Part shown: in pieces, positions 1 to 64,000 of the stretch
Layout of the letters: every line of letters starts with the position of its first letter
Numbering within the stretch: the stretch's first letter is position 1
From: an uncultured Flavobacteriales bacterium
Lineage (GTDB): Bacteria > Bacteroidota > Bacteroidia > Flavobacteriales > BACL11
Assembly: GCA_905181585.1 (NCBI GenBank)
Contig: CAJIYG010000005.1
Span: 32,615 to 96,614, forward strand
Length of the DNA stretch: 64,000 nucleotides
Direction of reading: 5' to 3'
Made by a program: the position numbers and the translations under genes
The notes under the pieces: model-generated
What the model was told of the DNA's origin: nothing
The model's input: only the letters and a program-made list of their open reading frames with translations
Databases searched by the model: none

Positions 1-66
1 TGTTCATTAGGAGAAATTAGCGCTGCTCTTTTTGAAGTAGGAGGACAGTATAGAAGAAATATGTAA
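1..66 (+). CDS. 3' end of a gene entering from upstream. The tail CSLGEISAALFEVGGQYRRNM* resembles the C-terminus of methylmalonyl-CoA mutase-family catalytic subunits.
   Basis: Open frame from base 1 to TAA at 64-66. Only 21 codons are visible, and the resemblance is from memory of a GEIS..A...V.G.Y type tail. Confidence 0.3.
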   Translation, partial: CSLGEISAALFEVGGQYRRNM

Positions 67-123
67 AAAAATAAAAATGATATCTTTTACAATACACCAA
101 GATACAGTTAATAAAATTCTATA

Positions 124-1659
124 ATGAGAATTATTTTTCTTTTGTGCCTAATACCTTCATTAATTTTATCTCAGGATGTAAATTCTATTTTTAAAGAAAA
201 AGGCGAGATCTATTTTGCTTTTAAATATAAAAATAGAAATCAACTAAATAAACTATCAAAAATAATCTCACTTGATCACAAAATTCAAAAAGATAGTGCT
301 TTTGCATATGCTAATAAAAAAGAATTTTCTGAGTTTCTAAATTTTAATATTAATTATAATATTATAGATAATAATAAAACATTTAATCAGCAAAAATCAA
401 ACAATTGGGACTACTACCCTTCTTACTCTGAATACGTTAATTTAATGGAGAATTTTGCAGACTCATTTCCAAGCATTTGTAAACTACATAGACTTGGAGT
501 GCTAAACTCAGGAAGAGAAATCCTAATTATCCAAATCTCTAATAATGTTGGAATAAAAGAAAATGAACCTTCATTTTTATACACTTCATCTATGCATGGA
601 GATGAACTTACTGGTTATGTTTTAATGCTTAGATTAATTGATGATATTTTACATAATTATTCTACAAATAATTATGTAAAAAACCTTGTTGATAATATTG
701 ATATATGGATTAATCCACTTGCAAATCCTGATGGCACATATGCAGGAGGAAATAATAATGTTTTTAGCGCTACAAGATCTAATGCAAACAATATTGATCT
801 TAACAGAAACTATCCTGATCCTCAAGATGGTTTACATCCAGATGGAAATTCTTTTCAACCTGAGACAATGATTTTCATGGGTTTAGCCGATACCGTAAAC
901 TTTAATTTAGCATCTAATCTACATACAGGCTCTGTAGTTGCTAATTACCCTTGGGATACATGGTCAAATACTCCTGCTGATTTAAATTGGTGGGAGCATG
1001 TTTGCAATGAATATTCTGACACATGTCAATTAAATGGTAATTCAAATTATTTTACAGACTTTAACAATGGAATTACTAATGGATTTGATTGGTACGAAGT
1101 TGATGGTGGTAGACAAGATTATTCAAACTATTTTAATCATTCTAGAGAATTTACTCTTGAACTATCTAATGATAAGACTCCTAACCCAAATAGTTTACCC
1201 TATTATTGGAACGCAAATATTTCTTCACTGTATAATTTCATTCAACAATCTTTATTTGGTCTAAGAGGAATAGTAACAGATAGTATCAGTGGACAACCAT
1301 TAAAAGCATTTATTGAAGTTTTAAATCATGACATTGATAGCTCACAAGTTTTTTCAACTCTGCCCATAGGTAATTATCATAGATATCTATATCAGGGAAA
1401 CTATCAAATTAAGTTTAGTAAAAATGGTTATCATAGTAAGACAATTAACACCTCAATTCTAAATAACTCTACAACTACTAATGATATTCAGCTAGTGCCA
1501 ATAAATTTTGTTAGTATAAATGAAATAATTAAAGAAAAAAATATTTATCAATCAATAGATATACTTGGGAAAAATAAAAACTCAAAAAATAAAAAAAATC
1601 AAATTATATTTAAAAAAAGTGATATTAATAAAATCAAAAAAATAATAATCTTAGAATAA
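124..1659 (+). CDS. Secreted M14 zinc carboxypeptidase with a C-terminal carboxypeptidase-regulatory-like beta domain
   Basis: 511-aa ORF with an N-terminal signal peptide. Zn-binding region SSMHGDELTG, plus NRNYPD and LHTG motifs typical of M14. A GLRGIVTDS..GQPL segment follows the catalytic domain. Confidence 0.8.
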   Translation: MRIIFLLCLIPSLILSQDVNSIFKEKGEIYFAFKYKNRNQLNKLSKIISLDHKIQKDSAFAYANKKEFSEFLNFNINYNIIDNNKTFNQQKSNNWDYYPSYSEYVNLMENFADSFPSICKLHRLGVLNSGREILIIQISNNVGIKENEPSFLYTSSMHGDELTGYVLMLRLIDDILHNYSTNNYVKNLVDNIDIWINPLANPDGTYAGGNNNVFSATRSNANNIDLNRNYPDPQDGLHPDGNSFQPETMIFMGLADTVNFNLASNLHTGSVVANYPWDTWSNTPADLNWWEHVCNEYSDTCQLNGNSNYFTDFNNGITNGFDWYEVDGGRQDYSNYFNHSREFTLELSNDKTPNPNSLPYYWNANISSLYNFIQQSLFGLRGIVTDSISGQPLKAFIEVLNHDIDSSQVFSTLPIGNYHRYLYQGNYQIKFSKNGYHSKTINTSILNNSTTTNDIQLVPINFVSINEIIKEKNIYQSIDILGKNKNSKNKKNQIIFKKSDINKIKKIIILE

Positions 1660-1672
1660 AAAAAAAAAAAAA

Positions 1673-2290
1673 ATGAAAAAAATTATAATATTTATAATGT
1701 GCTTACCTTTTTTAGTATTTGCACAAAACACAGAAAAAACTAAATTTCAAACAATTTCTATTAATGAAAAAATGCCTGAAGTTGATTTTGAATTAAAGTC
1801 AGTAAATGAACAATGGATCACAATAAATTCACAAACAAGTGATAATGGATTATTAGTTATTTTCACCTGTAACACTTGCCCATTTGTGGTTATGTGGGAA
1901 GACAGGTATAAATTAGTAGAGCAAATAGCTGAAGAAAATAATATTGGATTAGTATATATTAATTCAAATTATAAGAAACGAAAAAGTGATGATTCATTTG
2001 AAAGAATGCAAAAACATGCAAAAAAAATGGATTATCAATTTCCATATCTTTTAGATGAAAAAAGTAAGTTAGCAAATATATTTGGAGCAAAAACAACTCC
2101 CCATATTTTCTTATTTGACAATAAAAACACACTCGTTTTCAAAGGAGCTATTGATGATAATTATAAAGAAATTAAAAAAGTTGAAAAATTTTATTTAAAA
2201 GATGCTATTAAACAACTGGTTTCTGGATCAGAAATTACTGTTAGTGAAACAAAAGCAGTTGGTTGTAGTATTAAAAGATATGTTCCTTAA
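1673..2290 (+). CDS. Exported thioredoxin-fold thiol-disulfide oxidoreductase (redoxin/TlpA-like)
   Basis: Signal peptide. C-x-x-C centre CNTCPF in the context LLVIFTCNTCPFV. TTPHIFLFD matches the cis-Pro loop region of the thioredoxin fold. Confidence 0.7.
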   Translation: MKKIIIFIMCLPFLVFAQNTEKTKFQTISINEKMPEVDFELKSVNEQWITINSQTSDNGLLVIFTCNTCPFVVMWEDRYKLVEQIAEENNIGLVYINSNYKKRKSDDSFERMQKHAKKMDYQFPYLLDEKSKLANIFGAKTTPHIFLFDNKNTLVFKGAIDDNYKEIKKVEKFYLKDAIKQLVSGSEITVSETKAVGCSIKRYVP

Positions 2291-3217
2291 ATGTATGATG
2301 TTGTAATATTAACAGATTATAGATATGAAAATCCTGTCAAAAAAAATTGGTACATAAATCAAGTACTAAAAGAGGATCAGTTGTTACTTGAAGCTATTAG
2401 AAAAAAAGGTCTTACTGTTTGTAAAAAAGATTGGAACTGCAAAAAATTCGATTGGCAAAAGACTCGTTCAGCAATATTTAGATCAACATGGGATTATTTT
2501 GACAAATTTGATGAGTTTTTTGAATGGAAAGAAAAAAATAAAAAAAAACTTTTCTTTATAAATTCATCAAAAATTATTGATTGGAATATTAATAAGATTT
2601 ATTTAAAGGAACTAAGTAAAAAAGGTATTAATATTCCTGATTCTATATTTATTCAAAAAGGAGATAAAATTGATTTACAAAAACTATTTGATAAAAGTCA
2701 GTTTACAACAGCAATATTAAAACCAAATATATCTGGTGCAGCTAGACATACTTACAAAATAGAAAATTCTGAGTTAAAAAATTTTGAAATTATATTTAGA
2801 GAATTAATATCTGAAAAAGATATGATTTTTCAAAAATTTATAAATAACATTATTACAGAGGGAGAAATTTCACTAATAATGATTGGAGGTAAACATACAC
2901 ACTCAGTAAAAAAGAAAGCTAAAAAAGGAGACTTTAGGGTTCAAGATGATCATGGTGGTACTGTTGCAAACTATAACCCTACAAAAGAAGAAATTATTTT
3001 TGCTCAAAATTGCATTAAAAAATGTCCAGAAAAACCATTATACGCTAGAGTAGATATAATTTATGATAATGATAATAAATTAGCTTTAAATGAACTAGAG
3101 CTAATTGAGCCTGAATTATGGTTTAGAGAACATCCACCAGCAGCAGAAAAGCTAGCAGTTGAAATAAAGAATTATTTATTTGAAATTAAAAAAACATCCA
3201 ACTCAATATCATCATAG
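2291..3217 (+). CDS. ATP-grasp family ligase-like protein (RimK / glutathione synthetase-like fold), substrate unknown
   Basis: 308-aa ORF starting directly after the preceding stop. KPNISGAARHTY, a GE.SLI..GG.. segment and a LNELELIEPELWF segment are consistent with an ATP-grasp. No specific subfamily recognised. Confidence 0.5.
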   Translation: MYDVVILTDYRYENPVKKNWYINQVLKEDQLLLEAIRKKGLTVCKKDWNCKKFDWQKTRSAIFRSTWDYFDKFDEFFEWKEKNKKKLFFINSSKIIDWNINKIYLKELSKKGINIPDSIFIQKGDKIDLQKLFDKSQFTTAILKPNISGAARHTYKIENSELKNFEIIFRELISEKDMIFQKFINNIITEGEISLIMIGGKHTHSVKKKAKKGDFRVQDDHGGTVANYNPTKEEIIFAQNCIKKCPEKPLYARVDIIYDNDNKLALNELELIEPELWFREHPPAAEKLAVEIKNYLFEIKKTSNSISS

Positions 3218-3765
3218 ATAATTTTATCACCAAGGTTTTTAAAGATATTTCCTGATTTATATTCAACTCCCCATTTTGTTCTGTCAATTGTAAATTTTGC
3301 TGCAGCAACGAAGGAATTTCCACTTCCTGTAACCTCAGCTTCAAAAGAAATAGGGTTAGTAATTCCTTTCATAGTTAGATCAGCAAGGACACTATAATTT
3401 CTATCATCAATTTTGAAAACTTTAGTAATTTTTAAATTAGCATCGGAAAATTTCTCAACATCAAAAAAATCTTCATTTTTTAAATGACGATCTAACTTTT
3501 TGTTAGATTCTTCAGACATATCATTTGTTGCTAATGATTGCATATCAATAGAAAAGGTTCCACCAACAAAATTTCCATGATCAAATGTTAAAAAACCTGA
3601 TACTATATCTATAGTTCCAGTATGCGATCCAGTTGGCTTACTTCCAGTCCAAATAAGTTTAGAGTTTTTAGTATTTACTTTCACATCATTAGTGTGAGGA
3701 GAAATTGTGAAACTACTTATTAAAAAAGCAGCTACTAACAGAACAGGAATAAATAGATTTTTCAT
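3172..3765 (-). CDS. YceI family periplasmic polyisoprenoid-binding protein
   Basis: Signal peptide. GSHTG..D...G and the FTIDRTKWGV motif are characteristic of YceI-like domains. Confidence 0.8.
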   Translation of the reverse strand: MKNLFIPVLLVAAFLISSFTISPHTNDVKVNTKNSKLIWTGSKPTGSHTGTIDIVSGFLTFDHGNFVGGTFSIDMQSLATNDMSEESNKKLDRHLKNEDFFDVEKFSDANLKITKVFKIDDRNYSVLADLTMKGITNPISFEAEVTGSGNSFVAAAKFTIDRTKWGVEYKSGNIFKNLGDKIIYDDIELDVFLISNK

Positions 3766-3779
3766 TGTGTATTTTTTTA

Positions 3780-3787
3780 CAAATTTA
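3780..3787 (-). promoter_or_regulatory. Bacteroidota-type -7 promoter box (TAAATTTG) for the YceI gene
   Basis: Exact TAnnTTTG on the minus strand. Its G lies 15 nt upstream of the start codon at 3765. Confidence 0.45.
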
Positions 3788-3789
3788 CA

Positions 3790-3797
3790 TAAATTTG
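3790..3797 (+). promoter_or_regulatory. Bacteroidota-type -7 promoter box (TAAATTTG) for the GNAT gene
   Basis: Exact TAnnTTTG. The ATG at 3814 starts 17 nt after the G. It is divergent with the box at 3780-3787. Confidence 0.45.
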
Positions 3798-3813
3798 AAA
3801 TAATAAAACAAAT

Positions 3814-4242
3814 ATGATCAAAATACTAAAAGTACTTTTCTCCGATAATAAAAATATTCAAAAATGCTTTGCAATAAGAAAGAAAGTTTTTGTTGAAGAG
3901 CAAAATTGTGACCCGAAAGATGAATATGAAAATGAAGAAGAATCTATACACTTCTTACTCATAAAAGATAATCAAAATATAGCTACTGCAAGATATAGAA
4001 AAACTGAAAAAGGAATTAAAATGGAACGTTTTGCTGTATTAAAGCAGTATAGAGGAAAGGGATTTGGATACAAAATTTTAAATGCAATGCTTAAAGATCT
4101 AGATAAAAAAACCTCAATTAAGTATTTACATGCCCAAGTGCAAGTTGTTGGATTTTATGAAAAAATTGGTTTTGAAAAGGTTGGAGATATTTTTGATGAG
4201 GTAGGAATAATGCACTACAAAATGATTTTTAAATCAAATTAA
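3814..4242 (+). CDS. GNAT family N-acetyltransferase
   Basis: 142 aa. Acetyl-CoA binding motif QYRGKGFGYKILNAM, i.e. the Q/R-x-x-G-x-G/A signature. Confidence 0.8.
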   Translation: MIKILKVLFSDNKNIQKCFAIRKKVFVEEQNCDPKDEYENEEESIHFLLIKDNQNIATARYRKTEKGIKMERFAVLKQYRGKGFGYKILNAMLKDLDKKTSIKYLHAQVQVVGFYEKIGFEKVGDIFDEVGIMHYKMIFKSN

Positions 4243-5291
4243 TTTATTGTTAGCTTATCAGTCCAACCAAAACTATCCAATGCTATTCCCTTTTGAATAG
4301 ATAAAAGTCTATCTTTAAGTTTTAGCGTAATGGTTTCTAAATTACTAAATGTAACTTTATCTTCTTTAAAAGTAATAGATGAAATAGGAAGTACTGAAAC
4401 AGCAGTACCTGTTCCAAAAGCTTCACTCAAAATACCTTTTTTACTTGCCTCTAATATTTCATCAACAGTGATATCCCTTTCCTGCACAGTTAATCCAAGA
4501 TCTTTAGATATTAATATTACAGAATCTCTTGTAATACCTCCAAGAATAGTGTCAGATAACTTTGGAGTTACTAAAACATTATCAATTACAAACCAAATAT
4601 TCATAGTACCAGACTCTTCAATTAAATTATGATTTTTTGAATCAGTCCAAATTACTTGAGTAAAACCTTTTTTCTTAGCTAAATTAGTTGGGAAAAAAGA
4701 AGCTCCATAATTACCAGCTGCTTTAGCAAACCCTACTCCTCCACTAGCTGACCTAGAGTATTCTTGCTCAATAATAAGATGGATAGGGTCACTATAATAA
4801 GTCTTTGTGGGAGAAAGAATTATCATGAAAGTATACTCATTAGAAGAGGAAGCCTTGATACATGGTTCTGAAGCAAAGATAAATGGTCTAATGTAAATTG
4901 AAAAACCTGGATCTGACTTACACCACTCTGAATCAAGCTTTAATAAAGTATTTAAACCATCATAAAAAATCTCAGATGTAATTTCTGGAATAGCCATTCT
5001 TTTAGCAGATTGATTAAGTCTTTTAAGATTCTCATCTCTTCTAAAAAACAGAATATCATTAGAAGAATTTTTAAAAGCTTTCATACCCTCAAAAACAGAT
5101 TGACCGTAATGAAAAACCTGAGCTGCAGGGCTTATAGAAAAATCACCATATTCCATGATTTGAACAGGACCCCATGAGTTATTCTTGAATTTACATACAA
5201 GCATATGATCTGAAAATACCATTCCAAAAGGAAGATTATTAAAATCAGTAGTATTTAATCGAGAATTTTTAGAAGGAGTTACACTAATCAA
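4239..5291 (-). CDS. ilvE: Branched-chain amino acid aminotransferase (class IV PLP enzyme)
   Basis: 350 aa. Motifs YGQSVFEGMKAF, IRPFIF, GNYGASF and GITRDSV are typical of IlvE. Confidence 0.85.
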   Translation of the reverse strand: MISVTPSKNSRLNTTDFNNLPFGMVFSDHMLVCKFKNNSWGPVQIMEYGDFSISPAAQVFHYGQSVFEGMKAFKNSSNDILFFRRDENLKRLNQSAKRMAIPEITSEIFYDGLNTLLKLDSEWCKSDPGFSIYIRPFIFASEPCIKASSSNEYTFMIILSPTKTYYSDPIHLIIEQEYSRSASGGVGFAKAAGNYGASFFPTNLAKKKGFTQVIWTDSKNHNLIEESGTMNIWFVIDNVLVTPKLSDTILGGITRDSVILISKDLGLTVQERDITVDEILEASKKGILSEAFGTGTAVSVLPISSITFKEDKVTFSNLETITLKLKDRLLSIQKGIALDSFGWTDKLTIN

Positions 5292-5372
5292 AACATATAA
5301 ATTTATCTAGTACAAAGATACGAATTAAATCATTTAATATGCTAAATACTTTATTAAAACAAAATTTTAAAA

Positions 5373-5380
5373 TACTTTTG
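5373..5380 (+). promoter_or_regulatory. -7 promoter box (TACTTTTG)
   Basis: Exact TAnnTTTG. The ATG at 5395 starts 15 nt after the G. Confidence 0.4.
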
Positions 5381-5394
5381 AAAAAAAATATTAC

Positions 5395-5874
5395 ATGAAA
5401 AATCTAATCTTAATATCTACATTTATATTAATATATAGTTGTACAAGCAACACTACAAATTCAACATTAGAATCAAATAGTATTCAAATTTTTGGAGATT
5501 CTACAATGAATGAAAAAGGAAAAATATCTGGTTCTGAGTTAATTACTATTTTATCTGAAAGAGATTCAGCAATGGTAAGAGTTGAAGCTCCAATTACTTC
5601 AGTATGTCAAAAAAAGGGTTGTTGGATGTATGTAGAATTAGACAGTTCTATAGAAATGTTAGTGAGATTTAAGGACTATGGTTTTTTTGTTCCAATGGAA
5701 TCAGCTGGAGATATAGCAGTGGTTCAAGGAATAGCTAAAGTAGATACTCTTTCTATAGCATGGCTAAGGCATTTAAAAGAAGATGCCAATGCATCTCAAG
5801 AAGAAATTGATGCAATTACAGAGCCTAAAATCACATATAGCATTTCAGAAGCTACTGCTGTTTTAATAAAGTAA
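5395..5874 (+). CDS. DUF4920-like lipoprotein
   Basis: Lipobox-like signal (LIYSC). The conserved-looking CQKKGCWM motif and the size (159 aa) match DUF4920 proteins of Bacteroidota as I remember them. Confidence 0.55.
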   Translation: MKNLILISTFILIYSCTSNTTNSTLESNSIQIFGDSTMNEKGKISGSELITILSERDSAMVRVEAPITSVCQKKGCWMYVELDSSIEMLVRFKDYGFFVPMESAGDIAVVQGIAKVDTLSIAWLRHLKEDANASQEEIDAITEPKITYSISEATAVLIK

Positions 5875-6324
5875 ATGTTAAGCAGAATTTTTATTTTTTT
5901 AATTCTAATCTGTACTTCTTTTAGCTGCCAAGAAACAGAGAGAAAAACACCAAAACCATTAAATCCAAATGGAGATAGTGAACTTGCTCTACTTATGAGA
6001 GAGTTGCAAACAAATACATCTATTATTAAAAATGAAATTGAAAAAGTAAATTTTGATCCTTCCGAAAATAGTAATAATGAATATTTTGCAAAATTAATTG
6101 AAAGTAGACATAAATTAATTGAAGCAGAACCATCAGATAAAAATTTAAAATCAACAAATACTTACTCTAATTTTGTAAAAATGTATAATTATTCTGTTTC
6201 AAATTTTCTTGACAATAACATAAAAACTAATAATTATAATAATATGATAAACAACTGTATTTCATGTCATCAGCAATTTTGTCTAGGAACAATTGCAACA
6301 ATTAATAAACTGAAAATTAAATAA
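5875..6324 (+). CDS. Small exported c-type cytochrome candidate (single CXXCH near the C-terminus)
   Basis: Signal/lipobox (TSFSC). There is one heme-attachment motif, CISCH, in NNCISCHQQFC, about 20 residues from the C-terminus. The rest looks helical. Confidence 0.45.
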   Translation: MLSRIFIFLILICTSFSCQETERKTPKPLNPNGDSELALLMRELQTNTSIIKNEIEKVNFDPSENSNNEYFAKLIESRHKLIEAEPSDKNLKSTNTYSNFVKMYNYSVSNFLDNNIKTNNYNNMINNCISCHQQFCLGTIATINKLKIK

Positions 6325-6978
6325 GTGAATAATCTGATTTTAACAAAAGATGGATCACACACAATATTTTCAAAGGAAATAAATGAAAACTACCATTCCA
6401 AACACGGAGCCATAAGTGAATCTTTACATGTTTTTATTAAAAATGGTCTTGAAAAAGTAGAGAAAAAAAGTATTGAATTATTAGAAATTGGTTTTGGTAC
6501 GGGATTAAATGCTTTTTTGAGTCAAAATTATGTTGAAGTAAAAAAAATATTTTGTAATTACCATAGCATTGAAAAATTCCCAATAAATAAAGAACAATTT
6601 AAAAATCTAAACTACCCAAAAACATTAGGTATTGATAAAAAAAAATTTATTGACTTACACGATTCAAATTGGAATAGCTTAAATAAATTATCTGAGTACT
6701 TTAATTTAATAAAAATTAAAAAGGATATACTTGATTATAAAACTAATTTAAAATTTGATATAATTTTTTTTGATGCTTTTTCGCCAGAAAAACAAGCTGA
6801 AATGTGGTCAGAAGAAATATTAAAAAAAATGTTTACTTTTCTGAAAAAAAATGGATTTCTTGTAACATATTGTGCTAAAGGAATTATCAAAAGAAAATTA
6901 AAAGAAGTTGGTTTTAAAGTTATAAGCCTTCCGGGACCAATTGGAAAAAGAGAAATGACTATGGCTATGAAAATATAG
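6325..6978 (+). CDS. mnmD: Stand-alone MnmC-type SAM-dependent tRNA (mnm5s2U34) methyltransferase domain protein
   Basis: GTG start immediately after the preceding stop. SAM motif LEIGFGTGLN. FFDAFSPEKQAEMWS is diagnostic of the MnmC methyltransferase domain. No FAD oxidoreductase domain is present. Confidence 0.65.
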   Translation: MNNLILTKDGSHTIFSKEINENYHSKHGAISESLHVFIKNGLEKVEKKSIELLEIGFGTGLNAFLSQNYVEVKKIFCNYHSIEKFPINKEQFKNLNYPKTLGIDKKKFIDLHDSNWNSLNKLSEYFNLIKIKKDILDYKTNLKFDIIFFDAFSPEKQAEMWSEEILKKMFTFLKKNGFLVTYCAKGIIKRKLKEVGFKVISLPGPIGKREMTMAMKI

Positions 6979-7183
6979 CATCTAAAACATTTTTAAGACC
7001 TTTGTAAGCACAATAAAAAAGTACTGGTAATAAAACAATAGCAATTATAATAACTGTATAACTATCCTTTCGCATATTATTAAAACCAATAAATAGCAAA
7101 GAAGCATCAAGAGCAATAACAAGTGCTGTAGCAGAAAGCCACATTGCTCCTTTTATAATTTTATCCTTATCAATTTCACTCAT
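6965..7183 (-). CDS. Small two-helix membrane protein, unknown function
   Basis: 72-aa ORF with two hydrophobic segments. Its start overlaps the murQ stop by 8 nt, which suggests translational coupling. Confidence 0.4.
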   Translation of the reverse strand: MSEIDKDKIIKGAMWLSATALVIALDASLLFIGFNNMRKDSYTVIIIAIVLLPVLFYCAYKGLKNVLDAIFS

Positions 7184-7982
7184 TAATAAATTTTAATACA
7201 TTTCTGACTGAATTATATTCTTTTAATAATTCTTTTGCCTTTTCATAAGACATATCCTTTGATTTAATAATCATTTTGACACCTCTATCAACTAATTTTT
7301 CATTTGAGAGCTGCATATCTACCATCTTATTACCACGAACATGACCAAGTTTTATCATTACAGATGTAGAAATCATATTTAAAACTAATTTCTGAGCAGT
7401 TCCAGATTTCATTCTTGTACTTCCAGTAACAAATTCTGGACCAACAACAATCTCTAATGGATAGTCTGAAACTAAACTTACAGGAGAATTTTCATTACAA
7501 ACAATACATCCAGTTGTAATATTATTGTTTTGACATTCTTCTAATGCTCCAACAACATATGGAGTTGTTCCAGATGCAGCAATTCCAATTACAACATCAT
7601 TTTTACCTACTTTATGTGCTAATAAATCACTCCAACCAAGCATTCTATCATCTTCAGCAAATTCAACTGCTTTTCGTATTGCGTTATCTCCTCCAGCAAT
7701 TAATCCTATAACTAAATCATGGCTTACTCCAAAGGTTGGAGGGCACTCAGATGCATCAAGAATACCTAGTCTTCCTGAAGTACCAGCCCCAATGTAGAAG
7801 AGACGTCCTCCAGATTTTAGTTGAGTAAAAATCTTATCTACTAAAACACTAATTTCAGAGATATGTTGTTTAATAATATTTGGTACTGAATTATCTTCCT
7901 TATTAATATTAAGCAATAACTGATCTGTTGTCATTTCCTCCAAAGAATGGTGGTTTGAGTCAGACTCTGTTATTTTTTTCAT
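7176..7982 (-). CDS. murQ: N-acetylmuramic acid 6-phosphate etherase
   Basis: SIS domain with GAGTSGRLG, DASECPPTFG and GSTRMKSGTAQK motifs. Confidence 0.85.
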   Translation of the reverse strand: MKKITESDSNHHSLEEMTTDQLLLNINKEDNSVPNIIKQHISEISVLVDKIFTQLKSGGRLFYIGAGTSGRLGILDASECPPTFGVSHDLVIGLIAGGDNAIRKAVEFAEDDRMLGWSDLLAHKVGKNDVVIGIAASGTTPYVVGALEECQNNNITTGCIVCNENSPVSLVSDYPLEIVVGPEFVTGSTRMKSGTAQKLVLNMISTSVMIKLGHVRGNKMVDMQLSNEKLVDRGVKMIIKSKDMSYEKAKELLKEYNSVRNVLKFINE

Positions 7983-7984
7983 TA

Positions 7985-10408
7985 TTAATATAAATTTGGA
8001 AATTTACTTGGATCAACATCGTTCATCATTTTATAAACTTTCTCAACAACATCTTCAACAGAAGGTTTACTAAAATAATCTCCATCTTTTCCATAAGCAG
8101 GTCTATGTGCTTTTGCAGCTAAGGTTTGTGGCTCACTATCTAAATGGAAAAAACCTTTTTGGTCCTCAATAATATTTTGTAAAATATATGAGCTTGCTCC
8201 CCCAGGAACATCCTCATCAATAACTAATAATCTATTAGTCTTGATAACACTATTAACCATTGTTTTGTTAATATCTAAAGGAACAAGAGTTTGAACATCA
8301 ATTACTTCAGCACTAATACCTAAATCTTCCAGTTGTTTAGCAGCTTCTGTAACAATTTTCCAAGTAGATCCATAGGTAACTAATGTAACATCATTACCCT
8401 CTTTTGTGATTTCAGGAATTCCAAGTGGAGTTCTAAATTCCCCCATATTTGAGGGAAGTTTTTCCTTTACTCTATACCCATTTAAACATTCAATAACCAT
8501 TGCCGGTTCATTTGATGCCATTAAGGTATTGTAAAAGCCTGCAGCTTTTTGCATATTTCTAGGCACACATAAATTCACTCCTCTTGTCCCATGTATTACC
8601 ATTCCCATTGGAGACCCAGAATGCCAAATACCCTCCAATCTATGCCCTCTTGTTCTTATAATGACAGGAGAAATTTGCCCCCCATGTGTTCTGTAATGTA
8701 AAGAAGCAATATCATCAGCCATGGTTTGAAAAGCATAAAGTAAATAATCTAAATATTGCATTTCCGCAATAGGTCGTAAGCCTCTAAGGGACATGCCAAT
8801 ACCCTGTCCTAATATGGTAGTTTCTCTTATTCCCGTATCAGCAACTCTAACATCGCCATATTTTTCTTGTAATCCTTCAACACCTTGATTAACTCCTCCA
8901 ATTTTACCAACATCCTCCCCAAAAATCATTGCTTCAGGAACATTTGAAAACATTTTATCAAAATTATCTCTTAAAATAATTCTTCCATCAACTTCTTCAA
9001 CATTAGAATCGTAAACAGGTAATACCTCTTTAATATTTCTAGCCGAAAACTCTGTTTCATTATATAAAAAGGTGTTATATCTTTCTGCATTATCTGACTT
9101 ACTTGTATTAATAAAGTTTATTAGAGTCTGCTTTTCGAGCATTTCTTCTTTTGCAATCTTTATCAATACTTTTCTTGCAACAGATAGAAAATCTCTTCTA
9201 AAAAGACCAAAAGAAGATGCTTGCTTAAGATCAGAAATCCACTTAGCAAGCTCTGGAATATCAATCTGAGCTGAAATATTATTTAAAATAACTAATAACT
9301 CATTAAGCTCAGCCTTTAACGGTTCTTGGTATTCTTTCCATGCATCTTGTTTAGATTTTTTAACAAAAACTTTTACTTCAGTGTTAATATCATCTAACTC
9401 TTTTTGATCAGCTATTTTATTTGAAATAATCCATGATGAAAATTGCTTTAAACAATCAAAATCTTCTTCCCATTGTAACCTTTCTTTAGATTTATATCTT
9501 TCATGAGAACCTGAAGTCGAATGTCCAGTTGGTTGAGTCATATCAATAACATGAATAATAGAAGGAATATGTTTCTCTCTAGCTAGTTTTTCAGCTTTTT
9601 CATATGTTTCAACTAAAGCAGGATAATCCCAACCTTTTACTTTAAAAATTTCAAAACCTTCACCCTTATCATCTCTTTGAAATCCCTTTAGAACTTCAGA
9701 AACATCTGACTTAGTCATTTGAACTTCATTACCAACAGAAATTCCATAACCATCATCCCATACAGAAATGATTGCCGGAACTTGTAAGACTCCAATAGCA
9801 TTTACGGCTTCAAAAAAATGTCCTTCAGCGCAAGATGAGTTGCCAATTGTTCCAAAAGCAATTTCAGAACCATTATTGCTAAATTTAGATTTATGAGATA
9901 GTGCCTTATTATCTCTGTATACTTTTGATGCTTGTGCTAATCCTACTAGTCTAGGAAAATTTGAAGCTAAACAAGCCATATCAGAAGTAGAATTTTTTTG
10001 TTCCATTAAATTTTTCCATGTTCCATCTTCGTTTAAAAGTCTTGTTCCAAAGTGATTCATCATCTGTCTAGATCCTGAACTTGGTTCTGCTGATAACTCC
10101 GGATTTCCATAAAGATGAGCAAACATTTGTTTTGTTGTTAATTGACCAAGGCACATCATAAGCGCTTGATCTCTATAGTAACCCGCGCGAAAATCTCCAT
10201 TTCTAAACACTTTGGCTAAAGCGATTTGTGCAAGTTCTTTTCCATCACCAAATATTCCAAAACTTCCTTTTCCTGACAATACATCTCTTCTTCCTAGTGC
10301 TGCTGCTTCTCTGACTTCACATACTAATCTAAAATCAGAAAGAATAACATTTTTAAAGTCATCTTTTGATAAACCTTTTTTTTCATTTTTCGAAACACTT
10401 TTACTCAT
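7985..10408 (-). CDS. Fused alpha/beta E1 component of a 2-oxoacid (branched-chain type) dehydrogenase, TPP-dependent
   Basis: 807 aa. The N-terminal half is E1-alpha-like (GDG...Q, CAEGHFFEA). The C-terminal half is a transketolase-like E1-beta (FGEDVG..GGV, RV.DTGI.E, EVIDV.TL.PLD). Confidence 0.8.
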   Translation of the reverse strand: MSKSVSKNEKKGLSKDDFKNVILSDFRLVCEVREAAALGRRDVLSGKGSFGIFGDGKELAQIALAKVFRNGDFRAGYYRDQALMMCLGQLTTKQMFAHLYGNPELSAEPSSGSRQMMNHFGTRLLNEDGTWKNLMEQKNSTSDMACLASNFPRLVGLAQASKVYRDNKALSHKSKFSNNGSEIAFGTIGNSSCAEGHFFEAVNAIGVLQVPAIISVWDDGYGISVGNEVQMTKSDVSEVLKGFQRDDKGEGFEIFKVKGWDYPALVETYEKAEKLAREKHIPSIIHVIDMTQPTGHSTSGSHERYKSKERLQWEEDFDCLKQFSSWIISNKIADQKELDDINTEVKVFVKKSKQDAWKEYQEPLKAELNELLVILNNISAQIDIPELAKWISDLKQASSFGLFRRDFLSVARKVLIKIAKEEMLEKQTLINFINTSKSDNAERYNTFLYNETEFSARNIKEVLPVYDSNVEEVDGRIILRDNFDKMFSNVPEAMIFGEDVGKIGGVNQGVEGLQEKYGDVRVADTGIRETTILGQGIGMSLRGLRPIAEMQYLDYLLYAFQTMADDIASLHYRTHGGQISPVIIRTRGHRLEGIWHSGSPMGMVIHGTRGVNLCVPRNMQKAAGFYNTLMASNEPAMVIECLNGYRVKEKLPSNMGEFRTPLGIPEITKEGNDVTLVTYGSTWKIVTEAAKQLEDLGISAEVIDVQTLVPLDINKTMVNSVIKTNRLLVIDEDVPGGASSYILQNIIEDQKGFFHLDSEPQTLAAKAHRPAYGKDGDYFSKPSVEDVVEKVYKMMNDVDPSKFPNLY

Positions 10409-10536
10409 AGCTTTATTTTTAAATAAGGGGTCACAAAATTAAATAATATTTATTAAAAAATAACTATTTTTAATAGATAGAAAGTAGTATCAATAAAATT
10501 GTAAATAAAACATTAATTATTTTAAAAAAAGATTAG

Positions 10537-10544
10537 TAGATTTG
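10537..10544 (+). promoter_or_regulatory. -7 promoter box (TAGATTTG) for rpsP-rimM
   Basis: Exact TAnnTTTG. The rpsP ATG starts 58 nt after the G. The leader contains the small hairpin CCTCA-ATAA-TGAGG at 10550-10563. Confidence 0.45.
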
Positions 10545-10601
10545 CAGCCCCTCAATAATGAGGACTAACCACAGAGTTGGTTTAACCAAATTAAATTAAA
10601 A

Positions 10602-11303
10602 ATGGCAACAAGAATTAGATTACAAAGACACGGAAAAAAAGGAAAACCTATTTATCATTTAGTTGTAGCAGATCAAAGATCACCAAGAAATGGTAAGTTT
10701 ATTCAAAAATTAGGTATTTATAACCCTAATGTTAACCCAGCTATAATCGATATTAATTTTGATCAATCAGTTGATTGGTTAATGAAAGGTGCACAACCTT
10801 CTGATACTGCTAAAGCAATTCTTTCATACAAAGGAGTATATATGAAAAAACATCTTTTAATGGGTGTTGCAAAAGGTGCATTTAATGAAGAAGAAGCTGA
10901 AAAAAGATTTAATGACTGGATGAGCTCTAAAGAGCAGAAAATTACTGATCAAAAATCAAATGTAGACAAAGCAAGTGCTGATGCTCATAAGTCTAAAATT
11001 GATGCTGAAAAATTAGTTAATTCTGATAGAGCAAAATCAATTGCTGAAAAATTAAACGCTGCTGTGGCTCCTGCTGCTGAAGAAGCTCCTGCTGCTGAAG
11101 AAGCTCCTGCTGCTGAAGAAACTCCTGCTGCTGAAGAAGCTCCTGCTGCTGAAGAAACTCCTGCTGCTGAAGAAACTCCTGCTGCTGAAGAAACTCCTGC
11201 TGCTGAAGAAACTCCTGCTGCTGAAGAAACTCCTGCTGCTGAAGAAGCTCCTGCTGCTGAAGAAGCTCCTGCTGCTGAAGAAAAATCAAAAGAAGATAAA
11301 TAA
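10602..11303 (+). CDS. rpsP: 30S ribosomal protein S16 with a long acidic repeat-containing C-terminal extension
   Basis: The N-terminus MATRIRLQRHGKKGKPIYHLVVAD is canonical S16. The total length is 233 aa, and the tail consists of (A/T)PAAEE repeats. Confidence 0.9.
   Translation: MATRIRLQRHGKKGKPIYHLVVADQRSPRNGKFIQKLGIYNPNVNPAIIDINFDQSVDWLMKGAQPSDTAKAILSYKGVYMKKHLLMGVAKGAFNEEEAEKRFNDWMSSKEQKITDQKSNVDKASADAHKSKIDAEKLVNSDRAKSIAEKLNAAVAPAAEEAPAAEEAPAAEETPAAEEAPAAEETPAAEETPAAEETPAAEETPAAEETPAAEEAPAAEEAPAAEEKSKEDK
11067..11282 (+). repeat. 12 tandem copies of an 18-bp unit (GCT/ACT CCT GCT GCT GAA GAA) inside rpsP
   Basis: Counted directly. The units differ only at one position (G/A), giving APAAEE or TPAAEE in the order A A A T A T T T T T A A. 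Confidence 0.95.
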
Positions 11304-11822
11304 ATGAATCTTAAAAATTGTTTCTTAATTGGATCAATTTTTAAATTTCATGGTTACAAAGGTGGATTAATTATCTTCAACTCAGAAAACATCTTAATTG
11401 ACGTTACTAATGCTACACACTTATTCATTAAAATTGATAACGGCTTAGTTCCATTCTTTATTGAAAGTATTAAAAAGGCAAAGAAAAATAATTTTCTTGT
11501 AAAATTTTCTGATCTAAACTCTGAAGAAGATGTGAAGCAGCTATTAAAAAAAGAGGTTTATATTGATAAAAAATTAATAATTCATGAAGATACAAAATCG
11601 CCCAAAATTAGTCTATTAAATTACAAAGTGATAGACAACGATAAAGGAGATTTAGGAATGATTTATGAAATTAATAAACAGACTGCACAAGAGCTGCTGT
11701 ATGTTAAAAATGATGTTTATGACTTCTGCTTTCCAGTAAATAATTTTTTCATAAAGTCAATTGATAATATCAGTAAAGAAATAAAAGTAGAAATTCCTAC
11801 TGATATTTTAAATCTAAACTAA
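11304..11822 (+). CDS. rimM: 16S rRNA processing protein RimM
   Basis: It starts immediately after the rpsP stop, which is the conserved rpsP-rimM order. It has a CF.IG...K.HG.KG N-terminus and a PRC-barrel-sized C-terminus. Confidence 0.8.
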   Translation: MNLKNCFLIGSIFKFHGYKGGLIIFNSENILIDVTNATHLFIKIDNGLVPFFIESIKKAKKNNFLVKFSDLNSEEDVKQLLKKEVYIDKKLIIHEDTKSPKISLLNYKVIDNDKGDLGMIYEINKQTAQELLYVKNDVYDFCFPVNNFFIKSIDNISKEIKVEIPTDILNLN

Positions 11823-13143
11823 TTCTTCAATAAAATTTATACCATTTTTTGCAAGCTCTTTTAAAACCGGACTATATATTTCTTTTTTTGTAGGAATTTG
11901 AACTCCTTTTAGTGTAATAATGTTGTTAAGAATTAACTTAACAGCAATAGCAACAGGTAAACCAACAGTTTTAGCCATTGCAGTATTAACAGAATCATCT
12001 CCAAAAACTACTAATGAAGATTTAAGCTTTTTAATCTCCTTGTTATCTAAATATTCAAATTGATGCTGCATAACAACCATATCTTTATCATTTTCATCTA
12101 ATGACCATTTTCTTTCTGTAATATGTTGTAATATTTTTGCTGGTGAAGCCAATTTGATATCAGATTTATAATCTGAAAATATTCCAAGCCAATTAAATTT
12201 ATGAAACTCTTTTGAATCAAGTGATATTGAAAAATAATTACAGAAATTCTCTTCAACAGAAAAGATTTCATTTTTTGGCAGAAACAGGTTTAAAAATTCT
12301 TTATTAGAAAGATCTTCAGAGTTATTAATTTGATAACTATCATCTGTCATACCTAACTGAACAAATTTATTCCAGGATTTACTAAAACCTTTTTTTCTAA
12401 GTGTTCCTCTAAATAGAGTAGAAATATTATCCAAACCATAATCTTTTCTATATCCCAATGAATCTCTGTTTGCATATCCTTCAAATTCTCCAGCGTCTAG
12501 ATATTTCCATAGATTCTGTCCTCTTAAATAGATTACTATAGGAAATATATTTATAATTATCATTTATTATATATTGTGCGGTTCCTTGACCAGCTAAAAT
12601 TACATTTCTTGGGTTCCAAGTAAATTTATAATTCCAAGGGTTATTATCATAATCTGGATGAACCAACCCCCCACAAAAAGATTTGAAAGAAGTAAGTTTA
12701 TATCCATCATCTTTAACTTGATCAATAACTTTCATCGCAGATAGATGATCAATGCCTGGATCTAAACCAATTTCGTTTAACAGAATAACACCAGATTCAA
12801 TTGCTGAATTGTTTAAAGCCTGGATTTCCTTTGAAACATAAGAGGCTGTAACTAGATTCTTTTTTAATTTTACACAATCTTTAGCAACAAGAATATGCAT
12901 AGCAGCTGGAAGCATTGAAACAACAATATCAGACTGACTAATTTCCTTTTCTCTATCTAATGTATTTGTAACATCAAATTTAATGGGGTTAGAGTTTTTA
13001 TGATTGTTAGCAGCTTTCTCAGCTAAATTTAAATTATAATCTGCAATAGTTACCAGCCAATTATTAATCTCACTTTCCTTTAATAAATAATTAATAAGTG
13101 TGGTTGCTGATCTTCCTGCACCAATAATTAAAACTTTCTTCAT
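11814..13143 (-). pseudogene. Saccharopine dehydrogenase family gene split by one frameshift near 12500-12520
   Basis: The N-terminal ORF (12481-13143) has Rossmann motif VLIIGAGRSA and ends ...YSNLFKRTESMEISRRWRI*. The C-terminal ORF (11814-12563) resumes with ...LDAGEFEGYANRDSL in another frame. Together they are about 440 aa, a typical length. Confidence 0.75.
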
Positions 13144-13212
13144 GATATATGATTTTTATAGTTGGCTAATTTATTATTTTATTTAATTTGCTAATAAATA
13201 AATGAATTAAAA

Positions 13213-13595
13213 ATGAAAAATATTTTTATAAAAATAGCTATTCTTTTTGCTGTTAGCTCGATAATTCTTGGAGCTTTTGGAGCACATGGGTTAAAAGACA
13301 TATTGAGTCCAGTTCAACTAAATTCATTTTTAACTGGAATTCGCTATCAGATGTACCATGCACTTGCAATATTAATTCTTACAATGAATCATAAATTTTT
13401 TAATAAAAATTTAACTATTGCATTATGGATGATGGTAATAGGAACAATTATTTTTTCATTTTCGATATACTACTTTCTACTCAAGAATACCTATCTATTA
13501 ATGCATCTTTTTTAGGGCCAGTTACTCCAATAGGAGGTATATTTTTAAGTATATCTTGGATTATTCTATTATTTTCAACTGAAAAGGTGAAATAA
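13213..13595 (+). pseudogene. DUF423 (YgdD-like) membrane protein gene with one frameshift near 13470
   Basis: GAFGAHGLKD N-terminal motif. The conserved C-terminal GPVTPIGGIFLSISW is encoded at 13515-13595 in a different frame from the listed ORF. Confidence 0.7.
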
Positions 13596-13655
13596 TTGAT
13601 AATATTTAAGATTAAAATATAACTTTGTAAGCTTTATAATACAAAAGAAACTTAC

Positions 13656-15258
13656 ATGACTGAGACAGGCAAGAGAGCAAAAAATGCTACCATCACTGAT
13701 TTAGGAATTAAAAATGCAAAGGCATTTTGGAATCTATCATCTAAAGAATTATCTAAGATTGCAGTTGAGAAAGGTCAAGCAAAAATAACTTCACAAGGGG
13801 CAATAGCAATTAATACCGGAGAATTTACTGGAAGATCTCCCCTTGATAGATTTATTGTAAAAGATAATTTAACAAAAGAACATGTTTGGTGGGGAGATGT
13901 TAATCAATCATTTGATGAAAATAAATTTGATTTATTGCATGAAAAAATGCTCAAACATCTTGAAGGTAAGGAGTTATATGTAAGAGATGCATATGCATGT
14001 GCAGAAGAAAAATATAGAATGAACATTAGAGTTGTTAATGAATATTCTTGGTCTAATCTTTTTGCCTACAATATGTTTTTAAGACCTAATGATATAGAAA
14101 TTGAAAATTTTGAAGCCTGAATGGGTAATTTTAAATGCTCCAAGTTTTTTAGCAGACCCAAAAAAAGATGGTACAAGAAAACATAATTTTGCTATATTAA
14201 ATTTTACAAAAAAAATTATTCTTATTGGTGGAACAGGATATACAGGCGAAATTAAGAAAGGTATATTCTCTGCTTTAAATTTCATCTTGCCTCATCAAAA
14301 AAATGTATTATCAATGCATTGTAGTGCAAATTCTGGAAAAAAAGGAGATACGGCAATATTTTTTGGATTATCTGGTACTGGAAAAACAACTTTGTCAGCC
14401 GACCCAAATAGAAATTTAATTGGCGACGATGAGCATGGGTGGAGTGATGAAACAATATTTAATTTTGAAGGAGGATGTTATGCAAAATGTATTGATCTTT
14501 CACAAGAAAAAGAACCAGATATTTACTCTGCAGTAAAACAAGGAGCATTACTTGAAAATATAAGTTATTACCCTGAATACAAATAGAGTTAATTATGAAG
14601 ACGATTCTATAACTCAGAACACTAGAGTAAGTTACCCTATTGATTTCATTAAAAATATTACAAAACCATCTTTTGCAAAAAATCCAAAAAACATCTTTCT
14701 TCCTAACTGCTGATGCATTTGGTGTTCTTACCTCCTGTTTCAAAGCTTACAAAAGGTCAAGCTATGTTTCATTTTATCTCAGGTTATACAGCTAAGGTAG
14801 CGGGAACTGAAGAAGGCGTAACAGAGCCACAAACTACTTTCTCTGCTTGCTTTGGCGCTCCATTTATGCCATTACACCCAACAAAATATGCTGAAATGCT
14901 TGGTGTAAAAATGAAAAAACATGATGTTAATGTATGGCTTATAAATACTGGATGGTCAGGAGGAAGCTATGGAGCTGGTAAAAGAATTTCTCTTAAGTAT
15001 ACAAGAGCAATGATTACGGCAATATTAAATAATGAAATCAATGATGTTTTATATACTAAACATGAAATATTTGGTTTAAATATGCCAAATTCCTGTCCAA
15101 ATGTTCCCTCAGAACTATTAAATCCTAAAAACACTTGGGAAAATAAGAATGATTATGATCTGAAAGCGAAAGAATTAGCGAATGCATTTAATCAAAACTT
15201 CGAACAATTTGCTGATAATGCTAGCGAAGAAATCCTTGAAGCAGCTCCAAAAAAATAA
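13656..15258 (+). pseudogene. pckA: ATP-dependent phosphoenolpyruvate carboxykinase broken into at least 3 frames
   Basis: GEFTGRSP, kinase-1a [19 protein letters not shown] and GWSGG motifs are spread over ORFs 13656-14120, 14101-14586 and 14713-15258. The linker 14587-14712 encodes [26 protein letters not shown] in yet another frame. Confidence 0.85.
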
Positions 15259-15309
15259 GTAAATTGTTAAGTAATTTATTATTGTAAAAAAGAGCTACAT
15301 TTATACGAT

Positions 15310-16009
15310 ATGCAATTATTCTATCATAAAGAAATTGAAGATTTCACTACTTCTACCCAAAGAAGAAAGCAGACATTTAATAAAAGTGCTTAGAAAAGAA
15401 ATTGATGACATAATCTACTTAACAGATGGAAGAGGTAACTTATTTTCTGCTAAAGTCGTACTGCAAGACCCTAAGAAATGTCAACTAAAAGTTTTAAAAA
15501 AGGTAAGCCAAGAAAAAACAACATAATTATAGTCTTCACATGTAGCAATAGCTCCAACTAAAAACATGGATAGGTTTGAGTGGTTTTTAGAAAAAGCTAC
15601 AGAAATAGGTATTGATGAAATCACTCCAATAATTTGCGAAAAATCTGAAAGAAAAAAGTTGAAAATAGAAAGATGTGAAAATATAATTATTTCTGCAATG
15701 AAGCAATCATTAAGATTTCATAAACCAATTATTAATCAACCTGTATCATTTAAAGATTTTATTAGAAATAAAATTGACAATAAAAAATATATTGCATCTT
15801 GCAATGAATATTCTAAAAAATTATTAAAAAATGAAGAAATATATAAATCTTCAACTATTTTAATTGGACCTGAAGGAGATTTTACTCAAATAATGAAATT
15901 GAAATAGCAATCAATAACAATTTTATACACATTAGTCTTGGGGAAAATCAGGCTAAGAACAGAAACAGCTGCTATCTTTGCAACAAATATTATTAATATC
16001 AATTATTAG
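15310..16009 (+). pseudogene. rsmE: 16S rRNA (uracil1498-N3)-methyltransferase RsmE, multiple frameshifts
   Basis: MQLFYHKEIE start at 15310, then LPKEESRHLIKVLR, then DRFEWFLEKATEIG and IGPEGDF, then GENRLRTETAAI up to TAG 16007-16009. Each piece is in a different frame. Confidence 0.75.
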
Positions 16010-16013
16010 TTTA

Positions 16014-16670
16014 ATGTATAAAATATCATAGTATATTTTTGTTTTTTTCAGCACTTTTGTTCATGCTCAGAATACATATGACATAGCTGTACTTAAATAC
16101 AATGGTGGTGGGGATTGGTATGGAAATCCAACAGCACTAAAAAACTTAATTAATTTTTCTAATAAAAATCTTGGAACAAACATTATTAATCAGTATAAAA
16201 CTGTTGAAGTTGGTAGTGCTGAAATTTTTAATTTCCCTTTTATTCATATGACTGGTCATGGAAATGTTATTTTTAATAATCATGAAACTCAAAACTTAAG
16301 AAATTATCTTCTAGCTGGTGGTTTTTTACATATTGATGATAATTATGGAATGGATCATGTACTTAAGAAAAGAACTTGAAAAAGTTTTCCCAGATATTGA
16401 TTTAATTGAACTTCCCTCCAGCCATAAAATTTTTAATCAAACGTACAAATTCCCTGATGGCCTTCCTAAGATCCATGAGCACAATGGAAACCCGTCTCAG
16501 GCACTGGCAATAATTAACAACGGTAGGCTAATATTGTGTCTATATACATTTGAATCTGACTTAAGTGATGGATGGGAGGATGCTGAAGTTCATAATGACA
16601 GTTTTGAAACTAGACAAAATGCTCTTAAAGATGGGAGCTAATATTCTAGAATATGTTTTTAAAGGCGAAA
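16014..16670 (+). pseudogene. DUF4159-like protein gene, multiple frameshifts (end approximate)
   Basis: The segments LKYNGGGDWYGNPTALKNL, FIHMTGHGN, GGFLHIDDNYGMD, LPKIHEHNG and LKMGANILEYVF are readable only by changing frame several times. Confidence 0.55.
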
Positions 16671-18177
16671 GAATTAAAGCAGATCTTCCTCCACTGCTAA
16701 GATTTTGTAAAAAAACAATTGACTCTTCAATATCAATACTCATCAATCTATCTTTTTCTAAGAAACTAATTTTTTCTCTATATTTATCTATTATAGATTC
16801 AATAAATTCTGAAGAATTATGCTTTCTAAAGGAAACAGCTTGAGCAGCATTCATTAATTCAATAGCTAAAACTTTTTCAACATTTTCTACAACACAATAT
16901 AATTTTGTTGCTGCATTTGCTCCCATACTAACATGATCTTCTTGACCATTAGAAGAAACAATTGAATCTATTGAAGCAGGAGTACATAATTGCTTGTTTT
17001 GACTAACAATACTTGCTGCTGTATATTGAGGAATCATGAAACCTGAATTCAGACCAGGATTAGCAACTAAAAAAGAAGGCAATCCTCTTTGTCCAGATAT
17101 TAATTGATAAGTTCTTCGTTCAGAAATTGATGCTAATTCAGACATTGCAATAGCTAAATAATCAAGTGCCATAGCTAATGGCTGACCATGAAAATTACCT
17201 CCAGAAATAATCTCATCTTCGTTCACAAAAATAATTGGATTATCAGTTACAGAATTAATTTCAATTTCAAAGATACTTTGAACATGATTTAACACATCTT
17301 TAGTTGCTCCATGAACTTGTGGTATACATCTAAAAGAATAAGGATCTTGGACATGCTCTTTAAAGTTTGCTTGTATGGAACTTCCTTTAAGAAAATCTCT
17401 TATATTTTTAGCAGTTTTAATTTGACCACCATGTGGTCTAATTTTGTGAATCAATTCATTAAAACACTCTCCTCTACCATCAAAACCCTCTAAAGAAATT
17501 GCACCAATTAAATCAGCAAAATAAGACAGTCTTTTGGAGATGATAATTGACCAAACACCATAAGCTGACATAAACTGTGTACCATTTAATAATGCTAAAC
17601 CTTCCTTTGATAATAAATTAATTGGCTCCCAACCTAATTTCTTATAAATTGATTTTACATCTGTTTTTATGCTATTAAAATTAGCTTGACCTAATCCTAA
17701 TAATGCTAATGACATGTGAGCCAATGGAGCTAAATCTCCTGAAGCACCCAAAGAACCTTGCTCATAAATGACAGGGAAAATATCATTATTATATAATTCG
17801 ATAAGTCTTGTAATAGTTTTCAATTGAACACCTGAATTCCCATAGGATAATGATTGAACTTTTAATATCATCATTATTTTAACGATATCTTCAGGAACTT
17901 CCTCTCCAACACCACAAGCGTGAGAAACAACTAAATTATATTGTAGTTGAGATAAATTATCAGATGCAACCTTATTATTACAAAGTGAGCCAAAGCCAGT
18001 ATTAATCCCATAAATTGGATCAATAGATTTTGAAATCTTTTTATTAAGAAATAACCTACAATCTTCAACACGTTTTATTGCCTTATCACTTAAAGATAAT
18101 TTAAGATTATTTTGAATTATTTCATTAATATCAGAAATTGAAAGCTCTTTATCTCCTAAAATATAAATACTGGACAT
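16561..18177 (-). CDS. hutH: Histidine ammonia-lyase. The C-terminal ~35 codons are doubtful.
   Basis: MIO-forming GSLGASGDLAPLAH motif, plus NGTQ and QEDHVSMG motifs. The 3' end overlaps the DUF4159 remnant. A +/-1 change in the A7 run at 16709-16715 would give an earlier stop. Confidence 0.85.
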   Translation of the reverse strand: MSSIYILGDKELSISDINEIIQNNLKLSLSDKAIKRVEDCRLFLNKKISKSIDPIYGINTGFGSLCNNKVASDNLSQLQYNLVVSHACGVGEEVPEDIVKIMMILKVQSLSYGNSGVQLKTITRLIELYNNDIFPVIYEQGSLGASGDLAPLAHMSLALLGLGQANFNSIKTDVKSIYKKLGWEPINLLSKEGLALLNGTQFMSAYGVWSIIISKRLSYFADLIGAISLEGFDGRGECFNELIHKIRPHGGQIKTAKNIRDFLKGSSIQANFKEHVQDPYSFRCIPQVHGATKDVLNHVQSIFEIEINSVTDNPIIFVNEDEIISGGNFHGQPLAMALDYLAIAMSELASISERRTYQLISGQRGLPSFLVANPGLNSGFMIPQYTAASIVSQNKQLCTPASIDSIVSSNGQEDHVSMGANAATKLYCVVENVEKVLAIELMNAAQAVSFRKHNSSEFIESIIDKYREKISFLEKDRLMSIDIEESIVFLQNLSSGGRSALILSPLKTYSRILAPIFKSILSSFKTVIMNFSILPSIT

Positions 18178-19524
18178 TTAATTTAACTTTTTAATGAAAT
18201 CGTTAATTGTGACATTCTCTTGAAAACCGTTAGACATATCTTTAACACTAATAAGACCTGTTTTTATCTCATCTTCACCAATCATTACAACATAATCAAA
18301 ACTTTTATTGTTTGCATACGTCATTTGCTTTTTAATCTTTGTAGAATCAGGATAAATTTCAGAAATTATACCAACTTTTCTTAGTTTTTGAATAATTGGT
18401 AAACACTCTACAGCTTCTTCCTTACCAAAATTAATAAACATTACACTTGTATCTTTATCTATTTGATCATTAAACAATCCAAGTTCTTCCATTACTAAAT
18501 AAATCCTATCTATCCCAAATGAAATACCAAGCCCAGATAATTTATTGTTACCAAAAACACTAGTAAGATTGTCATATCTTCCTCCACCCGCTATACTACC
18601 AATTTTTAAATCTTTAGTAATAACTTCAAAAATACATCCAGTGTAATAATCTAGTCCTCTTGCAAGTGTAATATTAAAAACAATTTCACATGATTTAAGA
18701 CCAATTTTATTAATACTATCAAAAATAAATTTTAAGTCATCTAATCCATTTTTTGATGAATCAGTATCTGATAAAAGGATCTCAAGATCAGCTATACTTT
18801 TACAGTTAACAAAATCATCAAGAATTTCACATGATTGCTTAGTTACTCCTTTAGCAATTATTTCTTTTTTAACATTATCAAAACCTATTTTATCAATCTT
18901 ATCTAAAGCAATAACAATATCATTAAAATATTCTTTAGCCAGCATCTTATTAACCATTGCAACTAAAACCTTTCTATTATTAATAAATATTTTAACGTTT
19001 GGAATATTTAATGAAGTAAAAACATCATCAGTTAATTGAATTAACTCAATTTCACTTAAAAGAGAATTTGAACCTACAATATCAACATCACATTGAAAAA
19101 ACTCTCTAAATCTACCCTTTTGAGGTCTATCAGCTCGCCAAACATTTTGCATTTGATATCTCTTAAAAGGAAAGGTTAATTTTTCTTGATTTTGCACAAC
19201 AAATCTTGCAAAAGGGACCGTTAGATCATAGCGAAGTGCCTTTGAAGCTATTTTATTAGAAATATTTTGTGAAGTTACATTTTCGTCTAACTGAATATCT
19301 TTTAAATAATCGCCAGAATTTAAAACTTTGAAAATTAACCTATCTCCTTCATCACCATATTTTCCAGTAAGAGTCTGAATATTCTCCATTGCTGGAGTTT
19401 CAATAGGAGAATAACCATAACTTTTAAAAATGCTTTTAACATTTTTAAATATAAATTCTCTTCTAAACATAACTTCTGAAGTAAAATCTCTTGTCCCTTT
19501 AGGAATTGACGGTTTTATTCTCAT
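18178..19524 (-). CDS. hisS: Histidine--tRNA ligase
   Basis: Class II aaRS motifs RDLTVPFARF, FREFFQCDVDI and GGGRYDNL, with a C-terminal anticodon-binding domain. It ends directly against the hutH start. Confidence 0.9.
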   Translation of the reverse strand: MRIKPSIPKGTRDFTSEVMFRREFIFKNVKSIFKSYGYSPIETPAMENIQTLTGKYGDEGDRLIFKVLNSGDYLKDIQLDENVTSQNISNKIASKALRYDLTVPFARFVVQNQEKLTFPFKRYQMQNVWRADRPQKGRFREFFQCDVDIVGSNSLLSEIELIQLTDDVFTSLNIPNVKIFINNRKVLVAMVNKMLAKEYFNDIVIALDKIDKIGFDNVKKEIIAKGVTKQSCEILDDFVNCKSIADLEILLSDTDSSKNGLDDLKFIFDSINKIGLKSCEIVFNITLARGLDYYTGCIFEVITKDLKIGSIAGGGRYDNLTSVFGNNKLSGLGISFGIDRIYLVMEELGLFNDQIDKDTSVMFINFGKEEAVECLPIIQKLRKVGIISEIYPDSTKIKKQMTYANNKSFDYVVMIGEDEIKTGLISVKDMSNGFQENVTINDFIKKLN

Positions 19525-19565
19525 AACAAATGCAAATATCGTAAAATATTATTGATAAAAATTGG

Positions 19566-19573
19566 TAGATTTG
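19566..19573 (+). promoter_or_regulatory. -7 promoter box (TAGATTTG) only 5 nt before the listed ATG
   Basis: Exact TAnnTTTG. The ATG at 19578 is 5 nt after the G, so the transcript would be leaderless, or the ATG at 19587 is the real start. Confidence 0.35.
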
Positions 19574-19577
19574 TCTT

Positions 19578-20033
19578 ATGCGATTAATGATAACTTTTTT
19601 AATTATCTTTTCATCCTGCGACATGAACAAATCAGATAAAAACCTAAAACAAGAACAGATTGAAATTGAAGCAATAAAAGAAATACTAACGACACAACAA
19701 AATTATTGGAACAATGGAGATATAGATGGATTCATGCTAGGCTATTGGAATTCAAAAGATTTAGTTTTCACTTCATTAAAGCATGAACCAACATATGGGT
19801 GGCAAGCTACACTTGAAAGGTATAAAATTAGTTATCCCACAAAATCTAAAATGGGTAATCTAAAATTTCAAATATTAAATACAAAATTAACAACATTAAA
19901 AACAGCTACACTTAAAGGGAAATGGGAGCTTATCAGAAAAGAAGACAATCCTAAAGGTATGTTTTGGTTAGAACTTGAAAAATTTAATACAAAGTGGTTA
20001 ATTACAAAAGACTCTACACTATCATTTGAATGA
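19578..20033 (+). CDS. Exported SnoaL/NTF2-like (DUF4440-like) protein
   Basis: 151 aa with a lipoprotein-like N-terminus (IIFSSC). The Q..WN.GD.D.F pattern is typical of NTF2-like folds. Weak call. Confidence 0.4.
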   Translation: MRLMITFLIIFSSCDMNKSDKNLKQEQIEIEAIKEILTTQQNYWNNGDIDGFMLGYWNSKDLVFTSLKHEPTYGWQATLERYKISYPTKSKMGNLKFQILNTKLTTLKTATLKGKWELIRKEDNPKGMFWLELEKFNTKWLITKDSTLSFE

Positions 20034-20881
20034 TGAAAAACTATTTATCACTAATAAAATTTAGTCATACAATTTTTGCAATGCCATTTGCATTAATAGG
20101 TTTTTTTCTTGCCTGCCAAGATTTTGAATTCGAGATAATCAAATTATTTTATGTTATTACTTGCATGATTTTAGCACGTTCTTCTGCTATGGCATTTAAT
20201 AGATATATTGATAGAGAAATTGACAAAAAAAATATTAGAACAGCAGAAATAAGAGAAATCCCTAACGGAACTATTAAAGCTAAAAATGCTTTAATTTTTG
20301 TAATAATTAACTCTATTTTATTTGTAATTGTTACATATTTTATTAATACTATCTGTTTTTACTTATCACCTGTTGCACTATTAATTATTCTTGGCTATAG
20401 TTATACTAAAAGATTTACTTCTTTATGCCATATAATACTTGGCTTGGGTCTTTCATTGTCTCCAATTGGAGCATATTTAGCAGTTGCTGGACAATTTGAT
20501 CTTACTCCTTTATTAATGTCATTTTTAGTCTTATTTTGGGTAAGTGGTTTTGATATAATTTATTCTCTTCAAGATAAAGAATTTGATGAAAATAATAACT
20601 TAAATTCAATACCTGTATTATTAGGAGTTAAAAAAGGATTGTGGTTTTCAAGATTTTTACATTTAATCGCTATTGTTTTAATTATTGTAATTGGTTCGCA
20701 AAATAATTTTCAATATTTCTATTGGATAGGATCTTTACTTTTTATTGGACTATTATTTTTACAACATAGTATTATTAAAGAGGATGATTTTTCCAAAATT
20801 AATATAGCTTTTTTCACAACTAATGGAGTAGCTTCAATTATATTTTGTGTTTTTGTTTTACTAGATATTTTTATTAATTAA
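20030..20881 (+). CDS. UbiA family aromatic prenyltransferase (4-hydroxybenzoate polyprenyltransferase-like)
   Basis: Polytopic membrane protein. The first Asp-rich motif is NRYIDREID and the second is YSLQDKEFD. There is a 4-nt ATGA overlap with the upstream ORF. Confidence 0.75.
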   Translation: MMKNYLSLIKFSHTIFAMPFALIGFFLACQDFEFEIIKLFYVITCMILARSSAMAFNRYIDREIDKKNIRTAEIREIPNGTIKAKNALIFVIINSILFVIVTYFINTICFYLSPVALLIILGYSYTKRFTSLCHIILGLGLSLSPIGAYLAVAGQFDLTPLLMSFLVLFWVSGFDIIYSLQDKEFDENNNLNSIPVLLGVKKGLWFSRFLHLIAIVLIIVIGSQNNFQYFYWIGSLLFIGLLFLQHSIIKEDDFSKINIAFFTTNGVASIIFCVFVLLDIFIN

Positions 20882-20883
20882 CA

Positions 20884-22284
20884 TTATAAAAAAATCTTTC
20901 CAGGATTTAATATATGTTTTGGATCAAAAACTTTTTTAATTTCTTTTTGTAAAGAAATCGCTTTAGATGAAAATGCAATATCCATATATTTTTTTTGCAC
21001 AAAACCAATTCCATGTTCACCGCTAATTGTGCCCCCCAAATTTTTAGTGAGTTTAAATATTTCTCGGATTCCATATTCTAAATCATTTTCCCATTTTTCA
21101 TCAGACATTGATCCTTTAATGATATTGATATGTAAGTTTCCATCACCAGCGTGACCATAACACACTGAAGAAAATCCATATTTCGTTCCAATTTCTTTTA
21201 CTCCAGACAATAGTTTTGGTAACTCTGCTCGTGGTACAACAGTATCTTCTTCTTTATAAATAGAATTTAATTTCACTGCCTCTCCTATTGATCTTCTAAG
21301 TTTCCAAATTCGATCTTTTTGACTTTGATTATCAGCAAGTAAAATATCACCACAATTAAACTCTTGCATAACAGAAGATATTTTCTCACAATCTAAATAA
21401 AGTTCTTCAATACTCTCACCATCTACCTCAATAAGTAAATGAGCTTTTGTTTCATTTTTAATTTCTATTGAAACATCAGTAAATTTTATTGCCCAATCAA
21501 TTGCATCCCTTTCTATAAATTCAAGAGCTGAAGGAGTTATTCCAGCTCTAAAAACTGCTGAAACTGCACTACAAGCATTTTCTGACGAATTAAAAGGAAC
21601 AAGAATTGTAATATCTTTTTTTGGAAGTGAAATCAACTTAAATACAATTTTTGTTATTACTCCAAGAGTTCCCTCACTTCCAATTAATAATTGAGTTAAA
21701 TTGTATCCAGTAGCATTTTTTAAAACATTTGCACCCGTCCATATTACTTCTCCAGAAGCTAAAACAACTTCTAGATTTAAAACATAATCTTTTGTTACTC
21801 CATACTTAAGAGCCTTGGGGCCACCAGCATTCTCCGATACATTGCCACCAAGAAAAGAACTTCCTTTGCTTGCAGGATCTGGAGGATAAAATAAGTTTTT
21901 ACTTTCAACTGCATTTCTGAAGTCTTGATTAATAACTCCAGGCTCTACAGTGGCTTGTAGATTTCTTTCATCAATTTCAATAATAGAATTAAATTTTTCT
22001 AAACTCAAAGCTACACCACCAAAAACTGGTAAAGAGCCTCCACTTAATCCAGTTCTGGCTCCACATGCAGTAACTGGTATACAATTATCATTACAATATG
22101 AAAGAATCCTAGACACATCTTGAGTTACAGAGGGTTTTAAAACAACTTCAGGAGGAAAAATCAAATCTTCAGTTTGATCTTTAGAGTATAAGTCAATACT
22201 TTGATCATTATATAAAACATTGATATCTCCTAAAATATTAATGAAGTCTTTAATGTGATTATCTGAAATTTTAGTGTATTTCAT
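20884..22284 (-). CDS. FAD-linked oxidase (GlcD / D-lactate dehydrogenase-like)
   Basis: 466 aa. FAD-binding PCMH domain (ARTGLSGGS, GSEGTLGVIT) and a C-terminal GEHGIG motif. Confidence 0.75.
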   Translation of the reverse strand: MKYTKISDNHIKDFINILGDINVLYNDQSIDLYSKDQTEDLIFPPEVVLKPSVTQDVSRILSYCNDNCIPVTACGARTGLSGGSLPVFGGVALSLEKFNSIIEIDERNLQATVEPGVINQDFRNAVESKNLFYPPDPASKGSSFLGGNVSENAGGPKALKYGVTKDYVLNLEVVLASGEVIWTGANVLKNATGYNLTQLLIGSEGTLGVITKIVFKLISLPKKDITILVPFNSSENACSAVSAVFRAGITPSALEFIERDAIDWAIKFTDVSIEIKNETKAHLLIEVDGESIEELYLDCEKISSVMQEFNCGDILLADNQSQKDRIWKLRRSIGEAVKLNSIYKEEDTVVPRAELPKLLSGVKEIGTKYGFSSVCYGHAGDGNLHINIIKGSMSDEKWENDLEYGIREIFKLTKNLGGTISGEHGIGFVQKKYMDIAFSSKAISLQKEIKKVFDPKHILNPGKIFL

Positions 22285-22339
22285 ATTAGAGATATTTTGA
22301 TCAAATTTAAGTAAATTAGCAAATCATTAAACAAGAAGA

Positions 22340-24493
22340 ATGAGAAAAATTACATTACTATTTTTAAGTATATTATTATGCCTTTTAACAAATGCTCAAA
22401 AAAAAGATATTTCTTTAGAAGAAATATTGATAGAATATTCTCTTTTTCCAAAAGGTTTTAGTAATTTAAAATCTATGAATAGTGGTGAGCATTACTCAAT
22501 TTTAAAAAAAGTAGATGATCATCAAGAAATAATAAAATATAACTTCAAAGATGGATCAGTTGTTAGACCAATTTTTAATAGCTCCGATTTTAAAATAAAA
22601 AGAATTTCTAATTATTCGTTTAGTGACAATGAAAAACTTATTTTACTTGCGACCGAAACAGAATCTATTTATAGATATTCCAAAAGGGCAAAGTACTTTG
22701 TTTTTAATGTTCATAATAATAAAATTAAAGAAGTTCACGAAGAAAAAATTAGATATCCAAAATTTTCTCCTGATGGTACTAAAATTGCCTATGTATTAAA
22801 TAATAATTTATTTATTAAAAATATTAAAAATGGTAAAACAACTCAAGTATCAAATGATGGAAAAGAAAATCACATTATAAATGGTGCTTCAGATTGGGTT
22901 TATGAAGAAGAATTTAAATTAGTTAGAGGTTTTGAATGGTCATCTAATGGAAAATCTATTGCCTACTATAAGTTTGATGAATCTCATGTAAAAGAATTTT
23001 CTATGGACCGTTTTACTAACGAATTATATCCACAACAACAAGTATTTAAATACCCTAAAGCAGGTGAGAAAAACTCAACAGTCAATATTTACTTATTTGA
23101 TATTAATAAAAATAAAAATACTCTTATTTACACTGAAAAAGATTATGAATATATTCCAAGAATTAAATGGACTAATGATCCAAATATTCTATCTGTAGTT
23201 GGTTTAAATAGGCATCAAAATGAACTAGACTTTATTTTAGTAGATGCAAAAGATGCTTCAAATAAAATTTTATTTAGTGAAAAAGATAAATACTACATTG
23301 ATATAAATGATAATTTAACCTTCTTACCTAACAATTATTTTATTTGGACTTCAGAAAAAAGTGGATATAATCATTTGTACTTAAAAGGTTTAGATGGAAG
23401 TGAAGAACAATTAACTAAAGGTTCATGGGAAGTTACATCTTTTGATGGTCTTGATAGTGATAAAATGCAGGTTTTCTACAGATCAACTCAGGAAGGATCA
23501 ATAAATAGAACATTATATGTTTTAGATTTAGATAGTGGGATAACTAAAAAATTAAGTAAAGATTTAGGAACAAATTCTGTTAACTTTAGTAAAGGAATGA
23601 AGTATTATATTAACTCTTTTTCAGATGCTAATACTCCGCCAATATATTCACTTTTTAAATCAGATGGAACGCTAATAAAAGTTTTAGAAGACAATTTAGA
23701 GTTCAATAAAAAAATGAATAATTATAATCTTAGTAAAAAAGAATTTTCTGTAATATACACAGATAATGCCGACCTTAACAGTTGGGTAATTAAACCACCT
23801 AATTTTAATAAAAATAAAAAATATCCACTATTTATGTTTTTATATGGAGGCCCAGGCTCACAAAAAGTTCTTAATCAATTTGATAGCGGAAATTATTTCT
23901 GGTATCAAATGTTAGCACAAAATGGGTATGTGGTTGCTTGTGTTGACAATAGAGGCACTGGAGGAAAAGGAGCAGAATTTAAAAAAATGACGTATAAAGA
24001 ATTAGGTAAATATGAAACAATTGATCAAATTGATGCAGCAAAATATTTTGGAGGACTAAGCTATATTGATAGTAGTAGAATTGGTATTCAAGGATGGAGC
24101 TATGGGGGCTACATGTCTTCTTTAGCCATTACTAAAGGAGCTGAAACTTTTAAACTAGCTATTGCTGTTGCTCCTGTTACAAACTGGAGATATTATGACA
24201 ATATTTACACGGAAAGATATATGCAAACACCAAAAGAAAATACTTCAGGATATGATGATAATTCACCTATTAATCATGTGGAAAAACTTAAAGGAAAATA
24301 TTTACTTATTCACGGAACAGCCGATGATAATGTTCATGTTCAAAATACATATGAAATGGCTAAGGCATTAGTAAAAGCTAATAAACAATTTGACCTATTT
24401 ATATACCCTGATAAAAACCATGGTATATATGGAGGTATAACAAGATATCATTTATATAAGAAAATGACAGATTTTATTTATGATAATTTATAA
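22340..24493 (+). CDS. Dipeptidyl-peptidase IV (S9B serine peptidase)
   Basis: Signal peptide and beta-propeller region (DWVYEEEF). Catalytic GWSYGGY, and HGTADDNVH supplies the Asp of the triad. Confidence 0.85.
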   Translation: MRKITLLFLSILLCLLTNAQKKDISLEEILIEYSLFPKGFSNLKSMNSGEHYSILKKVDDHQEIIKYNFKDGSVVRPIFNSSDFKIKRISNYSFSDNEKLILLATETESIYRYSKRAKYFVFNVHNNKIKEVHEEKIRYPKFSPDGTKIAYVLNNNLFIKNIKNGKTTQVSNDGKENHIINGASDWVYEEEFKLVRGFEWSSNGKSIAYYKFDESHVKEFSMDRFTNELYPQQQVFKYPKAGEKNSTVNIYLFDINKNKNTLIYTEKDYEYIPRIKWTNDPNILSVVGLNRHQNELDFILVDAKDASNKILFSEKDKYYIDINDNLTFLPNNYFIWTSEKSGYNHLYLKGLDGSEEQLTKGSWEVTSFDGLDSDKMQVFYRSTQEGSINRTLYVLDLDSGITKKLSKDLGTNSVNFSKGMKYYINSFSDANTPPIYSLFKSDGTLIKVLEDNLEFNKKMNNYNLSKKEFSVIYTDNADLNSWVIKPPNFNKNKKYPLFMFLYGGPGSQKVLNQFDSGNYFWYQMLAQNGYVVACVDNRGTGGKGAEFKKMTYKELGKYETIDQIDAAKYFGGLSYIDSSRIGIQGWSYGGYMSSLAITKGAETFKLAIAVAPVTNWRYYDNIYTERYMQTPKENTSGYDDNSPINHVEKLKGKYLLIHGTADDNVHVQNTYEMAKALVKANKQFDLFIYPDKNHGIYGGITRYHLYKKMTDFIYDNL

Positions 24494-24539
24494 TTCTTTT
24501 TTATTAAATTCGGCATCTTAAATTAATCTCTAATAAATT

Positions 24540-26138
24540 ATGATTCAATTAATTGGTTACATCCTTTTCACAGCGGCAATATTATTTATAGCAAAGACCT
24601 ACTTAGATAAGAAAGGTCATCCAAAAGCATTATTCTATTTGTTTTTTGCTGAAATGTGGGAGAGATTCTCATTTTATGGCATGCGAGCACTTCTAACTCT
24701 TTATCTTATAAAAGACTATTATGCTCAAGTTGAAAATAATGAAGAAATTGCATATGGTATTTATGCTGCATATGGTGCATTAGTTTATTTAACTCCTTTA
24801 CTTGGTGGATATTTAGCTGATAAGTATATAGGGTACAGAAAATCAATATTATTTGGAGGTGTTTTAATGGCCTTGGGCCACTTCTTTATGGCATTCCCAA
24901 CAGACTTCTTTTTTTACGGCGCACTTGGATTACTAATAATGGGTAATGGCTTCTTTAAACCAAATATTTCAACACTTGTAGGGTCTCTCTACGAAGAAGG
25001 AGATATTAAGAGAGATGGTGGCTTTACAATATTTTATATGGGTATTAATCTAGGAGCGATGATTGCTCCTCTATTTTGTGGATACTTAGGAGAAGTTTAT
25101 GGATGGCATTATGGATTTGGTGCTGCAGGAATTGGTATGCTTGCAGGACTTGTTGTTTTTTGGAAAGGAATACAAGCAAATGTTTTAGGTGACAAAGGAT
25201 TGCAACCAGTTGAATATATTAATAAAAAAGTATCTGGGATATCTATAACTAACATTGTTTATTTAATTGGTTTTATTCTTGTTCCAGTTTTTGCTTACTT
25301 AATAGTTTTAGATACTCAATCACAAATTTTAGGAAATGTACTTTCTATTGTTGGTTTACTAGTTCTTGCTTATGTTTCGTATATAATTTTTGACTATAAA
25401 GTTCTTAAAAAAGATCATCAAAGTGGTGATAGATTAATTGCATTAATGATTCTAGCTGTTTTCTGTACAATTTTCTGGGCTTGTTTTGAGCAAGCAGGAA
25501 GTTCTATAACTGTATGGGTAGACAAATGTGTTAATCTAGTTGGAATGAATGCTTCACAAACAAATGCAATAAACCCCGCATATATAGTTTTACTTGCTAT
25601 TCCTTTTAGTTGGATGTGGACAAAACTTGGATTTTTAAATAAAAACCCAAATACTCCTATGAAATTTGCTTTAGGTATCTTTCAGTTAGGTTTAGGTTTC
25701 TTAATATTTGCAGCTACTGCACATTTTATTGGAGATAATGGAAAGGTTCCTTTCATATTTGTTTTTCTTGGTTATTTCTTAATTACAACAGGAGAACTAT
25801 TTTTATCTCCTATCGGACTCTCAAAAGTAACAGAATTATCTCCTAAAAGAATTGCGGCATTTATGATGGGTGTTTGGTTCTTATCATCAACTTTTGCTCA
25901 TTATATTTCAGGAGAAATTGCAAAATTAACAACAAGTGGATCAAGTACTGAGAGTAATTGGCTTTCAGATTTATCCAATTGGTTTATGGGAAACCCAGAT
26001 ACCACAAATGAAGCAGTTGCAACTCTTTTACAATATAATAGCATTTACGGACAAATTGGTTTTGTCACAATATTTATTGCTATTTTCGTTGTTATATTAT
26101 CACCATTCATAAAAAAATTAATGCACGGATTACACTAA
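24540..26138 (+). CDS. Proton-dependent oligopeptide transporter (POT/PTR2, DtpT-like)
   Basis: The PTR2 signature FAEMWERFSFYGMRALL, GGYLADKY.G and FKPNIS motifs are all present. Confidence 0.85.
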   Translation: MIQLIGYILFTAAILFIAKTYLDKKGHPKALFYLFFAEMWERFSFYGMRALLTLYLIKDYYAQVENNEEIAYGIYAAYGALVYLTPLLGGYLADKYIGYRKSILFGGVLMALGHFFMAFPTDFFFYGALGLLIMGNGFFKPNISTLVGSLYEEGDIKRDGGFTIFYMGINLGAMIAPLFCGYLGEVYGWHYGFGAAGIGMLAGLVVFWKGIQANVLGDKGLQPVEYINKKVSGISITNIVYLIGFILVPVFAYLIVLDTQSQILGNVLSIVGLLVLAYVSYIIFDYKVLKKDHQSGDRLIALMILAVFCTIFWACFEQAGSSITVWVDKCVNLVGMNASQTNAINPAYIVLLAIPFSWMWTKLGFLNKNPNTPMKFALGIFQLGLGFLIFAATAHFIGDNGKVPFIFVFLGYFLITTGELFLSPIGLSKVTELSPKRIAAFMMGVWFLSSTFAHYISGEIAKLTTSGSSTESNWLSDLSNWFMGNPDTTNEAVATLLQYNSIYGQIGFVTIFIAIFVVILSPFIKKLMHGLH

Positions 26139-26140
26139 AA

Positions 26141-26617
26141 ATGAAAAAAATGAAAAAAATATTATTATCACTTTGTCTACTATTATCTATAAATAGTTTT
26201 AGCCAAGAAAACGATTTAGTCTGGCATACAGATGTAAATAAAGCCATTGAAATTTCTATAGAAACAGAAAAACCTTTGTTCTTCTTTTTTACTGGAAGCG
26301 ATTGGTGTGGTTGGTGTATAAGACTGCAAAAAGAAGTTTTTTTTAAATCTGAATTTGTGAAATGGGCTAAACAAAATTTAACTTTAGTTGAACTAGATTT
26401 TCCAAGAAAAACTAAATTATCCGATGAATTACAAAAACAAAATAGAGAATTAGGAAAAATGTTTGGAGTAAGAGGTTATCCTACAGGATGGTTTGTAATT
26501 CCTGAAATCACAGATGGTAAAGTAAATTTCAACAAACTTGGTTCTCAAGGTTATGTAGCTGGAGGTCCTGATAAATGGATTGCTGGTGGCAATAAAATTT
26601 TATCCAATAAAAAATAA
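26141..26617 (+). CDS. Exported thioredoxin-like protein (Thioredoxin_7 / DUF255-like)
   Basis: Signal peptide. FFFFTGSDWCGWCIRLQKEVF contains a CGWC redox centre. Confidence 0.7.
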   Translation: MKKMKKILLSLCLLLSINSFSQENDLVWHTDVNKAIEISIETEKPLFFFFTGSDWCGWCIRLQKEVFFKSEFVKWAKQNLTLVELDFPRKTKLSDELQKQNRELGKMFGVRGYPTGWFVIPEITDGKVNFNKLGSQGYVAGGPDKWIAGGNKILSNKK

Positions 26618-26628
26618 TAATTAGATAT

Positions 26629-27114
26629 ATGAAAAAGATATTTTTCTTTATTGTTTTAATCTTTCCAAGTTTAATCTTTTCACAAGGTCAAAGCAAAGCT
26701 ACTATAGATTGGATCCCTATGACCTCAGCTGAAAAATGGTCTGCAAAGTATGACAGAGAAGTGCTAATATTTTTCTATAGAAAAGGATGTGATTATTGTG
26801 AAAGAATGAAAAAAGAAGTTCTAAGTGACCCATTAGTAATAAAGACAATAAATGAAAATTTTCTTCCTGTAATGTTAGATGGGAAAAGTAAAAAACCTAT
26901 AATTTTTAATGGAAAAGAATATGTAAATGACCATCCTTTTGAAGAAGATGCACCTTGGAGGCACAATCTTTTCTTTGAGTTAGTTAGTCCCACAAATGGA
27001 AACTTTTATTGGCCAAATATTGTTATCCTTAATAGCAAACTAGAAAAAAGAGCCCAGTTCCCAGGCTTCCAATCAAAACCGCTTCTAATGCGAAACTTAA
27101 AAAGATTTTTATAA
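26629..27114 (+). CDS. Exported thioredoxin-fold protein with CDYC centre
   Basis: Signal peptide. LIFFYRKGCDYCERMKKEV is analogous to the upstream paralogue. Confidence 0.55.
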   Translation: MKKIFFFIVLIFPSLIFSQGQSKATIDWIPMTSAEKWSAKYDREVLIFFYRKGCDYCERMKKEVLSDPLVIKTINENFLPVMLDGKSKKPIIFNGKEYVNDHPFEEDAPWRHNLFFELVSPTNGNFYWPNIVILNSKLEKRAQFPGFQSKPLLMRNLKRFL

Positions 27115-27117
27115 AAT

Positions 27118-27147
27118 AAAAAAGAGAGTTAAATAACTCTCTTTTTT
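27118..27147. terminator. Bidirectional Rho-independent terminator
   Basis: A 13-bp perfect stem, AAAAAAGAGAGTT - AAAT - AACTCTCTTTTTT, lies between convergent units (the Trx-like gene and tRNA-His). It has an A-run on one side and a T-run on the other. Confidence 0.75.
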
Positions 27148-27155
27148 ATTAAATG

Positions 27156-27230
27156 GGTGACTGATGGGATTCGAACCCACGACCCCCGGCACCACAAACC
27201 AGTGCTCTAACCAACTGAGCTACAATCACC
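27156..27230 (-). tRNA. tRNA-His (anticodon GTG) with genomically encoded G-1
   Basis: Folded by hand on the minus strand: G-1; acceptor GTGATTG/CAGTCAC; D arm GCTC-AGTTGGTTA-GAGC; anticodon arm CTGGT-TTGTGGT-GCCGG (two G-U pairs); T arm GTGGG-TTCGAAT-CCCAT; discriminator C. CCA is not encoded. Confidence 0.85.
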
Positions 27231-27242
27231 ATTTTAGGTCTG

Positions 27243-27250
27243 CAAATATA
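27243..27250 (-). promoter_or_regulatory. -7 promoter box (TATATTTG) for tRNA-His
   Basis: Exact TAnnTTTG on the minus strand. The G is 13 nt upstream of the tRNA G-1. Confidence 0.45.
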
Positions 27251-27281
27251 TATTTTTAATCTTTAAATTGAAATTTCTATT

Positions 27282-27289
27282 TATATTTG
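27282..27289 (+). promoter_or_regulatory. -7 promoter box (TATATTTG) for copA
   Basis: Exact TAnnTTTG. The copA ATG at 27294 begins 5 nt after the G, so the mRNA may be leaderless. Confidence 0.4.
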
Positions 27290-27293
27290 TTGT

Positions 27294-29397
27294 ATGAGAA
27301 AAAATGCTGAAAAAAAAATTATTTTAAAGGTAGAAGGAATGACCTGTAATAATTGTGCAGCAGGCATAAAAAAACATCTTGAAAAGAGTTTAGATAGTAA
27401 AGTTAATGTTAACTTTTCAATTGGTGAAGTAAGTTGTTATACTAATGAAAAACATCATAAAAGAGATCTTATTAATTTAATTGAAGACATAGGCTTTCGA
27501 GTTGTTAAAACAAAGTCAAAAAAAACCTAAACTTTTCTAAAAGTGAAATCTATTTTCTTGTTTCTCTAATTTTCACAACTCCTCTTTTCTGTCATATGTT
27601 TGTCTCTGAAACAAACATATTGCATCAACCAATAATTCAATTATTTCTTTGCTTACCAGTATATTTTATAGGAATAGTTTTTTTTGGTAAAAGTGCATAT
27701 TATTCTATAAAAAGTAAAGTCCCTAATATGGATGTTTTAATTTTTATAGGAAGTACTGCTGCTTTTTTTTATAGTTTATATGGTTGGTGGTTATTTCAAG
27801 ATACGGAATTAGTTAAAAATTATCTCTTTTTTGAAACAACTGCAACTATTATTACACTCGTTCTTCTTGGAAATGTTCTTGAGCATCGATCTGTCAAACA
27901 AACTACAACATCAATCGAAGAACTTAACAAAATCAAAGAATCAATTGCAAAAAAAGAATTAGGAGAAGAAGTTATTGATGTAAATTATAATGACATAAAA
28001 AAAGATGATATTCTTATTGTTAACAAAGGAGATCAAATTCCCCGTAGATGGAAAATTATTTGGGGCTCATGCTCTGTTGATGAGTCTATGATAACAGGTG
28101 AAAGTCTTCCAATTTCAAAAAATATAAATGATGAAGTAATTAGAGGTACTATTTTAGTGCATGGAAGTATTAAAATTGTGGCTATAAAAGTAGGTAAGGA
28201 AACTACTATTTCTAATATAATTGAAATGGTGAAAAATGCTCAATCTAATCAACCAAATATTCAAAAAATTGGTGATAAAGTTAGTGCAATATTTGTGCCT
28301 TGTGTATTGCTAATATCTCTCTCAACATTTTTTATTTGCTTATTTTATTTAAATATTACTATTAATGATTCTTTTTTAGAGCAATTGCTGTTTTAGTTAT
28401 TTCTTGCCCTTGCGCTATGGGTCTTGCAACACCAACTGCAGTGATGGTGGGATTAGGAAAGAGCAGCAAAGCAAGGTATTCTTATTAAAGGAGGTGATAC
28501 TTTAGAAAAAATGGCAGTAATTAAAAATATTGCTTTTGATAAAACAGGAACTATAACCACTGGAAGATTTAAAATAACATTATTTAAGTGTAATGTTGAA
28601 AATGAGAGATTTTATTAAAAAAATTATTTACAACTTAGAAAAACATTCTTCACATCCGATTGCAATTTCTTTGGTAAAAGAATTAGAAAAGTATTCTTCA
28701 GAAATTGAATTAAAAAATATTCAAGAGAATGAAGGTTTAGGTATTTCTTGCTTTTACAATCAGGATAAATATATGATTTCTTCAAACCTTGAAAGTTCAG
28801 AGTTATTTGATATTAAAGTAACTAAAAATAATCTTGTTGTTGCCGAAATAAAATTAGAAGATGAGATAAAAACAAATACTAAAGAAATAATTACAAAGCT
28901 AAATAATGAAGGATACAATACTTATTTAATAAGTGGTGATAGTTACAATAAATGTGAAATTATTAACAGAAAAATTAAAGTTTACTGATTTCTTTTACGA
29001 GCAAAAACCTGAAAATAAGCTTAAAAAAATTGAAGAATTAAATAATTCAAACCCAACTGCTATGCTGGGAGATGGTATTAATGATGCTCCAGCACTATCT
29101 AAAGCATTTATTGGAATTTCTTTAGCAAGTGCTAGCCAAATTGCTATTCAATCCTCAGATGTTATTTTACTAAATAAAAACAATCTTAATCAACTTAATA
29201 AAGCATTCAAAATAAGCAGACACACTCTGCGAACAATTAAACAAAATTTATTCTGGGCTTTTTCTTATAACTTATTGCTATTCCGATTGCTTGCCTTGGA
29301 TATTTAAATCCAATGTGGGCAGCACTTTTTATGGCTTTTTCTGATGTTGTGGTTAGTAGGTAATTCTATAAGGTTAAAATTTAAAAAAATTTTTTAG
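27294..29397 (+). pseudogene. copA: Copper-translocating P1B-type ATPase (CopA-like) interrupted by at least 8 single-base indels
   Basis: HMA domain GMTCNNCAAGI. TGES (ITGESLP). CPC at 28405-13 and DKTGT at 28538-52 both lie outside any listed ORF. HP motif SSHPIA. GDGINDAPAL hinge. The tail is readable to TAG 29395-97. Confidence 0.85.
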
Positions 29398-29435
29398 TAT
29401 TATTACATTAGAATTTTTTAACAAAAAAAAATATT

Positions 29436-31382
29436 ATGAAAAAAACTTTTACAACTCTTGTTTCATTATTATTCTCAACAATTATTATCGCTCAAATTTC
29501 GCCACATAAGCTAAAAAATGGCAATATTCAAGCAAAAATAAATGATAAAGTAATTATGAGCGGTAGTGAATCTTTGTCTCACTTGATGGTTAACCCCAAT
29601 CCGAACACAATTGCTTTAAAGACTGTTTCTAGCAATGAAGAAATGCTTGGCTCAACTACTTATGACCTTCAATCTAATGCTTGCTGTTGACAATAGACTA
29701 ATTAGACATAGCTGACGGAACATATCTCAGCAGCTTGGACTATGAGTGCTCAATTCTCTACTTCCTACTCTGATAGAGGAACAGGCTATAATTTTTATGA
29801 TGGATCTTCTTGGGATTCATACCCAAATGCTAGATTAGAATCTTCTAGAGGGGGTTGGCCTTCAATTCTTGCAACAGGTTCTGGATAAAGAAATATGCTA
29901 TTACGCACAACACTGATAATGGTTATTTGAACCTATGACTCATCGCTCTTCTATCGGTTCTGGTAGCTTGGCAATGAAGATCTCCGATATCTTCTCATAG
30001 ATAGTAATGGGGTCTATACAGAGACATAATCTGGAATAGAGCCGTTATTGGAGGTAGCAAGTCAACAAACTATTCACATGGTTGGTGTTATTGCCAACAC
30101 AGCTCTTGGTGGAACGATATACAACGGGCTTAGATGGAGCTCTGGTTTACTACAGATCTCAAGATGGTGGCTGCAACATGGGACATCAAAGACTCTACAG
30201 CTTACCAACTTTAGATTCTACTAAATATTTAGGGTTTTCGTGGTGATAGTTATGCAATTGCTATGCAACGGTGAAACTGTTGTTGTTGCTTACTTTGGTG
30301 GCTCTAGATGACTCTGCTATCATAAAGTCTTCCGATAATGGAAATACTTGGAATGCAACATCATTTCTTGATTTTCCAGTTGATAAGTATGCTCCAGATG
30401 CAGGTATAGATCTTGATAATGACGGTCTAATGGACAGTCTTTATTCTACTGATGGTACAGGAGCACTTTTATTAGATGATAATAATATGGCACATGTTTT
30501 CTATGGAAATATGCTTTTACTAGATGCTGATTTAACGGACGGAAACACATCATACTTTGCCTCTACAAACGGTTTAATGTACTGGAATGAAAATATGGGA
30601 GCTGATGATTATGCTAGTAATCCAATTGTCCCTTCAACTCCTTCTCTTTGGTTTTCCAGTCTTCGCTCAAATGATTGCAAGCGCGCAAGACACAGACGGA
30701 GATAACCTTTTAAACTATGTAGATTACCCTACTTATTATATGTCATTAACTTGTATGCCTAATGCTGGTATTGATGCTAATGGAAATATTTTTGTTTCCT
30801 ACTCTGAGTTAATGGAAAATATCGATAATGGCTCTCAAAACTTTAGACATGTAAATGTTATTAAAAGTATGGACGGTGGTGTTAGCTGGAGCGCCCCTAC
30901 TGATGTCACTCCTCACACTGCATGGTCTGGAGCTCAAGAGTGTGTCTTTCGCAACTATGGATAGAAATGTAGATGATAAAATTAGATTAATTTATCAAAA
31001 AGATTTTGAGCCTGGTCTTGCTGTTAGAGGAGATGAAGATATAATTGATATTAATGAAATTATATATCTTGAAATGGACACAACTGAGTTAGGAAATACA
31101 TCCACAAATATTTCAGAAATTTCAAGTTTAAATAACATCTCACTATACCCTAACCCTGCTACAAACTCTACTAATGTAAATTTATATTCTTTAGAGAGTA
31201 AAAATACAACTTTAAGACTAAAAAATATTATGGGTAAAATTGTAAGTGAAGTAAATATCAACTTACTATCAGGTAATAATAATATCAAGCTTAACCTATC
31301 AAATCTTAAAAATGGGATTTACTTTATTAATTCTGAATCAATGAATGATACGAATTCAATAAAATTAATTATTTCTAAATAA
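29436..31382 (+). pseudogene. Secreted BNR/Asp-box repeat protein with T9SS C-terminal sorting domain, heavily frameshifted
   Basis: Signal peptide at 29436. GSTTYDLQSN motif. Asp-boxes SSDNGNTW (30328-51) and SMDGGVSW (30866-89). The C-terminal LYPNPATNSTNVNL ... GIYFI ... IKLIISK is a type A Por/T9SS sorting domain. The region 29690-30300 is readable only with many frame changes. Confidence 0.65.
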
Positions 31383-31397
31383 TTAATTTTATAATTT

Positions 31398-31433
31398 AAA
31401 AAAGGCTGAGCATATTATGTTCAGCCTTTTTTT
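31398..31433. terminator. Bidirectional Rho-independent terminator
   Basis: A6 - GGCTGAGCAT / ATGTTCAGCC (10-bp stem with one G-U, 3-nt loop) - T7, between convergent genes. Confidence 0.7.
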
Positions 31434-32133
31434 ATTTTATATCAGAAAGTAAATTAACTTTTGGAACTTGATGAGAGATAAAACCTTCAGCATACTTACA
31501 GAAAGCTTGTCGTCCTAGATCTTTTGCTCTATACTCAATACTCTCTAAAAAACCTTTAGAAGAAATAACGGTTTGAGATTCACTTGAACTAGGGTCATAA
31601 AATTGACTTTTATATGCTTTAACAGCTTTTAATTTTTCATCGAAAGTATCACTGATATCAATAAAAATATTGGGCTCAAGGCTATTAAACTGAATATAGT
31701 GGTAAATAGAGCTAGGTCTCCATACAGCTTGATTAGTATTAATCTTTTCAAGTCCTGAAAGAAAAGTAGAGTCAATTGTTAATTGAGAAGCTCTACCATG
31801 ATCAGGGTGTCTATCAGATGGAGCATTTGTAATTATAATATCAGGCTGATATTCTCTAATTTTTTTTATTATGCTAATCTGGTGGTTTTTATTATTTGCA
31901 AAAAAACCGTCAGCAAAGTTTAAGTTTTCTCGTAAATGAACGCCCATTATTTTTGAAGCTTCAGATGCTTCTTCTAATCTTGTTTTAGCATCTCCCCTAG
32001 TTCCTAATTCTCCTTGAGTTAAATCAACTATTCCAACTTTAAAACCATTATTAATATGTTTAATTATAGTTCCTCCACAACTAAGTTCTATATCATCTGG
32101 ATGGGCTCCAAAAACTAAAATATCTAATTTCAT
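31432..32133 (-). CDS. bshB1: PIG-L/LmbE family deacetylase, BshB1-like (bacillithiol biosynthesis)
   Basis: The GAHPDDIELSCGGT, HPDH and YHY-type motifs and the length (233 aa) match BshB1 as annotated in Bacteroidota. Confidence 0.65.
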   Translation of the reverse strand: MKLDILVFGAHPDDIELSCGGTIIKHINNGFKVGIVDLTQGELGTRGDAKTRLEEASEASKIMGVHLRENLNFADGFFANNKNHQISIIKKIREYQPDIIITNAPSDRHPDHGRASQLTIDSTFLSGLEKINTNQAVWRPSSIYHYIQFNSLEPNIFIDISDTFDEKLKAVKAYKSQFYDPSSSESQTVISSKGFLESIEYRAKDLGRQAFCKYAEGFISHQVPKVNLLSDIK

Positions 32134-35100
32134 TTATAAAATTTATTAAATTTAAATTTAGCTAATATAGCGCTTACAAATGTTATTGCTATCAAGTAGT
32201 AAACAAATGAAGGGATTGGCATAGGATCTCCAGCTGCGTAAGAATGAAGACCAGACAAGTAATAATTAACTCCAAAATATGTCATAATAATTGACCATAT
32301 TCCGATTAGAGAAGCTAAATTAAAAATATAAAATCCAGCTAGAGCAGGAATAAGTCTCATATGTAATATAAATACATAAACTAAAACACTAACTAGTGCC
32401 CATGTTTCTTTTGGATCCCACCCCCAATATCTACCCCAAGATTCATTAGCCCAAACTCCTCCTAAAAAAGTTCCAATTGTAAGCATAAATAATCCAATAG
32501 TAATCGATCTTTCATTTATTAAAGTTAATTCACTCAAAATATCTGTAATTCTTTTCTTTTTATTCTTTGTTGTAAAGATTATTAACCAAAGACAAAATAA
32601 ACCTAAAATAGCACTAAGAGAAAGGAAGCCGTAGCTAGCTGTGATAATAGCAACATGAATCATCAACCAATATGAATTTAAAACGGGAACTAAATTTGTT
32701 ATTTCAGGATCAAGCCAGTTTAAATGTGCCACCATTAATAATAAAGAAGCCACAATAGAAGTTGCTGCTAATGTCATATACGATCTTCTACTAAAAATAA
32801 TTCCAGCAAGCATAGTTGCCCATGCAATATAAATCATAGACTCATAGCCATTACTCCAAGGAGCATGACCAGAAATAATCCACCTGGCAATTAGCCCTAA
32901 TGTTTGAGCAAAAAATCCAGTAAAAATTAACCATTTAACAAAGTGAATAATTTTTTCAATAATAACATTTGAATTAAAAATTTGATATAAAAGTAAAATG
33001 AGAAAAACTAAACCAATGATAAAATAAAACATAAATAAGTTTGAGAAGATATTTACTTTGTTGTATAAAACTTCTAAGTTAATTTTATAATCAGCGGGCA
33101 TTACATCAGAACCATATCGATTCTGAAATTTTGATATGTAAGAGACTACACTATCACAAGTTGCCCAGTCAGAATCTTTTATTGCACTGTTTATAGAAGT
33201 AAAATACATCTTCATTATATTAGATACAAAAAGAGAATCGTTTGAAGAAAAAACTTGACTATCAACTGATGAAAACCAAGTATTATTAGAATCATTTGGT
33301 AAAGGAAAAAATCTTAAAATACCGCCATTATAGATTGTAAAACAAATATTCACTCTCTCATCAACAGTAATAATATCTTTTTCATATTTGCCCCTATCAA
33401 TAGGTTTTTTGGAATAAGCAATCTCCACTTCTTCTTTTAATACATAATTTCCTTCTTTATCAAAAAACATCTTAAAAGGAACTCTACTTTCACTTGTATT
33501 AAGAAGTTCCTTAAGTTTTTCATGACTTATCTTAATCATTGGAACTTGGCTCCAAACAATAGGGTTATTCATCATTCCCAAAATAACTTGAGAAGCAGAT
33601 TGATTTAGAATTATATTTTTTCTAGATATTTTTCTTAGGTATTCAGAAAAAACAGTATTAACAGGCTTTACTCTCCCTCCGATATCTTGAACTAATAGGG
33701 TTTCAAATACTTTTATATGATTAGTAGAAATTTCATTTGACTTCATCAAACTATCTAAATTTTCTGCACCTAGATAATTTATTGATGATAATAAAATTAG
33801 TAATGAAAGAATAGACTTCTTTTTAAGTTTATTTAATTTTCTACTTAAAAAAGAGAATCTTGTTTTATCACTAAAGAATACTAGTACCATGCCAAGAGAC
33901 AACAAGAAATATCCTAAATAGCTAATATATGTTCCCCACATATCATGGTTAACAGACAGAATTGTACCTTTTTCATCTTGGTCATAAGAAGATTGAAAAA
34001 ACCTGTAACCTCTGTAATCTAAAACATTATTCATATAAATTCTGTAATCTTTATTAAAATTTTTATCAACTACTGTCACTTCAGCAGCAAATGAGGCTGG
34101 ACTTTCTGAACCAGGATAACGTTCAAGCTGAAACTCTCTTAATTGAATAACAAATGGAGTTTGATATGCTTTAGATCCATATGATAAATCAAAGTATAGT
34201 CCCCCTAAAGTAAATTTTTCACTATTTGGAATAAATCCCTTACCTCCTTTTAAACGAACTTCTTTAGATTCACCATTACATTTCACATCTAGTATTAAAG
34301 CATTATCACCTCCATCTTTCATAATATCTGAAGTACTATAAAGCTGATTAGCACCGCTATCCATAATATCCTTTAAAACTAAATTAAGACTTTCTAAGGA
34401 ATACAGTGTTTTCCTTTCTAATATAAATTTCTTATTTGCTAAAAACTCTCCAGTAGACCTGTCACTCATCTTCATCGACTGAATATTGAATGGAGCAATA
34501 CAATATAAGATACTGTCTTCGAAAAAGAAATTTACAGCACCAACCTTTTGATTATTAAATGTAAAAACATACTTATCAATTCTTCTTTGTTCATTCAATT
34601 TCAAGTATTCAGATTGCATTCCATTCTCACCAGGAACAACAAGATGAAGAGTTTGAATACCCTCTTTGGAGTTTAAAAATGTATCTCTAACATTAGGAAA
34701 GAAATCTTTGTAGGAAATAGAAATATCATTGTTTAAAAAATTTACTGGAATTGAAAAATTATTATTTGAAATTGCTGAAAGAAATAATTTTTTATCTCTT
34801 TCATATTGTAAATTCCTATTATCAACTTTTATTTGCAGAAAAACATCATCTGAAATAACAAGATTTGACTGTTCATTCTCTCTTATATGCATCATCCCTT
34901 CAAAACCATAATACCTTGTAACTGCAGAACCAATTAATATTACAATAAAAGACAAATGAAACATTAGAACAGCTAACTTTTCCTTTCTGAAGAGATTATA
35001 TCTCTTAAGATTATAAATTAAATTAGCAGTTAATAAAAATAAAATTAATTCAAACCACCATTTTGTGAATATTAGAGCTTTTGCAGTATCTCTGCCAAAA

Positions 35101-35204
35101 TCATTTTCAATGAATGTTGCATAACCAATTACAGCAGCAAATAATAAAATAAGAAAAGTAGCTAATTTTACAGATACGAGAAATAAAAAAAAACGTTTTA
35201 TCAT
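32130..35204 (-). CDS. ccsBA: Fused system II cytochrome c biogenesis protein CcsB(ResB)-CcsA
   Basis: 1024 aa. N-terminal ResB-like membrane/periplasmic region. C-terminal CcsA with WWD domain WGRYWGWDPKETWAL and conserved His residues. Confidence 0.85.
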   Translation of the reverse strand: MIKRFFLFLVSVKLATFLILLFAAVIGYATFIENDFGRDTAKALIFTKWWFELILFLLTANLIYNLKRYNLFRKEKLAVLMFHLSFIVILIGSAVTRYYGFEGMMHIRENEQSNLVISDDVFLQIKVDNRNLQYERDKKLFLSAISNNNFSIPVNFLNNDISISYKDFFPNVRDTFLNSKEGIQTLHLVVPGENGMQSEYLKLNEQRRIDKYVFTFNNQKVGAVNFFFEDSILYCIAPFNIQSMKMSDRSTGEFLANKKFILERKTLYSLESLNLVLKDIMDSGANQLYSTSDIMKDGGDNALILDVKCNGESKEVRLKGGKGFIPNSEKFTLGGLYFDLSYGSKAYQTPFVIQLREFQLERYPGSESPASFAAEVTVVDKNFNKDYRIYMNNVLDYRGYRFFQSSYDQDEKGTILSVNHDMWGTYISYLGYFLLSLGMVLVFFSDKTRFSFLSRKLNKLKKKSILSLLILLSSINYLGAENLDSLMKSNEISTNHIKVFETLLVQDIGGRVKPVNTVFSEYLRKISRKNIILNQSASQVILGMMNNPIVWSQVPMIKISHEKLKELLNTSESRVPFKMFFDKEGNYVLKEEVEIAYSKKPIDRGKYEKDIITVDERVNICFTIYNGGILRFFPLPNDSNNTWFSSVDSQVFSSNDSLFVSNIMKMYFTSINSAIKDSDWATCDSVVSYISKFQNRYGSDVMPADYKINLEVLYNKVNIFSNLFMFYFIIGLVFLILLLYQIFNSNVIIEKIIHFVKWLIFTGFFAQTLGLIARWIISGHAPWSNGYESMIYIAWATMLAGIIFSRRSYMTLAATSIVASLLLMVAHLNWLDPEITNLVPVLNSYWLMIHVAIITASYGFLSLSAILGLFCLWLIIFTTKNKKKRITDILSELTLINERSITIGLFMLTIGTFLGGVWANESWGRYWGWDPKETWALVSVLVYVFILHMRLIPALAGFYIFNLASLIGIWSIIMTYFGVNYYLSGLHSYAAGDPMPIPSFVYYLIAITFVSAILAKFKFNKFYK

Positions 35205-35220
35205 TGAAAATATTAAAGCA

Positions 35221-35228
35221 CAAAGTTA
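35221..35228 (-). promoter_or_regulatory. -7 promoter box (TAACTTTG) for ccsBA-bshB1
   Basis: Exact TAnnTTTG on the minus strand. The G is 17 nt upstream of the start at 35204. Confidence 0.45.
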
Positions 35229-35240
35229 CAATTTGTTTAG

Positions 35241-35248
35241 TAAATTTG
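35241..35248 (+). promoter_or_regulatory. -7 promoter box (TAAATTTG)
   Basis: Exact TAnnTTTG. The ATG at 35269 starts 21 nt after the G. Confidence 0.45.
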
Positions 35249-35268
35249 TATAACAATCATTTTATAAA

Positions 35269-36021
35269 ATGAAGAAAATTATTTTTATTGGCTCGGGTAA
35301 TGTAGCTACAAGTTTAGCAGTTAGTTTGGATGAGAATAATTACAAAATTCTTCAAATTTTTAGCAGATCATTATCTAATGCAAAACTACTTGCCGATAAA
35401 GTAAAAGCAGAAGCAATTGATGATTTATCTAAAATAAAAACAGCTGATATTATTATAATATCAATTAAAGATGATTTCATCAAAGGTATCTTAAAATCAT
35501 ATCATTTTGATAATATTGTTCATACAAGCGGCTCTATGGATATTAATATATTTGATGAAAGAGTTAAGAATTTCGGAGTACTATACCCAATTCAAACATT
35601 TAATAAAGAAATAAATATTGATTTAAGTGAAACACCTTTTCTTATTGAATGTAATAATACGTCATTTGAAAAAAGTATTAGAGAATTAGCACAATCTATC
35701 TCATCTAATGTTTTTAAAATTAAATATAATGATAGAAAAAAAATTCATTTAGCTGCAGTTTTTGCATGTAACTTTAGCAATAGAATGATTGGTATCTCAA
35801 AAGAAATTATGGAAAATAATAATTTAGATTTTTCTCTTATTAAACCACTTATTAATCAGACAATGAAAAAAATAAGTGAAGGAGAACCAAATAAATTACT
35901 AACTGGCCCAGCAAAAAGAAAAGATGTTAAAATTATAGAGAATCACATTAAACTAATTGAAAATACTGATCATAAGAAAATATATGAGCTTATTAGTAAG
36001 GATATAATGAATTTAGAATAA
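35269..36021 (+). CDS. Rossmann-fold NAD(P)-binding protein with DUF2520-like C-terminal domain
   Basis: IIFIGSGNVATSL dinucleotide-binding motif. The length and C-terminal LTGPA.R.D motif fit the DUF2520 family. Confidence 0.6.
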   Translation: MKKIIFIGSGNVATSLAVSLDENNYKILQIFSRSLSNAKLLADKVKAEAIDDLSKIKTADIIIISIKDDFIKGILKSYHFDNIVHTSGSMDINIFDERVKNFGVLYPIQTFNKEINIDLSETPFLIECNNTSFEKSIRELAQSISSNVFKIKYNDRKKIHLAAVFACNFSNRMIGISKEIMENNNLDFSLIKPLINQTMKKISEGEPNKLLTGPAKRKDVKIIENHIKLIENTDHKKIYELISKDIMNLE

Positions 36022-36025
36022 CTGT

Positions 36026-36997
36026 ATGCTAGCAAAAATTATGATTATTCGTCCTTTAAATTTATTTATCATTCTTTTAACAATGTATATTTTTAAATTA
36101 GGCTTGGTTAATCTTTTCATTCAAAACTCAGCTCTTAATAGCCTTAACTACTTTCTATTTGTAATCGCAACAATTTTCATCACAGCTGCTGGTTATATAA
36201 TAAATGATATTTACGATATAAAAACCGACTCCATAAATAAGAAAAATTCATTTTCAGGAAATAAACTAAGTATAAAAAGTGCTCTAACCCAATACACTAT
36301 TTTTAATTCTTTAGCAATTCTTATTATAACCTATGTATCTTATGCAATTAATCAAATTGCTCTTACTCTAATCTTTATTCTAACCATTATATTATTGTGG
36401 TTATATTCAAAAGTATTGAAAAGCACTTTTCTTTTAGGTAATTTATTAGTTAGTGGAATAATCGCAACAAGTATTATAAACATATTTCTCTTTGATATTT
36501 TACCAGTTTATAATTTAAACCCCTCATCTGAAATATTACTTAAAGTGATACTTATATTTTCATTTTTTGCTTTTATAACTAATCTTAAAAGAGAGATAAT
36601 TAAAGATATTGTTGATATTGAAGGTGACAAGGCAATTAATGCCAATACTTTACCCATAAGAATTGGTGTCAAAACAACAAAAAAAATATTAGTTACATTA
36701 ACTACAGTGCTGATAATTATGGTTAGTTTCTGGCAATATTTTCAGTACAGTGTAAAGAAAACATTTTTTGATCTAAGTAGTTTTGGAGATAATATTAATC
36801 AAATTGTTATTTGGGGAACAGACTTTTTTTCTATTACATATGTTTTCATAATTCAAATATTATTATTTTGTTTTCTTTACCTATGTCTATCTGCTAACTT
36901 CAAACAAGATTATATAAAATTAAGTCTTATTGCAAAAATCATTATGATGATTGGTATTTTAGCAATACCTGTTTTTTCAATAAGTTATTTTATATAA
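36026..36997 (+). CDS. UbiA family prenyltransferase of the DGGGP-synthase-like type
   Basis: Nine or so TM segments. First Asp-rich motif NDIYDIKTD. Second acidic motif KDIVDIEGD. Confidence 0.7.
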   Translation: MLAKIMIIRPLNLFIILLTMYIFKLGLVNLFIQNSALNSLNYFLFVIATIFITAAGYIINDIYDIKTDSINKKNSFSGNKLSIKSALTQYTIFNSLAILIITYVSYAINQIALTLIFILTIILLWLYSKVLKSTFLLGNLLVSGIIATSIINIFLFDILPVYNLNPSSEILLKVILIFSFFAFITNLKREIIKDIVDIEGDKAINANTLPIRIGVKTTKKILVTLTTVLIIMVSFWQYFQYSVKKTFFDLSSFGDNINQIVIWGTDFFSITYVFIIQILLFCFLYLCLSANFKQDYIKLSLIAKIIMMIGILAIPVFSISYFI

Positions 36998-37578
36998 TGT
37001 TAGATAAAATCAATAAATACAAAATTATTTTAGGATCTAATTCCCCAAGAAGAAAAGAAATTTTACTTAAAATGGGAATAAATTTTATAGTAAGAAGTTA
37101 TAATGATGATGAAAAGGTACCAAAGAAAATTATAGCAGAAGATCACTGTACATTTTTGGCAAAAAAGAAAAGCGATGCTCTTAAAAAACAATTAAATGAA
37201 AATGAAATATTAATAACTGCAGACACAACTGTTGTAATAGATAATATTGTTTTAAATAAACCAAAAGATGCCCAAAATGCTTGTGAGATGTTAAGAAAAA
37301 TTTCAGGAAAAGAACACTTAGTTATCACAGGAGTTTGCTTGGCTAATAATAGTAAACAATTTATTTTCTCAGAAAAAACTCAAGTAAAATTTCAGAAATT
37401 AAATGAGAAAGAAATTCAATACTACATAAAAAAATATCAACCATTTGATAAGGCTGGCTCATATGGAATTCAAGAATGGATTGGGTTAATAGGTGTAGAG
37501 TCAATAGATGGTTCATATACAAATGTTGTTGGACTTCCCTCTTCAAGACTCTATAATGAACTTAATAAATTTATTTAG
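36997..37578 (+). CDS. maf: Maf family nucleoside triphosphate pyrophosphatase
   Basis: ILGSNSPRR.E.L N-terminus, ADT.V and KAG.YGIQ motifs. Its start overlaps the previous stop. Confidence 0.85.
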   Translation: MLDKINKYKIILGSNSPRRKEILLKMGINFIVRSYNDDEKVPKKIIAEDHCTFLAKKKSDALKKQLNENEILITADTTVVIDNIVLNKPKDAQNACEMLRKISGKEHLVITGVCLANNSKQFIFSEKTQVKFQKLNEKEIQYYIKKYQPFDKAGSYGIQEWIGLIGVESIDGSYTNVVGLPSSRLYNELNKFI

Positions 37579-37591
37579 CATTTGTTTTTAT

Positions 37592-37599
37592 TATCTTTG
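37592..37599 (+). promoter_or_regulatory. -7 promoter box (TATCTTTG) for the wza/wzc-like pair
   Basis: Exact TAnnTTTG. The ATG at 37617 starts 18 nt after the G. Confidence 0.45.
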
Positions 37600-37616
37600 T
37601 TCATTAATTATTTAGT

Positions 37617-38393
37617 ATGAAAAATTTCCAAATCAAATATATTTTTATTTTAAGTATTATATCATGCTTAATATTTTCTTGTACTCCTGTAAATAAAATC
37701 ACATATATTAATAATAATTCTCAGGCAGCTTGGGATATATCACCACTACCTCCAAAACATCATATTGAAATTGGAGATATTTTAATGGTTAAAGTAATTA
37801 GTAGAAATGATGAATCTAATAAAATCTTTAATCTTGAAACTAATACTAATAATTCTAATACAACAACTGCAAATTTATATCTAAATGGCTTTACTATTAA
37901 TAGAGAGGGAAGTATAGATCTTCCTAAGGTTGGGAGAGTAGTTTTATTAAATCAAACTCTCGAGCAAGCAAAAGAAACAATCATGCAAGCTGCTATAGAA
38001 TATTTAATAGATCCATATGTAATTGTTAAGCTTGCAAACTTTGAAGTTACTGTGCTTGGGGAAGTTAATATGCCAGGAGCATATCCCGTATATAAAGAAA
38101 ACCTGACAATATTTGATGCATTAGCAATGGCGGGAGATATTAATGATTATGGAAATCTAAGAAAGGTAAAAATAGTTAGGTCAAAAAATAATAAAAAAGA
38201 AGTTAGTTTTATTGATTTAACAGATAGTAAAATACTTTCTTCTAATTACTACTATCTAAACAATAAAGATTTAGTTTATGTACAGCCTCTTAAATTTAAA
38301 GGATTAAAAAAATCTCAATCTCAGCTTTTTCTTTCAAGTTTAACAACTTTTGCTGTACTTTTTAATGCATACCTAAATTTTAATAAGGATTAA
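37617..38393 (+). CDS. Polysaccharide export outer-membrane protein (Wza-like, Poly_export + SLBB)
   Basis: Lipoprotein signal (IFSC). Also I..GD.L.V.V, V..G.I.LP.VG.V and V.V.GEV..PG motifs. Confidence 0.75.
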   Translation: MKNFQIKYIFILSIISCLIFSCTPVNKITYINNNSQAAWDISPLPPKHHIEIGDILMVKVISRNDESNKIFNLETNTNNSNTTTANLYLNGFTINREGSIDLPKVGRVVLLNQTLEQAKETIMQAAIEYLIDPYVIVKLANFEVTVLGEVNMPGAYPVYKENLTIFDALAMAGDINDYGNLRKVKIVRSKNNKKEVSFIDLTDSKILSSNYYYLNNKDLVYVQPLKFKGLKKSQSQLFLSSLTTFAVLFNAYLNFNKD

Positions 38394-38395
38394 TT

Positions 38396-40804
38396 ATGAA
38401 GGAAGAAGAATTTAAAGAAGAAACTATTGACACAAAACAACTGCTATACAGGTATCTCCAGTATTGGCATTATTTTATTTTCTCAATTATTTTATTTCTG
38501 CTGGTAGCATTTGTTTATAATAGATATACAAAACCAACATTCAGTGTTTCCAGTACATTATTAATAAGAGATGAAAACAATGCTCAACTAGGTGCAGAAA
38601 ATATTCTTGAAGGGATGGAACTCTTTAGTGGAAAAACTAACATAAATAATGAAATTGTTGTTTTAAAATCATTTAGTTTAACCAATAAAGCAATTGAAGA
38701 TCTTAAATTCGGCGTTTCTTATTTTCAACATGGATTACTTCAGAGTAATGAAATATATATAAACAAACCATTTGTAGTTTCAATTGATTCAAATCATTTA
38801 CAAATTACAGGAAATGAATTTAGAATAAAAATTCTTGACAATAATACATTTAATCTTTCATCTTCAATAGATGACCAAAACCCTTACAACGTTAACAAAG
38901 ATCAAATAGATAAAAATGTTGAAATAAATTTTGACTTAAATCAAGATTTTAAATTTGGTTCACAAATTAAATCTGAAAATTTTTCTTTTAAAGTAGCTAA
39001 AACCTCTAACTTTTCTTTAGAAAAAATAATAGAAAACAATAAGGAGTTTACATTTAAGTTTCACCAAAGATCAAAAATTGTAAGTAAGTATATTGAAGAA
39101 GTTGCAATTAATCCAATAAATAAAGAAACATCAGTATTAAAACTAAAAACTACTAGTGAGACTCCTGGAAAAGATATTAGTTTTTTAAATAAGTTGACAG
39201 AACTTTATATTAAAAATGGATTGGCAGATAAAAATATAATGGCTGTAAATACTATTAACTTTATTAATGAGCAACTTAACATAATTAAAGATTCATTAAA
39301 TTTAATAGAAAATAAAATTGAAACATTTAAAAATAAACATCCTCAGTTAGAAACAATTGAAGAAGAGTACGGCGCCTTCTTTCAAAAACAAAAAATTGAT
39401 AACACGCTAGCTGAACAAGAAACTAAAATAAGATACTATAAATCAATTTTAAAATACTTAGTAGAAAATAAAGATGTAAATAATATTATATCTCCAACCT
39501 CAATGGGCATACTTAATCCTGAACTTAATACTTTGATTAATCAGCTATTAAATTTATATGCAAAGAAAAGTGATTTAGAACTTACTAATACTGCTAAAAG
39601 CCCAAGCTATATTTCTGTTGTCTCTCAAATATTAAATACAAAAAGTAATCTAATTGAAAATATTAAGAATTTAATTTCTTCATCAAAAATTTATGAGCAA
39701 GACCTATTTAAAAGACAAAATACTTTTAACAAAAAAATTAACTCTTTAGCAGAATATGAAAAAGAGTTTATTATTCTAAAAAGGAAATTTGCTTATAGTG
39801 AACAAACCCTTACCTATTTACAAGGAAAAAAATATGAGGCTTCTCTAGCAAAAGCTGGTACAGAATCTGATCATAAAGTCATTGATTATGCCAGATTAGA
39901 TAGCGAAAAGCCTGTTTCTCCTAAAAAAACTGTCACATATTTTCTTGCTTTATTATTTGGAATAATATTACCAGTTATTTTTGTTTCATTAAAAGAGTTT
40001 TTAAGCACTACAATTAAAAGTAAGCAAGATTTACTGAAACATACAAATATTCCAATTCTAGGCCTGATTGGTCATAATGATAAGGATTCTGGATTAATTG
40101 TTGCTAATAGCTCCAAATCAGTTATTTCTGAATCCTTTAGATCATTAAGAACTAATATTCAATACTTAGCTGTAGATAAAGAAAAAAAGGTAATTACAGT
40201 ATCCTCTTCTATTGGTGGTGAAGGAAAAACATTCTGCTCTATGAATATTGCATCTATTTTTGCTCTTTCTGGAAAAAAAACACTGTTAATTGGAGCTGAT
40301 TTAAGAAAACCAAAGCTTGATTTAGAATTTGAAACAGAAAACAAATTAGGCTTAAGTAACTATTTAATAAATAAAGCATCTTTAAAGGAAGTAATAAACC
40401 CAACTCAAGTAGAACATTTAGAAATTATTCTTTCAGGACCAACTCCTCCAAATCCAGCAGAATTATTAGATAGTAAGAAAATGAAAGATTTAATAAATCA
40501 ATTACATAAAGAATATGATTATGTAATAATAGATACACCTCCAATTGGACTAGTTACTGATGGAGTTATTTTAATGAAGAATGCTGATGTTAATTTATAT
40601 GTTGTTAGACATAATTACACAAAATATCAAGCTCTAACAACAGTTAATAATCTTCATAACAATAAACACGTCAATAATCTTCAAATTATAATAAATGATT
40701 TCCAACACAATGTTGGAAATTATGGTTATGGTTATGGTTATGGTTATGGTTATGGCTATGGGGGTGGATATGGTTATTATGAAGAAGATAATTTAGAAAA
40801 ATAG
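38396..40804 (+). CDS. Polysaccharide co-polymerase / tyrosine autokinase (Wzc-like)
   Basis: Wzz-type N-terminus with two TM segments and a coiled region. Walker A SSSIGGEGKT, Walker A' and B (IIDTPP). C-terminal Tyr cluster. Confidence 0.85.
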   Translation: MKEEEFKEETIDTKQLLYRYLQYWHYFIFSIILFLLVAFVYNRYTKPTFSVSSTLLIRDENNAQLGAENILEGMELFSGKTNINNEIVVLKSFSLTNKAIEDLKFGVSYFQHGLLQSNEIYINKPFVVSIDSNHLQITGNEFRIKILDNNTFNLSSSIDDQNPYNVNKDQIDKNVEINFDLNQDFKFGSQIKSENFSFKVAKTSNFSLEKIIENNKEFTFKFHQRSKIVSKYIEEVAINPINKETSVLKLKTTSETPGKDISFLNKLTELYIKNGLADKNIMAVNTINFINEQLNIIKDSLNLIENKIETFKNKHPQLETIEEEYGAFFQKQKIDNTLAEQETKIRYYKSILKYLVENKDVNNIISPTSMGILNPELNTLINQLLNLYAKKSDLELTNTAKSPSYISVVSQILNTKSNLIENIKNLISSSKIYEQDLFKRQNTFNKKINSLAEYEKEFIILKRKFAYSEQTLTYLQGKKYEASLAKAGTESDHKVIDYARLDSEKPVSPKKTVTYFLALLFGIILPVIFVSLKEFLSTTIKSKQDLLKHTNIPILGLIGHNDKDSGLIVANSSKSVISESFRSLRTNIQYLAVDKEKKVITVSSSIGGEGKTFCSMNIASIFALSGKKTLLIGADLRKPKLDLEFETENKLGLSNYLINKASLKEVINPTQVEHLEIILSGPTPPNPAELLDSKKMKDLINQLHKEYDYVIIDTPPIGLVTDGVILMKNADVNLYVVRHNYTKYQALTTVNNLHNNKHVNNLQIIINDFQHNVGNYGYGYGYGYGYGYGGGYGYYEEDNLEK
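40721..40780 (+). repeat. Hexanucleotide TATGGT tandem repeat encoding the Wzc C-terminal YG-rich tyrosine cluster
   Basis: TATGGT x5, then TATGGC TATGGG GGTGGA TATGGT TATTAT. It translates to YGYGYGYGYGYGYGGGYGYY. Confidence 0.9.
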
Positions 40805-42240
40805 TTATTATCTCCTCTACAAAAAACATCTCATTCTTTACTGCACTTTTCCCATTAGTTGTACTAATTTTTCTACTAGCTATAAACGTTGCTATATATG
40901 GTGATAACTCATTATCTGGACCTAATCAACTAGCACTTCTTCTTTCTGCAGCAGTTGCTGCAATCGTAAGTGTTTATTATGGAACAAAATGGACTGATAT
41001 CATTTCTAATATTAGCACAAGTATTAGTTCAACATCATCTGCAATAATAATATTACTAATTATTGGAGCACTTTCAGGAACTTGGCTTATTAGTGGAATT
41101 GTTCCTGCAATGATTTATTATGGACTAAAAATATTAAACCCTGAGATTTTCTTATTAGCTTCTTGCATTATTTGTGCTATTGTATCCATTGCTTCAGGAA
41201 GTTCATGGTCAACTATAGCAACTATTGGAATTGCTCTTTTAGGTATTGGAAAGTCAATGGGGTTTTCTGAAGGAATTATTGCTGGATCTATAATATCTGG
41301 CGCATATTTCGGAGATAAAATGTCTCCATTATCTGATACAACAAATTTAGCTGCTGCAGTTGCAGAAACTGAGCTATTTACTCATATTAAATATATGATG
41401 TATACAACTATTCCCTCTTTCATAATTACATTAATTATTTTTTTATTTATCGGATTAAATATTAGCGTTGAAAGTTCAGAAAATATAAATGCATTATTAA
41501 GTACAATAGAAAACACATTTAACATCAACATATATTTATTTATTGTACCAATTATTGTAATTGTACTAATAATTAAGAAAACACCTGCTATTCCTGCTCT
41601 ATTGGCAGGTACTTTACTTGCTTTGGTTTGTGCATTTATATTTCAACCACAAATTATTTTAGAAGTTTCTAAAATGAATGACTTATCATTTAAGTCTTAT
41701 TACTTAGCAGCAATAAATTCAATGGGTAGCGATATCAGTATTTCATCAAATAATATGCTTATTAATGACCTTTTATCTACAAGTGGAATGAAAGGTATGA
41801 TGAACACAATATGGTTAGTTGTTTGTGCTATGTCTTTTGGAGGTGCTATGGAGGCAGGTGGTTTATTAAATAGGATTAGTTCTCCTATAATAAAATATGC
41901 TAATAGTACAGGGTCACTAATTGCTACAACATCTTCAACATGTATTTTCTTTAATCTAACTACATCGGATCAGTATCTAAGTATAGTTGTTCCAGGAAGA
42001 ATGTTTACGGAAAGTTTTAAAGAAAAAGGATTAGCTTCAGAAAATTTAAGCAGAACAATAGAAGATAGTGGTACTGTAACATCTGTACTTATTCCATGGA
42101 ATACATGCGGAGCTGCTCAGTCTGCTGTTTTAGGAGTGGCAACAATAGCATATTTACCATTTTGTTTTTTTAATTTAATTAGTCCATTAATGACTATTAT
42201 GTATGGATATTTGAATTTAAGAATTAAAAAAACTAATTAA
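40792..42240 (+). CDS. nhaC: Na+/H+ antiporter NhaC family protein; the true start codon is unresolved
   Basis: The frame is open from 40792 and encodes ...KNISFFTALFPLVVLIFLLAINVAIYG..., an NhaC-like N-terminus. The first ATG in frame is only at 41110. The listed 376-aa ORF is therefore truncated at its 5' end. Confidence 0.7.
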   Translation, partial: FRKIVIISSTKNISFFTALFPLVVLIFLLAINVAIYGDNSLSGPNQLALLLSAAVAAIVSVYYGTKWTDIISNISTSISSTSSAIIILLIIGALSGTWLISGIVPAMIYYGLKILNPEIFLLASCIICAIVSIASGSSWSTIATIGIALLGIGKSMGFSEGIIAGSIISGAYFGDKMSPLSDTTNLAAAVAETELFTHIKYMMYTTIPSFIITLIIFLFIGLNISVESSENINALLSTIENTFNINIYLFIVPIIVIVLIIKKTPAIPALLAGTLLALVCAFIFQPQIILEVSKMNDLSFKSYYLAAINSMGSDISISSNNMLINDLLSTSGMKGMMNTIWLVVCAMSFGGAMEAGGLLNRISSPIIKYANSTGSLIATTSSTCIFFNLTTSDQYLSIVVPGRMFTESFKEKGLASENLSRTIEDSGTVTSVLIPWNTCGAAQSAVLGVATIAYLPFCFFNLISPLMTIMYGYLNLRIKKTN

Positions 42241-43363
42241 ATATTTCAACTAATTTTTCTATAGTATAATCGATCTCTTTTTTGGTATTATATTTACTAA
42301 AAGAAAATCTAACAACAGGTCTGTCATTGCTAGAGTTAATTCCTGAAATTACATGAGAACCTTGACTACTTCCAGAAGAACAAGCACTACCTCCAGAGCA
42401 AGAAATACCCATTATATCTAATTGAAATAATAACATCTCAGATATTGAATTTTTAGGAAAGCTTACACTTAATATTTTAAATAAGCTAGATTCAATATCA
42501 TTTGATCTACCATTATATTTGATATCTGGAAAGTTCTCTTCTAACAAATCAATAAAATATTTTTTTATTTTCTTAACATGTTTAATATCAGCATCCATTT
42601 CATCATGTGAAATTTCAAGTGCTTCTACAAGACCAACAATAGAATAAATATTTTCAGTACCAGCTCTCATATTTCTTTCCTGAGAACCGCCCAGTATTAA
42701 AGGCTTAATGGAAATGTTTTCGTTTATATAAATAAAACCAATGCCTTTAGGACCATGAAACTTATGTGCTGAAGCAGCTAGAAAATCAATATGAAGCTCT
42801 TGCATGTCAAATTTAAAATGCCCCATAGTTTGAACAGTGTCTGAATGAAAAATCGCATCATATTTCCTACAAAGCTCTCCAATTTCTTTGATAGGCTGAA
42901 TTGTTCCAACTTCATTATTTGCATGCATGATTGAAACAAATGATTTTGGATTATGTTTAAGGAGTTCTTCAAGATTTTTAATATCTATACAGCCAAACTC
43001 ATTTAGTTTAACGTAAGAGAGCTTAATATTTCCTTTATTTTCTAGATCTTGAAGTGGGTGTAAAACAGCATGGTGAGAAATTTTTGATGTTATTGCATGA
43101 GTTACATTATTATCTAAAATCCCACATCTAATAGCCATATTATCAGCTTCTGTTCCTCCAGATGTAAAAAATATACTACCAGGAGAAGTATTTAGCATTG
43201 AGGCAATTTTTTTTCTAGCATTTTCAATAATTGTCTTAGACTTTCTCCCACCCTCATGAGTAGATGAAGGGTTAGCATAATTATCTCTCATGACCTTCGT
43301 CATACTTTCAATAACTCTATTATCTATTGAGGTAGTGGCTGCGTTGTCAAAATAAACTTTCAT
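42233..43363 (-). CDS. Cysteine desulfurase (class V aminotransferase, NifS/IscS-like)
   Basis: PLP-lysine context SAHKFHGPKGIG and catalytic cysteine loop SGGSACSSG. Confidence 0.8.
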   Translation of the reverse strand: MKVYFDNAATTSIDNRVIESMTKVMRDNYANPSSTHEGGRKSKTIIENARKKIASMLNTSPGSIFFTSGGTEADNMAIRCGILDNNVTHAITSKISHHAVLHPLQDLENKGNIKLSYVKLNEFGCIDIKNLEELLKHNPKSFVSIMHANNEVGTIQPIKEIGELCRKYDAIFHSDTVQTMGHFKFDMQELHIDFLAASAHKFHGPKGIGFIYINENISIKPLILGGSQERNMRAGTENIYSIVGLVEALEISHDEMDADIKHVKKIKKYFIDLLEENFPDIKYNGRSNDIESSLFKILSVSFPKNSISEMLLFQLDIMGISCSGGSACSSGSSQGSHVISGINSSNDRPVVRFSFSKYNTKKEIDYTIEKLVEIFN

Positions 43364-44742
43364 TATATTAATGATTTAATTTCTTCTACAAAAACACTTG
43401 CTAGCTTATCTGCTTTTTGTTTACTAATACTTTCTGAGTAAATTCTAACAATAGGCTCAGTATTAGATTTTCTAAGATGAACCCATCCTTCATCAAAATC
43501 TATTTTTAGTCCATCAATTAAATTAATTTTTTCTTTACTGTATTTATTTGCTAGTTCAGATATAATAAATTGCATATCAGTAGAATCTGTTAATTGAATT
43601 TTATTCTTAGATATAAAGTAATTAGGATAAGAAGATCTTAACTCTGAAACAGATAAATCTTTTTCAGAAAGATAAGTAAGAAATAATGCTATTCCAACTA
43701 AAGCATCTCTTCCGTAATGTAATTTTGGATAAATAATACCTCCATTTCCTTCTCCTCCAATAATTGCACTTGTCTCTTTCATTTTCTCAACTACATTAAC
43801 CTCTCCAACTGAAGAAGCAAAATACTCTCCACCATGTTTATTAGTAATATCAGAAAGAGCTCTAGTTGAAGAAAGGTTAGATACAGCATTACCACCTAAT
43901 TTAGATAAAACAAAATCTGCAACAGAAACTAATGTATACTCTTCTCCAAAAATAGTTCCATCTTCACATACAAATGCAAGCCTATCTACATCAGGATCAA
44001 CAACAATACCAAAATCTGCTTTTTCCTTAACTACTAGATTAGATATATCTTTTAAGTTCTCAGGAAGAGGTTCTGGGTTATGGGGAAAATCTCCATTTGG
44101 AGTACAATATAACTCAACACATTCAACACCTAATTCTTTTAATAATTTAGGAATTATTATTCCACCAGTTGAATTAACTGCATCTAATACAACTTTATAT
44201 TTTTTTGATTTTATTAAATCAATATTTACAAGATCCAAATCAAGAACTTTATTAATATGACTATCATTTAAAGAATTATCAAATTGATATTTACCTATAC
44301 TATCAATTAATGAAAATTTAAAATCATTTTTTGTTGAATAATCTAATATAACTTCGCCGTCATTTGCTGAAATAAATTCTCCTTTATTATTTAATAATTT
44401 TAAAGCATTCCATTGCTTTGGGTTGTGACTAGCTGTTAAAATAATACCACCCGCAGCTTTTAAATCATGAACAGCAACTTCAACAGTAGGAGTAGTAGAA
44501 AGTCCTATATCAATAACATCAAAGCCACATCCAATTAAAGTTCCAGAAACAATATTGGATAGCATAAAACCAGAAATTCGAGCATCTCTACCAATTACTA
44601 TAGTCTTAGATTCTATTTTTTGTTCTAAAATAAATCGAGCATATGCAGAAGTAAACTTAACAATATCAATAGGAGTTAAAGAATTCCCTTCAACTCCTCC
44701 AATAGTACCTCTAATACCCGAAATTGATTTAATTAAAGTCAT
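43363..44742 (-). CDS. glmM: Phosphoglucosamine mutase (alpha-D-phosphohexomutase family)
   Basis: GIRG N-terminus, active-site TASHNP, metal loop DPDVDR and sugar loop GGEGNGG. Confidence 0.8.
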   Translation of the reverse strand: MTLIKSISGIRGTIGGVEGNSLTPIDIVKFTSAYARFILEQKIESKTIVIGRDARISGFMLSNIVSGTLIGCGFDVIDIGLSTTPTVEVAVHDLKAAGGIILTASHNPKQWNALKLLNNKGEFISANDGEVILDYSTKNDFKFSLIDSIGKYQFDNSLNDSHINKVLDLDLVNIDLIKSKKYKVVLDAVNSTGGIIIPKLLKELGVECVELYCTPNGDFPHNPEPLPENLKDISNLVVKEKADFGIVVDPDVDRLAFVCEDGTIFGEEYTLVSVADFVLSKLGGNAVSNLSSTRALSDITNKHGGEYFASSVGEVNVVEKMKETSAIIGGEGNGGIIYPKLHYGRDALVGIALFLTYLSEKDLSVSELRSSYPNYFISKNKIQLTDSTDMQFIISELANKYSKEKINLIDGLKIDFDEGWVHLRKSNTEPIVRIYSESISKQKADKLASVFVEEIKSLI

Positions 44743-44759
44743 ATTAAATTTTTAAAATA

Positions 44760-44767
44760 CAAATCTA
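44760..44767 (-). promoter_or_regulatory. -7 promoter box (TAGATTTG) for glmM
   Basis: Exact TAnnTTTG on the minus strand. The G is 18 nt upstream of the start at 44742. Confidence 0.45.
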
Positions 44768-44799
44768 CGTAAAATAGTAATTTGTTTAGCTAGTATTTT

Positions 44800-44807
44800 T
44801 ATCTTTG
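44800..44807 (+). promoter_or_regulatory. -7 promoter box (TATCTTTG) for the comA-like operon
   Basis: Exact TAnnTTTG. The ATG at 44825 starts 18 nt after the G. Confidence 0.45.
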
Positions 44808-44824
44808 TTAAATTACTAAATATT

Positions 44825-45580
44825 ATGATTGAAGTACTAAAAAATATTCCCGCTAGAACAGAGAAACCAAGAGAAAAAGGTTTAACAATGGTAATGGATA
44901 AAGGCTTAAGTCTTAGAGAAGCAGAAGATTTTTTATCTACTAATAGTTCACTAACTGATATTTTAAAGCTTGGCTTTGGAACTAGCTTACTAACAAATAA
45001 CGTTAAAGAAAAAATCAAATTATATCAAAGTGAAAACTTATTAGTTTACGCTGGAGGAACATTATTTGAAGCCTTTATTGTTAGAGATCAATTTGATGAC
45101 TATTGTAAGACATTAGACAAATTAGGCATAAGCATGATTGAGGTTTCAGACGGCTCAATGGATCTTAATCATGACTTAAAATGTGAGTATATTCATAAAT
45201 TAAGTAAAAATTATAAAGTAGTAAGTGAAGTTGGTAGCAAAAATGAAAATGTAGAAGTTAAAAAAAATGATTGGATTAAATGGATGAAGTCAGAACTTCA
45301 GGCTGGAAGCTGGAAAGTTATTGCTGAAGGAAGAGAGGGAGGTAATGTTGGAGTTTTTAACCAAGACGGAGTCATTAAACTAGATTTAATTTTTGATATA
45401 ATTCAAGAAATTCCAATTCAAGATATTATCTGGGAGTCACCTAAAAAAAACCAACAAGTTTGGTTTATTAATAAGTTTGGCGCGAATGTTAATCTTGGAA
45501 ATATTTCACCTAAAGAAGTAATTCCTTTAGAAGCTTTAAGATTAGGTTTGAGAGGAGATACATTTGAAAACTATCTTTAA
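44825..45580 (+). CDS. comA: (2R)-phospho-3-sulfolactate synthase family protein (ComA-like)
   Basis: 251 aa. The N-terminal ...R.EKPR.KG.T...DKG pattern, the central VSDGS-type motif (IEVSDGSMD) and the overall length match the ComA family as I remember it. Confidence 0.65.
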   Translation: MIEVLKNIPARTEKPREKGLTMVMDKGLSLREAEDFLSTNSSLTDILKLGFGTSLLTNNVKEKIKLYQSENLLVYAGGTLFEAFIVRDQFDDYCKTLDKLGISMIEVSDGSMDLNHDLKCEYIHKLSKNYKVVSEVGSKNENVEVKKNDWIKWMKSELQAGSWKVIAEGREGGNVGVFNQDGVIKLDLIFDIIQEIPIQDIIWESPKKNQQVWFINKFGANVNLGNISPKEVIPLEALRLGLRGDTFENYL

Positions 45581-45585
45581 TAAGT

Positions 45586-46479
45586 ATGAAAAAAAATATT
45601 ATTCTTATTCTCAAAGGGATGGGTATGGGAATAGCCAATGTCATTCCAGGAGTTTCTGGGGGAACTGTTGCATTAATTACAGGCATATATCAAGAGTTAC
45701 TCAAATCTCTTAAGTCATTTGACAAGCAAGCTTTCAGTCTACTTTTAACGCTAAATTTTAAAGAATTTGGAATTTATACTAATCTTTCATTTCTAGCATA
45801 TGTTTTTGGTGGCAGTTTAATTAGTTTATTTAGTATCGCTAGTCTTTTTAAATTTTTATTCAAAAACTATCCTCTTGAAATTTGGTCACTTTTTTTTGGC
45901 CTAATACTTGCATCAATTATTTTTATAGGTCAAAGAATTAAAACATGGAATTTTCAAAGCTACTTAGCAATTATAATAGGAACTTTAGTGGCTTTGTCAT
46001 TGACATTTATCACTCCCTCCGCCGAAAACAATAATCTATTTTATGTTTTTTTATGCGGAATAATTGGCATCTCTGGAATGATTCTACCAGGTCTTTCAGG
46101 CTCATATATATTAATATTGATGGGGAACTATGAATTATTAATGGTTAGGTCAGTATCTGAGTTTGATATACCATTGCTGTTAACATTTCTATTTGGATCA
46201 ATTTTTGGATTATTAGTACTATCTAATTTTTTACATTGGTTGATTAATAAATATTATAGTGTAACACTGGCAGGCTTAACAGGCTTTATTATTGGTTCAC
46301 TTTCAATAATTTGGCCATGGAAAGTAGTAAGTGAATCAATAATAATAAATGGAAAAGAAAAAGTACTTTCATACGATCTTTTTTTTCCAAACCAACTTGA
46401 TACTCATAACATAGTATCAATAATAATGATGATTATTGGCTTTTTTATTGTTTATCTAATTGAAAAGAATAATAAATAA
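45586..46479 (+). CDS. DUF368 family membrane protein (family reported as an undecaprenyl-phosphate translocase)
   Basis: The duplicated motif G.A..IPGVSGGT (N-terminal half) and GMILPGLSGSY (C-terminal half) is characteristic of DUF368. There are 8 or so TM segments. Confidence 0.8.
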   Translation: MKKNIILILKGMGMGIANVIPGVSGGTVALITGIYQELLKSLKSFDKQAFSLLLTLNFKEFGIYTNLSFLAYVFGGSLISLFSIASLFKFLFKNYPLEIWSLFFGLILASIIFIGQRIKTWNFQSYLAIIIGTLVALSLTFITPSAENNNLFYVFLCGIIGISGMILPGLSGSYILILMGNYELLMVRSVSEFDIPLLLTFLFGSIFGLLVLSNFLHWLINKYYSVTLAGLTGFIIGSLSIIWPWKVVSESIIINGKEKVLSYDLFFPNQLDTHNIVSIIMMIIGFFIVYLIEKNNK

Positions 46480-46480
46480 G

Positions 46481-47197
46481 ATGGAAATTTTTGGATTAAT
46501 TGGTGAAAAATTAGAACATTCATTCTCAAAAAAATATTTTAATAAAAAATTCTCTAAGTTAGGATTACATGAAAATAAATATGAAAATTTTGAAATTAAT
46601 AGCTTAGAAAATTTAAAAAAAATACTGTCAAAAAATAATATTAAAGGCCTAAACGTCACTATACCATTTAAAAAAATAATTATACCATTACTGGATAAAA
46701 TAAGTGATGAGGCTAAAGAAATAAATGCAGTTAATACAATTAAAATAGTCAATGGTCAAACAATAGGGTTTAATACAGATATTACGGGTTTTGAAAAAAG
46801 TATTAATAAAGAAATTGATAACAGGAAAAAAGCTATTATTCTAGGAGATGGAGGAGCAAGTAATGCAATAAAATATGTATTGGAAAAAAAGAAAATTGAA
46901 TGTGTAATAGTTTCCAGGAAAGGAAAAATTAATTATCACTCATTACATGATGATATAATTAAAGAAAGTGATTTAATTATTAATACGACTCCTCTAGGTA
47001 CCTTCCCAAAAATTTCTTTATTTCCTAATATAAACTACAAAATTTTAAATGAAAAACATTTATTATATGATTTGGTATATAATCCAAAGTTAACAGTTTT
47101 CTTAAAAAAAGGTTTAGAGAGAGGTTGTAAAGTAAAAAATGGATACGAAATGCTTGAAATTCAAGCTGAAGAATCATGGAAAATATGGAATAATTAA
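46481..47197 (+). CDS. aroE: Shikimate 5-dehydrogenase
   Basis: GLIG..L.HSFS, NVTIPFK and NTD..GF motifs. I prefer the ATG at 46481, one nt after the DUF368 stop, to the listed 46460 start. Confidence 0.8.
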   Translation: MEIFGLIGEKLEHSFSKKYFNKKFSKLGLHENKYENFEINSLENLKKILSKNNIKGLNVTIPFKKIIIPLLDKISDEAKEINAVNTIKIVNGQTIGFNTDITGFEKSINKEIDNRKKAIILGDGGASNAIKYVLEKKKIECVIVSRKGKINYHSLHDDIIKESDLIINTTPLGTFPKISLFPNINYKILNEKHLLYDLVYNPKLTVFLKKGLERGCKVKNGYEMLEIQAEESWKIWNN

Positions 47198-47232
47198 ATA
47201 TTGACTAATATTGTATTTTTAAAAAATAAAAA

Positions 47233-48957
47233 GTGGAGGAAAGAAAAGAATTAAAGAAGAAGCAGGATGATATATTATTAGAAAATGTTACTAATGAAAT
47301 TTCAATAAATAAAGAATCCTCAATTGAAGAATTATTAATTGTATTAGATGTTATTATAAATGGATCTAAAATTATTGAAAATGCAAAAAAAGTAGAAGAA
47401 TTAAAGTCTTTATTTTATCTAAAATTAAAAGAAGACATTATTAACAGTAATGAAATCACAAAAGATAAATCAACTTATGAGATAGATTTTAAAGAAAAAA
47501 TAAATCTTTATAAAGCAAAGAAAAAAAGTATAAGAGACGAAATATTAAGAAATGAAAAAATAAATCTTAAAATAAAAACAGGCTTAATTGATGAAATTAA
47601 AGATTTAATAGAAAAAGTAGATTTAAATAAAGAAACATTTGATAGCATAAAAATTATTCAAAAAAAATGGCGAGAAACAGGCTTAGTAAGCATTAGAGAA
47701 AGAAATAATATATGGAATTTATATAATTTTAATATTGAAAGATTTTATGATTGTATACAAATTAACAGAGATTTTAGAAATTTAGATTTTAAAAAAAATC
47801 TTGAAGAAAAAAACAAAATATATAAACTAGCTGAAAATCTTCTCCAAGAAAAATCTATTAAGAAAATGCACTCTAGTCTACAAGAACTTCATGAAAAATG
47901 GAAAAATATTGGACCAGTATCAAAAGAAAATCGCGAAATAATTTGGACTAATTTTCAAAATATAAGTAAAAAAATAAATAAAAAACAAAACGATTACTTT
48001 ACTAAACTTAAAGAGCAGGACAAATTAAAAGTTGAGAGCAAAAACTTAATTTGTAGTAAAATCCATAGTTTATCTAAACAAATAACAAGCCATCAAAAAT
48101 GCCATTCATTAATTAAAGAAGTTATTGAGCTTGAGAAAAAATGGCTTAAAATTGGTAAAATAAATAGTTTAGAAAATAAAAAATGTTGGAAAAAACTTAA
48201 TGAAGCTAAATCATTATTTAATCTGAGTAAAAATGATTTTTATAAAAATAAAAAAATAGAGATTAAAACACAAATTGAAAATAAACAGAAGATTTGTGAA
48301 AAAGCTAAAATCCTTAAATCTAATACAAATTGGAAAGAGACAACAATAAAATTTATTAATTTACAGAAAGCGTGGGAAAAAGATAAAACTCAAAATTCAA
48401 CAAAAATAAATGATATTTGGAAAGAATTTAGATCACATTGTAATGAATTCTTTAATGCTAAAAAGTTATTTTTCAAAAAGTTAGATACAGAAAAAATTGA
48501 AAATTTAAAATCTAAACAAACTATATTATTAGAAATAAAAAAACTAACAATAAAAGACACAACAAAAAATATTCTTAATTCATTTGACGAAAAATGGAAT
48601 ACAATTGGCGCTCTTCCACAAGGTAGTAAGAATTTAGAATTTGAATTTGAAAAGATATTATTAAAACTTTATAATGGAATTAAAATAGATAATAAAGAAC
48701 TATCCCAAATTAAATATAAAAGAAAGATTAATAGTATTCGTAATAACGCAAAGGAATTAATAAAAGAAAAAGAAAAAATCCGAGATATTATTACTGAAAA
48801 AGTAAAAGTTATTGGACAGTATGAAAATAATAAATCTTTTATAGTACCAACAAAAAAAGAAAACCCTTTATTAGACCTAATTGAAAAGAACATTACAAAT
48901 GTAGCAAATGAAATTAATGAACTTAAAAAGAAATTACAACTTTTAAATTCATTCTAA
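47233..48957 (+). CDS. DUF349 repeat protein
   Basis: 574 aa, Lys/Glu-rich, GTG start. There are five copies of a ~75-aa repeat with the core (K/E)KW..IG.......(I/C)W..F. Confidence 0.6.
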   Translation: MEERKELKKKQDDILLENVTNEISINKESSIEELLIVLDVIINGSKIIENAKKVEELKSLFYLKLKEDIINSNEITKDKSTYEIDFKEKINLYKAKKKSIRDEILRNEKINLKIKTGLIDEIKDLIEKVDLNKETFDSIKIIQKKWRETGLVSIRERNNIWNLYNFNIERFYDCIQINRDFRNLDFKKNLEEKNKIYKLAENLLQEKSIKKMHSSLQELHEKWKNIGPVSKENREIIWTNFQNISKKINKKQNDYFTKLKEQDKLKVESKNLICSKIHSLSKQITSHQKCHSLIKEVIELEKKWLKIGKINSLENKKCWKKLNEAKSLFNLSKNDFYKNKKIEIKTQIENKQKICEKAKILKSNTNWKETTIKFINLQKAWEKDKTQNSTKINDIWKEFRSHCNEFFNAKKLFFKKLDTEKIENLKSKQTILLEIKKLTIKDTTKNILNSFDEKWNTIGALPQGSKNLEFEFEKILLKLYNGIKIDNKELSQIKYKRKINSIRNNAKELIKEKEKIRDIITEKVKVIGQYENNKSFIVPTKKENPLLDLIEKNITNVANEINELKKKLQLLNSF

Positions 48958-48960
48958 ATT

Positions 48961-50946
48961 ATGGATTTTCAATTAATCTCTGAGTTTAATCCAACTGGAG
49001 ATCAGCCAAAAGCAATAAATGAATTAGTAGCAGGTCTTAAAGAACAAGACAGGTTTCAAACATTATTAGGAGTCACAGGTTCAGGAAAGACATTTACTAT
49101 AGCCAATGTAGTCACTAAAATAAATAGGCCAACTCTGGTTCTTTGCCATAATAAGACATTAGCAGCACAGCTTTTTAGTGAATTTAAACAGTTCTTTCCA
49201 AATAATTTGGTGGAGTACTTTGTGTCATACTATGATTATTACCAGCCAGAGGCTTATATTCCCAGTTCAGGAACTTACATAGAAAAAGATTTATCTATTA
49301 ATGAAGAAATAGAAAAATATAGATTAAGTACTACATCGGCACTTCTTTCAGGAAGAAAAGATGTAATTGTTGTTGCTTCAGTTTCTTGTATCTATGGAAT
49401 TGGTAATCCGGATGATTTTCATGAAGGAATAATAGAAATTGCTTTAGAACAAACTATTAATAGAAATGATTTTTTACTATTATTAGTACAAGCACTTTAC
49501 TCTAGAACAACTGCTGAATTTAATAGAGGGAACTTTAGAGTAAACGGAGATACTGTTGATATTTATCCAGGATATAATGACATTATTTATAGAATACATT
49601 TTTTTGGTAATGAAATAGAAGAAATAGAAAGTATAAATCCTGAGAGTGGAAATATAATAGAATCGTTAAATGATCTAAGAATATTTCCAGCAAGTATTTT
49701 TATTGCATCTAAAGAAAAAATACATGAATCTATTGCTGAGATACAAGATGATTTAGTAAAACAAATAGATTTTTTCAAATCAAACGAATTAAGTCTAGAA
49801 GCTAAAAGAATTGAAGAAAGAACAAATTTTGATCTAGAAATGATTAAAGAATTAGGGTATTGTTCAGGTATTGAAAATTATTCAAGATATTTTGATAGAC
49901 GTAAAGCAGGAACACGACCATTTTGTCTGATTGATTACTTTCCTGAAGAATTTCTGACTGTCATAGATGAAAGTCATGTTACTGTTTCACAAATTAAAGC
50001 TATGTATGGCGGAGATAAATCAAGAAAAATCAACCTTGTTGAACACGGCTTCAGATTACCTGCAGCAATGGATAATAGGCCTTTAAAATTTGAAGAATTT
50101 GAAGAAATAAACCATCAAACAATATTTGTAAGTGCAACACCAGCTGATTATGAACTTGAAAAATGTAATGGTGTTATAGTTGAACAAATTATTAGACCTA
50201 CAGGCTTATTAGAACCAATAATTTCTGTAAGACCAAGTATAAATCAAATTGATAATTTATTAGAGGAAATAAGAATTAGAATAATAAAAAAAGAAAGAAT
50301 ACTTGTAACAACTCTTACAAAAAAAATGGCTGAAGAGTTTAGTAAATATTTAGGAAGGTTTAATATTAAATGTAAGTATATTCATTCGGATGTTGATACA
50401 ATTGAAAGAGTAGAGATACTTCAGGAACTTAAATCTGGCATAATTGATGTCTTAATTGGTGTTAACTTACTAAGAGAAGGACTAGATTTACCTGAAGTAA
50501 GTCTTGTTGCTATTATGGATGCTGATAAAGAAGGCTTTTTAAGATCAGAAAGAGCACTTATACAAACCTCTGGAAGAGCAGCTCGAAATATCAATGGGTT
50601 GGTTATTATGTATGCAGATAAAATAACTAAATCAATGAAAAAAACAATTGATGAAACAAATAGAAAAAGGATTAAGCAAGAAGATTATAATAAAAAAAAT
50701 AACATCATTCCAACTCAAATTGTTAGCAAAAATAATAATGCCCTAATGGAAAAGCTAAATCCATACAAAGCTAAAAATCAAAAGTCAAAAGAAATAAATA
50801 TTAATGATTTAGATCAAAATCAAATTAAAAAACTCATCACAAAAACTAAAAGTAAAATCAATAAAAAAGTAAAAGAATTAGATTTTATAGAGGCAAAAAA
50901 GCTAAGAGACTTTCTTTTTGAGCTTGAAGGAAAAATTAATGCATAA
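48961..50946 (+). CDS. uvrB: Excinuclease ABC subunit B
   Basis: Walker A GVTGSGKT, YYDYYQPEAY beta-hairpin region, DESH, helicase motifs and a C-terminal UVR domain. Confidence 0.95.
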   Translation: MDFQLISEFNPTGDQPKAINELVAGLKEQDRFQTLLGVTGSGKTFTIANVVTKINRPTLVLCHNKTLAAQLFSEFKQFFPNNLVEYFVSYYDYYQPEAYIPSSGTYIEKDLSINEEIEKYRLSTTSALLSGRKDVIVVASVSCIYGIGNPDDFHEGIIEIALEQTINRNDFLLLLVQALYSRTTAEFNRGNFRVNGDTVDIYPGYNDIIYRIHFFGNEIEEIESINPESGNIIESLNDLRIFPASIFIASKEKIHESIAEIQDDLVKQIDFFKSNELSLEAKRIEERTNFDLEMIKELGYCSGIENYSRYFDRRKAGTRPFCLIDYFPEEFLTVIDESHVTVSQIKAMYGGDKSRKINLVEHGFRLPAAMDNRPLKFEEFEEINHQTIFVSATPADYELEKCNGVIVEQIIRPTGLLEPIISVRPSINQIDNLLEEIRIRIIKKERILVTTLTKKMAEEFSKYLGRFNIKCKYIHSDVDTIERVEILQELKSGIIDVLIGVNLLREGLDLPEVSLVAIMDADKEGFLRSERALIQTSGRAARNINGLVIMYADKITKSMKKTIDETNRKRIKQEDYNKKNNIIPTQIVSKNNNALMEKLNPYKAKNQKSKEININDLDQNQIKKLITKTKSKINKKVKELDFIEAKKLRDFLFELEGKINA

Positions 50947-50978
50947 AAAAAGCAGTCTTAAAAAAGACTGCTTCTTTA
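50947..50978. terminator. Bidirectional Rho-independent terminator shared by uvrB and the csp gene
   Basis: A 9-bp perfect stem, AGCAGTCTT - AAAA - AAGACTGCT, flanked by an A-run and a T-rich tail. Confidence 0.75.
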
Positions 50979-50996
50979 TAATTGAAATGATGCTAT

Positions 50997-51194
50997 TTAA
51001 GCGTCAACAATATTTTTAGCTACAGGTCCTTTTTCACCTTCAGCTGCTTCAAAAGATACTGATGAACCCTCCTTAAGAGTTTTATATCCATCAGATTGTA
51101 TTTCTTGAAAATGCGCAAAATAATCAGTTCCATCTGAACCTTCTATAAAACCATATCCTTTGCTTGAGTTAAACCATTTTACTGTTCCTTCCAT
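50997..51194 (-). CDS. Cold-shock domain protein (CspA family)
   Basis: GTVKWFN..KGYGFI (RNP1) and DYFAHF (RNP2). 65 aa. Confidence 0.9.
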
Positions 51195-51249
51195 AATTGT
51201 TTATTTAATTTAATTAATAATACGTGGGAACAACCCCACAAAAACTTTG

Positions 51250-51257
51250 CAAATATA
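51250..51257 (-). promoter_or_regulatory. -7 promoter box (TATATTTG) for the csp gene, giving a ~50-nt leader
   Basis: Exact TAnnTTTG on the minus strand, 56 nt upstream of the start. The leader contains the hairpin GTGGG-GTTGTT-CCCAC (plus-strand 51224-51239). Confidence 0.4.
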
Positions 51258-51278
51258 CTTAAATAATTGAGATATAGA

Positions 51279-52154
51279 CTAAATCTTTGATTTTGATGCT
51301 AATAGTGTGTTTTTTAACAACATTGCAATTGTCATAGGCCCTACTCCACCAGGTACGGGAGTTATAAAACTACATTTTTGAGAAACTTCCGAAAAATTAA
51401 CATCTCCAATTAATTTCCATCCTGACTTAGTTATTTCAGATTTTACTCTACTAATACCTACATCAATTACGCAGGCTCCATCTTTTACCATATCAGCGGT
51501 TATAAAATTTGCTTTTCCTAAAGCAACTATTAATATATCTGCTTTAAGACATAGTTCTTTTAAATTAGTTGTTCTACTATGCGCCAGGGTAACAGTTGCA
51601 TTTCCTGGATTTGTATTTCTAGACATTAAAATACTCATTGGAGATCCAACTATATTACTTCTTCCAACTACAACACAGTTCTTTCCACTAGTTTCAATAT
51701 TATATCTAGAAATAAGCTCTATTATTCCAGCAGGAGTAGCTGAGATAAAGGTTGGAAGATTGAGCACCATATTTCCAACATTTAATGGATGAAATCCATC
51801 AACATCTTTAGATGATAGAATAGAGTTTGTCACTAAACTTTCATCAAAGTTTTTAGGTAAAGGAAGCTGAACAATTAAACCGTCTATATCTTCGTTATTA
51901 TTAACCTTTTCAATCTCATTTAGAAGAATGTTTTGAGAAATATTTTCATCTAATCTAATTAGAGTTGATTTAAAACCCACTCTTTCACAAGCTTTCACTT
52001 TAGCATTAACATAAGTTTGACTAGCACCGTTATTACCAACTAAAATAGCAGCAAGATGAGGCTGTTTTCCTGAAGATTTTAAAATTTCATTTACTTCTTT
52101 AGAAATTTCATCTTTAATATCATTAGAAATTTTTTTTCCATCTAGAATTTTCAT
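51279..52154 (-). CDS. folD: Bifunctional methylenetetrahydrofolate dehydrogenase / methenyl-THF cyclohydrolase
   Basis: ASQTYV..K, VQLPLP, GRSNIVG.P and TPVPGGVGPMT motifs. Confidence 0.9.
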   Translation of the reverse strand: MKILDGKKISNDIKDEISKEVNEILKSSGKQPHLAAILVGNNGASQTYVNAKVKACERVGFKSTLIRLDENISQNILLNEIEKVNNNEDIDGLIVQLPLPKNFDESLVTNSILSSKDVDGFHPLNVGNMVLNLPTFISATPAGIIELISRYNIETSGKNCVVVGRSNIVGSPMSILMSRNTNPGNATVTLAHSRTTNLKELCLKADILIVALGKANFITADMVKDGACVIDVGISRVKSEITKSGWKLIGDVNFSEVSQKCSFITPVPGGVGPMTIAMLLKNTLLASKSKI

Positions 52155-52155
52155 A

Positions 52156-53496
52156 TTAAAATTTTGGCATATTATTTCCCTTCATCATTTCCATCATTTT
52201 GGAGGCACCTCCTCCCTGCATCATTTTCATCATTTTACTCATTTGATTAAATTGCTTAATGAGTTGATTAATTTCTTGAACATTAGAACCACTTCCATCA
52301 GCAATTCTCTTTTTCCTACTTCCATTTAAAATAATAGGATTACTTCTCTCTTCAGGCGTCATTGAGTGTATAATAGATTCAATCCCTTTGAAAGAATCAT
52401 TATCAATATCAGCATCTTTAATAGATTTACCAACTCCAGGAATCATAGATGCTAAGTCTTTAATATTACCCATTTTTTTCACCTGCTGTATTTGACTTAG
52501 AAAATCATCAAAACCAAAGGAGTTTTTAGCTATTTTCTTCTGGATTTTTCTTGCGTCCTCTTCATTAAATTGCTGTTGAGCTCTCTCCACAAGAGATATG
52601 ACATCTCCCATTCCAAGAATTCTTCCTGCCATTCTATCTGGGTAAAAAACATCTAAACCATCCATTTTCTCAGAAGTTCCAATAAATTTAATAGGTTTGT
52701 CTACAACTGATCTTATTGTTAATGCTGCTCCTCCTCTTGTATCTCCATCTAGCTTAGTTAGAACAACTCCATTAAAATCTAATTTTTCATTAAAAGATTT
52801 TGCAGTATTTACAGCATCTTGGCCTGTCATAGCATCAACAACAAATAAGGTTTCATTTGGCTTAATATTATCTTTAATTAAGCCGATTTCATTCATCATT
52901 TGTTCATCAATAGCTAATCTTCCTGCTGTATCAATAATAACAACGTCTTTAGAATTTTGTTTTGCAAAGGAAATTGCATTATTAGCAATTTCTACAGGGT
53001 TTTTATTTTCTTCTTCTTTATAAACTGAAACACCCACTTCTTCAGATAAAACTGATATCTGATTTATTGCAGCAGGTCTATATATGTCACAAGCAACTAA
53101 AAGTGGATTCTTTTTAAATTTTGTTTTCAGAAGCAAAGCTAACTTACCACAAAATGTTGTTTTACCTGACCCCTGTAATCCTGCAACAAGTATTATCGTT
53201 GGTTTAGATGAAAGATCTAAATCGGACTTTTCACTCCCCATTAAATTGGAGAGTTCGTCTTTCATTATTTTAGTTAATAATTCACCAGGCTTAAGAGTTG
53301 TCAAAACTTCTTGACCAAGCGCTTTTTCTTTAACAGTAGCTGTAAATTCTTTGGCAGTTTTAAAATCAACATCAGCAGAAATCAGTGCTTTTCTAATTTC
53401 TTTCATCGTCTGAGCTACATTGATTTCAGAAATACTTCCTTGACCCTTTAATATTTTAAAGGCTTTGTCAAGCTTATTGGATAAATTATCAAACAT
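52156..53496 (-). CDS. ffh: Signal recognition particle protein Ffh
   Basis: NG domain GLQGSGKTT, DTAGR and TKLDGD motifs. Met-rich M domain at the C-terminus. Confidence 0.9.
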   Translation of the reverse strand: MFDNLSNKLDKAFKILKGQGSISEINVAQTMKEIRKALISADVDFKTAKEFTATVKEKALGQEVLTTLKPGELLTKIMKDELSNLMGSEKSDLDLSSKPTIILVAGLQGSGKTTFCGKLALLLKTKFKKNPLLVACDIYRPAAINQISVLSEEVGVSVYKEEENKNPVEIANNAISFAKQNSKDVVIIDTAGRLAIDEQMMNEIGLIKDNIKPNETLFVVDAMTGQDAVNTAKSFNEKLDFNGVVLTKLDGDTRGGAALTIRSVVDKPIKFIGTSEKMDGLDVFYPDRMAGRILGMGDVISLVERAQQQFNEEDARKIQKKIAKNSFGFDDFLSQIQQVKKMGNIKDLASMIPGVGKSIKDADIDNDSFKGIESIIHSMTPEERSNPIILNGSRKKRIADGSGSNVQEINQLIKQFNQMSKMMKMMQGGGASKMMEMMKGNNMPKF

Positions 53497-53512
53497 TAAA
53501 TAAATTTTTTAA

Positions 53513-53520
53513 CAAAAATA
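53513..53520 (-). promoter_or_regulatory. -7 promoter box (TATTTTTG) for ffh
   Basis: Exact TAnnTTTG on the minus strand. The G is 17 nt upstream of the start at 53496. Confidence 0.4.
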
Positions 53521-53535
53521 AAGATTTATAAAAAC

Positions 53536-54519
53536 TTAATTATCAAAAATTGAATTAACAAATTCCTTACTATTAAATAATTGTAAATCATCAATCCCTT
53601 CACCAACACCAATGTAACGAACAGGAATATTAAATTGATCAGAAATCCCAATAACTACTCCTCCCTTAGCACTTCCATCAAGCTTTGTTAATGCCAATGA
53701 AGTAACTTTAGTAGCTGCAGTAAATTGCTTTGCCTGTTCTATAGCATTTTGACCCGTCGAAGCATCTAAAACTAACATTACATCATGCGGTGCATTTGGA
53801 ATAATCTTATGCATCACATTTTTAATTTTGGTCAATTCATTCATTAAATTAATCTTATTATGCAATCGACCTGCCGTATCAATAATTACAACATCAGCAT
53901 TTTTAGCTTTAGCAGATTGTAATGTATCAAATGCAACTGAAGCGGGATCAGATCCCATTTCCTGCTTTACAATCTCAACCCCCACCCTATCTGCCCAAAT
54001 TGATATTTGGTCTACAGCAGCAGCTCTAAAAGTGTCTCCAGCGCCAAGAACTACTTTTAAACCAGCACTTTTAAATTTATAAGCAAGTTTTCCAATGGTA
54101 GTGGTTTTACCCACACCATTTACTCCAACAACCATAATAACATAAGGTTCATTTACTTTAGGAATAACAAATTCTTCTAAGTCTTCTTGGATAAAGAGAT
54201 TAGAAATTTCTTCTCTTAAAATAGAATACAGATCTTCAGTATTTATATACTTGTTTTTCTTTACTCTTAATTCAAGATTATTAATTATTTTAAGAGTAGT
54301 TTCCACTCCAATATCTGATGAAATTAAAATTTCCTCAAAATCATCTAAATCATTATCATCAATTTTTGACTTACCGGCAATTTTCTTAGAAATCTTATCA
54401 AAGAAGTTACTTTTAGTTTTATTCAAACTATCATCTAACTTTTGCTTATCAATCTCTTTATCTTCTTGAGATTTATTCTCCCTACTAAATATGTTTTTAA
54501 ACTTATCAAACAATGCCAT
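53536..54519 (-). CDS. ftsY: Signal recognition particle receptor FtsY
   Basis: GVNGVGKTTT, DTAGR and TKLDGSAKGG motifs. I prefer the start MALFDKFK at 54519, because the longer listed ORF would run through the terminator hairpin at 54544-54570. Confidence 0.9.
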   Translation of the reverse strand: MALFDKFKNIFSRENKSQEDKEIDKQKLDDSLNKTKSNFFDKISKKIAGKSKIDDNDLDDFEEILISSDIGVETTLKIINNLELRVKKNKYINTEDLYSILREEISNLFIQEDLEEFVIPKVNEPYVIMVVGVNGVGKTTTIGKLAYKFKSAGLKVVLGAGDTFRAAAVDQISIWADRVGVEIVKQEMGSDPASVAFDTLQSAKAKNADVVIIDTAGRLHNKINLMNELTKIKNVMHKIIPNAPHDVMLVLDASTGQNAIEQAKQFTAATKVTSLALTKLDGSAKGGVVIGISDQFNIPVRYIGVGEGIDDLQLFNSKEFVNSIFDN

Positions 54520-54535
54520 AATATAATCAATAATT

Positions 54536-54570
54536 AAAAAAAAAGCTTCTTTCAAAAATAGAAAGAAGCT
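54536..54570 (-). terminator. Rho-independent terminator/attenuator after the DUF4295 gene
   Basis: A perfect 10-bp inverted repeat, AGCTTCTTTC - 7 nt loop - GAAAGAAGCT (54544-54570), is followed on the minus strand by a T8 run (plus-strand A8 at 54536-43). Confidence 0.6.
54553..54560 (-). promoter_or_regulatory. Candidate -7 box (TATTTTTG) for ftsY embedded in the terminator loop
   Basis: Exact TAnnTTTG on the minus strand, spanning the hairpin loop and the first stem base. The G is 34 nt upstream of the ftsY start at 54519. Confidence 0.3.
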
Positions 54571-54594
54571 AGTTATTAAACGAAAAAATAAAAA

Positions 54595-54747
54595 TTACTT
54601 TTTAGCTAAAAATTCATTTACTTTCTCTTTTGGAACTATTTCAGATTTGAATGAATAAGAACCATTTTGATTTTTAACAACTTTAACTGCCTTAGTAAAG
54701 GCTTTTGCTCCTTTTTTTTGTAATGATGCAACTGTTTTCTTTGCCAT
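54595..54747 (-). CDS. DUF4295-like 50-aa basic mini-protein (not in the supplied ORF track)
   Basis: Translated by hand: MAKKTVASLQKKGAKAFTKAVKVVKNQNGSYSFKSEIVPKEKVNEFLAKK*. It starts 1 nt after the rpmG stop. Its position between L33 and ftsY matches the DUF4295 family of Bacteroidota. Confidence 0.65.
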   Translation of the reverse strand: MAKKTVASLQKKGAKAFTKAVKVVKNQNGSYSFKSEIVPKEKVNEFLAKK

Positions 54748-54748
54748 T

Positions 54749-54931
54749 TTATTTTATTTCTTTGTGAATAGTCATTTTCTTTAAAACAGGATTAAATTTC
54801 TTTAATTCTAATCTATCAGGAGTGTTTTTCTTGTTCTTAGTTGAAATATAACGAGATGTTCCTGGTTTGCCGCTTGCTTTATGCTCAGTACACTCGAGAA
54901 TTACCTGAATTCTATTTCCTTTTTTTGCCAT
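54749..54931 (-). CDS. rpmG: 50S ribosomal protein L33
   Basis: 60 aa, [18 protein letters not shown]...[21 protein letters not shown], which is canonical L33. Confidence 0.9.
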
Positions 54932-54953
54932 TTTTTCTAAATTTATTGGGTTG

Positions 54954-54961
54954 CAAATTTA
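54954..54961 (-). promoter_or_regulatory. -7 promoter box (TAAATTTG) for rpmG-DUF4295
   Basis: Exact TAnnTTTG on the minus strand. The G is 23 nt upstream of the rpmG start at 54931. Confidence 0.45.
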
Positions 54962-54989
54962 ATTAATTTTTGTAAAATCTGTACAAGAG

Positions 54990-56636
54990 TTATATCTTTT
55001 TTACATTAACATAAAACAAGTCATCTCTTATTCTAAAATCTAAAGGATCAAATTCACCTAAATTAATCTCTTGCCATTTGTCATTTGGATAAATTTTATA
55101 CTCTATTAAACCATTACTAACAATAATTGGCATATTAAATCCGTCAATTGCATCCCACTTAAAAATTAGATTAGTATTCCTTCCTACTGTCTTTAATTTA
55201 TATTTAAACTCGGGAATTGAAGTTTGCTCTAAATATTGTTTAAAAAAAATAGTTAAATCCATATTGAGATTTAAATTAAAATATTTGATTATATCTTCTC
55301 CATCAACTGTTGAGGTACTTTTTTCAAGGAAAATATTTTTCAGAGATTTAAACCATATTGAATCATTATCTAAAAAACTTCTTAAAGTATGAAGCATTAG
55401 TGATCCTTTGCTATACATATCTCCACTTCCTTTACAATTAACATGATAATCTCCAAGTATTGGTTTATCATTACGAATTGATTTTTTTTGATTATTTACA
55501 TATTCTAACATTTTATCATAGCCATGCAGACATTCTACATAAAGCACTTCTGAGTAAGTACAAAAACCTTCATGAACCCACATATCAGCAATATCATTTG
55601 ATGTAATACTATTACCCCACCACTCATGACCTGTTTCATGTACGATAATAAAATCAAAATCCAGATCAGAAATATATTTAGTATTTCCTCTATATCCCGG
55701 TAAATAATTATTGCCATATGCTATAGCACTTTGATGTTCCATACCCAAATATGAAGTTTCAACTAAAGCATAGCCATCATTAAAAAAAGGATATTGTCCA
55801 AAATAAAATTCAAAACATTTTAACATTGGTTTAACTTGTTGAAAGTGTTTGTATGCCTTTTCTTTATTGTAGGATAGTACATAATAATCTAAATCCAAAG
55901 TATCTTCTTTACTTATATACTTATCTTTAAAATTTATATAATCTCCTATATTTAGAGTAACATTATAGTTATTAATTGGGTAAGAAACAAACCAAGAAGA
56001 GACTCTACTTTTCTTATTATCTCTGTTAATAAAAGTTGAATCAGAAATTAAATTTCCATTAGATATAATAGGTAAATTTTTATTAATTGTAAAGGTTATT
56101 TTCATACTGTCCGGCTCATCTGATTGATGATCCTTACAAGGCCACCATGAACTAGCCCCTAAACCTTGGCATGAAACACCAACCCAATCATTATTATTAT
56201 CATCTTTTCGCCAGGAAAAACCTCCATCCCATGGGGGGTTTTTGGCTTCTTGGGGTACACCAAAATAGTTACACTTTATTTTAATTTTTTCACCTTCAAA
56301 AATTAATCTTGGAAATTTCACAAAAACAGCATCATATTCTCTTGAGAATTCTAATAAAGAGCCTTCAAACTCGATAGAATTAATTTTTAAATGTTTAAAT
56401 AAATCTATTTGAATTTTATTAAAATCATTGACAGCTATAAAATAAAGTGTGTTAGAAGATTCCTCTAATGTTTTTTTCTCCAAATCAAGATGTATATCTA
56501 AATCATAAAAAAAAACATCATAACAATTCCTTAAAGAGGATAAATTCCCTCTTAAACTATCTCCTTTTGAATAATTCTGAGAAAAAAGATTAGTACTTAT
56601 ACTACATATTAAAATGTAGAAAATTAATCTTTTCAT
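54990..56636 (-). CDS. Exported M1 family zinc metallopeptidase (aminopeptidase N-like)
   Basis: Signal peptide. GMEHQS (GxMEN-like) exopeptidase motif. HETGHEWWGN zinc site with downstream WVHEGF glutamate. Confidence 0.8.
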   Translation of the reverse strand: MKRLIFYILICSISTNLFSQNYSKGDSLRGNLSSLRNCYDVFFYDLDIHLDLEKKTLEESSNTLYFIAVNDFNKIQIDLFKHLKINSIEFEGSLLEFSREYDAVFVKFPRLIFEGEKIKIKCNYFGVPQEAKNPPWDGGFSWRKDDNNNDWVGVSCQGLGASSWWPCKDHQSDEPDSMKITFTINKNLPIISNGNLISDSTFINRDNKKSRVSSWFVSYPINNYNVTLNIGDYINFKDKYISKEDTLDLDYYVLSYNKEKAYKHFQQVKPMLKCFEFYFGQYPFFNDGYALVETSYLGMEHQSAIAYGNNYLPGYRGNTKYISDLDFDFIIVHETGHEWWGNSITSNDIADMWVHEGFCTYSEVLYVECLHGYDKMLEYVNNQKKSIRNDKPILGDYHVNCKGSGDMYSKGSLMLHTLRSFLDNDSIWFKSLKNIFLEKSTSTVDGEDIIKYFNLNLNMDLTIFFKQYLEQTSIPEFKYKLKTVGRNTNLIFKWDAIDGFNMPIIVSNGLIEYKIYPNDKWQEINLGEFDPLDFRIRDDLFYVNVKKI

Positions 56637-56653
56637 TTTAAAGAAAATTATTT

Positions 56654-57136
56654 TTATCTAGTCAAATCTATTGAACAATCAATAGAGTCAAGTTGTCCAG
56701 GAATTAATTCAAATGAAAATATTACATCCATATTACCTGTTGAGTCAGAAAGAACACCATCTCCTTGAATATCCACAGTGATATCAATAGGAAGATTATT
56801 TAAGTTTAACTGAGCCTGAAAAGGTTGTGGCTGAATATTAAAAACGCCTGCACTATTAATTGAGGCTAAAATAATATTTTCTCCTGCTTCAATAAAAATA
56901 TTTGATAAAGTGTCAGATAAAACATTCACAGAATCAGGTAACTCTTCATCTAAAGAAATAATTGTATTTCCAAATTCATAGTCTTCACATAAAGAATTCA
57001 TAACCCAAACTCCTTCAGCATCTTCTAAATTAAAAAAATCTAACGGCCCTAGCTCATCTTCACCTCCACTACTACAAGAAGAGATAAGTGAGAAAATTAA
57101 AAAAGTTTTTGTAAAAAGTGATAAAATATTTTTCAT
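56654..57136 (-). CDS. Lipoprotein of unknown family, paralogue of the upstream gene
   Basis: Lipobox LISSC. Its ~125-aa domain, bracketed by the conserved W..N..CED and (S/I)DC motifs, aligns by eye with the C-terminal domain of the 57147-57758 product. Confidence 0.5.
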   Translation of the reverse strand: MKNILSLFTKTFLIFSLISSCSSGGEDELGPLDFFNLEDAEGVWVMNSLCEDYEFGNTIISLDEELPDSVNVLSDTLSNIFIEAGENIILASINSAGVFNIQPQPFQAQLNLNNLPIDITVDIQGDGVLSDSTGNMDVIFSFELIPGQLDSIDCSIDLTR

Positions 57137-57146
57137 TGTTAATTTA

Positions 57147-57758
57147 TTATTTAGTTAATATCATTGCACAATCGCTAGAGAAATCAATAGAAGTTATTAC
57201 AATATTAATAGAGCCTGAAAAATTTAAATTTAAATATGCTTCAGTAGCAGAAGTTAAATAACCACTTCCAGTAACATCTACATCAATATCTTGTCCTGTA
57301 GTAGGTTCAGAAAATTGAATAGTTGAAGGGGTAACAGTCATTAAACCTTCAGAAGAAATTGTTCCACTTACTAAAGTACCATTTAAATCAATAAATAAAG
57401 ATGATTGGCCATCAGAATTTATATCTATTGTCTCAGGCAATTGATCATTTAATGAAATAGTTGTTAAACCGGCAATAGAAATATCTTCACAGTTAGGATC
57501 TAAATTCCATGTTCCTTGAGCTAAGTCAAAAGCGTAATTACAGCTACCATCATCCGCATTTGCATTAGAATTAAAATTAAAAGCTGTAACATCTATGCAG
57601 CCTAAAATAGGCATGACACAAGATCCATCATCTGTATTTGCTAGATTATTAAAATTTAAAGCGGCAGAATCAGTGCATCCAAGTAATTCCTTTTCACAAG
57701 ATGAAAATATCAAAGAAATTATTGCTAAACTTAAAAGTAAAAGGTAAATATTTTTCAT
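57147..57758 (-). CDS. Lipoprotein of unknown family with two N-terminal Cys-bracketed 21-aa modules
   Basis: Lipobox IFSSC. The modules are GCTDSAALNFNNLANTDDGSC and GCIDVTAFNFNSNANADDGSC, followed by the shared ~125-aa domain. Confidence 0.5.
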   Translation of the reverse strand: MKNIYLLLLSLAIISLIFSSCEKELLGCTDSAALNFNNLANTDDGSCVMPILGCIDVTAFNFNSNANADDGSCNYAFDLAQGTWNLDPNCEDISIAGLTTISLNDQLPETIDINSDGQSSLFIDLNGTLVSGTISSEGLMTVTPSTIQFSEPTTGQDIDVDVTGSGYLTSATEAYLNLNFSGSINIVITSIDFSSDCAMILTK

Positions 57759-57774
57759 GATTTAATAGTATTTC

Positions 57775-57812
57775 AAAAAAAAAGTTGCTATAAATATAGC
57801 AACTTTTTTTTT
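57775..57812. terminator. Strong Rho-independent terminator directly after rpmB
   Basis: A9 - GTTGCTAT - AAAT - ATAGCAAC - T9. It lies 19 nt downstream of the rpmB stop on the minus strand. Confidence 0.75.
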
Positions 57813-57830
57813 ATAATTTCTTTTTAAGTA

Positions 57831-58070
57831 TTAAACTAGTACATTTCCGTTCTCTATAGCTTTAGAGAGGACAGAAGCTATTCCATTTTTATTAATTGTT
57901 CTTAGTGCATTTACAGATACCTTAAGAATAACCCATTCACCAGTTTCTGGAATAAAAAACTTTTTTGTTTGAAGATTAGGATAGAATTTTCTTTTCGTTC
58001 TTCTTTTTGAATGAGAGACATTATTACCTACCATTACTTTTTTACCTGTTATCTGACAAACTTTTGACAT
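57831..58070 (-). CDS. rpmB: 50S ribosomal protein L28
   Basis: [34 protein letters not shown] is canonical L28. 79 aa. Confidence 0.9.
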
Positions 58071-58090
58071 AATTTCTTGATTTTGGATTG

Positions 58091-58098
58091 CAAATATA
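58091..58098 (-). promoter_or_regulatory. -7 promoter box (TATATTTG) for rpmB
   Basis: Exact TAnnTTTG on the minus strand. The G is 21 nt upstream of the start at 58070. Confidence 0.45.
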
Positions 58099-58124
58099 CA
58101 ATCTAACAGTAAATTATAAGAAAT

Positions 58125-59357
58125 TTATTTAAGTTTTTTTATTTCTTTATAAATTAAGTCTAGAGACTTATCTAAAACTTGACTAATAACAAGCTCTCTA
58201 TCTCCACTAAATTGATATTTAGAAACATTAGTTGATGTTGGAGATGTAATTGAGATAAATACAGTTCCTACAGGTTGTTGAGCATTATCTAAAGATGGCC
58301 CTGCATATCCTGTTGTCGAAATTGAAAAATCTGAGTTAAATATTTCACAACAATTATTTGACATAACCTCTGCAACCTGCTTACTAACCGATGAATATTT
58401 TTTAATTAAATCTTTATCAATATTTAAAAATTTATGTTTTATATCATCGGAATAAGCTACTACACCTCCTCTAAAATAAGAAGAAGCTCCAGCATTTGCT
58501 GTAATTTTAGATGCAATTACTCCTCCAGAGCAACTTTCAGCAACCGATAAAGTATAATTATTTAAAGTAAAAAAATCATGAATTTTATTAAAAACATCTT
58601 CTAATATTTCCTCATACACAACAAGCTTACTTAATTTATGTAATTCATTATCAGTTATTTTCTTAAGTTGCTGTAAATCATTACCCTCACTACTTAGTCT
58701 AAGTCTAACAATTCCAGGCTTTGGTAAATATGCAAGTTTTAATTTATGATGTAAATTATTTTCCCATTCATTTAATAAAGATGCAAGTTGAGATTCTGGA
58801 ATATTTTTCACAAAAACTGTTTGGTGTAGAATGAATGGTAAATTATATTTTTTCTTAAAATAAGAAAGAAATTTATTAAGCAAAAACTTCATCTCATAAG
58901 GAACTCCTGGAAATGCAACTAAATGGTTAGATTTATTTAAATAAATTGCCGGAGCTGTTCCTATAGCATTTCTAAAAATTTTTGCTTTTGAAGGAACCAA
59001 AGCCTGTTCTTTATTTAACTTAGAAATATCTTCTCTACCCTTACTTTTAAAAAAAGAAGTTATATCATTTAAAACATCATTATCAACAATTAAAGTATCA
59101 TCAAAATAATCACACAAAACATCCTTTGTCAAATCATCATTTGTAGGCCCCAGACCACCAGTTAAAATAACTAAATTAGATCTTTTATATGCTAAGTCTA
59201 TTGCTTGTAAGATATCTTCTTTATGATCCCTTACAGTGTGAACATAATTACAATGAATACCTACATCACTTAAAGCTTGAGAAATAAAAGTAGCATTGGT
59301 ATTAACAATTTGGCCAATAAGAATTTCATCAGCAATTGAAATAATTTCAGCATTCAT
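58125..59357 (-). CDS. cinA: CinA family protein (MoCF-binding domain + nicotinamide-nucleotide amidase domain)
   Basis: IISIADEILIGQIVNTNA, LTGGLGPT.DD and a C-terminal ESCSGG motif. Confidence 0.85.
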   Translation of the reverse strand: MNAEIISIADEILIGQIVNTNATFISQALSDVGIHCNYVHTVRDHKEDILQAIDLAYKRSNLVILTGGLGPTNDDLTKDVLCDYFDDTLIVDNDVLNDITSFFKSKGREDISKLNKEQALVPSKAKIFRNAIGTAPAIYLNKSNHLVAFPGVPYEMKFLLNKFLSYFKKKYNLPFILHQTVFVKNIPESQLASLLNEWENNLHHKLKLAYLPKPGIVRLRLSSEGNDLQQLKKITDNELHKLSKLVVYEEILEDVFNKIHDFFTLNNYTLSVAESCSGGVIASKITANAGASSYFRGGVVAYSDDIKHKFLNIDKDLIKKYSSVSKQVAEVMSNNCCEIFNSDFSISTTGYAGPSLDNAQQPVGTVFISITSPTSTNVSKYQFSGDRELVISQVLDKSLDLIYKEIKKLK

Positions 59358-59364
59358 AAAATTA

Positions 59365-60249
59365 TTAAAATGCTGTTGTAGGGCCAGTTAGATGTTTTCT
59401 AGGAGCTGGCCTAATACACATAACAGGAATAGGTGAATTATTAATAATATATCTGGCTGTAACACTAATATTATTTGATAATGATAGTTCTTCTTTTTTT
59501 GTCATAATCATAATGATATCATCTTTAAATTTTTTCTCATAATCAAAAATATTATCTCCAATATTCTGCTTAATATCTCCATCAATTATTTCAGCTGTGC
59601 AAGCCACGCCGGCATCTAAAACAAATTTCTCTACTTGATTTAAGTTTTTTAATAATCTTTCTCTTATTTCAATATTGTCCTTTAAAACAACAGAAACAAG
59701 TCTAATTGTAGCACCCCAGTTGCGCGCATATTCTAAGGCATATGTTACTTTTTCTTTTGTTTCCTTGTCCAAGTCTAGCGGAACAATAATATTATTACAA
59801 TCTTGTACCTTATTAATCTCTTTAATTGTTATTACAGGACAATGCGCTAGTCTAACAACCCTTTCGGCGTTTGAGCCAATAACTTTTTTAATCTTATTCT
59901 TTGGAGAACCAGCAGTCCCCATTATTATCAGATCACAAGAAATCATTTCTGCTACTTCATTTATCTGATCATATATTTTTCCTTGAGATACTATTGGCTC
60001 AATTTCAACATTATATTGATCTTTTAAATCGCTAATAATTGCTGATAGTTTATTATGAATTTTTTTCTTTAAATCATGAGAATTATCATCTAAAAATAGA
60101 TTCTGGATAACACTTCTTTCTTCAAGAACAGTTAGTAAAAAAACTTTTGATTTATTAGCCTGAGCAAAATTAAGTGCTTGTTTTAAAGCAGTAATAGACT
60201 GCTCAGAAAATCCTATTGGAACTAATATTTTATTGGGCTTTAGTGACAT
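59365..60249 (-). CDS. Tandem-domain universal stress protein (UspA family)
   Basis: Two Usp domains (ILVPIGFSE... GS..E.V.R...CPV; IIVPLD...). I prefer the start MSLKPNKILVP at 60249 to the listed 60282. Confidence 0.75.
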   Translation of the reverse strand: MSLKPNKILVPIGFSEQSITALKQALNFAQANKSKVFLLTVLEERSVIQNLFLDDNSHDLKKKIHNKLSAIISDLKDQYNVEIEPIVSQGKIYDQINEVAEMISCDLIIMGTAGSPKNKIKKVIGSNAERVVRLAHCPVITIKEINKVQDCNNIIVPLDLDKETKEKVTYALEYARNWGATIRLVSVVLKDNIEIRERLLKNLNQVEKFVLDAGVACTAEIIDGDIKQNIGDNIFDYEKKFKDDIIMIMTKKEELSLSNNISVTARYIINNSPIPVMCIRPAPRKHLTGPTTAF

Positions 60250-60287
60250 ATAATTATTATCTTTACAAATGCAAAAATACATATTAA

Positions 60288-61148
60288 ATGAATAAACTAA
60301 AAGATAGTGAATTAATTCTCACATCTTCAGGAAGAATTTATCATCTAAACTTGAAAGAAGAAGAAGTTTCTGATAACATTATACTTGTTGGCGACCCTGA
60401 GAGAGTTAAACAAATATCCCAAAAATTTGACTCAATTGAATTTACGATTCAACACAGAGAGTTTATAACTCATACAGGTACTTTTAATAAAAAAAGAATT
60501 ACAGTAATTTCAACGGGTATTGGCGCAGATAATATTGACATTGTGATAAATGAACTAGATGCAGTTAAAAATATTGATTTTGACAGAAGAAAGATTAAAG
60601 AAAATAGAAAAAAACTAAATATTATTAGGCTTGGAACTTCCGGCTCATTAAGTAAAAGTATAAGTGTTGATGATTTTGTAGTATCATCATATGCATTAGG
60701 TTTCGATGGTCTTCCATATTTTTATAAAGATAACAGTAGACTGATTAAAGAAGCTGCACAAGAATTTATTCAACACACTAATTGGGATGTAAAGCATGCA
60801 ATGCCTTATGTTATTAAAGCTTCAAACTCATTATTTAAGAATTTTTCTGATTTTAAGCATGGTATAACAGCAACTGCTACTGGATTTTACGGACCCCAGT
60901 CTAGAGAGATCTTTTTAGAATCTTCTATTAAAGATTTTCAAAAAAAAATAGAAAATTATAAATATGACAATGAAATAATAACAAATTTTGAAATGGAAAC
61001 CTCTGCTTTATATTTTTTAGGACAAACTTTAGGCCATAATACACTTACAGTTTGTGCAATTCTTGGAAATAGGATAAATCAATCTTATAGTAAAACTCCT
61101 ATGAAAACAATAAATAAATTAATTGATAAGGTGTTAGAGAGAATTTAA
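60288..61148 (+). CDS. Nucleoside phosphorylase (PNP_UDP_1 superfamily, uridine/purine nucleoside phosphorylase-like)
   Basis: LVGDPERV, STGIG, R.GT.G and FEMET motifs. Confidence 0.65.
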   Translation: MNKLKDSELILTSSGRIYHLNLKEEEVSDNIILVGDPERVKQISQKFDSIEFTIQHREFITHTGTFNKKRITVISTGIGADNIDIVINELDAVKNIDFDRRKIKENRKKLNIIRLGTSGSLSKSISVDDFVVSSYALGFDGLPYFYKDNSRLIKEAAQEFIQHTNWDVKHAMPYVIKASNSLFKNFSDFKHGITATATGFYGPQSREIFLESSIKDFQKKIENYKYDNEIITNFEMETSALYFLGQTLGHNTLTVCAILGNRINQSYSKTPMKTINKLIDKVLERI

Positions 61149-61535
61149 CTTTTTTAAGAATATTTTAGGCGGAGAACATACTTTTTTGGTTTTTGAATTC
61201 ACAAAAATAAGTGTAACGCTACCTATATTTAGTAACTCTTTGTTAGCATTAAAACACTCATAATTGAAAATTAATTTGGAAGAAGGATTTTCGCTTAATA
61301 AAGTTACAACTGTAATTTCATCATCATAAAATGCTGGTTTTTTATATTTAATTTGGAAATCAATTACAGGAAGCTCATAACCAATATCTTCTAAACTCTT
61401 ATAACTTAAACCCAAAGAACGAAGTAATTCAACTCTTCCAACTTCATAATACTGAGCATAAACACCATAATATACAAACCCCATTTTATCAGTTTCACCA
61501 TACCTAACTCTTATTTTATGTGTATTCGAATACAT
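61134..61535 (-). CDS. Acyl-CoA thioesterase, YbgC/4HBT hotdog fold
   Basis: RVRYGETDKMGFVYYGVYAQYYEVGR carries the catalytic Asp context typical of YbgC. Confidence 0.75.
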   Translation of the reverse strand: MYSNTHKIRVRYGETDKMGFVYYGVYAQYYEVGRVELLRSLGLSYKSLEDIGYELPVIDFQIKYKKPAFYDDEITVVTLLSENPSSKLIFNYECFNANKELLNIGSVTLIFVNSKTKKVCSPPKIFLKKLNSL

Positions 61536-61605
61536 GCTACAATTTTATTAAAAATTTATCTATAATTGATAAATTCAAATTATTATTTATTAGTATTGTT
61601 CGGTA

Positions 61606-62307
61606 ATGAAAAAAAACTTAAGTGTAGTTCTAATTATATTTTTAAGTGGATGTATAAGTACATTCACATTAAAAGATTTTGAATCTGAATCTATTAAAGT
61701 TGATAATAGTATTGATAGTACTATTTATAAAATAATTCTTCCATATCAAGCTAAAATTGATTTTCAAATGGATAGGGTACTATGTTACACTAAAAATGAC
61801 CTTATAAAGGGAATGCCTGAAAGTAATTTAGGTAACTTAATTTGCGACTTATCATTAGAAACATCCAAACAAAAAGCTGATATGTGTATAATGAATAATG
61901 GTGGCTTAAGAAGTATTATTTTAAAAGGTCAAATAACTGAAAGAGATATTTTTAAAGTGATGCCTTTTGAAAATGAACTTGTAGTATTAAATCTTCATAA
62001 AGATGAATTCTACCAAATGCTTAAGTATGTTACTAAAAGAGGTGGAGAGCCTTTAGGGGGTATTAAAGTAGTTCAAAGTAAAGATACTATAAGTTACACG
62101 CTTAATAATAAAGTATCAATTTATAAAGATTCTATTAGTGTTCTAACAACTGACTATCTAGCAAATGGTGGAGATAAAATGAATTTTTTTAAAAATAAAG
62201 TTCAAAAAAAGTTAAATATAAAACTTAGAGATGCAATTATTAACTATTGCAAAAAACAAGATACATTAAATATCATTTTAGATCAACGAATTATTATTAA
62301 TGAATAA
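61606..62307 (+). CDS. 5'-nucleotidase C-terminal (substrate-binding) domain lipoprotein
   Basis: Lipobox LSGC. ESNLGNLICD, NNGG.R, FKVMPFENE and DYLANGGD motifs of the 5_nucleotid_C domain. Confidence 0.7.
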   Translation: MKKNLSVVLIIFLSGCISTFTLKDFESESIKVDNSIDSTIYKIILPYQAKIDFQMDRVLCYTKNDLIKGMPESNLGNLICDLSLETSKQKADMCIMNNGGLRSIILKGQITERDIFKVMPFENELVVLNLHKDEFYQMLKYVTKRGGEPLGGIKVVQSKDTISYTLNNKVSIYKDSISVLTTDYLANGGDKMNFFKNKVQKKLNIKLRDAIINYCKKQDTLNIILDQRIIINE

Positions 62308-63211
62308 TAGAAGAAAATTTATAATTAACTCAACTCTTGGAACATTAGGTTTAAGTTTATTTAGTAAATCACTATTTACTAAAGAAAACTTAAAACACTT
62401 AACGATTCTTCATACAAATGATATGCATAGCCATATACATCCCTTTAAATCTGGCAGCAATAAAGGACTTGGAGGAATGGCACAAAGAGCACATCTCATA
62501 AATAAAATTCGGAAAGAAAATACAAATATTCTTCTACTGGATTCAGGGGATATATTTCAAGGCACCCCTTATTTTAATATGTATGGAGGAGAGTTAGAGC
62601 TAAAATTAATGAGTAAAATGAATTATGATGCGTGTACAATTGGAAATCATGATCTTGATAATGGTCTAAATGGACTAAAAAAACAACTTAAGCATGCAAA
62701 TTTTCCCTTTCTAATTGCTAATTATGATTTTAGTGATACAATTTTAAAAGATACATTTTCTCCATTTAAAATATTTAATAAAAATGGCATAAGAGTTGGG
62801 ATATTTGGAATTGGGATTGAGTTGGATGGTTTAGTTCCAAAAAAATTATTTAATGAAACAAAATATCTTGATCCAATTGAAATAAGCAATAAATATTCAA
62901 AAGAACTAAAGGTTAAGCATAATTGTGATTTAGTTATTTGTTTATCACATTTAGGCTTTAAATACAAGAGCGAAAAAATCTCTGATATTAAATTAGCTAG
63001 CAAAACAAAAAACATAGATTTAATACTTGGAGGACATACTCATACTTTTTTAAAGAAGCCAGTAATGATCAAAAATCTAGAGGATAAAAATGTTATAATT
63101 AATCAAGTTGGATATGGAGGAATTAATATTGGCAAGATTGATTTTACTTTTCAACAAAACTTATATAAAATTGGTAGCGAAAAAAGTTCTATTTTAGTTA
63201 AAAACAAGTAA
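62300..63211 (+). CDS. Metallophosphoesterase (5'-nucleotidase N-terminal catalytic domain) with Tat-type signal
   Basis: NRRKFI twin-arginine-like signal. HTNDMH, GD..QG, GNHD and GGHTH metallophosphatase motifs. 8-nt overlap with the upstream gene. Confidence 0.75.
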   Translation: MNNRRKFIINSTLGTLGLSLFSKSLFTKENLKHLTILHTNDMHSHIHPFKSGSNKGLGGMAQRAHLINKIRKENTNILLLDSGDIFQGTPYFNMYGGELELKLMSKMNYDACTIGNHDLDNGLNGLKKQLKHANFPFLIANYDFSDTILKDTFSPFKIFNKNGIRVGIFGIGIELDGLVPKKLFNETKYLDPIEISNKYSKELKVKHNCDLVICLSHLGFKYKSEKISDIKLASKTKNIDLILGGHTHTFLKKPVMIKNLEDKNVIINQVGYGGINIGKIDFTFQQNLYKIGSEKSSILVKNK

Positions 63212-63461
63212 AAAATAGTTTTTTTCTCATAAATTTTCAACATTTTATCACCACCTCAAACCATGTGAAAATGTACTGTAAAAAAAAATACAAAGTCAAG
63301 TGCATTTTTTCTTTTTTATTAACTAATAGTTTTTCATATTTGTGTTTATCAAATTGATAATTTAAAAGTAGTTAAGCTTTATCCTTTACAAAAATTTCAT
63401 ACTGATATTAACAAAACAAAACGATTTTAATTTTTAATTTAAGCAAGTTCGAGAAGTAATT

Positions 63462-64000
63462 ATGACAGAAAAAAGTTTCCACGAAATTTGGGATAGCTGC
63501 CTTACAATCATAAAGGATAATGTAACTCATCAAAACTTTAAAACATGGTTTAAACCAATTAAACCAATTAGCCTTGTAGCTAACATTTTAACTATTCAAG
63601 TTCCTAGTCAATTTTTTTACGAGTGGCTAGAAAACAACTATATAACTCTACTAAAAAAAACTATTAAGAGAGAACTTGGAAAAGAAGCTAAACTAGAATA
63701 CCATATTGTACTTGAAAATTCTTCTGGATCTAAACCTTATGTATCCAGGATCCCAAGTAATGATCAAAAAAGAGTAAAAAATGAGCCAGTTAATATGCCT
63801 CTTAATATTAATAAGACATCAATAAGAAATCCCTTTATAATTCCAGGCCTTCAAAAGATTAATATCAACCCTCAACTTAACCAATCATATACATTTGACT
63901 CATTTATTGAAGGGGAGTGTAATAGACTTGCTAGATCAGCAGGTTTTGCTGTATCGCAAAATCCTGGAGGAACATCATTTAACCCTTTATATATCTATGG
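63462..64000 (+). CDS. dnaA: Chromosomal replication initiator DnaA, 5' partial (runs off the window)
   Basis: Not in the ORF track because it has no stop. ATG at 63462. It encodes W..CL..I........FKTWFKPI..., then the domain III start YTFD.FIEG..N.LA..A. The frame is open to 64000. Confidence 0.9.
   Translation, partial: MTEKSFHEIWDSCLTIIKDNVTHQNFKTWFKPIKPISLVANILTIQVPSQFFYEWLENNYITLLKKTIKRELGKEAKLEYHIVLENSSGSKPYVSRIPSNDQKRVKNEPVNMPLNINKTSIRNPFIIPGLQKININPQLNQSYTFDSFIEGECNRLARSAGFAVSQNPGGTSFNPLYIY

Follow-up and report, generated by a model that had tools for sequence, protein, structure and literature searches.

Two lipoprotein genes and an exported M1 aminopeptidase gene split the rpmB-rpmG-rpmL ribosomal-protein operon in a clade of marine Flavobacteriales

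Some ribosomal-protein operons of Escherichia coli also carry genes for other functions: the spc operon ends in secY-adk-map, and rpsU is followed by dnaG and rpoD in rpsU-dnaG-rpoD. In the Bacteroidota, the genes for ribosomal proteins bL28 (rpmB), bL33 (rpmG), and bL38 (rpmL) are a demonstrated three-gene operon in Flavobacterium johnsoniae; bL38 is the protein now identified as the product of the DUF4295 gene (PMC7797042, PMC11851116). Across 20 further loci from the Bacteroidota, only 8–23 nt separate rpmB from rpmG, and no promoter box lies between them. A sequence-only reading of the DNA studied here had described these genes and ftsY as one contiguous, co-directional cluster that is interrupted in this genome; the 20 loci and the F. 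johnsoniae operon both agree, and the ‘DUF4295 mini-gene’ does belong to the cluster, although that name has been superseded by rpmL. Our literature searches found no description of the split operon.

The window is the whole stretch of DNA that was analysed (64,000 nucleotides from an uncultured Flavobacteriales bacterium), and all of the genes and signals considered here are on its minus strand. The gene for bL28 (rpmB, 58070–57831; Pfam Ribosomal_L28, PF00830, 95 bits) is a single-gene unit that is followed by a terminator and by three non-ribosomal genes: lipoA (57758–57147, 203 aa), lipoB (57136–56654, 160 aa), and the gene for an exported zinc aminopeptidase of family M1 (56636–54990, 548 aa; Pfam Peptidase_M1). 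Then come rpmG (54931–54749; Pfam Ribosomal_L33), rpmL (54747–54595; Pfam DUF4295; PMC7797042, PMC11851116), and ftsY (54519–53536; Pfam SRP54), which most likely starts at the ATG at 54519, although its longest ORF begins with a TTG at 54555. The ORF calls agree with every coordinate in the sequence-only reading, including the gaps of 10 nt (lipoA-lipoB) and 17 nt (lipoB-M1). The three genes of the Bacteroidia operon are all present, and rpmB is separated from rpmG by 2,899 nt and a terminator instead of being adjacent to it. Searching 53400–59500 with Rfam (E ≤ 1) returned a single match, a chance miRNA on the hairpin downstream of rpmB.

The cassette is not peculiar to this genome. Approximately 60 contigs from relatives have the order rpmB / one or two lipoproteins / M1 / rpmG, with M1 identities as low as 54%; these include loci L001 and L003. 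The same cassette was present in six of the six gene contexts inspected for M1 homologs at 60–86% identity and in all 46 loci found by searching metagenomes with a lipoprotein profile, and neither an M1 ortholog nor a lipoprotein homolog was found anywhere outside this junction; the lipoproteins and M1 co-occur strictly. In a tree of FtsY sequences the M1-bearing loci are monophyletic (97.5% bootstrap) and include a two-lipoprotein subclade (85%), and M1 identity tracks the identities of FtsY (rho 0.67) and bL28 (rho 0.65). The cassette shows no shift in GC content, its GC3 (0.158) is that of the background (0.156), and its codon usage is native (RSCU correlation, r = 0.98). The organisms are uncultured, AT-rich marine Flavobacteriales, the only closed genome that we saw being 2.1 Mb. 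On these comparisons, the gene order is ancient, has been passed on vertically, and is fixed in the clade. A recent or special insertion into this genome is not supported by the synteny comparison that the sequence-only reading had set as its own refuting test, because the order is retained in all close and fairly distant relatives and in every sampled member of the clade, nor is it supported by composition.

The M1 protein matches PF01433 with 64.3 bits (cut-off, 27.7) over residues 267–468. It has a signal peptide with probable cleavage before Gln20, a GMEH sequence (residues 298–301), HETGH (333–337), Glu356, and Tyr408, that is, the HEXXH-X18-E zinc site, with its spacing as read from the sequence, and the catalytic Tyr; H333, E334, H337, E356, and Y408 are invariant in eight orthologs, down to 54% identity. 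The GXMEN exopeptidase motif takes the form of an invariant LGMEH, in which the Met-Glu core is retained and Asn is replaced with His. The scores against the NCBIfam equivalog models for named aminopeptidase N and LTA4 hydrolase enzymes, TIGR02412, TIGR02411, and TIGR02414 (45.5, 27.6, and 21 bits), are far below their cut-offs (591–762), and the protein lacks the ERAP1-type C-terminal domain; it belongs to a distinct subgroup of short M1 enzymes. Among solved structures, the closest in sequence is the two-domain M1 protein from Deinococcus radiodurans (PDB 6a8z and 6iff, titled ‘zinc metalloprotease’; E 1.7e-17, residues 16–422), which is likewise short, without the large ERAP1-type C-terminal domain, and has the HEXXH+E site in common; however, the similarity is low, and the protein in the window differs in its signal peptide, GMEH variant, and extra C-terminal tail of ~80 aa.

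LipoA and LipoB are paralogous, with 31% identity across 126 aa (E 6e-15), and the description of the cassette as two paralogous lipoproteins and an exported M1 aminopeptidase is supported. Their signal peptides end in ..LIFSSC21 and ..LISSC21, respectively, S20 and C21 are invariant in the alignment of homologs, and both have the lipobox pattern of signal peptidase II substrates. LipoA has a clade-specific beta domain preceded by a pair of repeats, each 20 aa long and flanked by Cys (CTDSAALNFNNLANTDDGSC and CIDVTAFNFNSNANADDGSC); LipoB is a tandem paralog of this C-terminal domain, that is, it originated by tandem duplication. The predicted model of LipoB is all-beta (pLDDT 82) and has two invariant Cys residues (50 and 154); a disulfide in the domain is probable. 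Comparing the model with the PDB using Foldseek gave weak lipocalin-, avidin-, LpqH-, and BT3507-like matches (best E 3.6e-3, TM 0.31), so ‘beta-barrel-like’ is a descriptive term only. Neither lipoprotein matches a Pfam or NCBIfam model, even at E ≤ 5, and their family is very small, with only 54 clusters in a set of 1.84 billion representatives. The signal for surface export of Bacteroidota lipoproteins is C-X-K-(D/E)2 or an S-D-D-like acidic run at +2 to +6 (PMC5080379); LipoA reads C-E-K-E-L, with a single acidic residue following the Lys, and LipoB reads C-S-S-G-G-E-D-E, with the acidic run shifted to +6..+8. A Sus-like (PUL-type) locus is not apparent: we found no SusC-type TonB-dependent transporter or SusD-like lipoprotein among the called genes within 5–6 kb on each side in L081–L091, nor a SusC/SusD-type gene among the ORFs at 52000–61000 in the window.

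We infer the promoters and terminators of this clade from motifs and their conservation. Across the whole window the sigma-A −7 box, TAnnTTTG, is not enriched (110 found, 122 expected); at 14–33 nt upstream of start codons it precedes ~16 of 60 genes (~1 expected), and because of this strong enrichment the position of a box is informative. The box position and the usual leader lengths match the map of transcription start sites in F. psychrophilum (PMC9723704). A generic sigma-70 scan is uninformative in such AT-rich DNA (36 sites, 38.5 expected). With the −7 box as guide, putative promoters precede rpmB (TATATTTG, 58098–58091, 20 nt before the ATG), rpmG-rpmL (TAAATTTG, 54961–54954, 22 nt before the ATG of rpmG), and ftsY (TATTTTTG, 54560–54553, 33 nt before the ATG at 54519). 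The exact box previously noted for rpmG is conserved, as TTAATTAAATTTGCAGCCCAATAAAT, in every cassette-bearing relative, and a box is present in every split locus, 21–30 nt before the ATG. The probable ftsY box is located in the loop of a terminator hairpin that follows rpmL (AGCTTCTTTC..GAAAGAAGCT and T9, 54570–54544). Between M1 and rpmG we found no terminator, and the spacer folds at only −3.3 kcal/mol. A possible internal promoter for M1 (TAGATTTG, 56670–56663) was rejected, because it falls in Ile-Asp-Leu codons and is not conserved in relatives; this leaves M1 without a dependable promoter.

The signals that separate rpmB from lipoA are compact. A hairpin with the form of an intrinsic terminator, A9-GTTGCTATA-TTTA-TATAGCAAC-T9 (57812–57775), begins 18 nt past the rpmB stop codon; it folds at −18.7 kcal/mol (z = −6.4; none of 200 shuffled sequences folds as well), in line with its earlier description as strong, and its sequence is conserved throughout the clade. 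It has no second copy in the window, so a repeated element was ruled out. In most relatives the hairpin loop is TATCTTTG or TATATTTG, and 33 of 39 distinct spacers from relatives (which share ancestry, so these are not 33 independent observations) have a TAT[CA]TTTG −7 box in the loop; in relatives this box is 16–45 nt before the lipoA ATG and is kept even where the hairpin has decayed. The cassette would, then, normally have its own promoter in relatives. In the window, the loop contains only TATATTTA (57798–57791), the −7 box minus its G, and no TAnnTTTG occurs in the 72-nt spacer (57759–57830); the reported absence of a consensus promoter before the first lipoprotein gene is, therefore, correct, and the usual box at ~15–35 nt upstream of the start is missing for lipoA. 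The spacers of L087, L099, L106, and L109 also lack the G of the loop box, and all five have T9 followed by G, which suggests retention of a TTTG. The candidate shifted −7-like element, TTTTTTTG (57781–57774; the end of the T-run and the G), is proposed from the sequence and this five-spacer pattern; it is 17 nt downstream of a TTG in the 5′ arm (GTTGC) and lacks the conserved A at position 2. For the lineage of the window, a shifted promoter and read-through are both possible.

We consider it probable that the cassette is inherited, that it splits the operon into compact units, and that it has a peptide-trimming role in the cell envelope. According to this model, the rpmB promoter would drive rpmB as far as the terminator hairpin; in most relatives the −7 box in the loop would restart transcription for lipoA-lipoB-M1; cassette transcripts probably continue into rpmG-rpmL, because no terminator follows M1, and rpmG-rpmL would also be served by their own conserved promoter; and the hairpin after rpmL, which likewise has a box in its loop, would end rpmL and start ftsY. 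The G of the loop box was removed by a deletion of 1 nt in the window and in its closest relatives; in these, the lipoprotein genes would rely either on leakage through the terminator or on a promoter that is weaker or has shifted (the 5′-arm TTG and the T-run with its G, at 17-nt spacing). The lipoproteins and the Sec-exported M1 protein would act on peptides in the periplasm or at the outer membrane, trimming them to feed amino-acid uptake; peptide trimming in the cell envelope is the most likely function of the cassette.

The sequence-only reading suggested a different expression strategy, that is, a promoterless cassette inserted behind rpmB and transcribed by read-through from the ribosomal-protein promoter. 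The G-less loop boxes of the window and the four other spacers, the co-directional and tightly packed genes, and the lack of conservation of the internal M1 box are in its favor; however, a strong terminator separates rpmB from lipoA, the ancestral and majority state is a −7 box in the hairpin loop, 16–45 nt before the ATG, the T9-then-G pattern points to a retained TTTG, and the arrangement is not recent. With a loop box in most of the spacers, read-through is not the general rule and is possible for the window genome only; as an explanation of the locus, we think it unlikely. Recent horizontal acquisition, a mobile cassette, or an assembly chimera might explain why the canonical cluster lacks the three genes and why the lipoproteins belong to no known family; but dozens of contigs, obtained independently from different samples with different assemblers, show the order, the GC content is flat and the codon usage native, the divergence of the cassette parallels that of the flanking genes, and we observed no integrase, transposase, or tRNA gene among the called genes of any locus and noticed no flanking repeats. 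Such an origin is highly improbable.

The third alternative arises from other Flavobacteriales in which the same junction is occupied by an M24 peptidase; the window itself contains no M24 homolog. Between rpmB and rpmG, L002, L093, L094, L095 (Parvicella tangerina), and L096 (a MAG labelled Crocinitomicaceae) encode an Xaa-Pro aminopeptidase of family M24 that has a signal peptide, and in L097 (Vicingus serpentipes) the M24 gene directly follows rpmB and the contig stops at the gene; in total, M24 was found at the junction in five of the five homolog contexts inspected, plus L002. Additional cargo is present in L081 (an 899-aa S8 peptidase and a protein with a T9SS tail) and in L095 (a 547-aa protein with a T9SS tail). 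The rpmB hairpins of the two junction types are alike (GTTGCTATCTTTATAGCAAC versus CTTGTTATCTTTATAGCAAG and GTTGTTACTTTAGTAGCAAC), as are the rpmG promoter regions in most loci of both types (TAAATTTGCAGCCCAATAAAT versus TAAATTCGCAGCCCATTAGAAT, at the same 22-nt distance). An exported peptidase behind rpmB, which the sequence-only reading called unusual, is thus not unique to the clade of the window, and, with M24 and M1 sets at one junction and similar hairpins and rpmG promoters, the junction resembles a slot that has long been used for exported peptidases. A tentative extension, which we regard as possible yet doubtful, is that a common ancestor of several Flavobacteriales families saw a single opening of the junction, which was then selected as such a slot, its cargo being exchanged (M24 or lipoprotein and M1), S8/T9SS proteins being added in some genomes, and peptide scavenging being coupled to ribosome synthesis. 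However, the two types are separate clades in the FtsY tree, with lineages that have adjacent rpmB and rpmG genes (L005, L006, and L007) beside them (the nodes that place these lineages are weak, 64.5% and 24.5%; under a single origin, any such lineage inside the split clade would be a reversion, and the 95-nt gap of L005 may be a scar of such a loss); the similarity of promoters and terminators could stem from general constraints rather than shared ancestry; and gene order tends to persist in small genomes, so the arrangement may last without selection. Still less likely is the full version, in which one slot, opened once, spans the Vicingaceae, the Parvicellaceae, the MAGs, and the marine clade, with swapped cargo and with terminator/−7-box hairpins that tune scavenging to ribosome synthesis.

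For our preferred reading, an inherited cassette that splits the operon, nothing in the locus is mechanistically new, and the arrangement may have stayed unchanged without selection. Its value is as a well-sampled case in which a ribosomal-protein operon that is conserved across a phylum has been split and rewired, with a predicted terminator and promoter packed in one hairpin, and in which two unrelated families of exported aminopeptidases occupy the identical junction in different Flavobacteriales; the gene order can also serve as a simple clade marker. Because proteins and peptides are the main diet of marine Flavobacteriales, a peptidase module long kept beside ribosomal genes is a candidate, open to testing, for nutrient acquisition that is coupled to growth.

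Compared with the operon in F. johnsoniae and other Bacteroidia, the window retains all three ribosomal-protein genes, with their order and orientation unchanged and ftsY next in line; it differs in the 2.9 kb and three non-ribosomal genes between rpmB and rpmG, in the putative terminator gained by rpmB, and in the putative promoter gained by rpmG-rpmL. The M24 arrangement in Vicingus, Parvicella, and the MAGs shares the junction, the orientation, an exported aminopeptidase, a putative rpmB terminator, and a putative rpmG promoter; however, the peptidase families are unrelated (M24 and M1), no lipoproteins accompany M24, and the genomes are in a different FtsY clade. The spc and rpsU operons in E. 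coli are similar in that non-ribosomal housekeeping genes have long been kept inside a ribosomal-protein transcription unit, and the spc operon even contains an M24 peptidase (map). In contrast, the passengers in E. coli are cytoplasmic or act in translation and secretion, whereas the window has a predicted exported nutrient-scavenging enzyme and orphan lipoproteins as cargo, in an operon divided into pieces that would have separate promoters.

All of the features described by the sequence-only reading are present where it placed them. On the minus strand, cinA (59357-58125) and rpmB (58070-57831; Pfam L28) are followed by the cassette, that is, lipoA (203 aa; 57758-57147) and lipoB (160 aa; 57136-56654), neither of which matches a Pfam family even at E <= 5, and the gene for a 548-aa M1 aminopeptidase (56636-54990; Pfam Peptidase_M1), with internal gaps of 10 and 17 nt; rpmG (54931-54749; Pfam L33), the DUF4295 gene (54747-54595; Pfam DUF4295) and ftsY (Pfam SRP54) come next. 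The longest ftsY ORF opens at TTG 54555, within the terminator hairpin of the DUF4295 gene; homolog alignments and a promoter box indicate that translation probably begins at ATG 54519. The two lipoproteins are paralogous (31% identical over 126 residues, E 6e-15), the A9-stem-T9 hairpin that follows rpmB (57812-57775) has a folding energy of -18.7 kcal/mol (z = -6.4; 0/200 shuffles fold as well), rpmG has its own -7 box (TAAATTTG, 22 nt 5' of its ATG), and TAnnTTTG, the Bacteroidota sigma-A -7 element, is absent between the hairpin and lipoA in the window.

The DUF4295 gene encodes ribosomal protein bL38 (gene rpmL); in Flavobacterium johnsoniae, RNA-seq and ribo-seq place rpmB, rpmG and rpmL in a single three-gene operon (PMC7797042, PMC11851116). 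In 20 of the 33 Bacteroidota loci collected by an FtsY-based genome scan, rpmB and rpmG are separated by only 8-23 nt that contain no promoter box, so the cluster is normally contiguous and is interrupted here, as had been proposed; the cassette therefore divides a ribosomal-protein operon. Our literature search found no description of a cassette-split bL28-bL33-bL38 operon. The rpmB-rpmG spacer of a Crocinitomicaceae MAG is unusually long (95 nt; L005:9414-9520) and holds GTAATTCGTGGG, which faintly resembles the rpmG promoter region of split loci; this spacer may be the scar of a lost cargo gene.

The cassette is an old rearrangement that is vertically inherited. The nearest relative in the genome collection (L001; FtsY 83%) has the identical three-gene content, and a more distant one (L003; FtsY 67%, M1 54%) reads lipoprotein-M1-rpmG as far as its contig end. 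M1 homologs number in the thousands, and the best 120 of these are 60-86% identical; all six that we looked up are located between rpmB and rpmG in otherwise syntenic surroundings, each behind one or two ORFs that match no Pfam family. Scanning metagenomes with a lipoprotein-domain profile yielded 46 loci, all of which read rpmB / lipoprotein(s) / M1 / rpmG within each contig's reach; the domain was found outside this junction in 0/46. In a neighbour-joining FtsY tree (200 bootstraps), the M1-bearing loci form one clade (97.5%) and the two-lipoprotein loci a subclade of it (85%), which makes lipoB the product of a tandem duplication. M1 identity correlates with FtsY identity (rho 0.67, n = 28) and with L28 identity (rho 0.65, n = 39). 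The GC profile and codon usage, suggested as a check for insertion, reveal no deviation (GC3 0.158 in the cassette vs 0.156 in the background; RSCU correlates at 0.98 with the remainder of the window). Because relatives share the order, the proposed insertion falls as a recent event and stands solely as an ancient one; the locus represents a variant of the bL28-bL33-bL38 operon that is stable and defines the clade.

TAnnTTTG is not enriched across the window (110 found vs 122 expected); it is strongly concentrated 14-33 nt 5' of start codons (~16 of 60 genes), in agreement with F. psychrophilum, where the -7 box maps to -12 to -5 and the median leader is 24 nt (PMC9723704). In 33 of the clade's 39 distinct rpmB-to-lipoprotein spacers, TATCTTTG or TATATTTG occupies a homologous position, in the terminator-hairpin loop and 16-45 nt 5' of the lipoprotein ATG, and the box is still there where the hairpin has decayed. 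Most relatives therefore have a predicted cassette promoter of their own, nested in the rpmB terminator. The proposed read-through from rpmB is not the general rule and may apply in the window, where the G of the box is lost, as it is in a near-identical copy (L099), a close relative (L087) and two further loci (L106/L109); these five spacers read TATATTTA or TATCTTTA. In all five, a G comes directly after the T-run; in the window, the 5'-arm TTG is located 17 nt upstream of this T-run-plus-G element (TTTTTTTG), and the two could form a shifted promoter. Alternatively, the window and the other G-less genomes may depend on terminator leakage. A candidate promoter for M1 itself in the window (TAGATTTG box) is not conserved in relatives.

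In the single-lipoprotein sublineage, a GC-rich hairpin with T7 (AGCCCTTTTAAGAGGGCTTTTTTT) finishes right at the M1 ATG (L081:5960-6000; L090:5955-6000), so that lipoprotein and M1 may be separate transcription units. This sublineage also has a MiaB-like radical-SAM gene between ftsY and ffh, absent from the window, and a cinA cut down to a 157-158-aa CinA domain (L081:4555-5031; L084:4606-5082; L090:4627-5100), unlike the 410-aa window cinA with its MoCF domain.

Downstream, the rpmG box and the sequence that follows it are conserved in every split locus; a search for a terminator between M1 and rpmG found none. The loop of the hairpin after rpmL likewise contains a -7 box (TATTTTTG, 33 nt 5' of the ftsY ATG) in 8 of 9 loci of the window's clade, and the rpmB and rpmL hairpins are the sole two in the 64-kb window with this design. 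The sequence of the rpmL hairpin (54544-54570; AGCTTCTT..AAGAAGCT and a T-run) is shared far outside the clade, in M24-type Flavobacteriales, Crocinitomicaceae and Solitalea and, less strongly, elsewhere in Bacteroidota (rpmL-ftsY spacers of the window, L002, L004, L005, L006, L093 and L094). Plain intrinsic terminators are not usually conserved to this extent; the hairpin, which has no match in Rfam, may represent a conserved RNA element at the 3' end of the ribosomal-protein operon.

Both lipoproteins have a signal peptide ending ..SSC at Cys21, invariant among homologs, and the domain contains two further invariant Cys. The family is very small (26 proteins by word-based search; 54 of 1.84 billion representative clusters by exhaustive profile search). 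The AlphaFold model of lipoB (mean pLDDT 82, core > 90) is all-beta with ~ten strands and weakly matches lipocalin-, avidin-, LpqH- and BT3507-like structures in the PDB; export-signal rules (PMC5080379) allow surface exposure either way. The N-terminal part of lipoA (residues 22-73; 57600-57695) has two 20-aa Cys-flanked repeats (C-T/I-D-x2-A-x-N-F-N-x3-A-x-x-D-D-G-S-C) that match no Pfam family; similar repeats occur in other near-cluster ORFs of relatives (L112:216-1406, L117:213-821 and the L141 spacer). In M1, the zinc site (HETGH...E356) and Tyr408 are invariant, the exopeptidase motif is a GMEH variant, and Gln20, directly past the signal peptide, is invariant, as expected from the Bacteroidetes Q-rule for signal peptidase I substrates (PMC5837995). 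M1 falls far short of the cut-off scores for the named PepN and LTA4H equivalogs; its nearest solved relative is a short two-domain enzyme of Deinococcus (6a8z, E 1.7e-17). The strict lipoprotein/M1 pairing argues for a common function, which we infer to be peptide trimming in the cell envelope.

A second cargo occupies the same junction. In L002, the gene between rpmB and rpmG (8114-9541) encodes a signal-peptide-bearing Xaa-Pro aminopeptidase of 475 aa (AMP_N + Peptidase_M24), and homologs with 54-75% identity are directly 3' of rpmB in all five genomes looked up (a marine MAG, a 4.4-Mb genome, Parvicella tangerina, a Crocinitomicaceae-labelled MAG and Vicingus serpentipes; 4001-5430 in L093, L094, L095, L096 and L097); at the N-terminus of every M24 protein, Ala/Gly-Gln comes after a hydrophobic segment. 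Two slots have gained additional secreted proteins: a 547-aa T9SS-tail protein 3' of M24 in Parvicella (L095:5475-7118), and an 899-aa S8 peptidase and a 309-aa T9SS-tail protein after M1 in the closed 2.1-Mb genome L081 (OZ238992.1; 7717-11356).

The rpmB hairpins of three M24 loci (L096, L097 and L094) look like that of the M1 clade, and the rpmG promoter regions are alike, at an equal 22-nt distance, in most loci of both types; these similarities hint that the junction opened once and that M24 and M1 cargo was then exchanged. The M24 loci form their own clade in the FtsY tree (89%); the deeper nodes are weakly supported. The two types may instead stem from two independent insertions. The most interesting reading is that the locus may be a selected "peptidase slot" with dual terminator/promoter hairpins. 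Ribosomal-protein operons with non-ribosomal passengers are an already known class, and the cassette locus belongs to it.
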